A stretch of 57,294 nt of DNA from Burkholderiales bacterium (GTDB lineage Bacteria; Pseudomonadota; Gammaproteobacteria; Burkholderiales; Burkholderiaceae_C): the NCBI GenBank assembly GCA_039932275.1, contig JBDTQF010000001.1:1-57294 (forward strand), written 5' to 3'. Positions 1-57,294 of the stretch are shown in pieces. Below the pieces are notes generated by a model. That model was not told the DNA's origin and did not search any database. It worked only from the letters and a program-made list of their open reading frames with translations. Made by a program: the position numbers and the translations under genes. Position 1 is the stretch's first letter. Every line of letters begins with the position of its first letter.

Positions 1-636
1 ACTGGGTGCGAACGTTGAGAACCTGACGCTTGGAGGTTCTGCGGCGATCAATGCCACCGGCAACGCGCTGGACAACGTGCTGACGGGCAACAGCGGCAAC
101 AACGTGCTGGACGGCGGTGCGGGTAACGACACCATGAGCGGCGGTGCCGGCGACGATACGTACGTGGTGGATTCTGTCAGCGACGTGGTGAGCGAGGGCG
201 CTGGCGGCGGCACGGATACGGTGCAGACTGCACTGGCCTACACGCTGGGCAGCAACATGGAGAACCTGACGCTGACAGGCTCAGGCCATGTCAACGGGTA
301 TGGCAACGAGTTGGGCAACGTACTGACGGGCAATGCCGGCAACAACACGCTGGCTGGGCAGGCGGGCGACGATACGTTGCTTGGTGGAGGCGGCAACGAT
401 CTGTTGATTGGCGGTGAGGGTGCCGACGCGATGGCGGGTGGCACAGGCAACGACACTTATGGGGTCGACAACGCGGGTGACACGGTGACGGAGGCCAGTG
501 GCGAGGGCACGGACACGGTGGTTTCTCTGCTGAGCTTCGCACTGGGTGCGAACGTTGAGAACCTGACGCTTGGAGGTTCTGCGGCGATCAATGCCGCCGG
601 CAACGCGCTGGACAACGTGCTGACGGGCAACAGCGG
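1..636 (+). repeat. 96-bp near-perfect direct repeat (1-96 and 541-636, one mismatch), period 540 bp
   Basis: ACTGGGTGCGAACGTTGAGAACCTG...GGGCAACAGCGG is read at both positions; the only difference is ACC vs GCC. Confidence 0.9.
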
Positions 637-1021
637 AGCCAATACGCTGACAGGCGGCGACGGCGTCGACACACTCATCGGCGGTGCCGGCAACGACACC
701 TTCGTCTTCGACGCAACGTTGAATGCCGCGACCAATGTAGATGTGATTTCAGATTTCAGTGCGGGTGACACGATCTTGCTGGACAACGATGTGTTTGCTT
801 CCCTCGGTGCTCCAGGCGCACTGAATGCCAGCCAGTTCCATGCCGGTGCGGGTCTGACCGGCAGCACGTCGGTTTCCGAGGGCGCTGGGATCTACTACGA
901 CACGAGCAACGGCAGCTTGTACTACGACGCCGACGGATTTGGAGGCCAGGCAGGAGTTCAGTTTGCGGTGGTCTCAGGTCACCCGGCACTCACCGGGGCC
1001 GCTTTCGCCGTGCAAGACTGA
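2..1021 (+). CDS. RTX (hemolysin-type Ca-binding repeat) secreted/surface protein, C-terminal part; 5' end lies outside the window
   Basis: Many GGxGxDxL nonapeptides and ENLTLTG/GNALDNVLTGN repeats. Frame is open back to base 2. The YYDADG-type C-terminal domain is typical of type I secretion substrates. Confidence 0.9.
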   Translation: MGANVENLTLGGSAAINATGNALDNVLTGNSGNNVLDGGAGNDTMSGGAGDDTYVVDSVSDVVSEGAGGGTDTVQTALAYTLGSNMENLTLTGSGHVNGYGNELGNVLTGNAGNNTLAGQAGDDTLLGGGGNDLLIGGEGADAMAGGTGNDTYGVDNAGDTVTEASGEGTDTVVSLLSFALGANVENLTLGGSAAINAAGNALDNVLTGNSGANTLTGGDGVDTLIGGAGNDTFVFDATLNAATNVDVISDFSAGDTILLDNDVFASLGAPGALNASQFHAGAGLTGSTSVSEGAGIYYDTSNGSLYYDADGFGGQAGVQFAVVSGHPALTGAAFAVQD

Positions 1022-1085
1022 AACCCGAGGCGTTCGTTGTGGGTGGGTCGCTGGTGTCGCCGCGGGCTGCGGCGGCACCGGCCCA

Positions 1086-2321
1086 TCAGGCGGTGCTACG
1101 TTTACGCACCGCCGACCGGATGTCCTGCAAGTACTGTCCCACCACGAGTTGTTCACCAAACTGACGCTCCATCTTCCGGCGTCCACACAGGCCCATTTGT
1201 GCCAGTGGCGGCGCGGGCATGGTGGCGATGGCCCCCATCTTATTGGTCAGGTCGTCTACGTCCCGCGGGCGTACCAGGTAACCACTCAAGCCGTCGTCTA
1301 CCGTGTCGCGGCAACCCACCGCATCGGTTGTGATGACAGGCCTACCCAGGCTTGCGGCTTCCAGCAAACTGCGAGGCACTCCTTCGCGGTAGGACGGCAA
1401 CACCACGCAGTGCGCGCTGGCCAGCAATGGCCGCACGTCGCGGGTCGAGCCTAGGTAGTTGATCACGCCTTCTGCGTGCCACTGCTCCACTGTCTGCCGG
1501 GGAATTCCTTGAGGGTTGCCCTCGTCGATGAACCCGAGCAGGCAACATTCCACGTCCACACCTCCGGCGCGCAGTCGGCGGGCCGCTTCGACGTACTCCC
1601 CCACGCCCTTGTCCCACAGCAGCCGCGCAACCAATAGAAAGCGAAAGGTGCAGCCTGGGCCGACGGCGGGCAGCGGCTGTGGCGCAAACTTGGCGAGATC
1701 GATTCCCGAACCGGGCAGGCGCATGGTCTGCTCCTCGCGCACGATGCCTGCTTGAAGGAAGGTGGCGCGGTCATCCTCGTTTTGGAAGAACACGCGACTC
1801 GACCGACCGAAGGCCCAGCGATACAGCCTTTGCACAAGTGGCGTGAGCCTCGAATTCGGTGCGAAGGCGGCGCCCAATCCGGTGACGTTGTTGATGACAG
1901 GAATACGTAGCGCGCGGCACACGAGTGAGCCATAGATGTTGGGTTTGATCGTGTACCCGAGATACACATCGGGCCGTTCACGCATCAGTACCCTTGCCAA
2001 GCGAAGCAAGACCCCCAATTCCGAGAAGGGGTTGCACCCTTTGCGGCTCAGTGAAAGAGGCACAAAACGTGCGCCAAGGGCCACGACATCCGCAGCGTAC
2101 TCATCGCTTGGAGCAATGGCCACCACCTCATAGCCAGAAGAGATCATTGAGCTGACCAAGCCCGAGCGAAAATTCAGCACATTCCAGGCTGCATTGACGC
2201 ACAGCACCACGCGCCGCCCCCGGTATCGACTCGCCGCCTGGTGGGTGCGTGACAGCCCGGCACTGCTCGATGCAATAGCTGGCGGGCTCTCTGTCAGCGT
2301 AGCGAATTGCGAATTGGTCAT
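1086..2321 (-). CDS. Glycosyltransferase family 4 (CapM/PglA-like)
   Basis: NFRxxL, YTIKPNIYG, FFQNEDD, ARLLWDKGVGEY, VLPSYREGVPRSLLEA and TTDAVGCR motifs. Start placed at ATG 2321 (uncertain). Confidence 0.9.
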   Translation of the reverse strand: MTNSQFATLTESPPAIASSSAGLSRTHQAASRYRGRRVVLCVNAAWNVLNFRSGLVSSMISSGYEVVAIAPSDEYAADVVALGARFVPLSLSRKGCNPFSELGVLLRLARVLMRERPDVYLGYTIKPNIYGSLVCRALRIPVINNVTGLGAAFAPNSRLTPLVQRLYRWAFGRSSRVFFQNEDDRATFLQAGIVREEQTMRLPGSGIDLAKFAPQPLPAVGPGCTFRFLLVARLLWDKGVGEYVEAARRLRAGGVDVECCLLGFIDEGNPQGIPRQTVEQWHAEGVINYLGSTRDVRPLLASAHCVVLPSYREGVPRSLLEAASLGRPVITTDAVGCRDTVDDGLSGYLVRPRDVDDLTNKMGAIATMPAPPLAQMGLCGRRKMERQFGEQLVVGQYLQDIRSAVRKRSTA

Positions 2322-2798
2322 GGTGGGCCGTACTGCTGGTAGGTGGTGATGAGGACTGCACGACCGTCCGTGACGCATGTCGCATTCCTCTGCACCAGCG
2401 CGGCTAGACGAGTTGCGAAACCTTGATGGCGTGACACCGCCGCGTTGGTGTGTCGACAGTTTCGGTGGCCCAAGCTCTTTCTGTCGGAAGCCTGAAGACG
2501 GGTTCGTTGCATCCTTCGCGGATTTGCATTTGAAGTGCGCGTGTCCTTGATGCGCGGCGACTCGGCGCTCTCACGGTGGCTTCTGTGGCCGCGAAGCGCC
2601 CACATGTCAGGCGCGCCTCAGCCCGGCAAGAGTGGGCGAAATTTGTCCGCGCATCTGCGTGAATTGAAAATGCAATCCCCGAGAATGGAGGGTGAGCAAT
2701 GTTGAGCGCGGCCCGCAATTGAAGAAGCAGGTGCAAGCGCCGGGGTGCCAGCGCGGCACTAGCATCAGTCAGCCAACCACCCATGGTTTAGGGACGCA

Positions 2799-3911
2799 AT
2801 GAGCAGCAAAAAACCGGTCTATGTCACCCAGCCCTACCTGCCTGCGCTGGAAGAGTTCATCCCTTATCTGGAACAGATCTGGGCCAACAAGGTTCTCACC
2901 AACGGCGGGCCGTACCACCAGCAGTTTGAGCAGGCGCTGTGCGAGTACCTGGGTGTCGAGCACATCGCGCTGTTCTCCAACGGCACGCTGGCGCTTGTGA
3001 CCGCGTTGCAGGCGCTGCGCGTGACGGGCGAGGTCATCACCACGCCGTACTCATTCGTCGCCACGGCGCACTCGCTGCTGTGGAATGGCATCAAACCGGT
3101 GTTTGTGGACATCGACGAAACCACGCTCAACCTTGACGTCGCCCGCATCGAGGCCGCCATCACCCCCAGCACCACGGCCATCATGCCGGTGCATTGCTAC
3201 GGCCACCCGTGCAATGTCGAGGCGATCCAGAAGCTTGCCGACAACTACAACCTGCGCGTCATCTACGACGCTGCACACGCCTTTGCGGTGGAAGATCAGG
3301 GCGGCAGCGTGCTGCGCCATGGCGACCTGAGTGCACTGAGCTTTCATGCCACCAAGGTGTTCAACACCTTCGAGGGCGGCGCGTTGATCTGCCCCGACGC
3401 CAAGACCAAGCAGCGCATCGACCATCTCAAAAACTTCGGCTTCGTCGATGAGGTCACCGTGGTGGCGCCGGGCATCAACGGCAAGATGAGCGAAGTCAAT
3501 GCCGCGTTCGGCATGCTGCAGCTCAAGCATATCGACCATGCACTGGCCCGGCGTGCCGAGATCGACCACACCTACCGCGAGATGTTGGGGCCAGTGAAGG
3601 GCATCCGCTGCGTCGAAGAGGTGGGTCAGACCCGGGCCAACCATGCGTACTTTCCAATCCTCGTGCAGCCCGACTACCCGTTGAGCCGGGACGCCCTGTA
3701 CGAGCGGCTGCGCGAGCACAACATCTACGCCCGCCGCTACTTCTACCCGCTGATCTCGGAGTTCCCGATGTACCGCGGCCTGCCCTCGTCGCACCGCGAG
3801 AACCTGCCGGTGGCTACCAAGCTGTCGCAACAGGTGCTGTGTCTGCCGATCTATCCCGCGCTGACGCGCGAGGATCAGATGCGCGTGATGGATGTCATTG
3901 CAGGAGCCTGA
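2799..3911 (+). CDS. vioA: DegT/DnrJ/EryC1/StrS aminotransferase, VioA-like (dTDP-4-amino-4,6-dideoxyglucose transaminase)
   Basis: VYVTQPYLP N-terminus, YDAAHAF, SFHATKVFNTFEGG (PLP lysine), GINGKMSE, RRYFYPLI. Confidence 0.8.
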   Translation: MSSKKPVYVTQPYLPALEEFIPYLEQIWANKVLTNGGPYHQQFEQALCEYLGVEHIALFSNGTLALVTALQALRVTGEVITTPYSFVATAHSLLWNGIKPVFVDIDETTLNLDVARIEAAITPSTTAIMPVHCYGHPCNVEAIQKLADNYNLRVIYDAAHAFAVEDQGGSVLRHGDLSALSFHATKVFNTFEGGALICPDAKTKQRIDHLKNFGFVDEVTVVAPGINGKMSEVNAAFGMLQLKHIDHALARRAEIDHTYREMLGPVKGIRCVEEVGQTRANHAYFPILVQPDYPLSRDALYERLREHNIYARRYFYPLISEFPMYRGLPSSHRENLPVATKLSQQVLCLPIYPALTREDQMRVMDVIAGA

Positions 3912-3914
3912 GCC

Positions 3915-4493
3915 ATGGGGCTGCTGAGCCGAGAAGCACTACTGGCGATGGGCTTCGCTGCTGTCGGAGACGACGTTCGCATTTCGGACCGCGCTTCGTT
4001 CTACGGATGCGAACGCATTTCGCTCGGCAATCACGTGCGGATCGACGACTTTTGCGTCCTGTCTGCCGGGTCAGGCGGTATTCGACTTGGCAACTTCATT
4101 CACATCGCCGTTCAGTCCAGCTTGATCGGGGCGGGCACCATCGCGCTCGCGGACTTCTGCAACATTTCATCCCGGGTGTCCATTTTTTCCAGCAGCGACG
4201 ACTACTCTGGTTGCCACATGACCAATCCCATGGTGCCTGCTCGGTACACCGGTGTGCACAGCGCTCCAGTGCAGTTGGGTAAGCATGTGATCGTCGGCAG
4301 CGGCAGCGTCGTATTGCCTGGTGTCACGCTGCATGAAGGCGTTGCCGTGGGCGCGCTGAGCCTGGTGCCAAAGGACTGTGAAGCATTCGGAATCTATGCC
4401 GGCTCACCCGCAAGGCGGGTCAAGGAGCGCCGACGCGACCTGCTCGACCTGGAGCGTCAGTTGCGAAACGACATGAACGTTACCGGCTCATGA
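3915..4493 (+). CDS. Hexapeptide-repeat acyltransferase, VioB-like
   Basis: Left-handed beta-helix repeats, VRIDDFC, SDDYSG..MTNP, YAGSPAR. Starts 3 bp after the vioA-like gene. Confidence 0.8.
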   Translation: MGLLSREALLAMGFAAVGDDVRISDRASFYGCERISLGNHVRIDDFCVLSAGSGGIRLGNFIHIAVQSSLIGAGTIALADFCNISSRVSIFSSSDDYSGCHMTNPMVPARYTGVHSAPVQLGKHVIVGSGSVVLPGVTLHEGVAVGALSLVPKDCEAFGIYAGSPARRVKERRRDLLDLERQLRNDMNVTGS

Positions 4494-6013
4494 GTTTCAA
4501 GCGCAACCTCGTCGCGAACTACGTCAGCCAGATCTATGTGACGCTGGTCGGCATCGTGATGGTGCCGCTCTATGTGCGCTACATGGGCACCGAGGCCTAT
4601 GGATTGGTGGGCTTCTTCGCCATGCTGCAGGCCTGGTTCCAACTGCTGGACATGGGCCTCACGCCCACCACTGCCCGGGAGAGCGCGCGCTATCTGGGCG
4701 GTGCCACCACTGCGTTGGCGTTAAGGCAGCTGCTGCGAGCTCTGGAAGGCATTTTCATCGCCATCGCAGTAGTGGGGGGCGCCGGCATGGTGCTGCTGAC
4801 GCCGTGGATCGCAACGCATTGGCTGAACGTCGAGAAGTTGCCCAGGGCGGAGGTTTATCACGCCCTCGTGCTCATGGCCGTGACCATCGCCTTGCGGTGG
4901 GTCTGCGGCCTGTACCGCAGTCTGATCAACGGGTTTGAGCAGCAGGTCTGGCTGGGGCGGTTCAACATGCTGTTCGCCACTGCCCGCTTCGTGCTGGTGA
5001 TCCCGTTCTTCTGGCTCGTGGGTGCCGAGCCCAGCCAGTTCTTTGCTTACCAAGTGGGCGTGGCATTGTTGGAGGTGGTGTTGCTCGTCAGCAAGAGTTA
5101 CCGGGTGCTGCCGGGTGTGCCTGCTGGCGAGAAGCTGCGCCCCGAATGGCGGTCGCTTCGCGGCGTACTGCGGTTTTCGCTGAGCATTGCCTTCACCAGT
5201 TCTGTCTGGGTGTTCGTTACTCAAAGCGACAAGCTCGTGTTGTCAAAGCTGCTGTCGTTGAGCGACTACGCCTGCTTCACGCTGGCGGTGCTGGTGGCCA
5301 GCGGCGTGGCCATCGTCAGCGGCCCGCTTAGTGGCGTACTGCTGCCGCGGCTGAGTCGCCTGAGCGCTGCTGGCGACGAACAGGCGTTGATGACCCTGTA
5401 TCGCAACGCCACCCAAGGTGTTGCCCTCATCGCCTGGCCAATGGCATTGATGCTGGCCTGCTTTTCCGAACAAGTGCTATGGGCCTGGACTGGCAACGCC
5501 GAACTTGCTGCCCGCGCCGCCCCTGTTCTTGGCCTGTACGCACTGGGCAACGGAATCCTGGCAGTGAGCGCTTTTCCTTACTACTTGCAATTTGCCAAGG
5601 GCGACGTGAAGCTCCATTTGATTGGCAACGTGCTCTTTGTGTTGCTGCTTATTCCAGCGGTGATCGTGTGCACATGGCAATGGGGGATGACTGGCGCCGG
5701 GTGGGCCTGGCTGTGCGCCAACGCGCTGTACTTCGTATTCTGGGTGCCGCTGGTACACCAGCGCTTTGCCAGAGGGTTGCACTTTCGCTGGCTTGTTCGC
5801 GATGTTTTAGGAATCGTGGCGCCAGCAAGTCTTGGCGCTTTAGGTGCGATTTCAACTATCAGGTTTCCAGTGGAGCGCGCTCCACTCCTGATGGCGCTTA
5901 TTAGTGTTGGCGTAGGAATCCTCATTGTTGCGTGTCTCGGATCATCGGTTGCGCGAAATGGCGTGAAGGCGAAGTTTTCTCCACCAACCACAGTCCGTAA
6001 ACCGATAGGCTGA
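4490..6013 (+). CDS. wzx: Wzx-type oligosaccharide flippase
   Basis: Multi-TM protein with NLVANY, PLY...G.EAYGLVG, DMGL and DKLVLSKLL motifs. ATGA overlap with the upstream gene. Confidence 0.85.
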   Translation: MSFKRNLVANYVSQIYVTLVGIVMVPLYVRYMGTEAYGLVGFFAMLQAWFQLLDMGLTPTTARESARYLGGATTALALRQLLRALEGIFIAIAVVGGAGMVLLTPWIATHWLNVEKLPRAEVYHALVLMAVTIALRWVCGLYRSLINGFEQQVWLGRFNMLFATARFVLVIPFFWLVGAEPSQFFAYQVGVALLEVVLLVSKSYRVLPGVPAGEKLRPEWRSLRGVLRFSLSIAFTSSVWVFVTQSDKLVLSKLLSLSDYACFTLAVLVASGVAIVSGPLSGVLLPRLSRLSAAGDEQALMTLYRNATQGVALIAWPMALMLACFSEQVLWAWTGNAELAARAAPVLGLYALGNGILAVSAFPYYLQFAKGDVKLHLIGNVLFVLLLIPAVIVCTWQWGMTGAGWAWLCANALYFVFWVPLVHQRFARGLHFRWLVRDVLGIVAPASLGALGAISTIRFPVERAPLLMALISVGVGILIVACLGSSVARNGVKAKFSPPTTVRKPIG

Positions 6014-6034
6014 GCGGGTAAATAATAATGTTCT

Positions 6035-7243
6035 ATGGCGATTAAATTAAATATGTCGAAGAGGATTGCTTTCATAGGTTCTGCAAATGCCCTGGGCATG
6101 ATGTATGCGATAGAGTTGCGGGCCGCGGGGGTCGACGTTACCTATTTCGTGACGACGACCGAGGTAGATACATTATCTCGGCCAGAAAATCATTATCCAG
6201 AAGTTGGCGTTCCTTATGAGAAATGGGTCATAGAATATATAGTAAAGAATCCTCTTCGCGCCAACATATTTCCACACTTATATATAGGAGGTCTGGTTCG
6301 CGAGTTAAAGACATTTGATTTCGTTTTTCTGTCTGGCATGTATCTAATGCTCGCCCCGATTGTTTCTCCTGCAAAGGCAGTTTTTTTGTCGCATGGATCT
6401 GACTTGGATGTCTGGTGTGATAAGAAGAGTTATGGTCTATGGTTGCAGGAAATTCGGCGTGGATCTGCCATGGTTGGGTCGCTATTTTCACTGATTGGTG
6501 TCGCCAAGATGCGGAAGGCTTTCAAATCTTGCGCTGCATTGATAACCTTCCCGTTTGGACTAAGTTCAGATCGAGACCGGGTCGTCAGGGATATTTCGAG
6601 AAACTGGCGAGGCCGTCTCGTCGAGCGCTTTGATGTCTCATTTTCGCCGGTCTCCATGTCGGACAAGAAGCCACCTTTTCATGAGAATCGACTCGTGCTG
6701 CTATGTGCGGTTCGTTGCTCATTCCTGCCCTCTCCGGGCAGGTCGCCGAGTGACATGAAGGGTGTCGATGTAATTCTTAAGGGGGTCGAAAAATACATTG
6801 ATGAAAGACGACTGCCTGTTGTTCTTCATATAGTTGAAAAGGGTGTCGACTTAGAGCTGGCTAAAAAAATCGTGTCATCCGGCGCATTGAGGGAAAACGT
6901 TGTTTGGCACAAAGAAATGCCGTTTAATAAGCTCTTGACATTGTACGAAGAGGCAGACATCTGCTTTGATCAAACGTCAACGTCTTGGTTAGGGGCGATC
7001 GGAGTCTATGCGCTATATATGGGCCGGCCATTGATAGCGAATTCAAGGTCGGAAGTTCTTGGTCACATGTGGACTGGGAGCAATCCAATCTGTGAGGCTG
7101 TCAGTTCTGCTCAAGTTAGGGATTGTCTCGTGGCATTAGAGAGTGTTGAAGTTAGAAAAGAGGTTTCGGAGAGGTCAAAGGTTTTTGCTAAAACGAACCT
7201 TGGTCCTTCTCGAGTTGTGGGGGAAATACTTGATTTTATCTAG
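6035..7243 (+). CDS. Putative GT-B glycosyltransferase (divergent, low GC)
   Basis: HGSD, KGVDVIL and ADICFDQ...GAIGVYALYMGRPLI resemble a GT4 C-terminal motif. Located between wzx and the wzy-like gene. Confidence 0.7.
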   Translation: MAIKLNMSKRIAFIGSANALGMMYAIELRAAGVDVTYFVTTTEVDTLSRPENHYPEVGVPYEKWVIEYIVKNPLRANIFPHLYIGGLVRELKTFDFVFLSGMYLMLAPIVSPAKAVFLSHGSDLDVWCDKKSYGLWLQEIRRGSAMVGSLFSLIGVAKMRKAFKSCAALITFPFGLSSDRDRVVRDISRNWRGRLVERFDVSFSPVSMSDKKPPFHENRLVLLCAVRCSFLPSPGRSPSDMKGVDVILKGVEKYIDERRLPVVLHIVEKGVDLELAKKIVSSGALRENVVWHKEMPFNKLLTLYEEADICFDQTSTSWLGAIGVYALYMGRPLIANSRSEVLGHMWTGSNPICEAVSSAQVRDCLVALESVEVRKEVSERSKVFAKTNLGPSRVVGEILDFI

Positions 7244-8288
7244 CAGCACCGATGGAAAGATAACTTACGGACGAGCGGCCGTAATTTTTTCCATCGCTTG
7301 CGTTATTACATATTTGATTGCGTTCTTGATCGCGGCCAATCGGACGGATGTTCTCGACAACGAAAATTATTTAAACTACTTTTCGCACAATGATCTTCTG
7401 ACCGTCCTTTGGCAAAAAATTGTCAGTGAAGAGTCGATACTCAAGTCATTCTTAATGATATTCACTGAAGAAATTTTTTGGCTCGTCCTTGCCCATTTGG
7501 TGGGGGCTTTTCTTTCTCCGGCTGCGGCTACTGTAGCCGCAGTAATTTTCCTAAATGTTGCCATATTCCTTGGGATGTCTCGATTTAAGGGGTTTCCTAT
7601 TGGAGTTATTCTTTGGATTGCCCTGCCGATGTGTCTGTCGGTGGTTGGGTTTTTTCAAATCCGACAAGGGTTGGCTTTTTCTGTGTTCTGCTTGTTTTAT
7701 TTTCTCGGAGGTCCTGTTGTTCTTGGGGCGGTTATTGCGTCTGCAATTCACACCACTTTTCTTGTTCCCCTTGTGATTGTTCTAATGGCCAGAATATTTC
7801 GGGGAGAGAGGCGTCCACTATTATTTATATTTGCTTGTATCGTAGTATTTGGTGCGATCGCTTCTTTGGGTGGAATTCTATTCGCTGATTTTGCGGGTCG
7901 CCGCGCAGATATCTATGAGACAGATGAGGGTGTGTCCAGTTTTAACTATCTCGTTGGCGTTATCTTACTGGCTGCTCCGTCGCTATCGTTGGTTCTTTCC
8001 AACAAAGATAGGCCTGTTGGTCTATCTCAACTTGGTTGTCAACTATCAGTCGGAATTTCTATATGGCTAATTGTGTGCTTTTTTCTGTTTCCGATAGGGA
8101 CTTCGCGGGTCGGATACTACTCGGCAATGTTCTTCTTGTTCCCGTTAGTTATGGAAATTGATGAAATCTGGTCCCGACATAAGATGGCTCTCATTTTAAA
8201 TTTTGCTGCTGTTATTATTCTAATATACGGCGGAATAAAAAGTGGAACATATGATCAAATATTAATAGGATTTAGGGGAATATTATGA
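7230..8288 (+). CDS. EpsG/Wzy-like polysaccharide polymerase
   Basis: About 10 hydrophobic segments with D.ENY, QIRQGLA, IH and RVGYY motifs; low GC. TTG start at 7230 is inferred from overlap with the upstream stop. Confidence 0.75.
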   Translation: MILSSSTDGKITYGRAAVIFSIACVITYLIAFLIAANRTDVLDNENYLNYFSHNDLLTVLWQKIVSEESILKSFLMIFTEEIFWLVLAHLVGAFLSPAAATVAAVIFLNVAIFLGMSRFKGFPIGVILWIALPMCLSVVGFFQIRQGLAFSVFCLFYFLGGPVVLGAVIASAIHTTFLVPLVIVLMARIFRGERRPLLFIFACIVVFGAIASLGGILFADFAGRRADIYETDEGVSSFNYLVGVILLAAPSLSLVLSNKDRPVGLSQLGCQLSVGISIWLIVCFFLFPIGTSRVGYYSAMFFLFPLVMEIDEIWSRHKMALILNFAAVIILIYGGIKSGTYDQILIGFRGIL

Positions 8289-8406
8289 TGTTGCTTGAAT
8301 TTATGGCGCAATTTTGTTGCTAGATATTTTATCTATTTCTTCTCAAAAAGCACTTTGCATTCGATTAAATATGAAGTGTCATCGATTTCAGTGGCATGGG
8401 AAACCT

Positions 8407-10287
8407 ATGAGAAGCGAATCATATCGTCCCGACGTGGACGGGCTTCGCGCTGTTGCGGTACTTGCAGTCTTGATTCATCACATAAGCGCCGCGTTCCTTC
8501 CGGGTGGTTTTATCGGGGTGGACATCTTCTTCGTCATCTCGGGCTACTTGATCACATCCCAAGTGTTCAAGGAGTCGTTGGACGATAAGTTTTCTCTACG
8601 TGAGTTCTACAAGCGTCGCATTAACAGAATCATCCCTGCTCTGTTGCTCGTACTGATGGTGTCGCTGGTTGTCGGCTGCGTGCTGCTGTCTCCGGCCGAT
8701 CTTGTGCGCCTGACCAAAAGCGCGATCTATGCAATGGTGGGTATGTCCAATGTGTTTTTCTGGCGCGAGTACGGCAACTATTTTGCGGGTACGGCCAGTG
8801 AGGCGCCTCTTCTGCATACCTGGTCCCTGGGTGTAGAGGAACAGTTCTATCTTCTTTGGCCTTTGATCATCGTTCTGCTGGTCCGCTTCGCTCGGCGGTA
8901 CGTGGTGGTCATACTCGTCATCGCCACCATCGGCGCTGTCGCAGTGTCGGAAGTCGCGGTGGGCAAAGTGGCCTCGGCGTCGTATTACCTGCTGCCCGCG
9001 CGCTTCTTCGAGTTGATGATTGGTGGTGTATTGGCGCTGATGGCGCGCAACGGGAGGCGGCCCTCACCGATGTTGGCCACCGCGTGTGCCGCTGTCGGCT
9101 TGGCGCTCATCGGAGGGTCGTTGTGGTTGCTGGACAAGGCAGCGTCCTTTCCCGGCCTGAACGCCCTTTGGCCGTGTCTGGGGGCGGCCCTGCTGATTTG
9201 GGCAGGCGGTGCGCAGCATGGGCTCTCGCGCATCTTGACGAACCGCCCGATGGTCTCCATCGGCCTCATCTCTTATTCGCTGTACCTGTGGCATTGGCCG
9301 ATCATTGCGTACCTGAACTACACGCACGTTGCGATCAGCCCGCTGGTGGCTGTGCTTGTGGCAAGTGCCTCCATTGGGTTGGCATGGCTGTCCTGGAAGT
9401 TCGTTGAGGTGCCCCTGCGCAAGACGGGTGCTTCGCGCGCCGCCTCGGGCGTGGTGCTGTGGCGCTTCGCCCTGCCAGTGGCGGTGGTGGCGTCCATTGG
9501 GTTGGTTGCAGCGCGAGCGGAGGGCTTCCCAGGGCGTTTCGATGCGCGGGTCGCGGCCTATGAAAGAGTGTTGGAAGCCAAACCTGACCTGCTTCGCAAG
9601 GGTTGCCATGTGCCCACGGCCTTGTACGACACGCCCCCGAGTCCCGCCTGTCGCCTGGGTTCCGACAAACCGGTACTCGATGGCATCTTGATCGGGGACT
9701 CCTACGCCAATCATTTCACCGGGATGCTCGATGTCATGGCCAAGGCGCAAGGGCTCTCGCTGATGGACTACACCATGGACGGCTGTCCGCCGTTGCTGGG
9801 CTTTGACAATGGTGCGGCACCGTCTTATGCCGAGCGGTGTCGCAAGCGCAATGAGAGCGCTTTTGCGCAAGTAACGAACGGCCATTTCTCCCACGTCATA
9901 CTCGCGGCCAATTGGCCGCGGCAACCCGACGTAATGGACAAGCTGATGCGCTCGATCGAAACCGTGCTCAAGACCGGTGCTGAACTGACCATCGTGCTGG
10001 CCAACAACGGCATTGACCGGGCCAGCAGTTGCCCTGTTCGGAGCCTGATGTACCGGTCGAGGGACACCTGCGAGGGTGCAAAACTGGATGCGCCGTCCTA
10101 CTTCAATCAGATCCGGGCGCGCTACCCGATCGTCCATGTGGTGGACCCGAATCAAGTGATTTGTGCTGGCCAGGTGTGCAGCCCGCTCCTCGATGGCGTT
10201 CTGATTTATCGGGACGGCGGGCACCTGAATGACGTTGGGTCCCGGTTGCTTGGGCAGTCGTTGCTGCGGATCGGGGTGTCTCTGTAG
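8407..10287 (+). CDS. OafA/OatA-like O-acyltransferase (AT3 membrane domain + SGNH domain)
   Basis: YRPDVDGLRAVAV, GVDIFFVISGYLI, HTWSLGVEEQFY, SYSLYLWHWP, GDSYA and D.GHL motifs. Confidence 0.92.
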   Translation: MRSESYRPDVDGLRAVAVLAVLIHHISAAFLPGGFIGVDIFFVISGYLITSQVFKESLDDKFSLREFYKRRINRIIPALLLVLMVSLVVGCVLLSPADLVRLTKSAIYAMVGMSNVFFWREYGNYFAGTASEAPLLHTWSLGVEEQFYLLWPLIIVLLVRFARRYVVVILVIATIGAVAVSEVAVGKVASASYYLLPARFFELMIGGVLALMARNGRRPSPMLATACAAVGLALIGGSLWLLDKAASFPGLNALWPCLGAALLIWAGGAQHGLSRILTNRPMVSIGLISYSLYLWHWPIIAYLNYTHVAISPLVAVLVASASIGLAWLSWKFVEVPLRKTGASRAASGVVLWRFALPVAVVASIGLVAARAEGFPGRFDARVAAYERVLEAKPDLLRKGCHVPTALYDTPPSPACRLGSDKPVLDGILIGDSYANHFTGMLDVMAKAQGLSLMDYTMDGCPPLLGFDNGAAPSYAERCRKRNESAFAQVTNGHFSHVILAANWPRQPDVMDKLMRSIETVLKTGAELTIVLANNGIDRASSCPVRSLMYRSRDTCEGAKLDAPSYFNQIRARYPIVHVVDPNQVICAGQVCSPLLDGVLIYRDGGHLNDVGSRLLGQSLLRIGVSL

Positions 10288-10339
10288 GCGGGAAGCCCAG
10301 GTGCCTTGTCCGGCAGCGGGCGGGTCCGACTGACCGCAA

Positions 10340-11461
10340 GTGAGTGAGAGTGGTTTGCAGATTCTTTTTCTTGTCAGTTCGCTGAATTCAGGCGGTGCCG
10401 AGCGGGTGGCCTCGGTGCTGTGCAATGCCTGGGCGGAACGAGGCGATGCGGTGACGGTCATACCGACGTATTCAGGCGGGGGGGGATCCTTCTACCGCTT
10501 CCATCCGAAGGTCCAAGTGCGCTTCTTGGCCGATGCTGTGAAGCGGCGGAGGTTGGAGCCTGGCTATGTCGCACGCATGCGCACGCTGGCGCGCATGGTT
10601 CGCGATGCGGGGCCCGATGTAGTGGTGTCCTTTCTGTCGAATGTGAATACGTCGGCGGTCGTCTCGGCAGGTCGCATGGGTGTGCCCATCGTGATGAGCG
10701 AGCGCAGCGATCCACAGCACATGCCGATGTCTCGTCTCCTGCGCCTGGCCTGCAACCTGACCTACCCGCGTGCAAAGGCATTGGTGGTGCAGACGAAGGC
10801 GGTGGAGGCCAAGGTTGGCCGGTACTTCCGCCTGCCCAAGCTGGTGACGACGATCCCCAACCCGTTGCCGGAGGCCATTGGGTCGATGCAATGCCTCGCA
10901 CGTGCTGACGCACCGCGCAAGACGCTGGTGAGCGTCGGGCGTCTGTCCGAAGAAAAGCAGGTGCACCGCATGATCGACGCTTTCGCGTCGGTGGCCGCCC
11001 AGTTCCCGCAGTGGGACTACGCCATCTATGGCGATGGTCCGTTGCGCGCTGCCCTGCAGATGCAGATTGACCGCCTGCAGTTGTCCGAGCGGGTCACGCT
11101 CAAAGGCAATACGACTGCGCCTTGGGATGCCATGGCCCAGGCGCATGCCTTTGTGATGGCCTCGCGCTTCGAGGGCTTTCCAAACGCGTTGCTGGAGGCG
11201 ATGGGGCTGGGTCTGCCCTGTGTGGTTTTCGACTGCGAAAGCGGGCCTCGCGAGATCTCGCGCAATGGCCAGGACGCGCTGCTGGTGCCGCTGAATGACC
11301 AGCCGGCATTGGCCGGCGCGTTGCTGCAGTTGCTGGGCGATGCGGCGCTGCGCGAACAACTGGGCAGTCGGGCGCGGCAGTCGGTGCGGGAACGGTACGG
11401 GCTGCCTCGGGTATTGAGCGAATGGGATGCGGTGTTCAAGGCCGTCGGGGCCGTGTCTTGA
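10340..11461 (+). CDS. Glycosyltransferase family 4 (PglH/PglJ-like)
   Basis: GGAERV, SER, VGRLSEEK, SRFEGFPNALLEAM, DCESGPREI. Confidence 0.9.
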   Translation: MSESGLQILFLVSSLNSGGAERVASVLCNAWAERGDAVTVIPTYSGGGGSFYRFHPKVQVRFLADAVKRRRLEPGYVARMRTLARMVRDAGPDVVVSFLSNVNTSAVVSAGRMGVPIVMSERSDPQHMPMSRLLRLACNLTYPRAKALVVQTKAVEAKVGRYFRLPKLVTTIPNPLPEAIGSMQCLARADAPRKTLVSVGRLSEEKQVHRMIDAFASVAAQFPQWDYAIYGDGPLRAALQMQIDRLQLSERVTLKGNTTAPWDAMAQAHAFVMASRFEGFPNALLEAMGLGLPCVVFDCESGPREISRNGQDALLVPLNDQPALAGALLQLLGDAALREQLGSRARQSVRERYGLPRVLSEWDAVFKAVGAVS

Positions 11462-12606
11462 ACGTCGTTCACGTCATCGTCGGGCTCAATGTGGGAGGTG
11501 CCGAGCGCATGTTGCAGCGCCTGGTGGCGGCTCACGGTGCAAGCCATGGCGGGGTGCATACCGTGGTCTCCCTGACGTCCCCCGGTGTGATTGGCCCAGA
11601 ACTCTCGGCGGCTGGCGTAGAGGTGATTCCATTGGGTATCCGCTCGCCGTTCGACGTGCCGGGTGCGCTGCTGCGTCTGTATCGCCTTTTGCGCCAGCGG
11701 CGGCCCGAAGTGGTGCAGACCTGGATGTACCACGCCGATCTGCTGGGTGGCAGCGTCGCCCGGCTGGCTGGGGTTCCGCGGGTCATCTGGGGCGTGCGCA
11801 CCACCGAAATCGTCAAGGATAGTGCGGGATCCGCGCGGTGGGTGCGGCAAATCTGCGCGGTGATGTCGCGCTGGGTGCCGCATGCCATCGTTTGCGCGGC
11901 CAACGCGTCCGCGCGCAACCATCGAGCGCTGGGTTACGCAGGCGGGCGCATGGTCGTCATCGCAAACGGTTTCGATGTGACGACCCGCACGCCGCTGGAC
12001 GATGAGGCGATAGGCGCCTTCAGGGATTCGCAAGGACTGGGCCGCGAAGATTTGGTGGTCGGTTTCGTCGGGCGCTTCAATGGCGCAAAGGACGTTCCGA
12101 ATTTCGTGGCCGCGGCACAGCGGGTGGTTCGTGCGGTGCCTGGCGCGAGGTTCTTGATGGTTGGCCGAGGTATTGACGCACGCAATGAGTTCCTGGCCGA
12201 CTTGATCCGCGACGCGGGGTTGGCAAGTCACATGGTTTTGCTGGGGGAACGTTCAGACATTGCGCAGTGCCTGGGTGCAATGGATGTGTTCTGCCTATCG
12301 TCTCGGACGGAGGGCTTTCCCAATGTAGTGGGCGAGGCGATGGTGATGGGCGTGCCCTGCGTCGTCACCGATGTGGGTGATGCGGCGCTGATCGTGGGGG
12401 AGACCGGCATCGTGGTGCCCAGGCAGGATGCCGAAGCGCTGGCCGCAGGTATCGAGAGCTTGGCGCATCTGACCCGGGGGCAGCGGCGAGCGTTGGGTCT
12501 GCGGGCCCGCCAGCGCATCGTCGCCGAATTCAGCATGGACCGCGCCGTGCAGAAGTTCGACGACGTGTACTGGGATAAATCGAGAACAACAACGGGGAAT
12601 CCATAA
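11458..12606 (+). CDS. Glycosyltransferase family 4
   Basis: [45 protein letters not shown] start overlaps the previous stop. Confidence 0.9.
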
Positions 12607-12608
12607 GC

Positions 12609-14588
12609 ATGTGTGGACTGGTGGGGGTTTTGGCCGCGGATTTGGGCGGATCGAACGAAGACTTGACGGGGTTGCTGCGACCGATGGCCGACGCCATCAT
12701 TGCTCGCGGGCCCGACAGTGATGGTTATTGGGCCGACACGCAATTCGGCATCGGCTTGGCGCATCGACGGCTTGCCATCGTCGACCTCTCTCCGGCGGGC
12801 CATCAACCGATGGGTTCACCCAGCACGCGCTACATGCTGGTGTTCAACGGCGAGATTTACAACCACCTTGAGTTGCGCGAACAGCTGGAAGCCACCGGCC
12901 GCGCGCCGACGTGGCGGGGACACTCAGACACCGAAACGCTGCTGGCCGGGTTCGATGCCTGGGGTATTGAGGCCACGGTCGGGCGCAGCGTCGGGATGTT
13001 CGCCCTCGCGGTATGGGACCGACAGGACCACGCGCTCACGCTGGTGCGTGATCGTCTCGGCGAGAAGCCGTTGTATTACGGGTGGCAGGGTGAGGGCCGG
13101 GAGGCGGTGTTCCTGTTCGGTTCAGAACTCAAGGCGTTGCAGCGGCATCCGGCGTTCAAGTCCCGCGTCGATCGCAACGCTTTGGCCTTGATGCTGCGGC
13201 ACAACTACGTACCGGCGCCGCATTCCATCTTTGAGGGCATTGCCAAGCTCGAAGCGGGTTGCCTGCTCACGCTGCGGGCGGGGGGGCAGCGCACACCGGC
13301 CATTAGGCGGTACTGGTCGGGCGCACAAGTGGCGCGGGATGGGCTCACCCACCCGTTCGAAGGCACGCCCGAACAGTCCGTCGATGCGTTGGAGGTGTTG
13401 CTGAAGGACGCGGTCAAGCGGCAGATGATGGCCGACGTGCCATTGGGTGCCTTCTTGTCCGGCGGCGTGGATTCATCGTTGATCGTTGCACTGATGCAGG
13501 CGCAGTCGAGCCGGCCCGTGCGCACCTTCACCATGGGTTTCCATGATCCGAGGTTCAACGAGGCGGCGCATGCCAAGACGGTGGCCGCGCACCTGGGCAC
13601 CGACCACACCGAGATGTATGTGACGCCTGAACAGGCGTTGGAGGTGATTCCGCGGTTGCCGACCATCTATGACGAGCCGTTCTCCGATTCGTCGCAGATC
13701 CCGACCTTCTTGGTGTCGCAACTGGCACGCCAGCACGTCACGGTCTCGCTGTCCGGCGACGGTGGCGACGAGTTGTTCTGCGGCTACAAGCGTTACCAAG
13801 CTTCCGACAAGCTTTGGCGCGGTATTTCGGCGACGCCCATGGGTGTTCGCAAGGTCGGCGCGGGCCTGTTGACGGCGTTGTCACCGGAGACCTGGAGCCG
13901 TATCGCGGATGCCTTGAGCCCCGTCCTCCCCGTCATGCGGCGGTGGAACAACTTAGGCGACAAGCTGCACAAGGGCGCGAGGGTGTTGGGGGCCCGCACG
14001 GCCGAGGAGTTGTACCTCAGCATGGTCTCGCACTGGCACAAACCGGCCGAGGTGGTGACGGGTGCGACCGAGCCGCCAACAATGATGAACGGCAATGCGC
14101 CGCCTTTCGAGGCTTTCAGCGATGTGTCGCGCATGATGGCGCTGGACATGCTGAACTACCTGCCGGACGACATCTTGGTCAAGGTCGACCGTGCGGCGAT
14201 GAGTGTGTCGCTGGAATCGCGCGTGCCCCTGCTCGATCACCGGGTGGTCGAATTCGCCTGGCGCCTGCCGCTGGCCTACAAGTTGCGCGACGGCATCACC
14301 AAGTGGCCGCTGCGGCAGGTGCTGTTCAGGCATGTGCCGCGTCAGTTGATCGAGCGGCCGAAGATGGGGTTTGGCGTGCCGCTCGCTGCCTGGCTGCGGG
14401 GGCCGTTGAGACCCTGGGCTGAGGACCTGCTGGACGAGGGGCGCTTGCGCCGGCAAGGGTTCTTCAATGTCGCACTGGTTCGGCGCAAATGGACCGAACA
14501 CCTCAGCGGCCGACGCGAGTGGCATTACCTGCTGTGGGACGTGCTGATGTTTCAAGCCTGGTTGGCCGGGCAGCCAGCCGCGCATTGA
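12609..14588 (+). CDS. asnB: Asparagine synthase (glutamine-hydrolysing) family amidotransferase
   Basis: N-terminal [61 protein letters not shown]. Confidence 0.95.
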
Positions 14589-14647
14589 GGGTGCAAGCCC
14601 TGTTCGCGGCCGACGTTATTACCGGGCCGCGACATTGCGGTTCCGCG

Positions 14648-15847
14648 TTAAGTGCGGGCGCTCCCTCGGCGCCAAGGCTGAATGGCATGCTTGAGCCGCG
14701 CGAGCTTCTCTGCCACCAGCGGGTCCCGCTGCGCCGCGTTGCGCGCTGCTTCGCGCAGCAGCACGTAGATGACGCTGAAAGTCAGCGCCATCATGAAGCT
14801 GAGGACCGTGATCATGCCGCGCTTGGGCGAGGACTTCCACTCGGGCACTGGTGCTGTATCGACCACCTGGATGAGGGCGCCGTCTTTGGCCTCATCCGAG
14901 CGCGCAAGCTCGTATTGGCGGGCCATCAACTCGAACAGTGTTTCGTAGTACTTGAATTCGCGAAACCGAGCGACGTACTCAGCACCGGCTTTGTTGGTGT
15001 CATCGCCGACGTCAGCGCGTTCTGCCTTGGCTAGTTGGCTGCGCAGAGAGCCCAGCTCGGCCAGCGTTAATTGAAGCTCGGGGTTGCCGGGCGCCATTTG
15101 CCCCCGCAGCACTGAGATGCGCACTTCGGTGGCAGTGATCTGGGCTTTGAGCTGTGCGACGCCCGCGATGGCTGCCTCCGGGTTGGTCTTCAGTACGCTC
15201 TGGTTCACGCCGCTGGCGCGCAGGGCAGTCTCAGCCTTGACGAGTTTGTCCTTGGCGTCCGATAGCTGCCCCTCGAAGAATACTCGGCGTTGCGCAGCTT
15301 CAGTCACCGCGAGGGTCTTGCTCAACTTCTGCAGTTCGTCCACATAGGCATTGGCCATGTCGGCCGCGGCCTTGGGGTCGTGGTCAGTGACGTCAATGTT
15401 GATCATCCCATCCTTGCCGGCGGTGACCACCGTCTTCCCGCCCAGGGTGTTGCGGGCCTGGAACTGGTACTCGGCTTCATAACGTTCGCGCAGATTGAAG
15501 CGGGCGATCATCGCGTCTTGTACCGTGCGGCTCTTGAGGAAGCCGATCCACTGGTCAGCCGGGTTTTTCAGCGCACCACCGGCGGCGGCACCAGCCAAGC
15601 CACCCAACGAACCGAGCAGCGCAGCAGCGCCACTTTGCTGCTGCTGCGGCAGCATGATCTGGGTACTGCTGGTGAAGCTGGGCGTGATGAGGTAGGTGGC
15701 GCCCAGCGCCACGGCGCCGATGAGCAAAGGCATGCCCAACACCAATTTGAGATGCCGTGTGAGCACCAGTGCCAGGTCGAGCCCCGACACCTCATGACGC
15801 ACAGGCGTGGCTGCAATGGGTGGGGTGGCGGGAGGCTGTGTATTCAT
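14648..15847 (-). CDS. Wzz/GNVR-domain polysaccharide chain-length regulator
   Basis: Two TM segments flank a coiled coil; QVVDTA.VPE.KSSPKR motif precedes the C-terminal TM. Confidence 0.85.
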   Translation of the reverse strand: MNTQPPATPPIAATPVRHEVSGLDLALVLTRHLKLVLGMPLLIGAVALGATYLITPSFTSSTQIMLPQQQQSGAAALLGSLGGLAGAAAGGALKNPADQWIGFLKSRTVQDAMIARFNLRERYEAEYQFQARNTLGGKTVVTAGKDGMINIDVTDHDPKAAADMANAYVDELQKLSKTLAVTEAAQRRVFFEGQLSDAKDKLVKAETALRASGVNQSVLKTNPEAAIAGVAQLKAQITATEVRISVLRGQMAPGNPELQLTLAELGSLRSQLAKAERADVGDDTNKAGAEYVARFREFKYYETLFELMARQYELARSDEAKDGALIQVVDTAPVPEWKSSPKRGMITVLSFMMALTFSVIYVLLREAARNAAQRDPLVAEKLARLKHAIQPWRRGSART

Positions 15848-15854
15848 GGCAGCC

Positions 15855-18248
15855 TCAATTCCTGAGCGTCTGGATGGCCGCCGCCGTGAGCCCAAACTGG
15901 TACAGGATCTGCGACCAGTCCTTGAGCCCTCGCACAAACGCCGTCCAGAAGGTTTCGCGGTTGGTCTTGCCGGGTACCACAACAGAGTCGCCAGGCATCA
16001 GGACGACTTTTTCTATGCCCGAGAACAACCCTCTGCGGTTGCTGTGCACTATCGAGCCATCGGCACGTACGACGAACATATTTTCCATGTCGGCCTCGGC
16101 GTTCACGCCGGCTGAGTCGAGGTAGTCGGCCAGTTTGCGATTGGGTTTCCACAGCAGAGCGTTGTTGTTGGCTACTGCGCCCACCGCAAATACATAGGCG
16201 GGCCGCGGTGGCACCAGCAGGCGGTCGCCGTCTTCCAGGCGCAGATCTGGCAGAGCCTGCGCACTCTCGGCGCGGGGATCAAGCTCCAGCGAGATGCGGC
16301 CGCTGGCCTTCATGCTCTTCAGGCGGGAGAGTTGAGCCCGGCTGGCCGCCAGTTGCGCGGCTTGCAACTGGTCGGCGCTCTGTGCATTGGTGGCCGAAAG
16401 GTTGGCGGCTTGCGTTGCACCTGCGTTGGCCAGCTCCACTTCCAGGCGCTTCACCGCATCGTCCAGCGCAATCTGCTGCTTCTGGCGCGTTTCTTCGCGG
16501 GCGAACTCGGTGCCGTAGACATAGGCTTCCGGCGTCAGGCCCCCGGCGCGGGCGATCAGCGACTGCAGCGTGTCAGCAGGCGCGACCTGGTAAATGCCCG
16601 GCGCGGCCACTTCGCCTTCCACACGCACCAGGCGGGTCTGGCGCGCCACGGGGTTGCGGATGTCGTTCTTGGCGAAGATGGTCACCACGTCGCCGGGTTG
16701 GAGCAGCAAGTCGTTGCCCTTGTCGTGCTCGAGCACGACCTTGCCAAGGTTGAACGGGAGCAGTTGCATCGTCAACGTGTTGGGGTCAAGACGCTCGACG
16801 GCGGCGTATTCCCAGTTGGGTTCGTCGACGATGTTCTTCATGTCATGCGCCACGGTCGCCGTGTTGACGTCGCGTGATTCGGTGAACTGCACCAGCTTGT
16901 TCTTGCGCACGTAGTAGTCGGGGGTGATGAGCGCGTCCTTGTCGGGGATGAGGTCGCTCACGCGCATGCCGGGCATATAGGGGTAGCGCAGCGGGGCGGC
17001 CACGTTGCCGCGCAGCGTCACGGCGTTGGCGAACTGGGGTGCCACGCTGAACAGGGTGAGCACGTCGCCGTCGCGCAGTTTCATGTTGCCGATGGCACCG
17101 GCCAGTTCCACCTTGTTGACGGTGCGCGGTGCGCGCGGGTTGCTGGCGTCAATGCGTTCCAGCTGGGCGTTCTGCATGTTGGTGGCGGCATTGGTGCCCC
17201 CACCGTAGGCCAGTACGCTGGCAATGGTTTCACCGCCGGGCTTGAGCTCGTAGATGGCGGGTGCGTCCAAGGCACCGATCAGCGCTGCGCGCGGGCCAGC
17301 GGGGATGAAGACGATCACGTCGCCGGGCTGCAGGCGGGCGTCCTGACCCTTGTTGCCGTTGGTGATGAAGTCGTAAAGGTCCAGTTCGGCCACCACGCGG
17401 TCGCCGCGCTTGAGCTGCACGCTGCGCAGGCTGCCGTTGGCGCCCGGGCCGCCGCTGGCGAACACCACGTTCACCAGGGTGGAGAGGCTGCTGACGGTAT
17501 AGCTGCCGGGCCGGCGGGCCTGCCCCACCACGAACACCTGGATGCTGCGCAGCTGGCCCAGGGTGACATTGAGACTGAAGTTCTTGTACAGCCGCCCGAT
17601 CTGGCTTTGCAGGTGGCCTTGCACCTCGTTGGCCTTGAGCCCGGCCACGCCGATGCTGCCTACGCGCGGCAGGCTGATCTGGCCGTTGCGGTCGACGGTG
17701 GCGCGGTAGTCCACGTCGATGGCGCCCCAGGCGCGGATGTACAGCTCGTCGCCGGGGCCCAGCACGTAGTCGGCCGGCACGGGGATGCGGTCGGTCGGCG
17801 CGAAGGTGCGCTCGGCCTCGTCGAAGTAACGCTGGCCAAAAAGTGGCAGCGCCTGGCCGGTGGCGTTGTAGACGAAGCGCTGGAACTCGTTGGGCACCAG
17901 CGGCTGGCGCACAGTGCCACCGCCATCGGCCTTCACTTCCTGGGTGGCGCGGTCGCCGTTGCCCTGCTGCGGGTTCAGCAAGTCGGCCGGGCCGTTGGTG
18001 ATGGTGGGCACACCCGGGGTGGTCGGCGCGGTTGCCGGGCCGAGGCCGCTGGCGCTGGGCGCCATGGAACCAGCACTGCCACCACCTGCCGCGCCCATGC
18101 CGCCACCCATCCCACCACCGCCACCGCCACCGCCACCGCCGGAGGTCATTGCGCTCTGCGCCTCGGCTGCACTGGGCCAGAGGCCGAGGCTGGTACCACT
18201 CACTGCCAGCCAAACCAGGGCCGCAAACCGGGAACGGATCAATCGCAT
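15855..18248 (-). CDS. SLBB-domain polysaccharide export protein (Wza/KpsD-like)
   Basis: Signal peptide MRLIRSR...SAAEAQ, DYVLGPGDEL, VDRNGQISLPRVG, repeated V.V.G.V..PG.Y SLBB units. Its own ATG at 18248 lies inside a longer in-frame ORF. Confidence 0.9.
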   Translation of the reverse strand: MRLIRSRFAALVWLAVSGTSLGLWPSAAEAQSAMTSGGGGGGGGGGMGGGMGAAGGGSAGSMAPSASGLGPATAPTTPGVPTITNGPADLLNPQQGNGDRATQEVKADGGGTVRQPLVPNEFQRFVYNATGQALPLFGQRYFDEAERTFAPTDRIPVPADYVLGPGDELYIRAWGAIDVDYRATVDRNGQISLPRVGSIGVAGLKANEVQGHLQSQIGRLYKNFSLNVTLGQLRSIQVFVVGQARRPGSYTVSSLSTLVNVVFASGGPGANGSLRSVQLKRGDRVVAELDLYDFITNGNKGQDARLQPGDVIVFIPAGPRAALIGALDAPAIYELKPGGETIASVLAYGGGTNAATNMQNAQLERIDASNPRAPRTVNKVELAGAIGNMKLRDGDVLTLFSVAPQFANAVTLRGNVAAPLRYPYMPGMRVSDLIPDKDALITPDYYVRKNKLVQFTESRDVNTATVAHDMKNIVDEPNWEYAAVERLDPNTLTMQLLPFNLGKVVLEHDKGNDLLLQPGDVVTIFAKNDIRNPVARQTRLVRVEGEVAAPGIYQVAPADTLQSLIARAGGLTPEAYVYGTEFAREETRQKQQIALDDAVKRLEVELANAGATQAANLSATNAQSADQLQAAQLAASRAQLSRLKSMKASGRISLELDPRAESAQALPDLRLEDGDRLLVPPRPAYVFAVGAVANNNALLWKPNRKLADYLDSAGVNAEADMENMFVVRADGSIVHSNRRGLFSGIEKVVLMPGDSVVVPGKTNRETFWTAFVRGLKDWSQILYQFGLTAAAIQTLRN
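18112..18140. repeat. (CCACCG)4 simple repeat encoding a poly-Gly linker in the SLBB protein
   Basis: Read directly; the protein has SGGGGGGGGGGMGGGMG. Confidence 0.8.
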
Positions 18249-19034
18249 GAAACAGCGTGCCTTCGAGAAGGGGGGAGCGACGAAAAGATGGCGAAGTGTA
18301 AAAGCCTGGCGAGGCCGGATCGGCGCTGGGTGCCGAACTGAGAAAATTTGTTTGCGATTTGCATGAACGCGCCCCGATCTGGCAGATCGGGGTGGCCCTT
18401 CGATGGCTGCCTGCACGATCGGCCGCGCCCATTGCGGCGTGGCCGCCAAGGCTGTGGCGTCGTCGCGGGCCGGGAACACCATCCGGCCGTCGGTCATTTC
18501 AAGCACCAGTACCGGGTCTGGAATGTCGTGCCCCGACAGCGCCTCGGCACTGTTGTCGAGCACTTGCAGGTGCGCGAGCACCGGCAGCAGTTTGATCAGG
18601 TTGACGCGGGAGGCGACCCAGCGCTCGCGGATTTTTTGTTCCGCAATGGGGTGGCCACCATGGGCCACGCGCAAGGCGACCCGCGCGAGATGTTGTTCGG
18701 GTGACGACAGGCCGCAGAAGAGCATGACGATCCGATGGGTGAGTGTGGCCTGGGCCAGCAGGTCGGCGATGGTGCGGCCGCCCAGGGTGGTTTCGAACGC
18801 GTGGTTCGTGCCATCGGCCAGTGCCGCTTCAAGCAGGTATTTCCCATGCTGCCAAGCCTGGCTGTTGGCCTGTGCCAGCGGCAGGTCAAACTGGACCGTC
18901 AGTTCGCGGGCATAGGCATCGAGATTGAACCAGGTGAGTCCGTGATCGGCCAGCATGGCGCCACCTACCGAGCTTTTCCCGGCGCCTTTGACGCCGGCCA
19001 GGACGAAGATGAACGGCCGTGCGGCGGCAGGCAT
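18249..19034 (-). CDS. Zeta-toxin-like P-loop kinase (COG4185-like); no stop codon of its own, continues in frame into the SLBB gene
   Basis: VLAGVKGAGKSS P-loop, FETTLGG, RVALRVAHGGH.I....IRERW and DNS motifs. Homology appears to end near 18400. Confidence 0.75.
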
Positions 19035-19381
19035 CAGAACGACGGGCCGGCTTTCGGGCGGCGGGCCAGCTTGCCCTTGGCATTGAACAGTGCAGTCACC
19101 TGCTGTGCCGCGTCGGGTCGTTGCAGCACGGCCAGCCGTGTGTTGAACCGCTCGGTCAATGCGTCCAGCGCCGATTGCTCGCGTGCCTTCAGTGCGTGAA
19201 TGTCCTGGGTTAGTTGCCGGTAGGTGTTTGCGTCCAGCAGCACCATCTCAATCGTCGAATGGTGGGTGACTGCCACGCTGCCCGATTGGCGCACCATTCG
19301 CACCACGTCGCCCCACTTGTTCTTCACCTGCGAGGCGTTTTGGCGGGGCAAGGCATCAAGGCTTGGCAGGTCGGTGATCAC
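19034..19381 (-). CDS. Phd/YefM-like antitoxin
   Basis: ASQVKNKWGDVVR.V...G.VAVTHH....MVLL Phd-like N-terminus. Stop overlaps the toxin ATG (TGATG). Confidence 0.75.
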   Translation of the reverse strand: MITDLPSLDALPRQNASQVKNKWGDVVRMVRQSGSVAVTHHSTIEMVLLDANTYRQLTQDIHALKAREQSALDALTERFNTRLAVLQRPDAAQQVTALFNAKGKLARRPKAGPSF

Positions 19382-19413
19382 GGCAGCGCTCCTGGCGCAG
19401 GTAGTTGGGGCAT

Positions 19414-19432
19414 TGTGGCAAAAATAGCCACA
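19414..19432. promoter_or_regulatory. Putative toxin-antitoxin operator palindrome TGTGGC-N7-GCCACA
   Basis: Perfect 6-bp arms with an AT-rich spacer, about 33 bp upstream of the antitoxin start. Confidence 0.55.
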
Positions 19433-19433
19433 T

Positions 19434-19606
19434 TCAAGGGACCGGCTCTCCCAGCACCAACGGCAGCTCCCACACCGGAATCACCTTGACATGGCGGGCC
19501 AACGGGTAGCGCCGCACCACGGGTGCGACCACATCGGCCTGTTCGATGGCCTGGTCTTCGAGGGCTTGCCAGAAACCGCGGACACCATCAGCGTGTCCAC
19601 CCGCAT
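19434..19606 (-). pseudogene. Remnant of an AAA_14/DUF4143-type ATPase gene (start plus the last ~48 codons)
   Basis: RGFWQALEDQAIEQADVVAPVVRRYPLARHVKVIPVWELP resembles C-termini of this family as I recall them. An out-of-frame ATG directly follows the 17-bp palindrome. Confidence 0.6.
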
Positions 19607-19643
19607 CCTTGTAAATTGATCGGCTACCGATCAATTTACAAGG
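19607..19643. repeat. Perfect 17-bp inverted repeat CCTTGTAAATTGATCGG-cta-CCGATCAATTTACAAGG
   Basis: Read directly; overlaps the last codons and stop of the DegT gene. Confidence 0.95.
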
Positions 19644-20757
19644 CAAATCCCCGCGCCGCCCGCGCCACGTGTTCGAGCTGCGCCGCGCTGATCTCCGGAA
19701 ACATCGGCAGCGAAAGAATCCGTGACTGATGAGCGTGAGCCACCGGGAAGTCCTCCGGTCGATGTCCAAAGCGCTGGTACGCGGGCAAGAAGGGCAGCGC
19801 GACGGGGTAGTTGACGACGGTCTGCACGCCCTGCGCAGTCAGGTGCCGCGCCAGCGCGTCGCGCTGTTCGTGCTGCACCACGTAGAGATGCCAGACATGT
19901 TCGCGGCCATCGGCCACGCTGGACAGGGTCAGGCCCGGTATGCCGCGCAGTGCTTCTGCATAGGCCGTGGCCACCTGCTGGCGGCGCGCGGTCCAGGCCG
20001 GCAGGTGGCGCAGTTTGACGCTGAGGATGGCGGCCTGCAGCCCGTCGAGCCGGCTGTTGATGCCTTCGATCACATGCTCGCCCTTGGTCAGGCCACCGTG
20101 GCGGGCGAAGCGGGCCATGCGCTCGGCGAGTTGGCGGTCGGGCGTGACCACGGCGCCGGCGTCGCCCATCGCACCGAGGTTCTTGCCGGGGTAGAAGCTG
20201 AAGGAGGCAGCGTTGCCGAAGGTGCCCACCAGCCGGCCCTTGTAGCGCGCCAGGTGCGCTTGCGCGCAGTCTTCCAGCACCCAGAGCTTGTGCTTTGCGG
20301 CCAGCGCCATGATGGCGTCCATGTCGGCCGGTTGGCCGTACAGGTGCACGGGGATGATGCCCACCGTGCGCGGGGTGATGCGGGTGGCGATCTGCGCCGG
20401 GTCGATGGTGAAGGTGGCCGCGTCGGTGTCGCAGAACACCGGCGTGCCACCGGCCTGGGTGACGGTCTCGCTGGTGGAAATCCAGCTGTGTGCCGGCACC
20501 AGCACCTCGTCGCCGGGCTGCACGCCCAGCGCGTGCATCGCTATGTACAGGCTGTCGGTGCCGTTGGCGCAGCTCACGCAGTGAGCCACCCCCAGTGCGG
20601 CGGCGAATTCTTCTTCGAAGCGCAGCACCTGCGGCCCGCGCACGAAGGCGCTGGTGCGGATGACCTCGGCGATGGCCGCGTCGATCTCGTCCTTGATGCC
20701 GAGGTACTGGGCGTGCAGGTCGTTGAAGGGGACAGTGACGTGGGAGGTGGAAGCCAT
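19636..20757 (-). CDS. DegT/DnrJ/EryC1/StrS aminotransferase (WbpE/FdtB-like)
   Basis: VPFNDL, NGTDSL, PVHLYGQ, EDCAQAH, SFYPGKNLGAMGDAG, NSRLDGLQAA. Confidence 0.92.
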   Translation of the reverse strand: MASTSHVTVPFNDLHAQYLGIKDEIDAAIAEVIRTSAFVRGPQVLRFEEEFAAALGVAHCVSCANGTDSLYIAMHALGVQPGDEVLVPAHSWISTSETVTQAGGTPVFCDTDAATFTIDPAQIATRITPRTVGIIPVHLYGQPADMDAIMALAAKHKLWVLEDCAQAHLARYKGRLVGTFGNAASFSFYPGKNLGAMGDAGAVVTPDRQLAERMARFARHGGLTKGEHVIEGINSRLDGLQAAILSVKLRHLPAWTARRQQVATAYAEALRGIPGLTLSSVADGREHVWHLYVVQHEQRDALARHLTAQGVQTVVNYPVALPFLPAYQRFGHRPEDFPVAHAHQSRILSLPMFPEISAAQLEHVARAARGFAL

Positions 20758-20788
20758 GGCGTATTGTCGGAGCCCGGCAGCCGGATCG

Positions 20789-22027
20789 TCAGAGCACCCA
20801 GGCGGGCACGGCGGCGATGCCGGGCCGGGCCGCCAGCGCAAGCGGCTCCGGCACCATGCAGACCACCGCGCCCTCGCCCACCGGGGCGCCGGTGTGGGCC
20901 AGGGCCTGCATGCCCTTGAGCGCATCGGCGCCCGGGGTTGCCGACATCTTGCACTCGACGGGGTGCAGGTGTCCGTTCTGTTCGATGAGCAGGTCGATTT
21001 CGCGCTGATCCTTGTCGCGGTAGTAGTGGAACGGCGTGTGCCGACCGGCATGCGCATGGCTCTTGAGGATCTCGGTGATCACCCACGTCTCGAAGATCGG
21101 CCCCGACAACGCGCCGGCCTGCAGCGTTTGCGGGCTGCTCCACTGCGTGAGGTAGCTGCAAAGCCCGGTGTCCAGCAGGTAGAGCTTGGGAGTCTTGACC
21201 AGCCGCTTGGTGAGGTTGGTGTGCCAGGGTTGCAGCAGGTAGACGATGCCCGAGGCTTCGAGGATCGACAGCCAGTGCTTGGCCGTGTTGGGCGCAATGT
21301 CGGTGTCGCGCGCCAGGTCGGCAATGTTCAGCAACTGGGCCGTTCGTGCTGCCGCCGCACGCAGGAAGCGTACGAACGCGCTCTCGTCACCCACGCGCGC
21401 CAGGTCGCGCACGTCGCGCTGCAGGTACGTCTGCAGGTACGAGGCGTAGAACAGGTCCTTGTTCATCGCGGGTTGCGTTGCCAGGGCAGGGTAGCTGCCG
21501 CGCCAGATCTGCTGGTAAAGGCCTTCGAGATCGTTGCGCAGCCCGGTCGCGGCGTAGATGCGCAGGGTCTCGGCGGTGGGCACGAAGGGCCCGGCGGGGG
21601 GCAGCCCGAGCGCTTCTCGTCGCGACAGGGCCAACAGCGGCAACACCGCCACTCGCCCGGCCAATGACTCGGCCACGCCCTGCATCAGGTGAAAGGGCTG
21701 TGAGCCGGTAAGCCAGTACGCGCCCGGGGTGTGGGCGCTGTCCACGGCGATCTTGATGAGCGGCAGCAGTTGCGGGGCGTACTGGATCTCGTCGATCAGC
21801 ACGGGCGCCGGATGGCTCTGGATGAACAGCGCCGGGTCTTCGCGGGCCAGCCGCAGAACGAGCGGATCGTCGAGCGTGACGTAGCGGCGCCCGGCCTCGG
21901 CCGCGGCGCGCAGCAGCGTGGTTTTGCCCACCTGCCGGGCCCCGGTGACGAGCACCACTGGAAAAACTGCGCTGGCCTCGGCGATGTGCGGCGTGAGAAA
22001 CCGGGTGAGATTGTTGGGCGGAACCAA
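20789..22027 (-). CDS. AAA_14 ATPase with C-terminal DUF4143 / PD-(D/E)XK-like domain
   Basis: TGARQVGKTT Walker A, LIDEIQ Walker B, LTGS, ESLAGR, KRLVKTPKLYLLDTG, YYRD....EIDL...PVECK. TTG start is inferred. Confidence 0.9.
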   Translation of the reverse strand: MVPPNNLTRFLTPHIAEASAVFPVVLVTGARQVGKTTLLRAAAEAGRRYVTLDDPLVLRLAREDPALFIQSHPAPVLIDEIQYAPQLLPLIKIAVDSAHTPGAYWLTGSQPFHLMQGVAESLAGRVAVLPLLALSRREALGLPPAGPFVPTAETLRIYAATGLRNDLEGLYQQIWRGSYPALATQPAMNKDLFYASYLQTYLQRDVRDLARVGDESAFVRFLRAAAARTAQLLNIADLARDTDIAPNTAKHWLSILEASGIVYLLQPWHTNLTKRLVKTPKLYLLDTGLCSYLTQWSSPQTLQAGALSGPIFETWVITEILKSHAHAGRHTPFHYYRDKDQREIDLLIEQNGHLHPVECKMSATPGADALKGMQALAHTGAPVGEGAVVCMVPEPLALAARPGIAAVPAWVL

Positions 22028-22029
22028 GA

Positions 22030-22066
22030 TTCGTCCAAAATGCAGTGAGATTGCATTTTGGACGAA
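22030..22066. repeat. Perfect 15-bp inverted repeat TTCGTCCAAAATGCA-gtgagat-TGCATTTTGGACGAA
   Basis: Read directly; lies 2 bp upstream of the inferred start of the DUF4143 ATPase. Confidence 0.95.
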
Positions 22067-22101
22067 ATCGCTGCGACAGCCAAGGTGGCTGCCGCCGGGA
22101 T

Positions 22102-22584
22102 TCAATCGGGCAGCGTGCGCAGCAGCCGCGCCGGGTTGCCGGCGTAGATGCCGGGCCGGGTGATGTCGCGGGTCACCACGGCGCCGGCGCCGATGACCGC
22201 GCCATCGCAGATGCGCACCGGCAGGATGGTGGCGTTGGAGCCGATCGAGACGCGGTGGCCGATGGTGGTACTGCGCCACTGGGTGCGGTCGCCGCGGGCC
22301 GGGCCGCCGGTCTGGAACAGGTCGTTGACGAACATCACGCCGTGGCCGATGAAGCAGTCGTCGCCGATGCTGACGAGCTCGCAGATGAAGGCATGCGACT
22401 GCACCTTGGTGCGCGCCCCGATCACCACACCGCGCTGGATCTCGGTGAACGGCCCGACGAACACGCCGTCGCCCAGCCCGCATTCGTAGACGTTGGCCGG
22501 CTCGACGATGCGCACGCCCTCTCCGCACTGGACATCACGCACGCTGACTTGCAGCAGGCGGGCGGTGGTGGATTCGGCGGGCAT
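22102..22584 (-). CDS. Hexapeptide-repeat N-acetyltransferase (WbpD/FdtC-like)
   Basis: VGPFTEIQ, QSHAFICE, GHGVMFVND, IGSNATILP, IGAGAVVTRD, YAGNPAR. Confidence 0.88.
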   Translation of the reverse strand: MPAESTTARLLQVSVRDVQCGEGVRIVEPANVYECGLGDGVFVGPFTEIQRGVVIGARTKVQSHAFICELVSIGDDCFIGHGVMFVNDLFQTGGPARGDRTQWRSTTIGHRVSIGSNATILPVRICDGAVIGAGAVVTRDITRPGIYAGNPARLLRTLPD

Positions 22585-22681
22585 GGTGGGACGAGCTGAC
22601 GCGTGGTGTGCGGCAGTGTACGGGGGGTGCTCCGATGGCAAACGATGGCCGCCGAAGAAGGGCGGCGCGACAATTCACCGC

Positions 22682-23746
22682 ATGTCGACTCGGTCTGAAC
22701 GCCACACGGTCTCGATCGCCTTTGTTCGCGCCGCGCTGGCCAATGTGCCGGGCGAGCGGGCGCAGCACCTGCTGCAGGCCTGTGGCATTGCCCCCGAGCT
22801 GCTGGCCATGGACCAGGTGCGCGTGCCGGCGCAGAGTTTTGCGGCGCTGTGGCTGGCGGTAGCGCAGGTGCTGGACGATGAATTCTTCGGGCTCGATGCC
22901 CGCCGCATGAAGGTGGGCAGCTTCAACCTGCTGTGCCACGCCGCCTTGCAGGGTGAGACGGTGGAGCAGGCCCTGCGCCTGGTGCTGCGCGGCTTCGGGG
23001 TCATCCTCGACGATGTCGCACCGGGCCTGGAACTGCAGGGCGACGAGGCCGCGCTGGTGACGGACAACCGCATTGCCGATGCGCCCGCCCACCACTTCGC
23101 CGACGAAACGCTGCTGGTGATGCTGCAGGCCCTGCTGTGCTGGCTGGCCGGGCGACGTGTACCCATCCTGCGGGTGGATTTCGCCAGCGCGGCGCCCGCG
23201 CATGTGGCCGAGTACCGGTTGATGTTCGCCGACGCCTTGCGCTTCGGCCAGCCACGCACGGCGCTGTGGTTCGGCGCTGGCGTGCTGTCGGCGCGCGTGG
23301 TGCCGGACGACGCCAGCCTGAAGCGCTTCCTGCGCGATGCGCCGCAGTCGGTGTTCCTGAAGTACCGCAATGAAACCAGCTGGACCTCGCGCCTGCGCCA
23401 CCGCATGCGCCATCGCTACACCCAGGCCACGTTGCAGGCCGAGGATCTGACGATCGACGCGCTGGCCGGCGAATGCCATGTGTCACCTTCCACGCTGCAG
23501 CGGCGGCTGGAGGCCGAGGGCAGCAGCTTCCGTCGCCTCAAGGACGAAGTACGGCGCGACCTGGCGATCCACCTGCTGTGTCACGGCACGCAGAACCTGG
23601 GCGACATCGCAGCGACACTGGGCTTCCAGGAAGCCAGTTCCTTTCACCGCGCTTTCAAGGGCTGGACCGGCGTGCAGCCGGGCGCGTACCGCAACCTGCG
23701 GCTGGGTGATCCAGCGGGCGCCCGGGCCGCGCCGGTGCCCGATTGA
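22682..23746 (+). CDS. AraC-family transcriptional regulator (OruR-like N-terminal domain)
   Basis: C-terminal STLQRRL..EG.SF..LKD.VR.DLA and LGFQEASSFHRAFKGWTG..PG.YR. Confidence 0.92.
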   Translation: MSTRSERHTVSIAFVRAALANVPGERAQHLLQACGIAPELLAMDQVRVPAQSFAALWLAVAQVLDDEFFGLDARRMKVGSFNLLCHAALQGETVEQALRLVLRGFGVILDDVAPGLELQGDEAALVTDNRIADAPAHHFADETLLVMLQALLCWLAGRRVPILRVDFASAAPAHVAEYRLMFADALRFGQPRTALWFGAGVLSARVVPDDASLKRFLRDAPQSVFLKYRNETSWTSRLRHRMRHRYTQATLQAEDLTIDALAGECHVSPSTLQRRLEAEGSSFRRLKDEVRRDLAIHLLCHGTQNLGDIAATLGFQEASSFHRAFKGWTGVQPGAYRNLRLGDPAGARAAPVPD

Positions 23747-23897
23747 CGGCCTTGGTGGTCGTTATTCGCGTGGCACCGCCCATTGGGAGGGGTCTCAATC
23801 CCGGCCACAGTCAGTAACATCCGGCGGCCTGCGGCTGTGCTGCGCAGCGCATCAATGTTGCGCATGACCATGGCGCAAGACGCACAAGGATCCATCG

Positions 23898-24668
23898 ATG
23901 AGTTCACCCTCCGTCACGCCGGGGCTGGAAGAGAGCGTTGCCGCCGACGGGGCAGCGATGGCTGACGTGGCTTTCCGGCCGGTGGATCTCTGGGCCCTGC
24001 TGGAGCCCGAGGGCTCGGTGGCGGCAGGGCGCGCTGGCGGGGCCTTGTCGCAGGTCGGGCCGGCGCGGGGGCGTTTGCAACGGGCCCGGCTGGTGCGCGA
24101 TCCGCTGGATTTGGCGACCCATGTCGCGCGGGTGCTGCAGGAGTGCCATGCGGCGCTTGAAGGCGGCGATGCGGCGGCGCAGGAGGGCGCCCTGTTCGAC
24201 GCGCTGCTCGATGTATTCCTGGCGCTGGGGCCGAGCGGGCCCGAACTGCGCGCTGGGCTGCTGGCCCGCGCGCGCCCATGGTTGGCGCCGGATCACCATG
24301 CTTACCTCGCGCGCCATCTCGGTTCGGGGCTGGGGCCTTACACCGCCTTGCCGGCGGCCTCGCAGGCGGTGCTGGGCCGGGGGCTGATCGGCGCCATCGC
24401 CTTGGTGCGGCCGCCGCAGGCGCCGGTTCGCTCGGTCTCGGCCAGCCAGCTGCTGGAGCAGGCCATCGACCTGGTCGACCGGGGCGATGCCGAGGCGGCG
24501 CAGCTGTTGCTGGAGCAAGCGCTGCTGGCCGACCCGCACGACGGCGAGGTGGCCGACGAACTGCACCAGATGTACCGCCTCAACGGCGACGACGCGGCCC
24601 TGGCCGCCATGACCCAGCGGCTGCGCGCCCAAGGCCTGCCGGTACCGGCAGCCTGGCCGGCGGCTTGA
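23898..24668 (+). CDS. Hypothetical helical protein with a C-terminal TPR-like unit
   Basis: GC-biased coding pattern; A.DLVDRGDAEAA..LLEQALLADP TPR-like motif; first gene of a four-gene run. Confidence 0.65.
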   Translation: MSSPSVTPGLEESVAADGAAMADVAFRPVDLWALLEPEGSVAAGRAGGALSQVGPARGRLQRARLVRDPLDLATHVARVLQECHAALEGGDAAAQEGALFDALLDVFLALGPSGPELRAGLLARARPWLAPDHHAYLARHLGSGLGPYTALPAASQAVLGRGLIGAIALVRPPQAPVRSVSASQLLEQAIDLVDRGDAEAAQLLLEQALLADPHDGEVADELHQMYRLNGDDAALAAMTQRLRAQGLPVPAAWPAA

Positions 24669-24692
24669 GCAGCACAGCACAGAGCCCCGACG

Positions 24693-25325
24693 ATGGAAAC
24701 CTACACGCTCAACGGCCCGTACCACCTGCACCCCACGCCGGCGGGGGCGTTCTATGCGGTCACCCATACCGAACGCGATCTGCCCGCGCAGTTCCTGCAG
24801 CGCCTGCTGCGCGAGGCCGAGGCGCCGCTGATGAACACTGAGTTGCTGCAGGAGTGGACCCATCTGCAAGACGCTGCTGCGCTGGAGTTTCTGTTTCGCC
24901 TGCAGGAGGCCGGCCTGGTGCAGGGCCTGGCCGAGCCGTTGCGCGCGCCGGCCGCCGGGCTGGAGGCGGCACTGCCCGCGCTGCTCGGGCCGTTGTCGAG
25001 CGAGGGGCGGGCGCTGCTGGCCGACCCCAACGGCCTGTGCCTGGGTGGTGCGGGCTACGCTGAGGAACCCAGCGCCGAGCTGGCAGCCCTGGCGGCCGAC
25101 GTGGCCGCGCTGCAAGGGCGCCACGCCGCGTTGCTGAATCGGCACTTCCGCCTGGGTCAGCAGGGCTGGGGCATCGTCGCGGCCGGCGGCTACAGCGAAC
25201 TGGGCTTCTGGCCGCTGCACTTCGGCCCGGCCCATTTCATCCTGGTGGTGAGCGGCGAGCCACGCCTAAACCAACAGGCCTTCACGCAGCTGGCCTGGGC
25301 CCTGGGAGTGCACTATGCGCGCTGA
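24693..25325 (+). CDS. Hypothetical protein with a possible winged-HTH segment and C-terminal roadblock-like domain
   Basis: ALLADPNGLCL...AELAALAA resembles the roadblock beta-hairpin/helix. Overlaps the Roadblock gene by 11 bp. Confidence 0.6.
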   Translation: METYTLNGPYHLHPTPAGAFYAVTHTERDLPAQFLQRLLREAEAPLMNTELLQEWTHLQDAAALEFLFRLQEAGLVQGLAEPLRAPAAGLEAALPALLGPLSSEGRALLADPNGLCLGGAGYAEEPSAELAALAADVAALQGRHAALLNRHFRLGQQGWGIVAAGGYSELGFWPLHFGPAHFILVVSGEPRLNQQAFTQLAWALGVHYAR

Positions 25326-25677
25326 ACTGCTGAGCGCCATCCTGGAGGAGCTGAACGGCTCAAGCGCCGACATCGAAGCCTCGGCCGTGCTGTCCACCGA
25401 CGGCCTGGTGATGGCTGCGCAGTTGCCGCCAGCACTCGAAGAAGACCGCGTCGGCGCGATGAGTGCAGCGCTGGTCTCGCTGGGCGAACGCACCGCGCGC
25501 GAGCTGGCGCGCGGCGAGCTGGAGCAGGTGCTGGTCAAGGGACGCCTGGGCTACGTGCTGATGGCGCATGCCGGGCCTGAGGCAATCCTCACGGTGCTGT
25601 GTACGCCGACCGTGCGGCTGGGGCTGGTGCTGCTCGACCTCAGGCGCGCGGCCGACAGCATCGAGCGGGTGCTGTGA
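25315..25677 (+). CDS. Roadblock/LC7 (MglB-like) protein
   Basis: IEASAVLSTDGL, EDRVGAMSAA..SLG, LEQVLVKG..GY, LGLVLLD; 120 aa. Confidence 0.92.
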   Translation: MRAELLSAILEELNGSSADIEASAVLSTDGLVMAAQLPPALEEDRVGAMSAALVSLGERTARELARGELEQVLVKGRLGYVLMAHAGPEAILTVLCTPTVRLGLVLLDLRRAADSIERVL

Positions 25678-26750
25678 TGAGGTTGCGTGTGGGCGCCGGG
25701 GTGCTGCTGGTTTCAACCCTGGCTTGGCTGGCCATTCCCGCGCTGGCGCAGCCCGGCGGGCTGGTTCCTGCCCCGGTGGCATCGCCGGCAAGCAGCAGCG
25801 GCCTGCGCTCGCTGCGGGTGAGCGAGACGCAGGGCGCAGTGCGCATCACCGTGCCCGGCGATTCGCTCTGGGAGATTGCCGGCGCCGCCGTCGGCAGCAG
25901 CAATGTCGACCGCAACCAGGCCATGGTGGCCATCGTGCGGCGCAACCCGCAGGCGTTTCCCGAAGGCAACCTGAACCAGATCCAGCGTGGCCTCTCGCTG
26001 GTGATTCCGCCGCTGGCCGACATGCGTGCCGAAGACCTGTCGCGGGCCGTGGCGCTGGTGGCCCAGCACCGTCAGGCCCATGCCAACCGGGCCCTGGTGC
26101 CTGTGCCGTTGCATGCGCTGCCCGGCGCGGCCAGTGCACCGGGCTTGACCAGCCCGCCAGCGCCAGCATCTGCTTCGACCGAAGCGGCTGGCCCGGTCGC
26201 CGCGCCGGCATCCGCAGCCGAAGCCGGTGAGGCGACTGCCGCCCCGGCCCCGCCGGGTGTGCCCTGGCTGCCGTTGGGCGTGATTGCCGCCTTGGGCGTG
26301 GTGGCGGTGGGGCTGTTGCTGCGGCGTGGCCGTTCGAGCGAGGACGCGGCCGACCGCGCGGCCGACGCCGAACTGGCCTCGCGGGCCTTCGCCGATTCCC
26401 GCCTGCAACTGGCTTCCCAGCTCGAAGAGGAGCTGGAAAGCCGGCAACTTGCCGCGGCCGATGACGAACCCCTGTACGCGGCGCTGGACGACCCGATCGA
26501 GCTGGCCGATGCGGCGGTGCCGGCCCCGCCCGCGCTCCGTGCGGTGGGCCCGCTGGTCTGGCGGCCGGGGCAGGCCACTGTGCCGGTGACGCCCGCTGCC
26601 GCGGCCGCCGACGAGGCGCCGCCGCCGGCCAGCGGCGAGGCCCTGGCCCTGGCTTTGACGCTGGCGCACGCCTATGCCGACGTCGGCCGGCCCGACACCG
26701 CGCGCCGCTGGCTGCAGGCCATCGACGCCCGGGGCGCCGCGCCGCTCTGA
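25677..26750 (+). CDS. Compact FimV/HubP-like polar landmark protein
   Basis: Signal peptide; LysM/FimV core GDSLWEIA...QAMVAI.RRNPQAF..GNLN....G..L.IP; one TM; acidic linker; C-terminal L.LA.AY.DVG..DTAR..L. Confidence 0.8.
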   Translation: MRLRVGAGVLLVSTLAWLAIPALAQPGGLVPAPVASPASSSGLRSLRVSETQGAVRITVPGDSLWEIAGAAVGSSNVDRNQAMVAIVRRNPQAFPEGNLNQIQRGLSLVIPPLADMRAEDLSRAVALVAQHRQAHANRALVPVPLHALPGAASAPGLTSPPAPASASTEAAGPVAAPASAAEAGEATAAPAPPGVPWLPLGVIAALGVVAVGLLLRRGRSSEDAADRAADAELASRAFADSRLQLASQLEEELESRQLAAADDEPLYAALDDPIELADAAVPAPPALRAVGPLVWRPGQATVPVTPAAAAADEAPPPASGEALALALTLAHAYADVGRPDTARRWLQAIDARGAAPL

Positions 26751-26752
26751 GT

Positions 26753-26860
26753 CGGGGGCCGCGAGCAAAGCGAGCGTGGGGGCGTGCAGTGCCCGCCGGG
26801 CCGCCCCAAGGGCACTGCGCCCCCTCGGGGGGCAGCGAGCAAAGCGAGCGTGGGGGCGTG
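26753..26860. repeat. REP/MITE-like intergenic element: two exact 26-bp copies (26761-26786, 26835-26860) around GC hairpins
   Basis: GCGAGCAAAGCGAGCGTGGGGGCGTG occurs twice, with GCAGTGCCC/GGGCACTGC and GCCCCC-TCG-GGGGGC stems. Lies between convergent stops. Confidence 0.8.
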
Positions 26861-26862
26861 TT

Positions 26863-27615
26863 TCAGGCGGGAATGCGCATCCGCAGGCGGGCCAGCATGG
26901 CTTCGAGCCCATGCATCGGCACAGCCTCGAAGCCTTCTTCGCCCAGGTCGGCGCAGATGTGCTGGCCGGAGGCATGTTGGCGCAGGCCGTCGAAGGCGTC
27001 GATCAGCGCGGGCCGCATCGCCTTGAGGTCGGCGCTGACGCACAGGGCAGGAAAGGCCGCCCGGCTGTGGCTTTGCGCCACGAGGTAGAACGCATGGCGC
27101 GCGGCGGGCTTGAGTTGGTCCCAGTCGGACACCGCCAGCAGCGCCAGTTCGCAGGCGCCGTCAAGCAGCGCCGCCAGCGCCTGGCCGGCCGTGGCGTGGC
27201 TGTGCAGCACCCAGTCGTCTTCGCCCAGGCCTTGTTCGGCCAGCAGATCGAGCCCAAGTTCGGGCAGCAGCCAATGGTCTTCGCCACAGGCCACTGCGAC
27301 CGGGCGGCGGGCGCCCGAGGTCACGCCGCGGCGCGCGAGGATCAGCACTTCCTCGAACTTCTTCATCGGCCGCATGACCGGGATCCAGCCGGCCTCGGCC
27401 ACGCCGCGGGCCACGGTGTGGGCCTGGCCGTAGACGATCAGGCCTCGGTCCTGGGCCAGTGACGGCACTGGGTCGCCCGGCGGGGCGTGCTCGACGCGCA
27501 GCGCCAGGCCGAGCGTGCGTTGCAGGTACACGCTCAGCAGGTACCAGCCAGCCAGACGGTCGGCGCCGTCTTCGTGGGGCACCATCAGGCGCAGTCGGGG
27601 GCTCTTGTCAGTCAT
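26863..27615 (-). CDS. PhnD/phosphonate-binding-like protein without a signal peptide
   Basis: YLQRTLGL, GWIPVMRP, ALAALLDG..ELA and a C-terminal LG.EGFE pattern fit type 2 periplasmic-binding folds. No hydrophobic N-terminus. Confidence 0.65.
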   Translation of the reverse strand: MTDKSPRLRLMVPHEDGADRLAGWYLLSVYLQRTLGLALRVEHAPPGDPVPSLAQDRGLIVYGQAHTVARGVAEAGWIPVMRPMKKFEEVLILARRGVTSGARRPVAVACGEDHWLLPELGLDLLAEQGLGEDDWVLHSHATAGQALAALLDGACELALLAVSDWDQLKPAARHAFYLVAQSHSRAAFPALCVSADLKAMRPALIDAFDGLRQHASGQHICADLGEEGFEAVPMHGLEAMLARLRMRIPA

Positions 27616-27646
27616 CGTCGGGGTCGGTAGGGCGGCGCGGCGGGCG

Positions 27647-28447
27647 TCAGAGCAGGTGCCCGGGCGGGCAGTCCTGCGCCTCGGGCAGCGTGGCGGCAGC
27701 GCGGGCGGCCTGGGCCAGCAGGCGGTCTGCGGGCATGGGGCCGAGCACCCGGCACAGTGCCAGGTAGAAACGCAGCACCAACTCGGCCAGTTCCTCGCGG
27801 GTGGCGGGGATGCGCCAGGCGTGCGAGGTAGGCAGCTGCAGGTGCTGGTACCAGGCGGCACAGGCGGTTTCGCGCGTGACGGCCGAGATCTGAGCGCGCT
27901 GGAACTCGACCAGGCAGGCATCGCGCAGGGCCGCCAGGGAGGCGGCATGGGCGTCCTGAACCTGGCGGATCAGCGCCTGCACCAGGGCGTCGAACACCAC
28001 GTGTTCGGCCAGCACTGCGGTGGCATGTGGCTCTGCCATCGTGGCGAGCCACGGCGCGACGGGTGAGCGCATCGCCGCGGTGGCGAGCCACGGCGCGACG
28101 GGTGAGCGCATCGCCGCGGTGGCCGACCACAGGGCAGGATTCCACTGCGGCGCCCGGGGGGCGGAAGGCGCGTGGCCCGTCAACGGCCACGGGTCGGGTG
28201 GCAACTGCTCCCGCGGCCCGCGCAGCGTGGCGAACAAGCTGGCGTAGAGCCGTCGGCGTGAAGCGTCGTCCAGAGCGTGGCGCTGCGACAGGCTGTCGAC
28301 AAAAGCGATCACGTCCGACGCGGCATCGGAGTGCAACGTGTCCTGCACCAGTTCGAGCGCGCCCAGCGCCGCCTGCTGGCCCAGCAGGGGCAGCAGGGTG
28401 GCATAGGCGGCGCGGCGGTGGAGGGACTGGGTGGCGGCGCTGGTCAC
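27647..28447 (-). CDS. Hypothetical two-lobed helical protein
   Basis: Starts 1 bp after the amt stop; Ala/Leu-rich helical ends joined by a Pro-rich linker. Confidence 0.65.
   Translation of the reverse strand: MTSAATQSLHRRAAYATLLPLLGQQAALGALELVQDTLHSDAASDVIAFVDSLSQRHALDDASRRRLYASLFATLRGPREQLPPDPWPLTGHAPSAPRAPQWNPALWSATAAMRSPVAPWLATAAMRSPVAPWLATMAEPHATAVLAEHVVFDALVQALIRQVQDAHAASLAALRDACLVEFQRAQISAVTRETACAAWYQHLQLPTSHAWRIPATREELAELVLRFYLALCRVLGPMPADRLLAQAARAAATLPEAQDCPPGHLL
28041..28123. repeat. Exact 39-bp tandem duplication (ATAAMRSPVAPWL x2)
   Basis: GTGGCGAGCCACGGCGCGACGGGTGAGCGCATCGCCGCG at 28041 and 28080. Confidence 0.95.
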
Positions 28448-28448
28448 T

Positions 28449-29654
28449 TCAACGCTCCATCTTCAGCAGCACGGGCGAGTCCTGGCACTCGGCATACGCG
28501 AGCACGGCCAGCTCGCTGTAGTCCATGCCGCGCATTTCCTGCGTGGGCGAGGCGCGTACACCGGCGCCCATGCGTGCCAGCAAGGCGAAGCCGCCGTACG
28601 CCAATGGAAAGGTCCAGGCGAAGCAGGCCACAGCACCGAGCAGTTGGACGGTCAGGCGGGTGGGATTGAAAAGGTCGTCACTGAAGAACAACCCGGCGGC
28701 CAGCACACCCCACACGCAGCCCACTCCATGGATGGCGATGGCATCGACCGGATCGTCGATGCGGGCGTTGCGCAACCGCTGCGCGGCCCACAGGCACAAC
28801 GGCCCGGCGACCGCACCCGTGACCAATGCGGCCCAAGCCGATTGCGTGGCCGCCCCGGCGCTGCCGGCGACCAGGCCGCAGACGCTGCCCTTGATCAGCC
28901 GACGGGCCAGCGTCGGCGTGGAACCACGCGGCTGGCCCAGCGTCGCTGCCAGCCCGCCAGCGCAACCGGCCAGGCCAGTGTTCAGCAGCACCTGGGCGGC
29001 TTGCGCATCGGTTGACAAGCCGGCGTTCAGGCCCACCCAGCCGGCCCACACCAGCAGCGCGCCACCGCCCAGCAGCGGCCCGCTGTGGCCGGCGATCTCG
29101 CGCACTTCGCCGGCAGGCCCGTAGCGGCCCAGCCGCGGCCCGGCTGCCAGCACTGCCGCCAGTGCGCACCAGGCGCCGACGCCATGCACGCTGGCGGCAC
29201 CCGCGCCGTCGATGAAGCCGAGCTGCCTGAGCCAGCCCTGGGGATGGCCGCTCCAGTGGACAAAAGCCGGGTACACCACCAACGACAACAACACCGCCAG
29301 ACCCAGGTAGGCGACCAGACGTCCACGTTCTGCCATGGCACCCGAGGCCAGGTTCAGCGCGGTGGCAGCCACCAGCGCCTGGAACGGCAGCCCGGCCAGG
29401 CCGCCATCCGAGCCGGACAATCCAAAGCCGCTGCGGCCGATCCAGCCGCCGAGGCTGTCACCGTGCGCCAAGCCGCGGCCCATCAAGGTGTAGAGCAGGC
29501 CGGCGACGACGGTGCCCAGGGCCACCTTGGCGAAACCATGCAGGGCATTCTTGGCCCGGACGGTGCCACTTTCCGTGAACGCCAGCCCCGCCTGCAGCAC
29601 CAGCAGTAGTGCTGCGCAGGCAGCTGGCCAAGCAGGTGAAACGGAATCAATCAT
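28449..29654 (-). CDS. Ammonium transporter (Amt) family protein, divergent
   Basis: QAGLA..ESG.VR.KN, SGAMAER, D.AG...VH, GPRLGRY, DDPVDAIAIHG. Confidence 0.9.
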   Translation of the reverse strand: MIDSVSPAWPAACAALLLVLQAGLAFTESGTVRAKNALHGFAKVALGTVVAGLLYTLMGRGLAHGDSLGGWIGRSGFGLSGSDGGLAGLPFQALVAATALNLASGAMAERGRLVAYLGLAVLLSLVVYPAFVHWSGHPQGWLRQLGFIDGAGAASVHGVGAWCALAAVLAAGPRLGRYGPAGEVREIAGHSGPLLGGGALLVWAGWVGLNAGLSTDAQAAQVLLNTGLAGCAGGLAATLGQPRGSTPTLARRLIKGSVCGLVAGSAGAATQSAWAALVTGAVAGPLCLWAAQRLRNARIDDPVDAIAIHGVGCVWGVLAAGLFFSDDLFNPTRLTVQLLGAVACFAWTFPLAYGGFALLARMGAGVRASPTQEMRGMDYSELAVLAYAECQDSPVLLKMER

Positions 29655-29836
29655 CGGACGCCCAACGCAACACAGACTGCAAAGCGTCTGAAGGTAAGGC
29701 TGCCCTCAGTGGGCGTCAACTTTTTCCATTCCCGACGCCCCCCAACTGCAGGGTACGGCGTCGTGCCGATGTCATGCGAAAGGTGGATTTGTTCACAGCT
29801 GGGCCGAGCAAACCGGCCGCGCGCTCGGCGAGCTGG

Positions 29837-30367
29837 CTACATCCACTGCGGCTCAATGCCCCGCGAGCGCAGCCATTGCGCCAGCGCTTGGCCGGTACCG
29901 GCGCGCCAGCAACGCACGTCCTGAGGTGCGAACAGCCGGTAGTCCACCAGCTCGGGCGAGAGCCGGATCTCGCCACGGGCCTGGGCGTGGTACGCGATGA
30001 TGATCTGGTTCATGCGCTGGAAGTCCCATACCCCTAGCAGCGTCAAGGCGTCCACCGCCAGCGAGGTTTCCTCCATCACTTCGCGGCGGATGCCTTCTTC
30101 CGGGCTCTCGCCAGCTTCCATGAAACCGGTGATCAGCCCGAAGAACGGTTTGTCGCCCCAGGCCGCATTGCGGGCCAGCAGCACGCGGCCTTCGCGGTCG
30201 GTGCACTCGATCACTGCTGCCAGCACCGGGGTGGGGTTGTTCCAATGCGTGAAGTCGCAGGCCGTGCAGCGCAGCCGCGATGTGGGACCGCCGTCTTCGG
30301 CCTCTTCGCGCCAGGCCAGTGCGCTGGCGCACAGGGGACAAAAGCGCCATAGGGTGGAGTGACTCAT
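29837..30367 (-). CDS. NUDIX hydrolase with N-terminal zinc ribbon (NudC-like)
   Basis: CPLC...CTAC, NNPTP, GFMEAGESPEEGIRREVMEET Nudix box. Confidence 0.9.
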   Translation of the reverse strand: MSHSTLWRFCPLCASALAWREEAEDGGPTSRLRCTACDFTHWNNPTPVLAAVIECTDREGRVLLARNAAWGDKPFFGLITGFMEAGESPEEGIRREVMEETSLAVDALTLLGVWDFQRMNQIIIAYHAQARGEIRLSPELVDYRLFAPQDVRCWRAGTGQALAQWLRSRGIEPQWM

Positions 30368-30379
30368 GGTGGCACGTCC

Positions 30380-31297
30380 TCAGGCTGGGAACACGCCGGT
30401 CGACAGGTAGCGGTCACCGCGGTCGCAGACGATGAACACGATGGTGGCGTTTTCTACCCCTCGGGCGATCTGCAGCGCTGCCCAGCAGGCCCCGGCGGCC
30501 GAGATGCCGGCGAACAGGCCTTCCTCGCGCGCCAGACGGCGTGCCATCTCTTCGGCATCGGCCTGGCTGACGTTGACCACCTCGTCCACGCTGCGCGGGT
30601 CGAAGATCTTCGGCAGGTAGGCCTCGGGCCACTTGCGGATGCCAGGGATGCGTGACCCCTCGGCCGGCTGGGCGCCGATGATGCGCACCGCCGGGTTGGC
30701 TTCCTTCAGGAAGTGCGACACGCCGGTGATGGTGCCGGTGGTGCCCATGGCGCTGACGAAATGGGTGATGCGCCCGCCGGTATCGCGCCAGATCTCCGGC
30801 CCGGTGGTTTCGTAATGAATGCGCGGGTTGTCGTCGTTGCCGAACTGGTCAAGCACGCGGCCCTTGCCGTCGCGCTGCATTTGCTCGGCCAAGTCGCGCG
30901 CGTACTCCATGCCACCGGCCTTGGGCGTGAGGATGAGTTCGGCGCCAAAGGCCTTCATCGTCTGGGCGCGTTCGATCGACAGATCCTCCGGCATGATCAG
31001 CAGCATGCGGTAGCCCTTGATGGCCGCCGCCATCGCCAGCGCGATGCCGGTGTTGCCCGAGGTGGCTTCGATCAGCGTGTCGCCCGGGCGGATGTCGCCG
31101 CGCTCTTCGGCGCGGCGGATCATGCTGATGGCCGGGCGATCTTTGACCGAGCCCGCTGGGTTGTTGCCTTCGAGCTTGCCGAGGACGACGTTGCCGCGCG
31201 CCGCGATGGCCGGGCCGGGCAGGCGCTGCAGCCGCACCAGCGGCGTGGCGCCGATGACGTCCTCGATGGTCTTGTACTGTGGGGGTGAATCAGACAT
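30380..31297 (-). CDS. cysM: Cysteine synthase B
   Basis: KLEGNNPAGSVKDR, EATSGNTGI, MGTTGT, IPGIRKWP, CDRGDRYLST. Confidence 0.95.
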   Translation of the reverse strand: MSDSPPQYKTIEDVIGATPLVRLQRLPGPAIAARGNVVLGKLEGNNPAGSVKDRPAISMIRRAEERGDIRPGDTLIEATSGNTGIALAMAAAIKGYRMLLIMPEDLSIERAQTMKAFGAELILTPKAGGMEYARDLAEQMQRDGKGRVLDQFGNDDNPRIHYETTGPEIWRDTGGRITHFVSAMGTTGTITGVSHFLKEANPAVRIIGAQPAEGSRIPGIRKWPEAYLPKIFDPRSVDEVVNVSQADAEEMARRLAREEGLFAGISAAGACWAALQIARGVENATIVFIVCDRGDRYLSTGVFPA

Positions 31298-31413
31298 GGA
31301 ACCTCCTCGTTCGATTGTGGCAGCAAGGCCGTGGCGGGGCACTGCGAAGCAGTCTGGCGGCGCGGGGCTGCGTGCCATAATCGCGCCCCGCGCAAGCACT
31401 GCGCGTCGCACCT

Positions 31414-31501
31414 GCCGGAGTGGCGAAATCGGTAGACGCAGTGGATTCAAAATCCACCGCCCTCAACAGGCGTGCCGGTTCGAGTCCGGCCTCCGGCACC
31501 A
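31414..31501 (+). tRNA. tRNA-Leu(CAA)
   Basis: Acceptor stem GCCGGAG/CTCCGGC, anticodon arm GTGGA-TT-CAA-AA-TCCAC, long variable arm, GTTCGAG T-loop, encoded CCA. Confidence 0.97.
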
Positions 31502-31649
31502 TCGGTCATCCGTTCACCTGCTGCGCAGCTCGAGCTGCGCGTTGCGGTGCTCGCCGAACCGATGTACGGCTGCGCTTCTCGCGCGCACCTCGGGCTGCTC
31601 GCGACGGTGCCGGGACGACCGATGAGTCTTGTCTTTCCAGAAGGAATCT

Positions 31650-32249
31650 ATGCCGCAACTGCCCCCGACCACCAAGATCCTGATGCTCGCCTGCACGGTG
31701 ATGTTCTGCGTGCAGCTTCTGCTGGGCCGCTGGGTGGAGGGGCTGTTTGCGCTGTGGCCCATCGGCTCGGGGTTGTTCATGCCGTGGCAACTGCTGACCT
31801 ATGCCTTCCTGCATGGCAGCTTCACCCACCTGCTGTTCAACATGCTGGGCCTGTGGATGTTCGGCGCCGAGTTGGAACAGATCTGGGGCCGCAAGCGTTA
31901 CCTGCAGTACCTGGCCGCCAGTGCGCTGGCCGGTGCGGTGTGTCAGCTGGCCGTGACGGCGCTGCTGGGGTCGTTCGGCGCGACGCTGGGCGCCTCGGGC
32001 GCGTTGTATGGGCTGCTGCTGGCTTTCGGCATGATGTTCCCTGAGCGCACCATCGTGCCGCTGATCCCGCCGATCCCGATGAAGGCCAAGGTGTTCGTGG
32101 CCGTGTTCGGCGGGTTGGAGCTGCTGTTCGGCCTGATGGGCGGCAGCGGTGTGGCGCACTTCGCCCACCTGGGCGGCATGCTGGGCGGGTGGCTGATGTT
32201 CCGTTTCTGGCGCGGACAGGCGCCCTTCCCGCCGCGCAAGCGGCGGTAG
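31650..32249 (+). CDS. Rhomboid family intramembrane serine protease
   Basis: WQLLTYAFLH, HLLFNM, GASG, AHFAHLGG; AAGGA RBS. Confidence 0.93.
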   Translation: MPQLPPTTKILMLACTVMFCVQLLLGRWVEGLFALWPIGSGLFMPWQLLTYAFLHGSFTHLLFNMLGLWMFGAELEQIWGRKRYLQYLAASALAGAVCQLAVTALLGSFGATLGASGALYGLLLAFGMMFPERTIVPLIPPIPMKAKVFVAVFGGLELLFGLMGGSGVAHFAHLGGMLGGWLMFRFWRGQAPFPPRKRR

Positions 32250-32298
32250 CCCTACGATCCGCCGCGCAAGCGGCGGTAGCTCTACGATCCGCCGCGCA
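32229..32298. repeat. 30-bp tandem repeat (about 2.3 copies) spanning two convergent stop codons
   Basis: CCGCCGCGCAAGCGGCGGTAGC(C/T)CTACGAT at 32229 and 32259, partial copy at 32289. Confidence 0.9.
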
Positions 32299-33202
32299 GT
32301 CCTTCGCGCACTGTGGGGTAGTGCAGGCGCACACGCAATTCCTGTTTCATGCGCTGGTTGATCAGCCGGCGTGATTCGCTCATGAAGCTCAGCTGCACTG
32401 GGCGCATGACTTGCTGGGCTTGCGCGCGCGTGACGCGTGGCGGTGCGGGCAACCCACACAGCTCGGCGGCCAGGTCGAAGTAGTCGCCCATCAGCAGCTC
32501 GGTGTCGTCACTCGCGTGGTAGATGCGCTGGCTGCTGCCGCGCAGCAGGGCGGCCAGGGCGATGCACGCCAGATCATCGGCGTGGATGTGGTTGGTGTGG
32601 ACGTCGTCCTGCGTGGCCAGCACCGGCGTACCGCGTCGGATGCGTTCGCCCGGGTGGCCACCCGGGCGGTCGATGGCATAGATGCCGGGCACACGCAGGA
32701 TCATCGAGCGGCTGCCGCTGGCCAGGGCCCAGGCGCGGACGCGCTGTTCGGCGTCGACCCGCCGGCGGGCCCGGTCGGTGGCGGGCGCGGTGGGCCGGCT
32801 CTCGTCGAAGCGCTGGCCTTGCGCATCACCGTACACACCGCTGGTGCTGGCATAGACCAGCCGCCGCAGTGCACCGCCGCGTGCCAGCACCGCCAGCAAC
32901 GCGGCGGTGCGCGGGTCGGTGGCGCCATGGCCCGGCGGTGGTGCGAGGTGCATCACCCAGGGGGCCAACGCTCGCAGGCGCGTCAGCGAGCGAGGCTCGT
33001 CAAGGTTGCCGGCAATCGGCTTGACACCAGCAGTGCGCAGCGTGTCCCGGCGTTCGGGCGATGAGCTCAAGGCACGCACCCGCCAATGCGCTGCCACCGC
33101 CCGCGCCACGCGCAGGCCGACGTCGCCGCAGCCCACGATCAGCAGGCGCGGACGCCGGAACGCGGCTGGTCTGAGGACGGCTGGCGCATGGCGGACGGGC
33201 AA
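32282..33202 (-). CDS. NAD-dependent epimerase / atypical SDR (YeeZ-like)
   Basis: LIVGCGDVG, YASTSGVYGD, LRVPGIY, NHIHADDLA, SFMSESRR. Start uncertain. Confidence 0.88.
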   Translation of the reverse strand: MPVRHAPAVLRPAAFRRPRLLIVGCGDVGLRVARAVAAHWRVRALSSSPERRDTLRTAGVKPIAGNLDEPRSLTRLRALAPWVMHLAPPPGHGATDPRTAALLAVLARGGALRRLVYASTSGVYGDAQGQRFDESRPTAPATDRARRRVDAEQRVRAWALASGSRSMILRVPGIYAIDRPGGHPGERIRRGTPVLATQDDVHTNHIHADDLACIALAALLRGSSQRIYHASDDTELLMGDYFDLAAELCGLPAPPRVTRAQAQQVMRPVQLSFMSESRRLINQRMKQELRVRLHYPTVREGLRGGS

Positions 33203-33248
33203 AATGCGGCGCTTGGTTGACGAGACCATCCGACCCAGAGGATTTGCG

Positions 33249-34277
33249 ATGACGTTCAAGGTGAGTGTGCTGCCAGCAGAGCGCAGTTTCGAGGTGGCAC
33301 GCGACGAAGCGATTCTGCCCGCAGCGATCCGCCAGGGCGTTGGCCTGCCGTATGGGTGCAAGGACGGCGCCTGCAGTTCCTGCAAATGCCGTTTGCTGGA
33401 AGGCCGTGTGATCCATGGCGCTCATCAGCTCAAGGCGTTGTCGCTGGCGGAGGAGGCCGCGGGCTGGGTCCTCACCTGCTGCGCCACCCCGCAGACCGAC
33501 CTGGTGCTGGAAGCGCGCCAGGTCATCGCCGAAGACCAGTTTGCGGTGGTGAAAATGCCGGTGCGTTTGGCGGCCCTCAGCAAGCCGGCGCCCGACGTGG
33601 CGCTTCTCAAGCTGCAGTTGCCGGCCAGCCACACCTTCCGATGGCATGCCGGGCAGTACCTCGAGTTCATCCTGAAGGACGGTGTACGCCGGGCTTATTC
33701 CATCGCCAATGCACCGCATACAGTGGCCGGTGGGCTGGAACTGCACATCCGCCACATGCCCGGAGGCGTCTTCACCGACCACGTGTTCGGGGCAATGAAG
33801 GAGAAGGAGATCCTGCGCGCAGAAGGCCCGTTCGGCACGTTCTTCCTGCGCGACAGCAACCGGCCCCTCGTGCTGCTGGCGTCGGGCACCGGCTTCGCGC
33901 CCGTCAAAGCCATGTTGGAAGACCTGCTGGCGCGTGGAACCGACCGACCGGTGAGCCTGTACTGGGGCTGCCGCAGCAAGGCCGATCTGTACCTGCACGA
34001 CTGGGCGCTGGCGATGGCGCAGCAGATGCCCGGCCTGCGCTACGTGCCGGTGTTGTCGGAGCCGCTGCCTGACGATGGCTGGCGGGGTCGTACCGGCTTG
34101 GTTCACCAGGCCGTGATGGCCGATTGGCCGGACCTGTCGAGCCACGAGGTCTATGCCTGCGGTGCGCCGGCCATGGTCGACGCCGCGCAACGTGACTTCA
34201 CCACCCGCTGCGGCCTGGATGGCGCGCAGTTCTATGCCGACGCCTTCCTCTCGCAGGCCGATCGGGCGGCGGTCTGA
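33249..34277 (+). CDS. 2Fe-2S ferredoxin-NAD(P)H reductase (CDP-6-deoxy-delta-3,4-glucoseen reductase family)
   Basis: YGCKDGACSSCK, LTCC, RAYSIAN, GPFGTF, ASGTGFAP, YACG. Confidence 0.92.
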   Translation: MTFKVSVLPAERSFEVARDEAILPAAIRQGVGLPYGCKDGACSSCKCRLLEGRVIHGAHQLKALSLAEEAAGWVLTCCATPQTDLVLEARQVIAEDQFAVVKMPVRLAALSKPAPDVALLKLQLPASHTFRWHAGQYLEFILKDGVRRAYSIANAPHTVAGGLELHIRHMPGGVFTDHVFGAMKEKEILRAEGPFGTFFLRDSNRPLVLLASGTGFAPVKAMLEDLLARGTDRPVSLYWGCRSKADLYLHDWALAMAQQMPGLRYVPVLSEPLPDDGWRGRTGLVHQAVMADWPDLSSHEVYACGAPAMVDAAQRDFTTRCGLDGAQFYADAFLSQADRAAV

Positions 34278-34311
34278 CGAGCGGGTGTTGCCAAGAGGGG
34301 TGTCACCAAAG

Positions 34312-34337
34312 AAAAAGCCCGCTTGCGCGGGCCTTTT
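34312..34337. terminator. Bidirectional intrinsic terminator
   Basis: AAAAA-GCCCGC-ttgc-GCGGGC-cTTTT between convergent genes. Confidence 0.8.
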
Positions 34338-34361
34338 GCTCCATCACCGAGATCGTGGCTG

Positions 34362-34661
34362 TCAGGCTGCAGCAGCCAGCGACTTGATCTTGGCAGACAG
34401 GCGGCTCTTCAGGCGAGCGGCCTTGTTCTTGTGGAAGATGCCCTTGTCGGCGATCGAATCGATCACACGCTGGGCCTTCTTGAAGGTGTCGGCGGCCTTG
34501 GCCTTGTCGCCGGTGATGACGACCTTCAGCACGCCTTTCACTGCAGTGCGGAATTCCGAACGCAGCGAGGTATTGCTTGCATTGAGCTTGACGTCCTGGC
34601 GCGCGCGCTTGCGCCCAGAGGCGATGCGCACGGTGCGCTTCTTGAGTTTTCCGGTAGCCAT
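34362..34661 (-). CDS. rpsT: 30S ribosomal protein S20
   Basis: SGRKRARQ...N...RS..RTAVK and [16 protein letters not shown]. Confidence 0.97.
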
Positions 34662-34845
34662 GGATGTGCAGTGCCTGGGTGAGGATAGCCGGCGAGTGTA
34701 GCACGCTGACGTGCCTTGACCAAGGCCGGCGTGCCGGGCGGCTGATGCCGTGCCGGCGGCGCCGATAATCGCGCGCTTTGTCGCCCGGCATGCTGCCGGC
34801 GGCGTCCCTGTCTGCGCCCGGTGAGGGCGGTCTGCCTGGCCTTGC

Positions 34846-36408
34846 ATGAACCTGCTGCGCGCTGCTTCCCTCGTTTCCCTGCTGACGCTTGCGTCGCGCA
34901 TCACCGGGCTGGTGCGCGAGCAGTTGATTGCCGCAGCCTTCGGCGCCAGCACCTGGACCGATGCCTTTCAGGTGGCGTTCCGCATCCCCAACCTGCTGCG
35001 GCGGCTGTTCGCCGAAGGTGCGTTCTCGCAGGCCTTCGTGCCCATCCTGGCGGCGTCGCGCGCTAAAAATGGCGATGCGGCCACGCACCTGCTGATCGAT
35101 GCCGTGGCCACGGTGCTGGCCTGGGCGCTCACGCTGACCTGCTTGGTCGGCGTGATTGGCGCGCCGGTGGTGGTGTGGGTGATGGCGTCGGGGCTGCCCG
35201 AGCCGGGCTTTGACGCCGCGGTGCATATGACGCGCTGGATGTTCCCGTACATCGGCTGCATGTCGCTGGTGGCACTGGCGGCCGGCATTCTCAACACCTG
35301 GAAGCGCTTTGCCGCGCCGGCCGCCACGCCGGTATTGCTCAACCTCGCGGTGATCGCTGCGGCCTGGTGGTTGGCACCGGTATTCAAGGCGCGTGGCATC
35401 GAGCCGGTGTATGCGCTGGCGGTCGGGGTGATGGTGGGTGGCGTGCTGCAACTGGTGGTGCAGGTGCCGGTGCTGGCGCGGCTGGGCCTGCTGCCGCGCA
35501 TCGGCGTCACGCTGCCAAGCCTGCGGCGCGCCTATGCGCATGACGGCGTGCGGCGCATCCTGCGCCAGATGGGCCCGGCGCTGCTGGGCGTCTCGGTGGC
35601 GCAGCTGTCGTTGCTGATCAATACGCAGATCGCCTCGCACCTGCCGGCCGGCTCGGTCTCCTGGCTGACCTATGCCGACCGGCTGATGGAATTTCCGACC
35701 GCGCTGCTGGGCGTGGCGCTGGGGGTGGTGTTGTTGCCGCAACTCGCAGCGGCTCAGGCGGTGCAGGCCACCGATCGTTATTCGGCGCTGCTCGACTGGG
35801 GCCTGCGCCTGATGCTGCTGCTGGCGCTGCCCTGTGCGGTGGCGCTGGTGGTCTTCACCCAGCCGCTGGTGGCGGTGCTGTACCACTACGGCAAGTTCCA
35901 GGCGGTCGATGTACAGATGACGGTGACCGCCCTGATGGGCTACGGCGTGGGCTTGATGGGTCTGGTGGGGGTCAAGGTGCTGGCGCCGGGCTTCTATGCC
36001 CAGCAGGACATCCGCACGCCGGTGAAGATCGCCGTGGCGGTGCTGGTGCTGACGCAGTTGCTGAACCTGGTCTTCGTGCCCTGGCTGGGCCATGCCGGGC
36101 TGGCCCTGTCGATCGGCTTGGCTGCGCTGATCAATGCCGCCTGGCTGCTGGTGGGCCTGCGGCGCCGCGGCAGCTACCGGCCGGAGCCGGGTTGGCCGGG
36201 CTTTGCGCTGCGGGTGGTGGCCGGGTGCGTGGTGATGGGCGCGGGCCTGTTCTATGCCGCCGGGCACTGGGACTGGATCGGGCTGCGCGCAGTGCCCGGC
36301 GAGCGCGTCGCGCTGCTGGCCGGCGTGCTGGCCGCCGCGGCGGTGCTGTACTTCGGCACGCTGGCGGTTTGCGGGCTGCCGCTGCGCCAGTTCGCCCGCC
36401 GAACCTGA
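34846..36408 (+). CDS. murJ: Lipid II flippase MurJ
   Basis: [41 protein letters not shown]. Divergent from rpsT. Confidence 0.97.
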
Positions 36409-36491
36409 CCCCGCTGCGCCGATGGGCCCGCACGGCTGTCGGCTTGAACCACCGGTTGTGCAAGATTCGGCGCTGGTTCTACACTGGCTCC

Positions 36492-37361
36492 ATGCGCTGG
36501 ACCGTGCCGTCGTCGCTGGAATACTTTGCGCTGCTGGTGGGCGATGACAGCCATTTCCCGCTCACCGAGGCCGCCGTGTCGATCGCCCAGAGCGAACACC
36601 CCGCACTGGACCTGCAGTCGGTGCTGGGTGAGATCGACACCCTGGCCGAGCGCCTGCTCGTGCGGCTGCCGCGCGATGCCAGCGCGCTGCACCGCGTCAA
36701 GTTACTGCACCGCTACTTCTTCGAAGAGCTGGGTTTCGCCGGCAACGTCAACGACTACTACAGCACCGCCAACAGCTATGTGCACGAGGTGCTGCGCACG
36801 CGGCGTGGCATCCCCATTTCGCTGGCGGTGATCTACCTGGAACTGGCGCATCGGGTGGGGCTTGGTGCCACCGGCGTGAGCTTCCCCGGCCACTTCCTCG
36901 TGAAGCTGCGCCTGCCGCTGGGCGATGCGGTGATCGACCCGATGACCGGCACCTCGCTGAGCCGCGAAGCGCTGCTGGGGCAGATAGAACCCTATCTGCA
37001 GCGCGCCGGTGCCGGCGCCGCGGGTGTGGGACTGGAGGACCGTGGCTTGGCCGCCTTCCTGGGCCCGGCGGCGCCGCGCGAGATCGTCGCCCGCATGCTG
37101 CGCAACCTCGAAGCCATCCACCGTGCCGCCAAGGACTGGCCGCAATTGCTGGCGGTGCAGCAGCGGCTGGTGATCCTGCAGCCGCGGGATTGGGACTGGC
37201 GGCGCGACCGCGGCCTGACCTACGCCCAGCTGGGCCAGACCGATGCGGCCATCGACGACCTGACCGGCTACCTGCGGCATGCCCGCAACGCCGCGGACCG
37301 GGCCTCGATCGCCGCGCGGCTGCAGGCGCTGCGCGCGTCCGGGCCGCCGCGCTGGCACTGA
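36492..37361 (+). CDS. SirB1/YchA family (transglutaminase-like + TPR) protein
   Basis: GFAGN..DYY, R.GIPISL, FPGHFL, RMLRNL, RDRGL. Confidence 0.9.
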   Translation: MRWTVPSSLEYFALLVGDDSHFPLTEAAVSIAQSEHPALDLQSVLGEIDTLAERLLVRLPRDASALHRVKLLHRYFFEELGFAGNVNDYYSTANSYVHEVLRTRRGIPISLAVIYLELAHRVGLGATGVSFPGHFLVKLRLPLGDAVIDPMTGTSLSREALLGQIEPYLQRAGAGAAGVGLEDRGLAAFLGPAAPREIVARMLRNLEAIHRAAKDWPQLLAVQQRLVILQPRDWDWRRDRGLTYAQLGQTDAAIDDLTGYLRHARNAADRASIAARLQALRASGPPRWH

Positions 37362-37553
37362 AACCCTAGAATCGCGGGCTGGGCGGCGGCCAATGTCGAG
37401 GCCGAACCATTCCCCTGCGCCGTGGTCACTCGCCCGCGTGAGCCGGTGCACTCCTCCCCCGATGACCTTCTTGTTTCGTACCCTGCCGTGGTGGCCGGCC
37501 CTGGATATTGCCGACGCATGAGTCCTCGCCTGGCCCTTTCTGCCACCGACCCG

Positions 37554-38252
37554 ATGCGCCAAATGACGCTGGCCCTGGGCGCGGCGCCGGCGCAGCGCTT
37601 CGACAATTTCGTGCCGGGCGCCAATGACCAATGGCCGCAGGTGCTGGAGGCACTGCGCGCGCCGCGCGCCGGGGTGCCGCTGTTCGTGTGGGGCCCCAGC
37701 GGCAGCGGCAAGTCGCACCTGCTGGCCGCCGCCGCCGATGCCGTGCAGGCGCGGGGCGGCCGGGTGATGGCCTGCGGCGCCGACAGCCCATTGCCGTGGA
37801 CCTTCGATGCCGACCTGCGGCTGCTGCTGCTGGACGATGCCGAGCGCTACAGCGATGCGCAGCAGCATGCGGCCTTCACGCTGTTCGTCGAGGCCACCAC
37901 CCATGCGGTGCCGGTGCTCGCAGCCGGGCGCCTGCCGCCGGTGGACCTGCCGGTGCGCGAGGACCTGCGCACGCGGCTGGGCTGGGGCCTGGTCTATCAG
38001 TTGGTGCCGCCCACCGATGCCGAGGTGCGCGCCCTGATGCGGCGCGAGGCCGACCGACGCGGCATCCTGTTGGGCGATGACGTGATCGACTACCTGCTGA
38101 CGCGCCATGCGCGCAACCTGAGCCACTTGATGAACCTTCTCGACCGACTCGATGTGTTCTCGCTGGCCTCGAAACGGGCGGTGACCTTGCCGCTGCTGCG
38201 GCAGATGCTGGCCACCGAGGCTGCCATGCCCGAGAGCGGAGGCGCGTCGTGA
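37554..38252 (+). CDS. hda: DnaA regulatory inactivator Hda
   Basis: QMTL clamp-binding-like motif, FDNF, GPSGSGKSHL, DLRTRLGWG, KRAVTLPLLR. Alternative start at 37518. Confidence 0.88.
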   Translation: MRQMTLALGAAPAQRFDNFVPGANDQWPQVLEALRAPRAGVPLFVWGPSGSGKSHLLAAAADAVQARGGRVMACGADSPLPWTFDADLRLLLLDDAERYSDAQQHAAFTLFVEATTHAVPVLAAGRLPPVDLPVREDLRTRLGWGLVYQLVPPTDAEVRALMRREADRRGILLGDDVIDYLLTRHARNLSHLMNLLDRLDVFSLASKRAVTLPLLRQMLATEAAMPESGGAS

Positions 38253-38920
38253 CCAGGTTGTGCCTGTTCGACCTCGACGGCACGCTGCTGCCGATCGATT
38301 CCGACCATGCCTTCGGCGAGTTTCTCGTGCGCATCGGCTGGGTGGATGCCGAGACCTTCCGCGTGCGCAATGACGCCTTCTACCAAGACTACCTGGCCGG
38401 CACGCTCGACCATGTGGCCTACATCGATTTCGCCACGGCCGGCTGGCGCGACCGGGCGCCGGCCGAGATCGAGGCCATGCGCCGACGCTACATGGACGAG
38501 GTCATCAGCCAGCAGGTGCTGCCCACGGCGCTAGCGCTGGTGCGGTCGCACCAGCAGCGTGGCGACCTGGTGGCCATCGTCACGGCCACCAGCGAGTTCG
38601 TCACCGGCCCGATCGCCCAGGCTTTCGGCGTGGAGCATCTGCTGGCGGTGCGGCTGCAACGGGACGCGCAGGGCCGCTGCACCGGCCGCATCGACGGCAC
38701 GCCCACCTTCCAGGGCGGCAAGGTGGTGCGGGTCAACGAGTGGTTGCAGGGCCTGGGCCGGCGCCTCAACGAGTTCACCGCGATCAGCGTCTACAGCGAC
38801 TCCACCAACGACCTGCCGCTGCTCGATCTGGCCACCGAGCCGGTGGCCACCAATCCAACCCCTGCCCTGGAGGCCATCGCGCTGCAGCGCGGCTGGCGTA
38901 TCCTGCACCTCTTCACATGA
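38249..38920 (+). CDS. HAD-IB family hydrolase
   Basis: FDLDGTL, IVTAT, GKV, YSDSTNDLPLL. Confidence 0.92.
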   Translation: MTRLCLFDLDGTLLPIDSDHAFGEFLVRIGWVDAETFRVRNDAFYQDYLAGTLDHVAYIDFATAGWRDRAPAEIEAMRRRYMDEVISQQVLPTALALVRSHQQRGDLVAIVTATSEFVTGPIAQAFGVEHLLAVRLQRDAQGRCTGRIDGTPTFQGGKVVRVNEWLQGLGRRLNEFTAISVYSDSTNDLPLLDLATEPVATNPTPALEAIALQRGWRILHLFT

Positions 38921-40518
38921 TCAAGAAACTCATCAACAAGCTGCTCGGCCGGTCCGCAGCCAACGACCCCAGCGTGGCAGCACCCGCCGCGCGGCCACCC
39001 AAGCCCCGCGCCGGCAAAGCGGCGCTGGGCACGATGTCAGCGGTAGGCCAGCGGGTCGAGGTGCCGAAGTCGCGCCACCGCATTGATACGAACCTGGTGG
39101 ACGAACGCGCCGTCAAGGTGGTCACCACACTGCAGGACGCCGGCTTCGAGGCCTATATCGTGGGCGGTGCGGTGCGCGACCTGCTGCTGGGCCACCGGCC
39201 CAAGGATTTCGATGTGGCGACCAACGCCACGCCGGCCCAGGTCAAGGGCCTGTTCCGCCGCGCTTTCGTGATCGGCCGGCGCTTCCAGCTGGTGCATGTG
39301 GTGTTCGGGCGTGGCCGCGAGCATGACGTGATCGAGGTGTCCACATTCCGTGCCATGGTGGAGGCCAGCGATTCTGAGCAGGTGGCCGGCAACGAAAAGA
39401 CCTCGCGAGCCGAACTGGCCGGTAAACAGCATGTGATGGATGCCAGCGGCCGGGTGCTGCGCGACAACGTCTGGGGCCCGCAGGACCAGGACGCGGCGCG
39501 GCGCGACTTCACCATCAATGCGCTGTACTACGACCCGCGGCGCGAGATCGTGGTCGACTATCACCACGGCATCGACGACGCCGCCAAGCGCACCCTGCGC
39601 ATGATCGGTGACCCCGAGACCCGCTACCGCGAAGACCCGGTGCGCATCGTCCGTATCGTGCGCTTCGCGGCCAAGCTGGGCTTCGAGATCGACCCGAAGA
39701 CGCGCACGCCGATCAAGCGAATGGCGGAGCTGCTGGCCAACGTGCCGGCCTCGCGGTTGTTCGACGAGATGATCAAGCTGCTGCAGACCGGCCATTCGCT
39801 GGCCAGCCTGGAGGAACTGCGCAAGCAGGGCCTGCACCGGGGCGTGTTCCCGCTGCTCGACGCGGTGCTGGACGACGCGCACCGCCACGATGGGCGTGAA
39901 AAGTTCATCCACCTCGCGCTGGCCGACACCGACCGCCGCGTCGGTGAGGGCAAGCCGGTGGCGCCTAGCTTCATGCTGGCCTGCATGCTGTGGCATGACG
40001 TGCTCAAGCAGTGGGATGTCCTGCGGGCCCAAGGCCAGCCGCTGATCCAGGCGCTGCAGCAGGCCATCGATACGGCATTCGACGCGCGGGTGGGCGACAT
40101 CTCCGGCCGCGGCAAGCTGGCCGCCGACATGCGCGAGATCTGGACGATGCAGCCGCGGTTCGAGCGCCGCACGCCGTCGAGCGCCACCTCGCTGGTGGCG
40201 CAGCCTCGCTTTCGCGCCGGCTTCGACTTCCTGCGCCTGCGTGCGCAGGCCGGCGAGGTCGATGCGGCGCTGGCCACCTGGTGGGAAGACTATTCGCTGG
40301 CCGACGACACCACGCGCGAGCAACTGCTGGACAGCGTGCGCCACGTGCAGCCGGCTCGGCGTGCACGCACCGAGGTGGGTGAGCACAGCGAACCGGGCGA
40401 CGAACCCGGCTCGCCACCCGCCGCCAAGCGCCGACGGCGACGCCGCAAGCCGGCGGACTCAAGCGGCAGCGCCGCCACCGCAACGGATGATTCAGCCGCG
40501 CTCAGGGACGGGCACTGA
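38917..40518 (+). CDS. pcnB: Poly(A) polymerase I
   Basis: VGGAVRDLLLG..PKDFDVAT, IGRRF.LVHV, RRDFTIN, EDPVR, RFRAGFDFL. Followed by folK. Confidence 0.95.
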   Translation: MIKKLINKLLGRSAANDPSVAAPAARPPKPRAGKAALGTMSAVGQRVEVPKSRHRIDTNLVDERAVKVVTTLQDAGFEAYIVGGAVRDLLLGHRPKDFDVATNATPAQVKGLFRRAFVIGRRFQLVHVVFGRGREHDVIEVSTFRAMVEASDSEQVAGNEKTSRAELAGKQHVMDASGRVLRDNVWGPQDQDAARRDFTINALYYDPRREIVVDYHHGIDDAAKRTLRMIGDPETRYREDPVRIVRIVRFAAKLGFEIDPKTRTPIKRMAELLANVPASRLFDEMIKLLQTGHSLASLEELRKQGLHRGVFPLLDAVLDDAHRHDGREKFIHLALADTDRRVGEGKPVAPSFMLACMLWHDVLKQWDVLRAQGQPLIQALQQAIDTAFDARVGDISGRGKLAADMREIWTMQPRFERRTPSSATSLVAQPRFRAGFDFLRLRAQAGEVDAALATWWEDYSLADDTTREQLLDSVRHVQPARRARTEVGEHSEPGDEPGSPPAAKRRRRRRKPADSSGSAATATDDSAALRDGH

Positions 40519-40563
40519 TCGGCGGCGGCCGGTAATCCTCGGGCTGAGCCGCCGGACCTGGCC

Positions 40564-41097
40564 ATGAAGTCTTCGTCAGTGGAAGAGCCGCCGGTTTGTG
40601 CCTTCATCGGCGTGGGCGCCAACCTCGGCGACCCCCCCTCGACGCTGGCGCAGGCCTGCCGGGCGCTGGCGGTTTCGACCGGCAACCGTCTGGTGGCGAT
40701 GTCTTCGCTCTACCGCAGCAAGCCGGTGGATGCGAGCGGCCCCGACTTCTACAACGCCGTGGTGAAGATCGAGACCCGTCTGGCGCCGCAGGCGCTGCTG
40801 GACGCGACGCAGGCCATCGAGCGGCAGCACGGCCGGCGGCACCCCTACCGCAACGCGCCGCGCACGCTTGATCTCGACCTGCTGTTGTATGGCGACCAGA
40901 CCCTGGTCACCGACCGCCTCACCGTGCCGCATCCGCGTCTGGGCGAGCGCGCCTTCGCGCTGTTGCCGCTGCTGGAGATTCATCCTGCGTTGAAGCTGCC
41001 GGGTGTGGCCGACGCCGCGGTTTGGGCCCACAAGCTGGCGCGCGCCCAAGGCATCGAGCGACTCGATTTCTCCTGGCCCAGCAGCGCACTGCCATGA
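40564..41097 (+). CDS. folK: 2-amino-4-hydroxy-6-hydroxymethyldihydropteridine diphosphokinase
   Basis: IGVGANLG, PRTLDLDLL, VPHPR..ER.F.L.PL. Confidence 0.95.
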   Translation: MKSSSVEEPPVCAFIGVGANLGDPPSTLAQACRALAVSTGNRLVAMSSLYRSKPVDASGPDFYNAVVKIETRLAPQALLDATQAIERQHGRRHPYRNAPRTLDLDLLLYGDQTLVTDRLTVPHPRLGERAFALLPLLEIHPALKLPGVADAAVWAHKLARAQGIERLDFSWPSSALP

Positions 41098-41456
41098 ACT
41101 TCAACCTGCTCACTCCGGTCGCCTGGCAGACCGTGGGCCTGCTGGTGCTGTCGAATGTCTTCATGACCTTCGCCTGGTATGGCCACCTGAAGAACCTGGC
41201 CAGCAAACCCTGGTACGTGGCGGCACTGATCAGCTGGGGTATTGCTCTGTTTGAGTACCTGCTGCAGGTGCCGGCCAACCGCATCGGCCACGGCGGCGGG
41301 TTCTCGCTGGCACAGCTGAAGATCACCCAGGAGGTCATCACGCTGGCCGTGTTCGTGCCATTCGCGATGTTCTACATGGGCGAGCCGTTCCGCTGGAACT
41401 ACGTCTGGGCCGGGCTGTGCCTGATGGGTGCGGTGTACTTCATCTTCCGCGGCTGA
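41094..41456 (+). CDS. Small DMT-family membrane protein
   Basis: SNVFMTFAWYGHLK, SWGIALFEY..QVPANR, LKI.QEVITL. Confidence 0.88.
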   Translation: MNFNLLTPVAWQTVGLLVLSNVFMTFAWYGHLKNLASKPWYVAALISWGIALFEYLLQVPANRIGHGGGFSLAQLKITQEVITLAVFVPFAMFYMGEPFRWNYVWAGLCLMGAVYFIFRG

Positions 41457-41607
41457 CGCCGTGGCGGAGCGGCAAACAGGCCGCCAAGACCGACGCGCCA
41501 CGTGCTGCCGAGTACACTCGCGCCGTTTCAAAATGATGACGGTTGCGTGACAACTGCCTCACTTTGGCGGCCCTCTTTCAGGGTGCGCCGCGTATCCCGG
41601 AGACGCC

Positions 41608-42255
41608 ATGCTGTTCGGCAAGCTACTGCCCCGCGAAGGCAATTTTTTTGAGCTCTTCAATATCCACGGCAACGAGATCGTCAAAGGGGCACAGGCCTTC
41701 CAGGCCATGATCCGCAACTACTCGGACATCACGCTGCGTGAAAAGTATGCGGCCGAGGTAGACCATGCCGAACATGCCGCCGACAAGGTGACGGCCGAGG
41801 TCAACCGCCTGCTGCACAAGACCTTCATCACGCCGATCGACCGCGAGCAGATCCACACGCTGATCAACGCGATGGACGACATCCTCGACCTGCTGCAGGA
41901 CGCCAGCGAGACCATGTCGCTGTACGACGTGCGCACCATCACCGACGAGGTGCTGCGCCTGGGCGACATCTCGGTGCGCTGCTGCGAGCGGGTGCAGCAC
42001 GCGGTGTCGCTGCTGCCGATGTTGTCCAAGCCGTCTGTGCACGCAGCAGCGCTCAAGACCTGCGAAGAGATCGACAAGCTCGAATCCGATGCCGACCGGG
42101 TGATGCGCGCGGCGATGTCGAAGTTGTTCCGCGAGCAGCCTGACGTGCGTGAGCTGATCAAGCTCAAGGCCATCTACGAGCTGCTCGAATCGATCTCCGA
42201 CCGCTGCGAGGACGTGGCCAACGTCATCGAGGGCATCGTCCTCGAGAACTCCTGA
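41608..42255 (+). CDS. DUF47 (PhoU-like) phosphate transport regulator
   Basis: EH.AD, TFITPIDRE, E..AD, D.CEDVA. Upstream of the Pit transporter. Confidence 0.92.
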   Translation: MLFGKLLPREGNFFELFNIHGNEIVKGAQAFQAMIRNYSDITLREKYAAEVDHAEHAADKVTAEVNRLLHKTFITPIDREQIHTLINAMDDILDLLQDASETMSLYDVRTITDEVLRLGDISVRCCERVQHAVSLLPMLSKPSVHAAALKTCEEIDKLESDADRVMRAAMSKLFREQPDVRELIKLKAIYELLESISDRCEDVANVIEGIVLENS

Positions 42256-42271
42256 GCCGCTGGGCTGCGTG

Positions 42272-43282
42272 ATGGAATCGATCCAGGTCAGCTTTTGGGT
42301 GGTCGCAATGCTGGTGGCGCTGGCCGTGGCGTTCGACTTCATGAACGGGTTCCACGATGCGGCCAACTCGATTGCCACGGTGGTGTCCACCGGCGTGCTC
42401 AAGCCGCAACAGGCCATCCTGTTTGCCGCCTTCTTCAACGTGGTGGCGATCTTCGTCTTCCACCTCAGCGTGGCGGCCACGGTGGGCAAGGGCATCGTCG
42501 AACCGGGCATCGTCGACCACCATGTGGTGTTCGGTGCACTGATCGGCGCCGTCGTCTGGAATGTCATCACCTGGTGGTATGGCATCCCGTCCAGTTCGTC
42601 GCATGCGCTGATCGGCGGCATCGTCGGCGCGGTCACGGCCAAGGCCGGCATTCAGGCGCTGGTGGGTGCGGGCATCTGGAAGACGGTGATCTTCATCTTC
42701 GTGTCGCCGTTGCTGGGGTTCCTGTTCGGCTCGCTGCTGATGGTGGCGATGGCCTGGATCTGCCGAGGCGCCTCCCCGTTGCGGGTGGATGGCTGGTTCC
42801 GGCGTCTGCAGCTGGTCTCGGCCGGGCTGTACAGCCTGGGCCATGGCGGCAACGACGCCCAGAAGACCATCGGCATCATCTGGATGCTGTTGATCGCCAC
42901 CGGCTACGCCTCGGCCAGCGACAAGATGCCACCGGGCTGGGTGATCTGGATCTGCTACACCGCCATCGGCCTGGGCACGATGTTCGGCGGCTGGCGCATC
43001 GTCAAGACCATGGGCCAGAAGATCACCAAGCTCAAGCCGGTGGGCGGTTTTTGCGCCGAGACCGGCGGGGCGGTGACGCTGTTCCTGGCCACGGCGATGG
43101 GTGTGCCGGTGTCGACCACCCACACCATCACCGGCGCCATCGTCGGTGTCGGCTCGACCCAGCGGGCTTCGTCGGTGCGCTGGGGCGTGGCGGGCAACAT
43201 CGTCTGGGCGTGGATCTTCACGATCCCGGCGTCGGCCGCCGTGGCCTCGGGCGCTTACCTGCTCAGCCGCGGGATGTTCTGA
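42272..43282 (+). CDS. PiT-family inorganic phosphate transporter
   Basis: NGFHDAANSIAT, PSSSSHALIGG, HGGNDAQK, PVSTTH. Confidence 0.95.
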   Translation: MESIQVSFWVVAMLVALAVAFDFMNGFHDAANSIATVVSTGVLKPQQAILFAAFFNVVAIFVFHLSVAATVGKGIVEPGIVDHHVVFGALIGAVVWNVITWWYGIPSSSSHALIGGIVGAVTAKAGIQALVGAGIWKTVIFIFVSPLLGFLFGSLLMVAMAWICRGASPLRVDGWFRRLQLVSAGLYSLGHGGNDAQKTIGIIWMLLIATGYASASDKMPPGWVIWICYTAIGLGTMFGGWRIVKTMGQKITKLKPVGGFCAETGGAVTLFLATAMGVPVSTTHTITGAIVGVGSTQRASSVRWGVAGNIVWAWIFTIPASAAVASGAYLLSRGMF

Positions 43283-43303
43283 CCGCGGTCCAGAACGACG
43301 GCT

Positions 43304-43729
43304 TCAGACCTGCGCCTCAAAGAGCCGCTGCAGTGCGTAGGTGATGCTGCTGAGCAGCACGGTGGCCCCCAGCAGCAGGGCCACGATCACGCCGACCACT
43401 GCTGCCCAGCCGCTGCCGCTGGGTTCGGACGCGGCGGGGCGGTAACGCGCATCCCAGCGCTCGTCGGGCGTCAAGCCGTAGACAATGGCCATCAGCATGG
43501 CCGCGGACACCGACAAGCCACCCAGCGGCAACAGCAGCCAGGCCAGGCGGTCGTCCTGGCCATAGGACTGCACCCGCTGCCAGCCGATCCAACCCAGCAG
43601 CGTGGGCAGGGGGTGGAGCCAGCCGATCCAATCCTTCAGCCCGTGCAGGTAGAAGCGGTGCAGGCCGATGCCGCCGCCGATCACCGCCAGCCAGGTGGCC
43701 GCGGTCTTGGATTTTTCTTGAGCCGGCAT
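43304..43729 (-). CDS. TM2/NINE-domain membrane protein
   Basis: KSKT.A.WLA..GG..GLHRFYL. Confidence 0.85.
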   Translation of the reverse strand: MPAQEKSKTAATWLAVIGGGIGLHRFYLHGLKDWIGWLHPLPTLLGWIGWQRVQSYGQDDRLAWLLLPLGGLSVSAAMLMAIVYGLTPDERWDARYRPAASEPSGSGWAAVVGVIVALLLGATVLLSSITYALQRLFEAQV

Positions 43730-44013
43730 GCGCGCCTGTTCGTATGCGTGTGACGAGGTGTTCCGCGCGAAGAGTTTATAATGCGCGGTTCCGGTGGCGG
43801 TTGCCCGTTCCGGCTGTTGGGGATGATCGGCATGCCCCCGCGGCGGAACACGCAGCGCGTATCTGACGTGGCCGGATGCAACGTGGCCGAGAAGCCCGAA
43901 ACGAGCGTGTATCGATCAGCAGCCCCAGGGCCGCTGGCGGTACGCAAAAAGATCTGCTGGCCTGAGTGTCTCCTGGTGCAGTAGATCCTGAACAACTGGA
44001 TCAAGGAAACATC

Positions 44014-44274
44014 ATGGTCGTGATTCGACTAGCTCGTGGTGGCTCGAAGAAGCGCCCTTTTTACAACATCGTGGTCGCTGACCGCCGTGAGCGCCGCGAT
44101 GGTCGCTTCCTGGAGCGCGTGGGTTTTTACAACCCCGTGGCGTCCGCAACGGAAGAAGGCCTTCGCGTCGTGCTGGACCGCCTGAACTACTGGACCGGTC
44201 ACGGTGCCCAGGTGTCGCCCACGGTGGCCCGTCTGGTCAAGCAGGCGCAGGCCAAGGTCGCTCCGGCGGCCTGA
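44014..44274 (+). CDS. rpsP: 30S ribosomal protein S16
   Basis: [17 protein letters not shown]...[14 protein letters not shown]. Confidence 0.98.
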
Positions 44275-44311
44275 TGAAGCCTGTGGCACGGTTCGTCGTT
44301 CACAGCTGAGC

Positions 44312-44905
44312 ATGTCTGCAGCGTGGGATGACGAACCGGCCTGGCCGGCCGATGCGATCGAGGTGGCCAAGGTGATCGATGCCTTTGGCATCAAGGGCTG
44401 GCTGCGAGTGCAGCCCTATGCTGCGCAACCCGAGGCGCTGTTCTCCTCCCGGCGCTGGTTCCTGCAACCGCCTGCCGGGCGTCCCCGGCCTGCCGGCGCA
44501 CCGGCTCTACCCAAGGTGCTGCGTATCACGCAGGCACAGGAGCATGGCGACGGGGTCGTGGCCTCGGCGCAAGAGGTGCTCGACCGCAACGCGGCCGAGG
44601 CCCTGAAGGGCGCGCGCATCTTTGTCTCGCGCACCAGCTTTCCCAGCACCGACGACGGCGAGTACTACTGGATCGACCTGATCGGCCTGGAGGTGCTCAA
44701 CCGCCAGGGTGAGCGGCTTGGCACGGTGATCGACCTGCTCGATACCGGCCCGCATTGCGTGCTGCGCATCAAGCCGGCGCCCGGCGCTGAGGCGGCTGAC
44801 GGTGATGAGGGCCCTGAGCGGATGGTGCCTTTCGTCAAGGCCTATGTGGACGAGGTCGACATGACCGCTCGCCGCATCTTGGTCGACTGGGGCCTGGACT
44901 ACTAG
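44312..44905 (+). CDS. rimM: Ribosome maturation factor RimM
   Basis: [32 protein letters not shown]; conserved operon position. Confidence 0.95.
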
Positions 44906-44936
44906 TCTGAGCGTGGCCGTATGCCACGCCACCCCG

Positions 44937-45692
44937 ATGCGCTTTGACGTCCTGACCCTGTTCCCGGAACTGTTCGAGCCGTTTGCCCACGCGGGCATCA
45001 CGCGCCGGGCGTTCGAGTCGCGGCAGGTCGATGTGCGGCTGTGGCCGCTGCGCGATCACGCCGATGACAACTACCGCCGTGTCGATGACCGGCCCTACGG
45101 CGGCGGCCCGGGCATGGTGATGCTGGTCGAGCCGTTGCGCCGGGCGTTGGCCGCGGCGCAGGACGACCGCCGCGCCGCCGGGCTGGAGCCCGCCCCGGTG
45201 GTGCTGTTCAGCCCTGCCGGTGCACCACTGACCCAGTCGCGGGTTCAGACGATGGCACAGGGCGATGGCGCGGTGCTGCTGTGTGGCCGTTACGAAGGCG
45301 TGGACCAGCGCTTCATCGAGCGTCATGTTGATGAGGAACTGAGCCTGGGTGACTTCGTGCTTTCCGGCGGTGAACTGCCGGCGCTGGCGCTGCTGGACGC
45401 CGTGGCTCGGCTGCAGCCCGGCGTGCTGAACGACCCGGCCTCGCACCAGCAGGACAGCTTCTCTGAGGGACTGCTCGATTGCCCGCACTACAGCCGACCC
45501 GAGATGCTGGAGGACGGCCAGGCCGTGCCGCCGGTGCTGTTGTCGGGCCATCACGCCCAGATCGCGCGTTGGCGCCGGGAGCGCCAGCTAGAGATCACTG
45601 CGCGGCGCCGGCCCGCCATGATTGCCGCGGCGCGCGCGGCTGGCCAGCTCGACCCGGCCGACGAGCGCTTTCTGCGGTCACTCCGGCTATAA
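44937..45692 (+). CDS. trmD: tRNA (guanine37-N1)-methyltransferase
   Basis: [44 protein letters not shown]. Confidence 0.97.
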
Positions 45693-45804
45693 TCCCCGGT
45701 TCCCGATCCTCTGCCGGGCGTTCATGAACCAGGCTCACCGAGCCAGTTCATGGCACCACAAGATTCCAACATCCGCGCCGGCACGATCTTCACGAGGTAA
45801 TCCC

Positions 45805-46158
45805 ATGGATCTGATCCAGCAGCTTGAGCAAGAAGAAATTGCTCGTCTTGGCAAGACCATCCCGGTCTTTGCGCCCGGCGACACCGTCATCGTCAGCGTG
45901 AACGTGGTCGAAGGCACCCGCAAGCGTGTGCAGGCCTACGAAGGAGTGGTGATCGCCCGCCGCAATCGCGGCCTGAACTCCAGCTTCATCGTGCGCAAGA
46001 TCTCCAGCGGCGAAGGTGTCGAGCGCACCTTCCAGCTCTACAGCCCGCTGATCGCCACCATCGAAGTCAAGCGCCGCGGCGACGTGCGCCGGGCCAAGCT
46101 GTACTACCTGCGTCAACGCAGCGGCAAATCGGCTCGCATTAAAGAGAAACTGGCCTGA
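45805..46158 (+). CDS. rplS: 50S ribosomal protein L19
   Basis: [36 protein letters not shown]. Confidence 0.98.
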
Positions 46159-46184
46159 TTTTTCTCAACGCTGCTCTGTACCTC

Positions 46185-46206
46185 AAGGCCGCCTGCGGGC
46201 GGCTTT
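46185..46206 (+). terminator. Probable intrinsic terminator after rplS
   Basis: GCCGCC-tgcg-GGCGGC followed by TTT. Confidence 0.6.
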
Positions 46207-46231
46207 GTCGTCTTCGGCCTATCCTGCGCGC

Positions 46232-46933
46232 ATGTCCCGTTCGCCTCTGATCTACAACCCCCGTGCCATTCCCGTGGTCGGGACGGATGCGCACCTGCCG
46301 GCAGTCCCGATCGAGCGGCTGCATCCCGCGGCTGTGCTGGCGCGTTTCGCGGCACCACCAGCGTGGACGCCGGAGTTCCCTGGCGACAACGTGCGGCTCG
46401 ACGCGGCGATCGACCCGCGGCCGGCCTCGGTGCTGGTGCCGCTGGTGCGCCATGGCGACGAGTTGCGCGTGCTGCTGACGCGGCGCACCGACCACCTGCG
46501 CAACCATGCTGGCCAGATCAGTTTTCCCGGCGGGCGGGTCGACCCGGGGGATGTCGACGCTGTGGGCACCGCCCTGCGTGAAGCGCAGGAAGAAGTGGGC
46601 CTGGCGCCGCAGGCGGTGCGCATCATCGGCAGCCTGCCGTCCTACACCACCGTGACATCGTTCGTGGTGACGCCGGTGGTCGGCCTGATCGAGGCGGGCC
46701 AGGTGCTGCAGATCGACCCGTTCGAAGTGGCCGAGGTGTTCGAAGTGCCGCTGCTGTTCTTGATGAACCCGGCGCACCACCAACGGCATGTGTTCGAGGA
46801 GGCCTCCTTGCGCCGACAGTTCCTGTCGATGCCCTGGCGCGGCCCGGGCCTGACGGGCGAGGTCAGCGAGCATTTCATCTGGGGTGCCACCGCAGCCATG
46901 CTGCGCAACCTGTACCGCTTCTTCAGCGCTTGA
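46232..46933 (+). CDS. CoA pyrophosphatase (NudL-like NUDIX)
   Basis: LLTRR...L..HAGQISFPGG, ALREAQEEVG, IWGATA. Confidence 0.92.
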   Translation: MSRSPLIYNPRAIPVVGTDAHLPAVPIERLHPAAVLARFAAPPAWTPEFPGDNVRLDAAIDPRPASVLVPLVRHGDELRVLLTRRTDHLRNHAGQISFPGGRVDPGDVDAVGTALREAQEEVGLAPQAVRIIGSLPSYTTVTSFVVTPVVGLIEAGQVLQIDPFEVAEVFEVPLLFLMNPAHHQRHVFEEASLRRQFLSMPWRGPGLTGEVSEHFIWGATAAMLRNLYRFFSA

Positions 46934-46985
46934 GCACCCGGCCGGACCGCACAGCCTTGCCAACGCGCGCCGGTATCATGCCGGC

Positions 46986-47975
46986 ATGAGTTTCTTCGCC
47001 GTGCTGCTGGCCCTGATCGTCGAACAATTGCGGCCGCTGCCGCAGAGCAATCCGGTGCATGAGGCGTTGATCGGCTGGTCGCGCTGGACCGGCCGCAACT
47101 TCGATGCCGGCAAGGCCCATCACGCCTGGGTGGTGTGGGCGGTCACCGTGATCGCGCCGGCGCTGCTGGTGGGTCTCATTTACATGCTGCTGGCCTGGTA
47201 CAGCAGCCTGCTGGCGCTGGCGTGGGACCTGGTGGTGCTGTACCTCACGCTGGGCTTTCGGCAATTCAGCCATTACTTCACCGACATCCGCACGTCTCTC
47301 GAGCAGGGCCAGGAAGCCCATGCGCGCAGCCTGCTGCAAGAGTGGCGCAACCTCGATGCCAGCGAGCTGCCGCGCACCGAGCTGCTGCGCCATGTGATCG
47401 AACATGCCTTGCTGGCAGCCCATCGGCATGTGTTCGGCGTGTTCTTCTGGTTTGTGCTCGGTTCGGCGCTGGGGCTGGGGCCGACCGGTGCGGTGGTGTA
47501 CCGCATGGCCGAGTTCAGCGCACGCTACTGGGCCTTCAAGAGCCGCACGCTGGATGCTCCGCTGAACGAACGACTGATGCGCTGCGCCCAGACGGCGTTC
47601 GCCGTCATTGACCATGTGCCGTCACGGCTGACGGCTGCGGGGTTCGCCGTGGTCGGCAACTTCGAGGACGCGGTCACCTGCTGGCGGCAGTACGCCGCGC
47701 AATGGAAGCTGGCCAACGATGGCGTGGTGCTGGCAGCGGCGGCGGGCGCCGTCGGGGTGTCGCTGGGCGGGGCGCATGCGCAGGAGTTGACGCCGCACCG
47801 CAGCAGCAGCTTCGATGCCGGCGCGTTGCCCGAACAAACCGCAGCCGAGGGCAGCACGCCTGGTGCCATGCCGCAGGTCGGCCACCTGCGCTCGGTGGTG
47901 GGGCTGGTGTGGCGCTCGGTGGTGCTGTGGATGCTGCTGCTGGCGCTGCTGTGGCTGGCCAACCTGCTGGGTTAG
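46986..47975 (+). CDS. CobD/CbiB (AmpE-like) membrane protein
   Basis: HRHVFGVFFWF, P.RLTA..FAVVGNFE; multi-TM. Confidence 0.8.
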   Translation: MSFFAVLLALIVEQLRPLPQSNPVHEALIGWSRWTGRNFDAGKAHHAWVVWAVTVIAPALLVGLIYMLLAWYSSLLALAWDLVVLYLTLGFRQFSHYFTDIRTSLEQGQEAHARSLLQEWRNLDASELPRTELLRHVIEHALLAAHRHVFGVFFWFVLGSALGLGPTGAVVYRMAEFSARYWAFKSRTLDAPLNERLMRCAQTAFAVIDHVPSRLTAAGFAVVGNFEDAVTCWRQYAAQWKLANDGVVLAAAAGAVGVSLGGAHAQELTPHRSSSFDAGALPEQTAAEGSTPGAMPQVGHLRSVVGLVWRSVVLWMLLLALLWLANLLG

Positions 47976-48057
47976 CGCCCCCAGGCGGTGGCACAGCCAC
48001 CACCGCACCCCGAGGGGGTTCAAGTCGCCCGGCAAAGCCGGATCGACACGTGCGTTG

Positions 48058-49011
48058 CTAGCGGGGTTGGCGCGACAACTCGCTGCGCAATTCGAGGTAG
48101 ATGCGATGGCGTGACGGCGAGATCTCGCCGCGCGCCAGCGCCGCCAGCACCGCGCAGCCAGGCTCATGGTCGTGGCTGCAGTTGTGAAAGCGGCAGCCCT
48201 GCTGCGCTGCTGCGCGCAGATCCGGCATCCAATGCGCCAGATCCTCGATGGGGATGTGCTGCAGGCCGAATTCCTGGAACCCCGGCGAGTCGATCAGCGC
48301 TGCCCGATGCGCCTCATCCAGCCAGTACCAGCGGGTGTGCGTGGTGGTGTGGCGGCCCGAGTTCAAGGCGGTGGAGATTTCACCCACCTGCGCCTCGGCC
48401 TCGGGCACCAGCAGGTTCACCAGCGTGCTCTTGCCGGTGCCGGAGGGGCCGAGCACCAGCGTCACGCCATCGCCCAGCAGCGGCATCAGCCGGCTGCGCG
48501 CGGCTGCCGGCGTGAGATCGGTGTTGCCCGTGCCGTCCTTGGCTTTGAAGGCCAGCTCCATCACCTCGTAGCCCATCGCCTTGTAGGGCGCGAGGCGCTG
48601 CCGCGCGGCCTGTGCGGCGTCCGTCAGGTCGATCTTGTTCAGCACGATCAATGCCGGGATGCGCGCCTGTTCGGCGGCGATCAATGCGCGCGTCAGCTGG
48701 CTCTCGCTGAACACCGGCTCGGCCGCAACCAACACCATCAGGCGGTCGAGGTTGGCGGCGAACGACTTGGTGCGCCATTCGTCCTGCCGGTACAGCAGGT
48801 TGCGGCGCGGCTCAATTGATTCGATGACGCCGTGTTCGCCGCGCGTATCGGTGGCCAGCCAGCGCACGCGGTCGCCCACCACCGTGTCACTTTTCTTGCC
48901 ACGCAAGTGGCACAGCACATGCTGCCCGCCGGACGCCTCGACCACGTAGTTGCGGCCGTGGCCCGCGAGGATCAGGCCGGTGGCGAGCGCTTCGCCGTTG
49001 TCACGCGCCAT
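48058..49011 (-). CDS. rsgA: Ribosome small subunit-dependent GTPase A
   Basis: VVGD.V, AANLD, NKID, GPSGTGKSTL, GRHTTT, DSPG, C.FHNC.H..EPGC. Confidence 0.96.
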   Translation of the reverse strand: MARDNGEALATGLILAGHGRNYVVEASGGQHVLCHLRGKKSDTVVGDRVRWLATDTRGEHGVIESIEPRRNLLYRQDEWRTKSFAANLDRLMVLVAAEPVFSESQLTRALIAAEQARIPALIVLNKIDLTDAAQAARQRLAPYKAMGYEVMELAFKAKDGTGNTDLTPAAARSRLMPLLGDGVTLVLGPSGTGKSTLVNLLVPEAEAQVGEISTALNSGRHTTTHTRWYWLDEAHRAALIDSPGFQEFGLQHIPIEDLAHWMPDLRAAAQQGCRFHNCSHDHEPGCAVLAALARGEISPSRHRIYLELRSELSRQPR

Positions 49012-50299
49012 GGGCCGCCACCGGTGTAGGGGCCGTCAGCAGCGGCAGGGCCGCGAGCCGTTCGCTCGCGGGCGGGTGGGAGTAGTGAAAGCGCACGTAC
49101 ACCGGGTCGGGTGTCAGCGTCGAGGCGTTGTCTTCGTAGAGCTTGAGCAGGGCGCTGGCCAGATCATCGGCGCGGCTGTGGGCGCAGGCATACGCATCGG
49201 CCTCGAATTCGTGCCGGCGCGACAGCGCGGCAGCGAGCGGGCTGGCGAAGAAGCCGACCACCGGCGCCACCAGCATCACCAGGATCAATGCCAGCGCGTG
49301 GTTGGGCGCGTCCAGGAGGGGCGTAACGCCCAGGCCCGTGAAGAAGGCCGGCTGGGCCATCAGCCAGTTGATCAGCGCCAGGCTGGCGCCCCACAGCAGC
49401 AGCACGGCGCCGATGCGCTTGGGCACATGCCCCAGCTTGGCGTGGCCAAGTTCATGCGCCAGCACTGCCTCCACCTCGGGCGCGGCCAGCTTGCCCAGCA
49501 GCGTGTCGAAGAACACCACCCGCTTGGCTGCGCCGAAGCCGGTGAAGTAGGCGTTGGCGTGGGCCGAGCGCTTGGAGCCATCCATCACGAACAGGCCGCT
49601 GGCGCGGAAGCCGCAGCGCTGCATCAGGGCTTCGACGCGCCGACGCAGCGCTTCGTCGCCCAGCGGCTCGAACTTGTTGAACAGCGGCGCGATCACCGTG
49701 GGATACACCAACTGCATCAGCAGCATGAAACCGGCGAACACGCCGAAGGCCCACAGCCACCAGGTGCTGCCGGTGGCCGCCATCAGCCACAACACCAGCG
49801 CGGCCAGCGGCAGCCCGATCAGCGCGCCCACCAACCCCGCCAGCAGCAGGTCGCGCAGCCACATTGCGGGTGTCATGCGGTTGAAGCCGTGGTGCTGCTC
49901 CAGCCGAAAGGTGCGCCAGGCTTCGAGCGGCAGGTCGAGTAAGGCGCCGATCAGGCTGACGGCGGTGAGCAGGCCGAGCTGATAGCCCAGGTCGCCCCAG
50001 CGTGGCTGCAGCAGCGCAAGCAGCTGCTGGTTGAGCTGGTCGAGCCCACCGAGCAATGTCCAGCCCAGCAGCACCGCCGCGCCCCAGGCGATGGCGAGCA
50101 GGTCCAGCCGGTGGCGGGCAATGGTGTAGTCGGCCGCGCGCTGATGGGCCGCCAGCGTGACGCGCTCGGCAAAGCGGGGCGGTACGCTGGCGCGGTGCGC
50201 GGCGACATGGCGCACCTGCCGGCCGATGAGCCAGAAGCGGGTCAGCAGCACGGCGAGCAACAACGCGGCGAAAACAGTGGTCACGAACAGGGAGGACAT
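49001..50299 (-). CDS. M48 (Ste24-like) metallopeptidase
   Basis: [29 protein letters not shown]....R. Confidence 0.94.
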
Positions 50300-50393
50300 G
50301 CGGACCATTCTCGCCGAAGGGCGCGCGCCGGCTGGGGTGGCGCTGCCATCGGCCGCGGGCATCTGGGACAATCGGCGCCGCAAGGAGAACCCG

Positions 50394-50957
50394 ATGATGA
50401 GCGATGCAGGATTGGCCAAGAACGACATGAACCTGGTGTGGGTCGACATGGAGATGACGGGTCTCGACCCACAGACCGACCGCATCATCGAGATTGCCGT
50501 GGTGGTGACCGACGCCCAGCTCACCACCCGCGTCGAAGGCCCGGTGATCGCGGTGCACCAATCGGATGCCATGCTCGACGGCATGGACGCCTGGAACAAG
50601 GGCACCCATGGCCGTAGCGGCCTGACCGATCGGGTCAAGGCCTCGACGATTGACGAGAGCGCGGCCGGGGTGCAGATCCAGGCCTTCCTGCAGCAGTTCG
50701 TCTCCAAGCGCGCGGCGCCGATGTGTGGCAACTCCATCTGCCAGGACCGCCGCTTCATGGCCAACTACATGCCGCAGCTGGAAGCCTTCTTCCACTACCG
50801 CAACCTGGATGTCTCGACGCTGAAGGAGTTGGCGCGCCGCTGGAAGCCCGAACTCATGGACGGCTTCAAGAAGAAGCAGGCCCACACCGCGCTGGCCGAC
50901 ATCCATGAATCCATCGACGAGCTGCTGTACTACCGCCAGCACCTGCTGGCGGTGTGA
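50394..50957 (+). CDS. orn: Oligoribonuclease
   Basis: [41 protein letters not shown]. Confidence 0.97.
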
Positions 50958-50994
50958 GACCGCGCTGGGCAGGCGTCCACGTCGGGCGCATGCG

Positions 50995-52131
50995 TCAGCG
51001 CACAGCAATACGCGGCAACCGCAGCTCGAAACGCGTCACCAGGTCGTCCGACATCACTTCAATGGTGCCGCCGTGTGCCGTGGCGATCTCTCGCACGACA
51101 TACAGGCCAAGTCCCAAGTTGGCACCTGCCACCTGTGAGTCTGCACCGGTGTCGACACCGCCGGCACGAACCAGTGGATCAAAAAGCGTCGCCACTGATT
51201 CTCGTGGGATTGGCTTGCCGGTGTTCTCGATCGCCAGGATCACTTGGTCCTGGCGCGTGCCATCGAGGAGGATGCGAATGGGCGCGCCCGGGAAACCATA
51301 TTTCAGCGCATTGAAGACCAGGTTTGAGAGCGCCTGATGCAGCCGCCGCGCGTCCCATTCACCCTGGAGGTCCCCTTGCACGTCCAGTTCCATGGCACGC
51401 CCCCGACTGATCGCGCCGATCTCGTCCAATGTGTTTCGGGCGAACTGGTCGAGATCAAGACTTGCTGGCTCGATGCCAAGCCCTGAGCCCAGCCGATGGC
51501 GCGTGTACTCGACCAAATCGTCCAGCAGTGCCTTCATCTGCGCGACGCTGCGCAGAATGATCGGGGCATGCGGTGAATGGTCCGGGTGGGTGCGTATTGC
51601 CAAGGCCGTGGAATTGGCGATCGTGCTGAGCGGCCCACGCAGGTCATGACCCAGTACGCCGAGGAAAAGATCGCGCGACTTGTCCATTTCAGCCACGAAG
51701 ACCTGCAATGACTCGGCAATGGCTTGATCAACCGCTTCGTTGAAGCGGGTCACGTCTTCCAGATCCTGCACATGGGCACCGTCAGGAGCGGCGCTCCAAA
51801 GGCGCAGCACCGTCGCGCGCAGCGCCCGGTACTCGGCGACCAACTGCTCGATCTGGAACCCCTGCCGTTCTCTTTGGCGGGCGTGGCTGCGCGACGGCAG
51901 GCTGATGGACTCGGAAGCCTCAGCGCTGTTGCCTTCCGACTTGGCCTGCTGCTCCTCGTCGTCTTGAGGCCTGCGCATGTCGGCGGCGATCTCCTCGAGA
52001 ATCAGCCGTCCGTGGTCGAGTAGCGCCACCTCGCTCATGTTCGCGGCGGGCGGGAACTGTTCGCGCGCAAACGCAACCCAGTCCACCAGGATCGCGTCAA
52101 GGTTTTTGCTGATGAACGCGTAGAGGCGCAT
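50995..52131 (-). CDS. Cytoplasmic sensor histidine kinase (helical RsbRD_N-like N-terminus, HisKA, HATPase)
   Basis: GVLGHDLRGPL H-box, NLVFNALKY N-box, GLGLGLY G-box; no TM segment. Confidence 0.9.
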   Translation of the reverse strand: MRLYAFISKNLDAILVDWVAFAREQFPPAANMSEVALLDHGRLILEEIAADMRRPQDDEEQQAKSEGNSAEASESISLPSRSHARQRERQGFQIEQLVAEYRALRATVLRLWSAAPDGAHVQDLEDVTRFNEAVDQAIAESLQVFVAEMDKSRDLFLGVLGHDLRGPLSTIANSTALAIRTHPDHSPHAPIILRSVAQMKALLDDLVEYTRHRLGSGLGIEPASLDLDQFARNTLDEIGAISRGRAMELDVQGDLQGEWDARRLHQALSNLVFNALKYGFPGAPIRILLDGTRQDQVILAIENTGKPIPRESVATLFDPLVRAGGVDTGADSQVAGANLGLGLYVVREIATAHGGTIEVMSDDLVTRFELRLPRIAVR

Positions 52132-52238
52132 CGGCCATTCTCCATCTCATGCAGGTTCGCCGCGTGACCGTGCGTGACGATTGTGTGGGACGACGTGCGC
52201 GTTGGATGGGGCGCGCAGTGGGCCAAGCAAAGGGCATG

Positions 52239-52271
52239 AAAAAAGCCCAAGTGAATCATTCACTTGGGCTT
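52239..52271 (-). terminator. Intrinsic terminator downstream of tRNA-Ser
   Basis: AAGCCCAAGTGAAT-c-ATTCACTTGGGCTT inverted repeat with a U-tract on the minus strand. Confidence 0.85.
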
Positions 52272-52276
52272 CTATC

Positions 52277-52368
52277 TGGCGGAAAGGGTGGGATTCGAAC
52301 CCACGTCAGGGGAGAACCCCTGAACCGGATTTCGAGTCCGGCGCATTCGACCACTCTGCCACCTTTCC
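52277..52368 (-). tRNA. tRNA-Ser(CGA)
   Basis: Minus strand reads GGAAAGG...CCGGA-CT-CGA-AA-TCCGG, long variable arm, GTTCGAATCC, CCTTTCC-GCCA. Confidence 0.97.
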
Positions 52369-52428
52369 TGATGTCTTCACGCGGTCTCGCTCTGAGCGAA
52401 GAGGCGCGATTCTAGCTGATGGGAATGT

Positions 52429-53844
<1,416 letters not shown>

Positions 53845-54810
53845 TCAGGAAGGCTTGTGTTGCGCCGCGGCCATGGACTTGTCGCCCAGGCCCTTGGGCA
53901 GCGGGAACTCGATGGTCTCTTCGACGCCGGGCATGGTGCGCACGGCCAGCGCGCCCAGTTCCTTCAGGCGCGCGATGACCTGCTGCACCAGCAGCTCGGG
54001 CGCCGAGGCGCCGGCGGTCAGGCCCACGCGCGGGTGCTGGGCAAACCATTCGGGCTGCAGCTCGGCGGCGCTGTCCACCATGTAGGCAGGGGTGCCCAGG
54101 CGCTCGGCCACCTCGCGCAGGCGGTTGCTGTTGCTGCTGGTGGGGCTGCCCACCACGATGACCACGTCGACCTGGCCGGAGAGCAGCTTCACCGCGTCCT
54201 GCCGGTTCTGCGTGGCGTAGCAGATGTCCTGCTGCTTGGGCTCGCGCACCAGCGGGAAGCGCGCTTTCACCGCCGCCAGCACGCGCGAGGCGTCGTCCAC
54301 CGACAGCGTGGTCTGCGTCACCACGGCCACGCGGCTTTCGTCCTTCAGCCGCACGCCGGCCACATCAATGGCTTCTTCCACCAGGTGGATGCCGCTGCTG
54401 AGCTGGCCCATCGTGCCTTCGACCTCGGGGTGCCCCTTGTGGCCGATCATGATGAACTCAAAACCTTCCTTGGCCAGCTTGGCGACCTCAACATGCACCT
54501 TGGTCACCAGCGGGCAAGTCGCGTCGAAGATGGCGAAGCCGCGCTCGGTGGCTTCGCGCCGCACCGCCTGGCTCACGCCGTGGGCGCTGAACACCAGCGT
54601 GGCGCCGGGCGGCACCTCGGCCAGGTCCTCGATGAAGATGGCGCCCTTGGCCTTGAGGTCATTGACCACATAGGTGTTGTGCACGATCTCGTGGCGCACA
54701 TAGATCGGTGCGCCGAATTTCAGCAGCGCACGCTCGACGATCTCGATGGCGCGGTCCACCCCGGCGCAGAAGCCGCGCGGCTGGGCCAGCAGGACGTCCT
54801 CCACTGACAT
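53845..54810 (-). CDS. ispH: 4-hydroxy-3-methylbut-2-enyl diphosphate reductase
   Basis: [51 protein letters not shown]. Confidence 0.98.
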
Positions 54811-55259
54811 CAGAGCACCCCGATCAGCTGGACTTCGAAGCTGACGGGCTGGCCGGCCAGCGGGTGGTTGAAGTCGAACACCGCCCAGTCTTCTTCGGCC
54901 GGGCCCACCTCGCGCACCACGCCGGCATACGAGCCCTGGCCATCGGGCGTGGGGAACTGCACCACGTCCCCGACGTGGTACTGCTCGTCCGGGTCGCCCA
55001 GCTCGCGCAGCAGTGCCAGCTTCACCCGCTGCAGCATCTGCGGGTTGCGCGCGCCGAAGGCTTCGCCCGGTGCCAGCTCGAACTGGGTGCGGCTGCCTTC
55101 TTCCAGGCCGATCAGCCGCGCCTCGATGGCCGGCGCCAGCTCGCCACTCCCCAACGAGAGGGTGGCCGGTTTGTCGCTGAAGGTGTTGACAATGTCGCCG
55201 CCGGGACCGGCCAGGCGGTAGTGCAGGGTCAGAAAAGAACCCGCTTGGACTTGAGGCAC
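54810..55259 (-). CDS. fkpB: FKBP-type peptidyl-prolyl isomerase (SlpA/FkpB-like)
   Basis: [19 protein letters not shown]. Coupled to ispH. Confidence 0.88.
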
Positions 55260-55330
55260 GCTGCCATCCTGTGTTCGCTAGACTGCCCTGATTTTAGTTG
55301 GCCCCTTCCGACAACCCGGACCAGCCACCC

Positions 55331-55999
55331 ATGAAAGACCTGCCAATCGCCTTGCGGCCACGCGAAAAGCTCCTGGCACAAGGCCCGGCCGCGCTGGCCG
55401 ATGCCGAACTGCTGGCGCTGCTGCTGCGCACCGGGCTCAAGGGCAAGGGCGTGCTGCAGCTGGCCGAAGAGCTGCTGGCGCACTTCAAGGGCGTGGGCGG
55501 CCTGCTGCGGGCGCTGCCGGCCGAGCTGGCTCGCATCAAAGGCCTCGGACCGGCCAAGCGGGCCGAGCTGCAGGCGGTGCTCGAACTGGCGCGGCGTGCC
55601 TTGGCGATGGAGCTGGCGCAGCGCCCGGTGTTCGATTCGCCCACCGCGGTGCGCGACTACCTGCGGCTGCAGATGCAGCACCTGCCGCATGAAATCTTCG
55701 CGCTGCTGTTCCTCGACGCGCAGCACCGGCTGTTGCAGTACGAAGAGCTGTTTCGCGGCACGCTCACGCAGACCAGCGTGTACCCGCGCGAGGTGCTCAA
55801 GCGCGCGCTGGCGCTCAACGCCGCGGCGGTGATCCTGGCGCACAACCATCCTTCCGGCGTGGCCGAGCCGTCGCGGGCCGACGAGTTCCTGACCCAGCAG
55901 CTCAAGGCCGCGCTGGCACTGGTGGATGTGAAGGTGCTCGACCACATCGTCGTCGGTAGCGGCACGACGGTGTCGTTTGCCGAACGGGGGTTGTTGTGA
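55331..55999 (+). CDS. radC: RadC (JAB/MPN domain) protein
   Basis: RPREKL, L.DAELLA..LRTG, GLGPAK, VYPREV, AHNHPSG...PS.AD, LDH. Confidence 0.95.
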
Positions 56000-56679
56000 G
56001 CCGCGTCGGCCGCGCGCCGGGCCGCAAGCCGGCGGCGTCGCGCGTGGAGTCACTCGCCGACCTGGGGCTGATGCGCCGGGCGCTGCGCGAACGCGAACGC
56101 CAGGCGGCCGAAGCCGCGCGCCGCGCTGCCGAGGAAGAAGCGGCGAAGCAGCGCGAGCGCGACTTGTTCGTGCGCAGCGTCGGGCCGGTGATACCGCTGA
56201 CCCGGCCGGTGCGGCTGGTGCACCACCGGCCGCGGCCGGCACCGGTGCCGCGCCAGCGCTTGCTGGACGACGCGCGGGTGCTGCGCGAATCGCTGTCGGA
56301 CGAGTTCGACCCGGCCACGCTGATCGACACCGATGAACAATTGGCCTGGGGCCGTCCCGGTGTCGGGCCGGAGGTGCTGCGCAAGCTGCGGCGAGGCGTC
56401 TGGGTGGTGCAGGGCCACCTCGACCTGCACGGCCACACCCGCGTGGAGGCGCGCCTGGCGCTGGTGGCCTTTCTGCAGGAAGCGGGCAGCCAGGGTTGGC
56501 GTTGCGTGCGCGTGGTGCACGGCAAGGGCCTGGGCTCGCCGGGCCGCGAGCCGGTGCTCAAGCACAAGGTGCGGTCGTGGCTGGTGCAGCGCCAGGAGGT
56601 GCTGGCCTTCGCGCTGGCGCGGGGCGATGACGGCGGTGCTGGTGCGCTGATCGTGCTGCTCGATTCGGCGCGGCGCTGA
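55996..56679 (+). CDS. Smr-domain endonuclease
   Basis: LRKLRRG, LDLHG, VVHGKG.GS, GGAGA..VLL. Confidence 0.92.
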
Positions 56680-56695
56680 GTCGAGCTGTCGCAAC

Positions 56696-57292
56696 TCAAC
56701 CGGCCTGATCGGCCAGGATCAAATCGGCCGCCTTCTCGGCAATCATCAGGCAGGTGGCATTGATGTTGCCCGAGGTCATGGTGGGCATCACCGACGCATC
56801 GGCAATGCGCACACCCGACACCCCTCGCAGCCGCAGCGCCGTGTCCACCACTGCGTCCTCGTCGCTGCCCATGCGGCAGGTGCCACACGGGTGGAACAGT
56901 GAGCCGGCTGTGGCGTGCACGAAGTCGAGGATGGCCTGGTCACTCTGTATGGCTGCCCCGGGCTGGTGCTCGGCGCTGATCAACTGATCAAGCGGTGCCG
57001 CTTTTGCGAACAGCCGAAGCGTGCGCACGATGTTGATGAAGAAAACGCGATCCTCGGGGGTGCTCAGGTATCCAGGCTGGATCACCGGCTTGCTGGCGGG
57101 GTCGGCGTCACGCAGGGAGATCACCCCCCGGCTCCCTGGCCAGGATTGCGTGATCGACAGCGTGAAGGCTGAGAACGGATGCAGCTGCTGGCCCAGGCCG
57201 GGCGTGCTGTATGGCGTCATCAGAACCTGCGCGTCGGGCCGTGGCTGATCGTCGTGCGACTGCATGAACAGGCCCACCTGCGCGGCTGCGTA
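56696..57292 (-). CDS. GMC (choline dehydrogenase-like) oxidoreductase, C-terminal part; 5' end lies outside the window
   Basis: SRG.I.L, HPCGTCRMG, VVD..LR..GV.GVRIADASVMP...SGNINA...MIAEKAAD. Confidence 0.92.
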   Translation of the reverse strand, partial: YAAAQVGLFMQSHDDQPRPDAQVLMTPYSTPGLGQQLHPFSAFTLSITQSWPGSRGVISLRDADPASKPVIQPGYLSTPEDRVFFINIVRTLRLFAKAAPLDQLISAEHQPGAAIQSDQAILDFVHATAGSLFHPCGTCRMGSDEDAVVDTALRLRGVSGVRIADASVMPTMTSGNINATCLMIAEKAADLILADQAG

Positions 57293-57294
57293 GG

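What the first reader, a model, noticed from the sequence alone, without database searches (positions are those of the whole stretch)
23898..29654. Candidate undescribed signalling/polarity system: two roadblock proteins, TPR-like protein and mini-FimV facing a degenerate Amt, a helical protein and a cytoplasmic PhnD-like protein, with no GTPase
Seen: two tightly coupled convergent gene runs (gaps or overlaps of 24, -11 and -1 bp; 1 and 31 bp). Established: Roadblock/MglB proteins regulate MglA-type small GTPases that set type IV pilus polarity in Myxococcus with TPR effectors, and FimV/HubP are peptidoglycan-binding polar landmarks. Inference: a membrane Amt-fold sensor and a cytoplasmic ligand-binding protein feed a roadblock module anchored at the pole by a dedicated FimV. 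I see no P-loop GTPase ORF in the cluster, so the partner acts in trans, was lost, or is not needed.
Basis: partly seen in the sequence, partly recalled or inferred. Interest (0 to 1): 0.85.

Follow-up and report, generated by a model that had tools for sequence, protein, structure and literature searches.

The report
GTPase-less remnant of MglA switch locus
These seven real genes are the fast-evolving leftovers of a catalogued but little-studied bacterial small-GTPase switch cluster that has lost its GTPase gene at this locus, plus a neighbouring ammonium-transporter gene pair whose usual ammonium-selecting residues are gone, and they likely survive as a switch-less protein scaffold rather than as a new sensing system.

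Summary
All seven genes and their spacings are real. The left run is not a new system. In 27 of 27 same-genus loci fetched, the same TPR and roadblock genes flank a receiver/winged-helix gene and an MglA GTPase, with bactofilin upstream; 25 of 27 also show PAS, PhnD-like and FimV-like genes. This is the Group 3 MglA system catalogued in 2014. Here the GTPase, receiver, PAS, cluster PhnD and bactofilin genes are missing from the locus. No MglA was found elsewhere, but the genome is 85% complete.

Amt plus the helical gene is a separate operon. It occurs in 14 of 14 class-level carriers and does not track MglA (3 of 14).

The survivors evolve far faster than neighbouring control genes yet stay intact and under purifying selection. 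The Amt lost its Trp/Ser filter and Phe gate. The PhnD-like protein lost family motifs. Roadblock B lost a helix motif that is also absent in all 8 other loci without an adjacent GTPase that I checked.

Best reading: a remodelled GTPase-less remnant, likely a scaffold. A single sensor-to-pole pathway is not supported.

The parts
23898..24668 (+). A: TPR-like protein, first gene of the Group 3 MglA locus core
   Evidence: Orthologue upstream of receiver-MglA in 27 of 27 genus loci and in Thiothrix. TPR-like by Atlas features, a lead only. End branch 1.25 vs tree median 0.32.
24669..24692 (.). 24-bp gap where relatives carry the receiver/winged-helix gene and the MglA GTPase gene
   Evidence: Junction bridged by a Logan contig of run X3 spanning 24396-24744.
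24693..25325 (+). B: N-terminal domain plus C-terminal roadblock (MglB-like) domain; has lost the conserved helix-alpha2 motif (H124, E128 and neighbours)
   Evidence: Model and fold searches. Motif counts.
25315..25677 (+). C: Roadblock/LC7 (MglB-like) protein. In relatives the PAS and PhnD-1 genes follow it; here D follows directly
   Evidence: PF03259 E 3.6e-17. 71% identical to genus orthologues, which are 94% identical among themselves. C-D junction bridged in runs X1 and X3.
25677..26750 (+). D: short FimV-like membrane protein (signal-like N-terminus, FimV core, one hydrophobic helix near residues 195-215, weak FimV C-terminal TPR); a second copy besides the canonical FimV on contig C119
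   Evidence: TIGR03505 60.1 bits vs cut-off 43.45; TIGR03504 15.9 vs 30.65. Hydropathy. Canonical FimV-like gene.
26754..26860 (.). REP-like palindromic repeat between the convergent runs
   Evidence: 33-nt direct repeats around a 22-nt-arm hairpin. 70 blastn hits on 56 contigs of the genome.
26863..27615 (-). E: cytoplasmic PhnD-like protein, a divergent relative of the second PhnD-like paralogue (PhnD-2), not of the cluster's PhnD-1; placed behind Amt-F in this lineage
   Evidence: Tree. Genus PhnD-2 lies elsewhere in the genome. 41 PhnD-2-conserved positions differ in both E and its orthologue P0039.
27647..28447 (-). F: unnamed two-domain helical protein with a disordered linker; conserved downstream partner gene of this Amt type. 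Carries an in-frame perfect 39-nt tandem duplication at 28041-28118
   Evidence: Model. No clear fold match. 681 relatives among 50%-identity representatives. Directly behind Amt in 14 of 14 class genomes. Repeat.
28449..29654 (-). G: degenerate Amt-fold membrane protein; twin His kept, Trp/Ser filter and Phe gate lost
   Evidence: V95, G136, L209 and L213 stand where Sd-Amt1 has F98, W139, F221 and S225. 24 of 24 genus orthologues keep F, W, F, S. End branch 1.55 inside the genus clade vs 0-0.21 for genus orthologues.

Best explanation
The left run is what remains of a Group 3 MglA small-GTPase locus after the GTPase, receiver, PAS, PhnD-1 and bactofilin genes left it; the right run is a separate Amt-partner operon with an added PhnD-like gene; and the survivors likely now act as a GTP-independent scaffold rather than a switch or sensor. 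Shown: gene content, synteny, locus-specific acceleration, continued purifying selection in B, E and F, and loss of the ammonium filter. Inferred for relatives: B and C would form the roadblock dimer that binds MglA through helix alpha2, the FimV-like D would tether the module to the cell wall, probably at a pole, and PAS and PhnD-1 would supply inputs. Inferred here: without MglA the GTPase-facing patch of B decayed while the fold cores were kept, so D, A and a B/C dimer would still assemble as a static complex. The Amt-fold G would serve as a membrane anchor for F (and perhaps E) without selective ammonium binding. No functional link between the two runs is shown.
For: Full locus in 27 of 27 genus loci (GTPase, receiver, bactofilin) and 25 of 27 (PAS, PhnD-1, D); the 2 misses end at contig ends. 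Same order in Thiothrix. The Group 3 definition is DUF>MglA>MglB>MglB (PMC4316618 section 18 and supplement rows). The window sits at the ancestral position beside cysM (20 of 27), and C and G nest in the genus clade, so this is vertical descent with loss. Identity window-vs-genus against genus-vs-genus: C 71/94, G 48/78, B 54/81, A 36/55, F 37/54, D 33/44; controls CysM 87/88, rhomboid 77/82, GyrB pieces 88/91 and 84/85, DnaN 82/85. dN is raised 1.3- to 6-fold in the six cluster genes tested and about equal in two controls. Purifying selection persists: window vs sister protein is identical at 54 of 61 conserved vs 89 of 149 other sites in B (p 3e-5), 46/56 vs 72/194 in F, 53/69 vs 96/181 in E. 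Neutral drift would leave five genes stop-free with probability 5e-5 to 0.024. B keeps both H124 and E129 in 27 of 27 genus, 20 of 26 class and 9 of 11 other GTPase-adjacent loci, but in 0 of 9 loci without an adjacent GTPase (about four lineages, window included). MglB binds MglA through alpha2 (PMC3199381 passages). Amt-F is independent of MglA: 3 of 14 vs 56 of 385, p 0.45.
Against: The genome is 85% complete and lacks rpoB, so an MglA elsewhere is not excluded. No binding, expression or localisation was tested. Both runs accelerated together, which a purely accidental neighbourhood does not predict. G019 (99% complete) lacks B, MglA, PhnD-like genes, this Amt and both F paralogues together, which hints at a link inside the genus. 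It also shows that the whole set is dispensable. The E purifying test was not significant against a second orthologue, P0038 (p 0.11). Several no-GTPase loci come from genomes that hold a Group 3-like GTPase elsewhere. The motif window was chosen after seeing the data, and those proteins are more diverged overall. dS is also somewhat raised for C and G.
Confidence: 0.55

Rival explanations
1. Slow decay: after the GTPase was lost the remaining genes have no real job and are drifting towards loss, held intact only by weak selection against broken proteins.
For: All cluster proteins tested shift away from AT-rich-codon residues (FYMINK 0.09 vs 0.20 in C, 0.11 vs 0.22 in G). dN/dS is raised. Functional-site residues are lost in G, E and B. 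G019 lacks the whole set.
Against: Seven intact frames with tight spacing. Significant excess conservation at family-conserved sites between lineage members that are 46-68% identical. Stop-free survival is unlikely under neutrality. Orthologues of B, E and F each list a longest contig of 109,485 bases, which suggests the arrangement is old and shared; that contig could not be read.
Confidence: 0.2
2. The GTPase acts in trans: mglA and the receiver gene moved, or an intact second locus exists, in the unassembled 15% of the genome.
For: 85.3% completeness, 373 contigs, rpoB missing. Orphan mglA and mglB genes are common and can be functional (PMC4316618 and PMC11112851 passages).
Against: No hit for MglA, receiver, stand-alone PAS or PhnD-1 profiles. 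B has lost the motif that tracks an adjacent GTPase, as have P0001-P0004 (0 of 4). A working GTPase partner would not explain the acceleration.
Confidence: 0.12
3. One reading: one integrated new system in which the Amt-fold protein and the PhnD-like protein sense new ligands and signal through F to a roadblock module at the pole, with no GTPase.
For: Both runs accelerated in the same lineage. E was placed into the Amt-F run. In relatives PhnD-2-type genes can sit directly beside mglB (L047, L054-L056, L080, L286). Sensor-type Amts are the closest solved relatives.
Against: Amt-F does not co-occur with MglA across the class, and it lies away from the locus in G015 and G016. The ammonium filter and gate are lost. 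No output domain exists in the cluster. The runs are convergent, not one operon.
Confidence: 0.13

Closest known systems
Group 3 MglA systems of beta/gamma-proteobacteria (Wuichet and Sogaard-Andersen, PMC4316618; section 18, passages and supplement rows seen)
   Same: Two MglB-like roadblock genes in tandem. Relatives of this locus have exactly DUF(receiver-wHTH)>MglA>MglB>MglB.
   Different: MglA and the receiver-wHTH gene are absent here. The TPR-like, FimV-like, PAS, PhnD-like and bactofilin neighbours are not part of the definition in the section I read.
Snodgrassella mgl locus (PMC11112851, passages seen)
   Same: A Group 3 system with multiple mglB genes; an mglB allele changes type IV pilus-dependent colony motility and gut colonisation.
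   Different: It has mglA. The tested gene was an orphan mglB. The window's genome has PilT-family genes, but so does G019, which lacks the locus.
Myxococcus/Thermus MglA-MglB (PMC3199381, passages seen)
   Same: Roadblock fold. [quoted passage not shown]
   Different: A Group 1 system with demonstrated GAP activity and polarity role. Here there is no GTPase, and B has an extra N-terminal domain.
Sensor Amts Sd-Amt1 (PDB 8QJ3) and the chain of PDB 6EU6 (recalled as Ks-Amt5); PMC11152129, passages seen
   Same: Closest solved sequences to G (E 1.8e-58 and 3.2e-51). Twin His kept.
   Different: G has no fused transducer domain, lacks the Trp/Ser pair and Phe gate, and is followed by the unnamed gene F, not glnK.
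FimV/HubP polar landmarks (role recalled; family model TIGR03505)
   Same: FimV core, hydrophobic helix, weak C-terminal TPR.
   Different: 357 aa. It is a second copy beside a canonical FimV-like gene on C119. Localisation is untested.

Membership tests
Group 3 MglA system | MglA small GTPase gene | tested here: not met
   Absent from the locus; no hit in the held genome with PF03029 or Group 3 profiles. The genome is 85% complete.
Group 3 MglA system | Conserved receiver-like/winged-helix-like protein upstream of MglA | tested here: not met
   Absent from the locus; best genome hit E 0.028. Present in 27 of 27 genus loci.
Group 3 MglA system | One or two MglB/roadblock homologues | tested here: met
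   C by Pfam, B by fold; both orthologous to the genes beside MglA in relatives.
MglB-type GTPase-activating proteins | Binds MglA via helix alpha2 and stimulates GTP hydrolysis | not testable with these tools
   Indirect only: B lost the alpha2-start motif that tracks an adjacent GTPase; C keeps most of alpha2.
Amt ammonium transporters | Twin-His pair | tested here: met
   H157 and H309 align to Sd-Amt1 H169 and H323.
Amt ammonium transporters | Trp/Ser selectivity pair and Phe gate | tested here: not met
   G136, L213, V95, L209 vs W, S, F, F in 24 of 24 genus orthologues. TIGR00836 262.6 bits, below cut-off 343.3.
Sensor Amts (Sd-Amt1 type) | Fused cytoplasmic transducer domain | tested here: not met
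   401 aa, Amt domain only.
FimV/HubP | FimV core domain and membrane anchor | tested here: met
   TIGR03505 over cut-off; hydrophobic helix near residue 197.
FimV/HubP | LysM peptidoglycan binding and C-terminal FimV TPR | tested here: inconclusive
   No Pfam LysM hit; TIGR03504 below cut-off.
FimV/HubP | Polar localisation | not testable with these tools
   Needs microscopy.
PhnD phosphonate ABC binding proteins | Exported protein beside ABC permease and ATPase genes | tested here: not met
   No hydrophobic N-terminus; neighbours are D and F; Pfam score just under cut-off.

The most novel reading that the evidence does not exclude
In this lineage a Ras-like switch module was rebuilt without its GTPase. 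A FimV-anchored roadblock/TPR scaffold was joined to a pseudo-Amt membrane receptor, its helical partner F and a re-pocketed PhnD-like protein, giving a GTP-independent sensing complex for a ligand other than ammonium. The concerted acceleration of both runs under continued purifying selection would be the footprint of that rewiring.
Probability: 0.13. Interest if true: 0.72.

Novelty: new variant of a known kind. Interest (0 to 1): 0.4.

Why it matters
Group 3 MglA systems are widespread (59 of 400 other class genomes sampled). My searches found only a comparative survey and one Snodgrassella genetic study on them. Natural GTPase-less versions act as evolutionary knock-outs. The B motif H124-E125-x-x-E128-E129, lost repeatedly where MglA is not adjacent, predicts the MglA-binding surface and can be tested directly in an intact relative. 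The Amt-F operon is a second testable lead: an Amt type with a conserved C-terminal GYPEF-type tail and an unnamed partner in place of GlnK. Searches found no description of it. The window's own copy is a derived, degenerate example and a poor model for either system.

Tried and rejected
Misassembly: rejected for A-B, B-C, C-D, E-F and F-G (bridging contigs, one study only). D-E is unbridged, but D faces F in 24 of 27 genus loci.

Expression: no RNA holder was listed, so this says nothing either way.

Complex prediction for Amt plus F: the queue was full and no job ran, so binding is untested.

F fold: no Foldseek match at E<=0.001 and best VIA Z 6.9. This is uninformative and does not show a new fold.

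Profile comparison of B with C: no signal (prob 0.2). B's roadblock identity rests on the model.

'F is always beside Amt': false within the genus. A second F paralogue lies beside an MFS-like transporter gene, with no Amt hit within about 6 kb, in 6 of 6 loci fetched.

Rows dropped: G795 (E 5.5e-4) before the 14-of-14 count; G736 was not scored. I fetched 27 of the 31 B-positive genus genomes. Three more show MglA beside B by coordinates. G026 was not checked.

The rhomboid control (and its query) was translated from the wrong strand. I discard that row and use.

Genome-wide fast evolution: rejected. The GyrB/DnaN end branch is 0.14, like G015 (0.13) and G030 (0.11).

Promoter scan: 0 sigma-70-like sites.

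The metagenome scan (16 loci) gave no close relative with the reduced arrangement. L101 alone lacked the GTPase between receiver and B and was not followed up.

Supplement file 1 of PMC4316618 was not searchable. It may bear on which neighbours were already noted.
Full report
Observation. C is a Roadblock/LC7 protein, G is Amt-family, D has a FimV core and E has a weak phosphonate-binding-protein match. B had no family hit over cut-off, but its model matches MglB and other roadblocks over residues 86-210. No MglA-type GTPase was found in the held genome with PF03029, the Thiothrix protein or Group 3 profiles. The genome is 85.3% complete and lacks rpoB, so absence is firm for the locus and only probable for the organism. 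Short Logan contigs from one study bridge the junctions that matter, A-B and C-D.

What the left run is. B led to Thiothrix loci with the order TPR-like, receiver-like, MglA, B, C, PAS, PhnD-like, FimV-like. B is present in 31 of 32 other genomes of the genus. In the 27 loci fetched, bactofilin, A, receiver, MglA and B are present in 27, C in 26, and PAS, PhnD-1 and D in 25, the misses being at contig ends. F and the Amt face them in 24. Wuichet and Sogaard-Andersen (PMC4316618; I read section 18, passages and supplement rows) define Group 3 MglA systems as a receiver/winged-helix protein, MglA and one or two MglB. A Snodgrassella study (PMC11112851, passages) ties an orphan Group 3 mglB to pilus-dependent motility. 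The window is this locus at its ancestral position beside cysM, without MglA, receiver, PAS, PhnD-1 and bactofilin. C and G nest inside the genus clade, and B's clade is sister to it on a long stem, so loss is simpler than transfer.

What the right run is. F is an unnamed two-domain helical family. In a sample of 400 class genomes, 14 had a clear F hit, and in all 14 F lies directly behind an Amt of this type. Two more cases came from the order. Only 3 of the 14 have a Group 3 MglA, against 56 of 385 others (p 0.45). Two genus members carry Amt-F away from the mgl locus. These Amts share a C-terminal tail beyond the end of the genome's own AmtB, and their closest solved relatives are sensor-type Amts (PMC11152129 passages). 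So Amt-F is a separate operon that abuts the mgl locus in most of this genus. E is not the cluster's PhnD-1. It groups, on a long branch, with a second paralogue that lies elsewhere in most relatives and has been placed behind F. Orthologues of B, E and F each list a longest contig of 109,485 bases. I infer that another genome shares the arrangement, but I could not read it.

State of the survivors. Every cluster gene tested is far more diverged from its genus orthologues than they are from each other (for example C 71% vs 94%, G 48% vs 78%). CysM, rhomboid, GyrB and DnaN are not. G has lost the Trp/Ser pair and both gate phenylalanines that 24 of 24 genus orthologues keep, while retaining the twin His. 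E differs from the PhnD-2 consensus at 41 conserved positions shared with its orthologue. Yet the genes are not pseudogenes. All frames are open, a neutral simulation gives 5e-5 to 0.024 for five genes staying stop-free, and family-conserved sites remain preferentially conserved within the lineage for B, F and, in one of two comparisons, E.

A test of the loss. MglB binds MglA with helix alpha2 (PMC3199381 passages). In the fast clade, 8 of 12 conserved positions around the start of B's alpha2 changed, against 10 of 49 elsewhere (p 0.003, window chosen after the fact). I then looked for other B genes without an adjacent GTPase and found 8 loci in about three further lineages, including G687 (98% complete, no Group 3 MglA). 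H124 and E129 are both kept in 27 of 27 genus, 20 of 26 class and 9 of 11 other GTPase-adjacent loci, and in 0 of 9 without. Fold-core residues are kept in those 9. Several of those genomes hold a related GTPase elsewhere, and the proteins are more diverged overall, so this is support, not proof.

Mechanism. Shown: descent from a Group 3 locus, loss of the switch and input genes from the locus, relaxed but continuing selection, and loss of ammonium-selecting residues. Inferred: in relatives B/C is the MglA regulator tethered by D. Here the remainder most likely persists as a nucleotide-independent scaffold, with G as a membrane anchor for F. I put this at 0.55, decay at 0.2, an integrated new sensor system at 0.13 and a hidden GTPase at 0.12. 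The points favouring a link between the runs are their joint acceleration and their joint absence, with the second F paralogue, from G019. No binding, expression or localisation was tested.

Novelty. This is a new variant of a known kind. Earlier notes of this scan already file the intact locus as Group 3 MglA, report another GTPase-less version and describe the Amt-F pair. They are leads, not support. Literature searches showed no description of a GTPase-less Group 3 locus or of Amt-F; beyond the four papers named I saw only listings. Interest 0.4: the locus itself is a derived remnant, and its value is the predicted MglA-binding patch and the pointer to the Amt-F operon.

Noticed in passing
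L286 (G687:C67:29000-44000), 4823-10118: Group 3 locus A-receiver-B-PhnD2-C-PAS-PhnD1 with no GTPase, in a 98% complete genome with no Group 3 MglA hit; a cleaner natural knock-out that keeps the input genes.
   Followed up: partly
L287, L288 (A-B only) and L290-L293 (receiver, divergent C, A and B): A distinct clade of B proteins (100% support) in loci without an adjacent GTPase, all lacking the alpha2 motif; possibly a second sub-type of the system.
   Followed up: partly
L237-L250, L255, L150, L151: Amt-F two-gene operon across the class. The Amts share a C-terminal H-x-E-x-G-Y-P-E-F-type tail, and four of them (three genomes plus none in the genus) vary at gate or filter positions: L238, L240 and L243 have I for F98 and M for S225 in Sd-Amt1 numbering.
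   Followed up: partly
L144-L149: Second F paralogue in most genus genomes, directly upstream of an MFS-like transporter gene in the four loci whose neighbours I listed (function judged from the sequence start, not scanned); absent from G000 and G019.
   Followed up: partly
L034-L053, L061-L067; L002 4333-4686: A bactofilin gene lies directly upstream of the Group 3 locus in 27 of 27 genus loci and near it, on the other strand, in Thiothrix.
   Followed up: partly
L047 (G020) 7239-8862; L088 (G027): Duplicated C with a PhnD-2 gene inserted between the two copies.
   Followed up: no
L035 (G018) 6395-8179: PhnD-1 gene split into two pieces about 1 kb apart, suggesting an insertion.
   Followed up: no
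window 28041-28118: Perfect in-frame 39-nt tandem duplication in the linker of F.
   Followed up: no
window 26754-26860: REP-like repeat family, 70 hits on 56 contigs, with very high summed depth in rhizosphere metagenome contigs.
   Followed up: partly
window 6001-9000 and 19636-22641: A low-GC stretch (45-48%), and nearby sugar aminotransferase-like and acetyltransferase-like genes separated by a P-loop ATPase ORF (20789-22528); looks like a polysaccharide cluster, judged from translations only.
   Followed up: no
window 31414-31501 and 52277-52368: tRNA-Leu(CAA) and tRNA-Ser(CGA).
   Followed up: no
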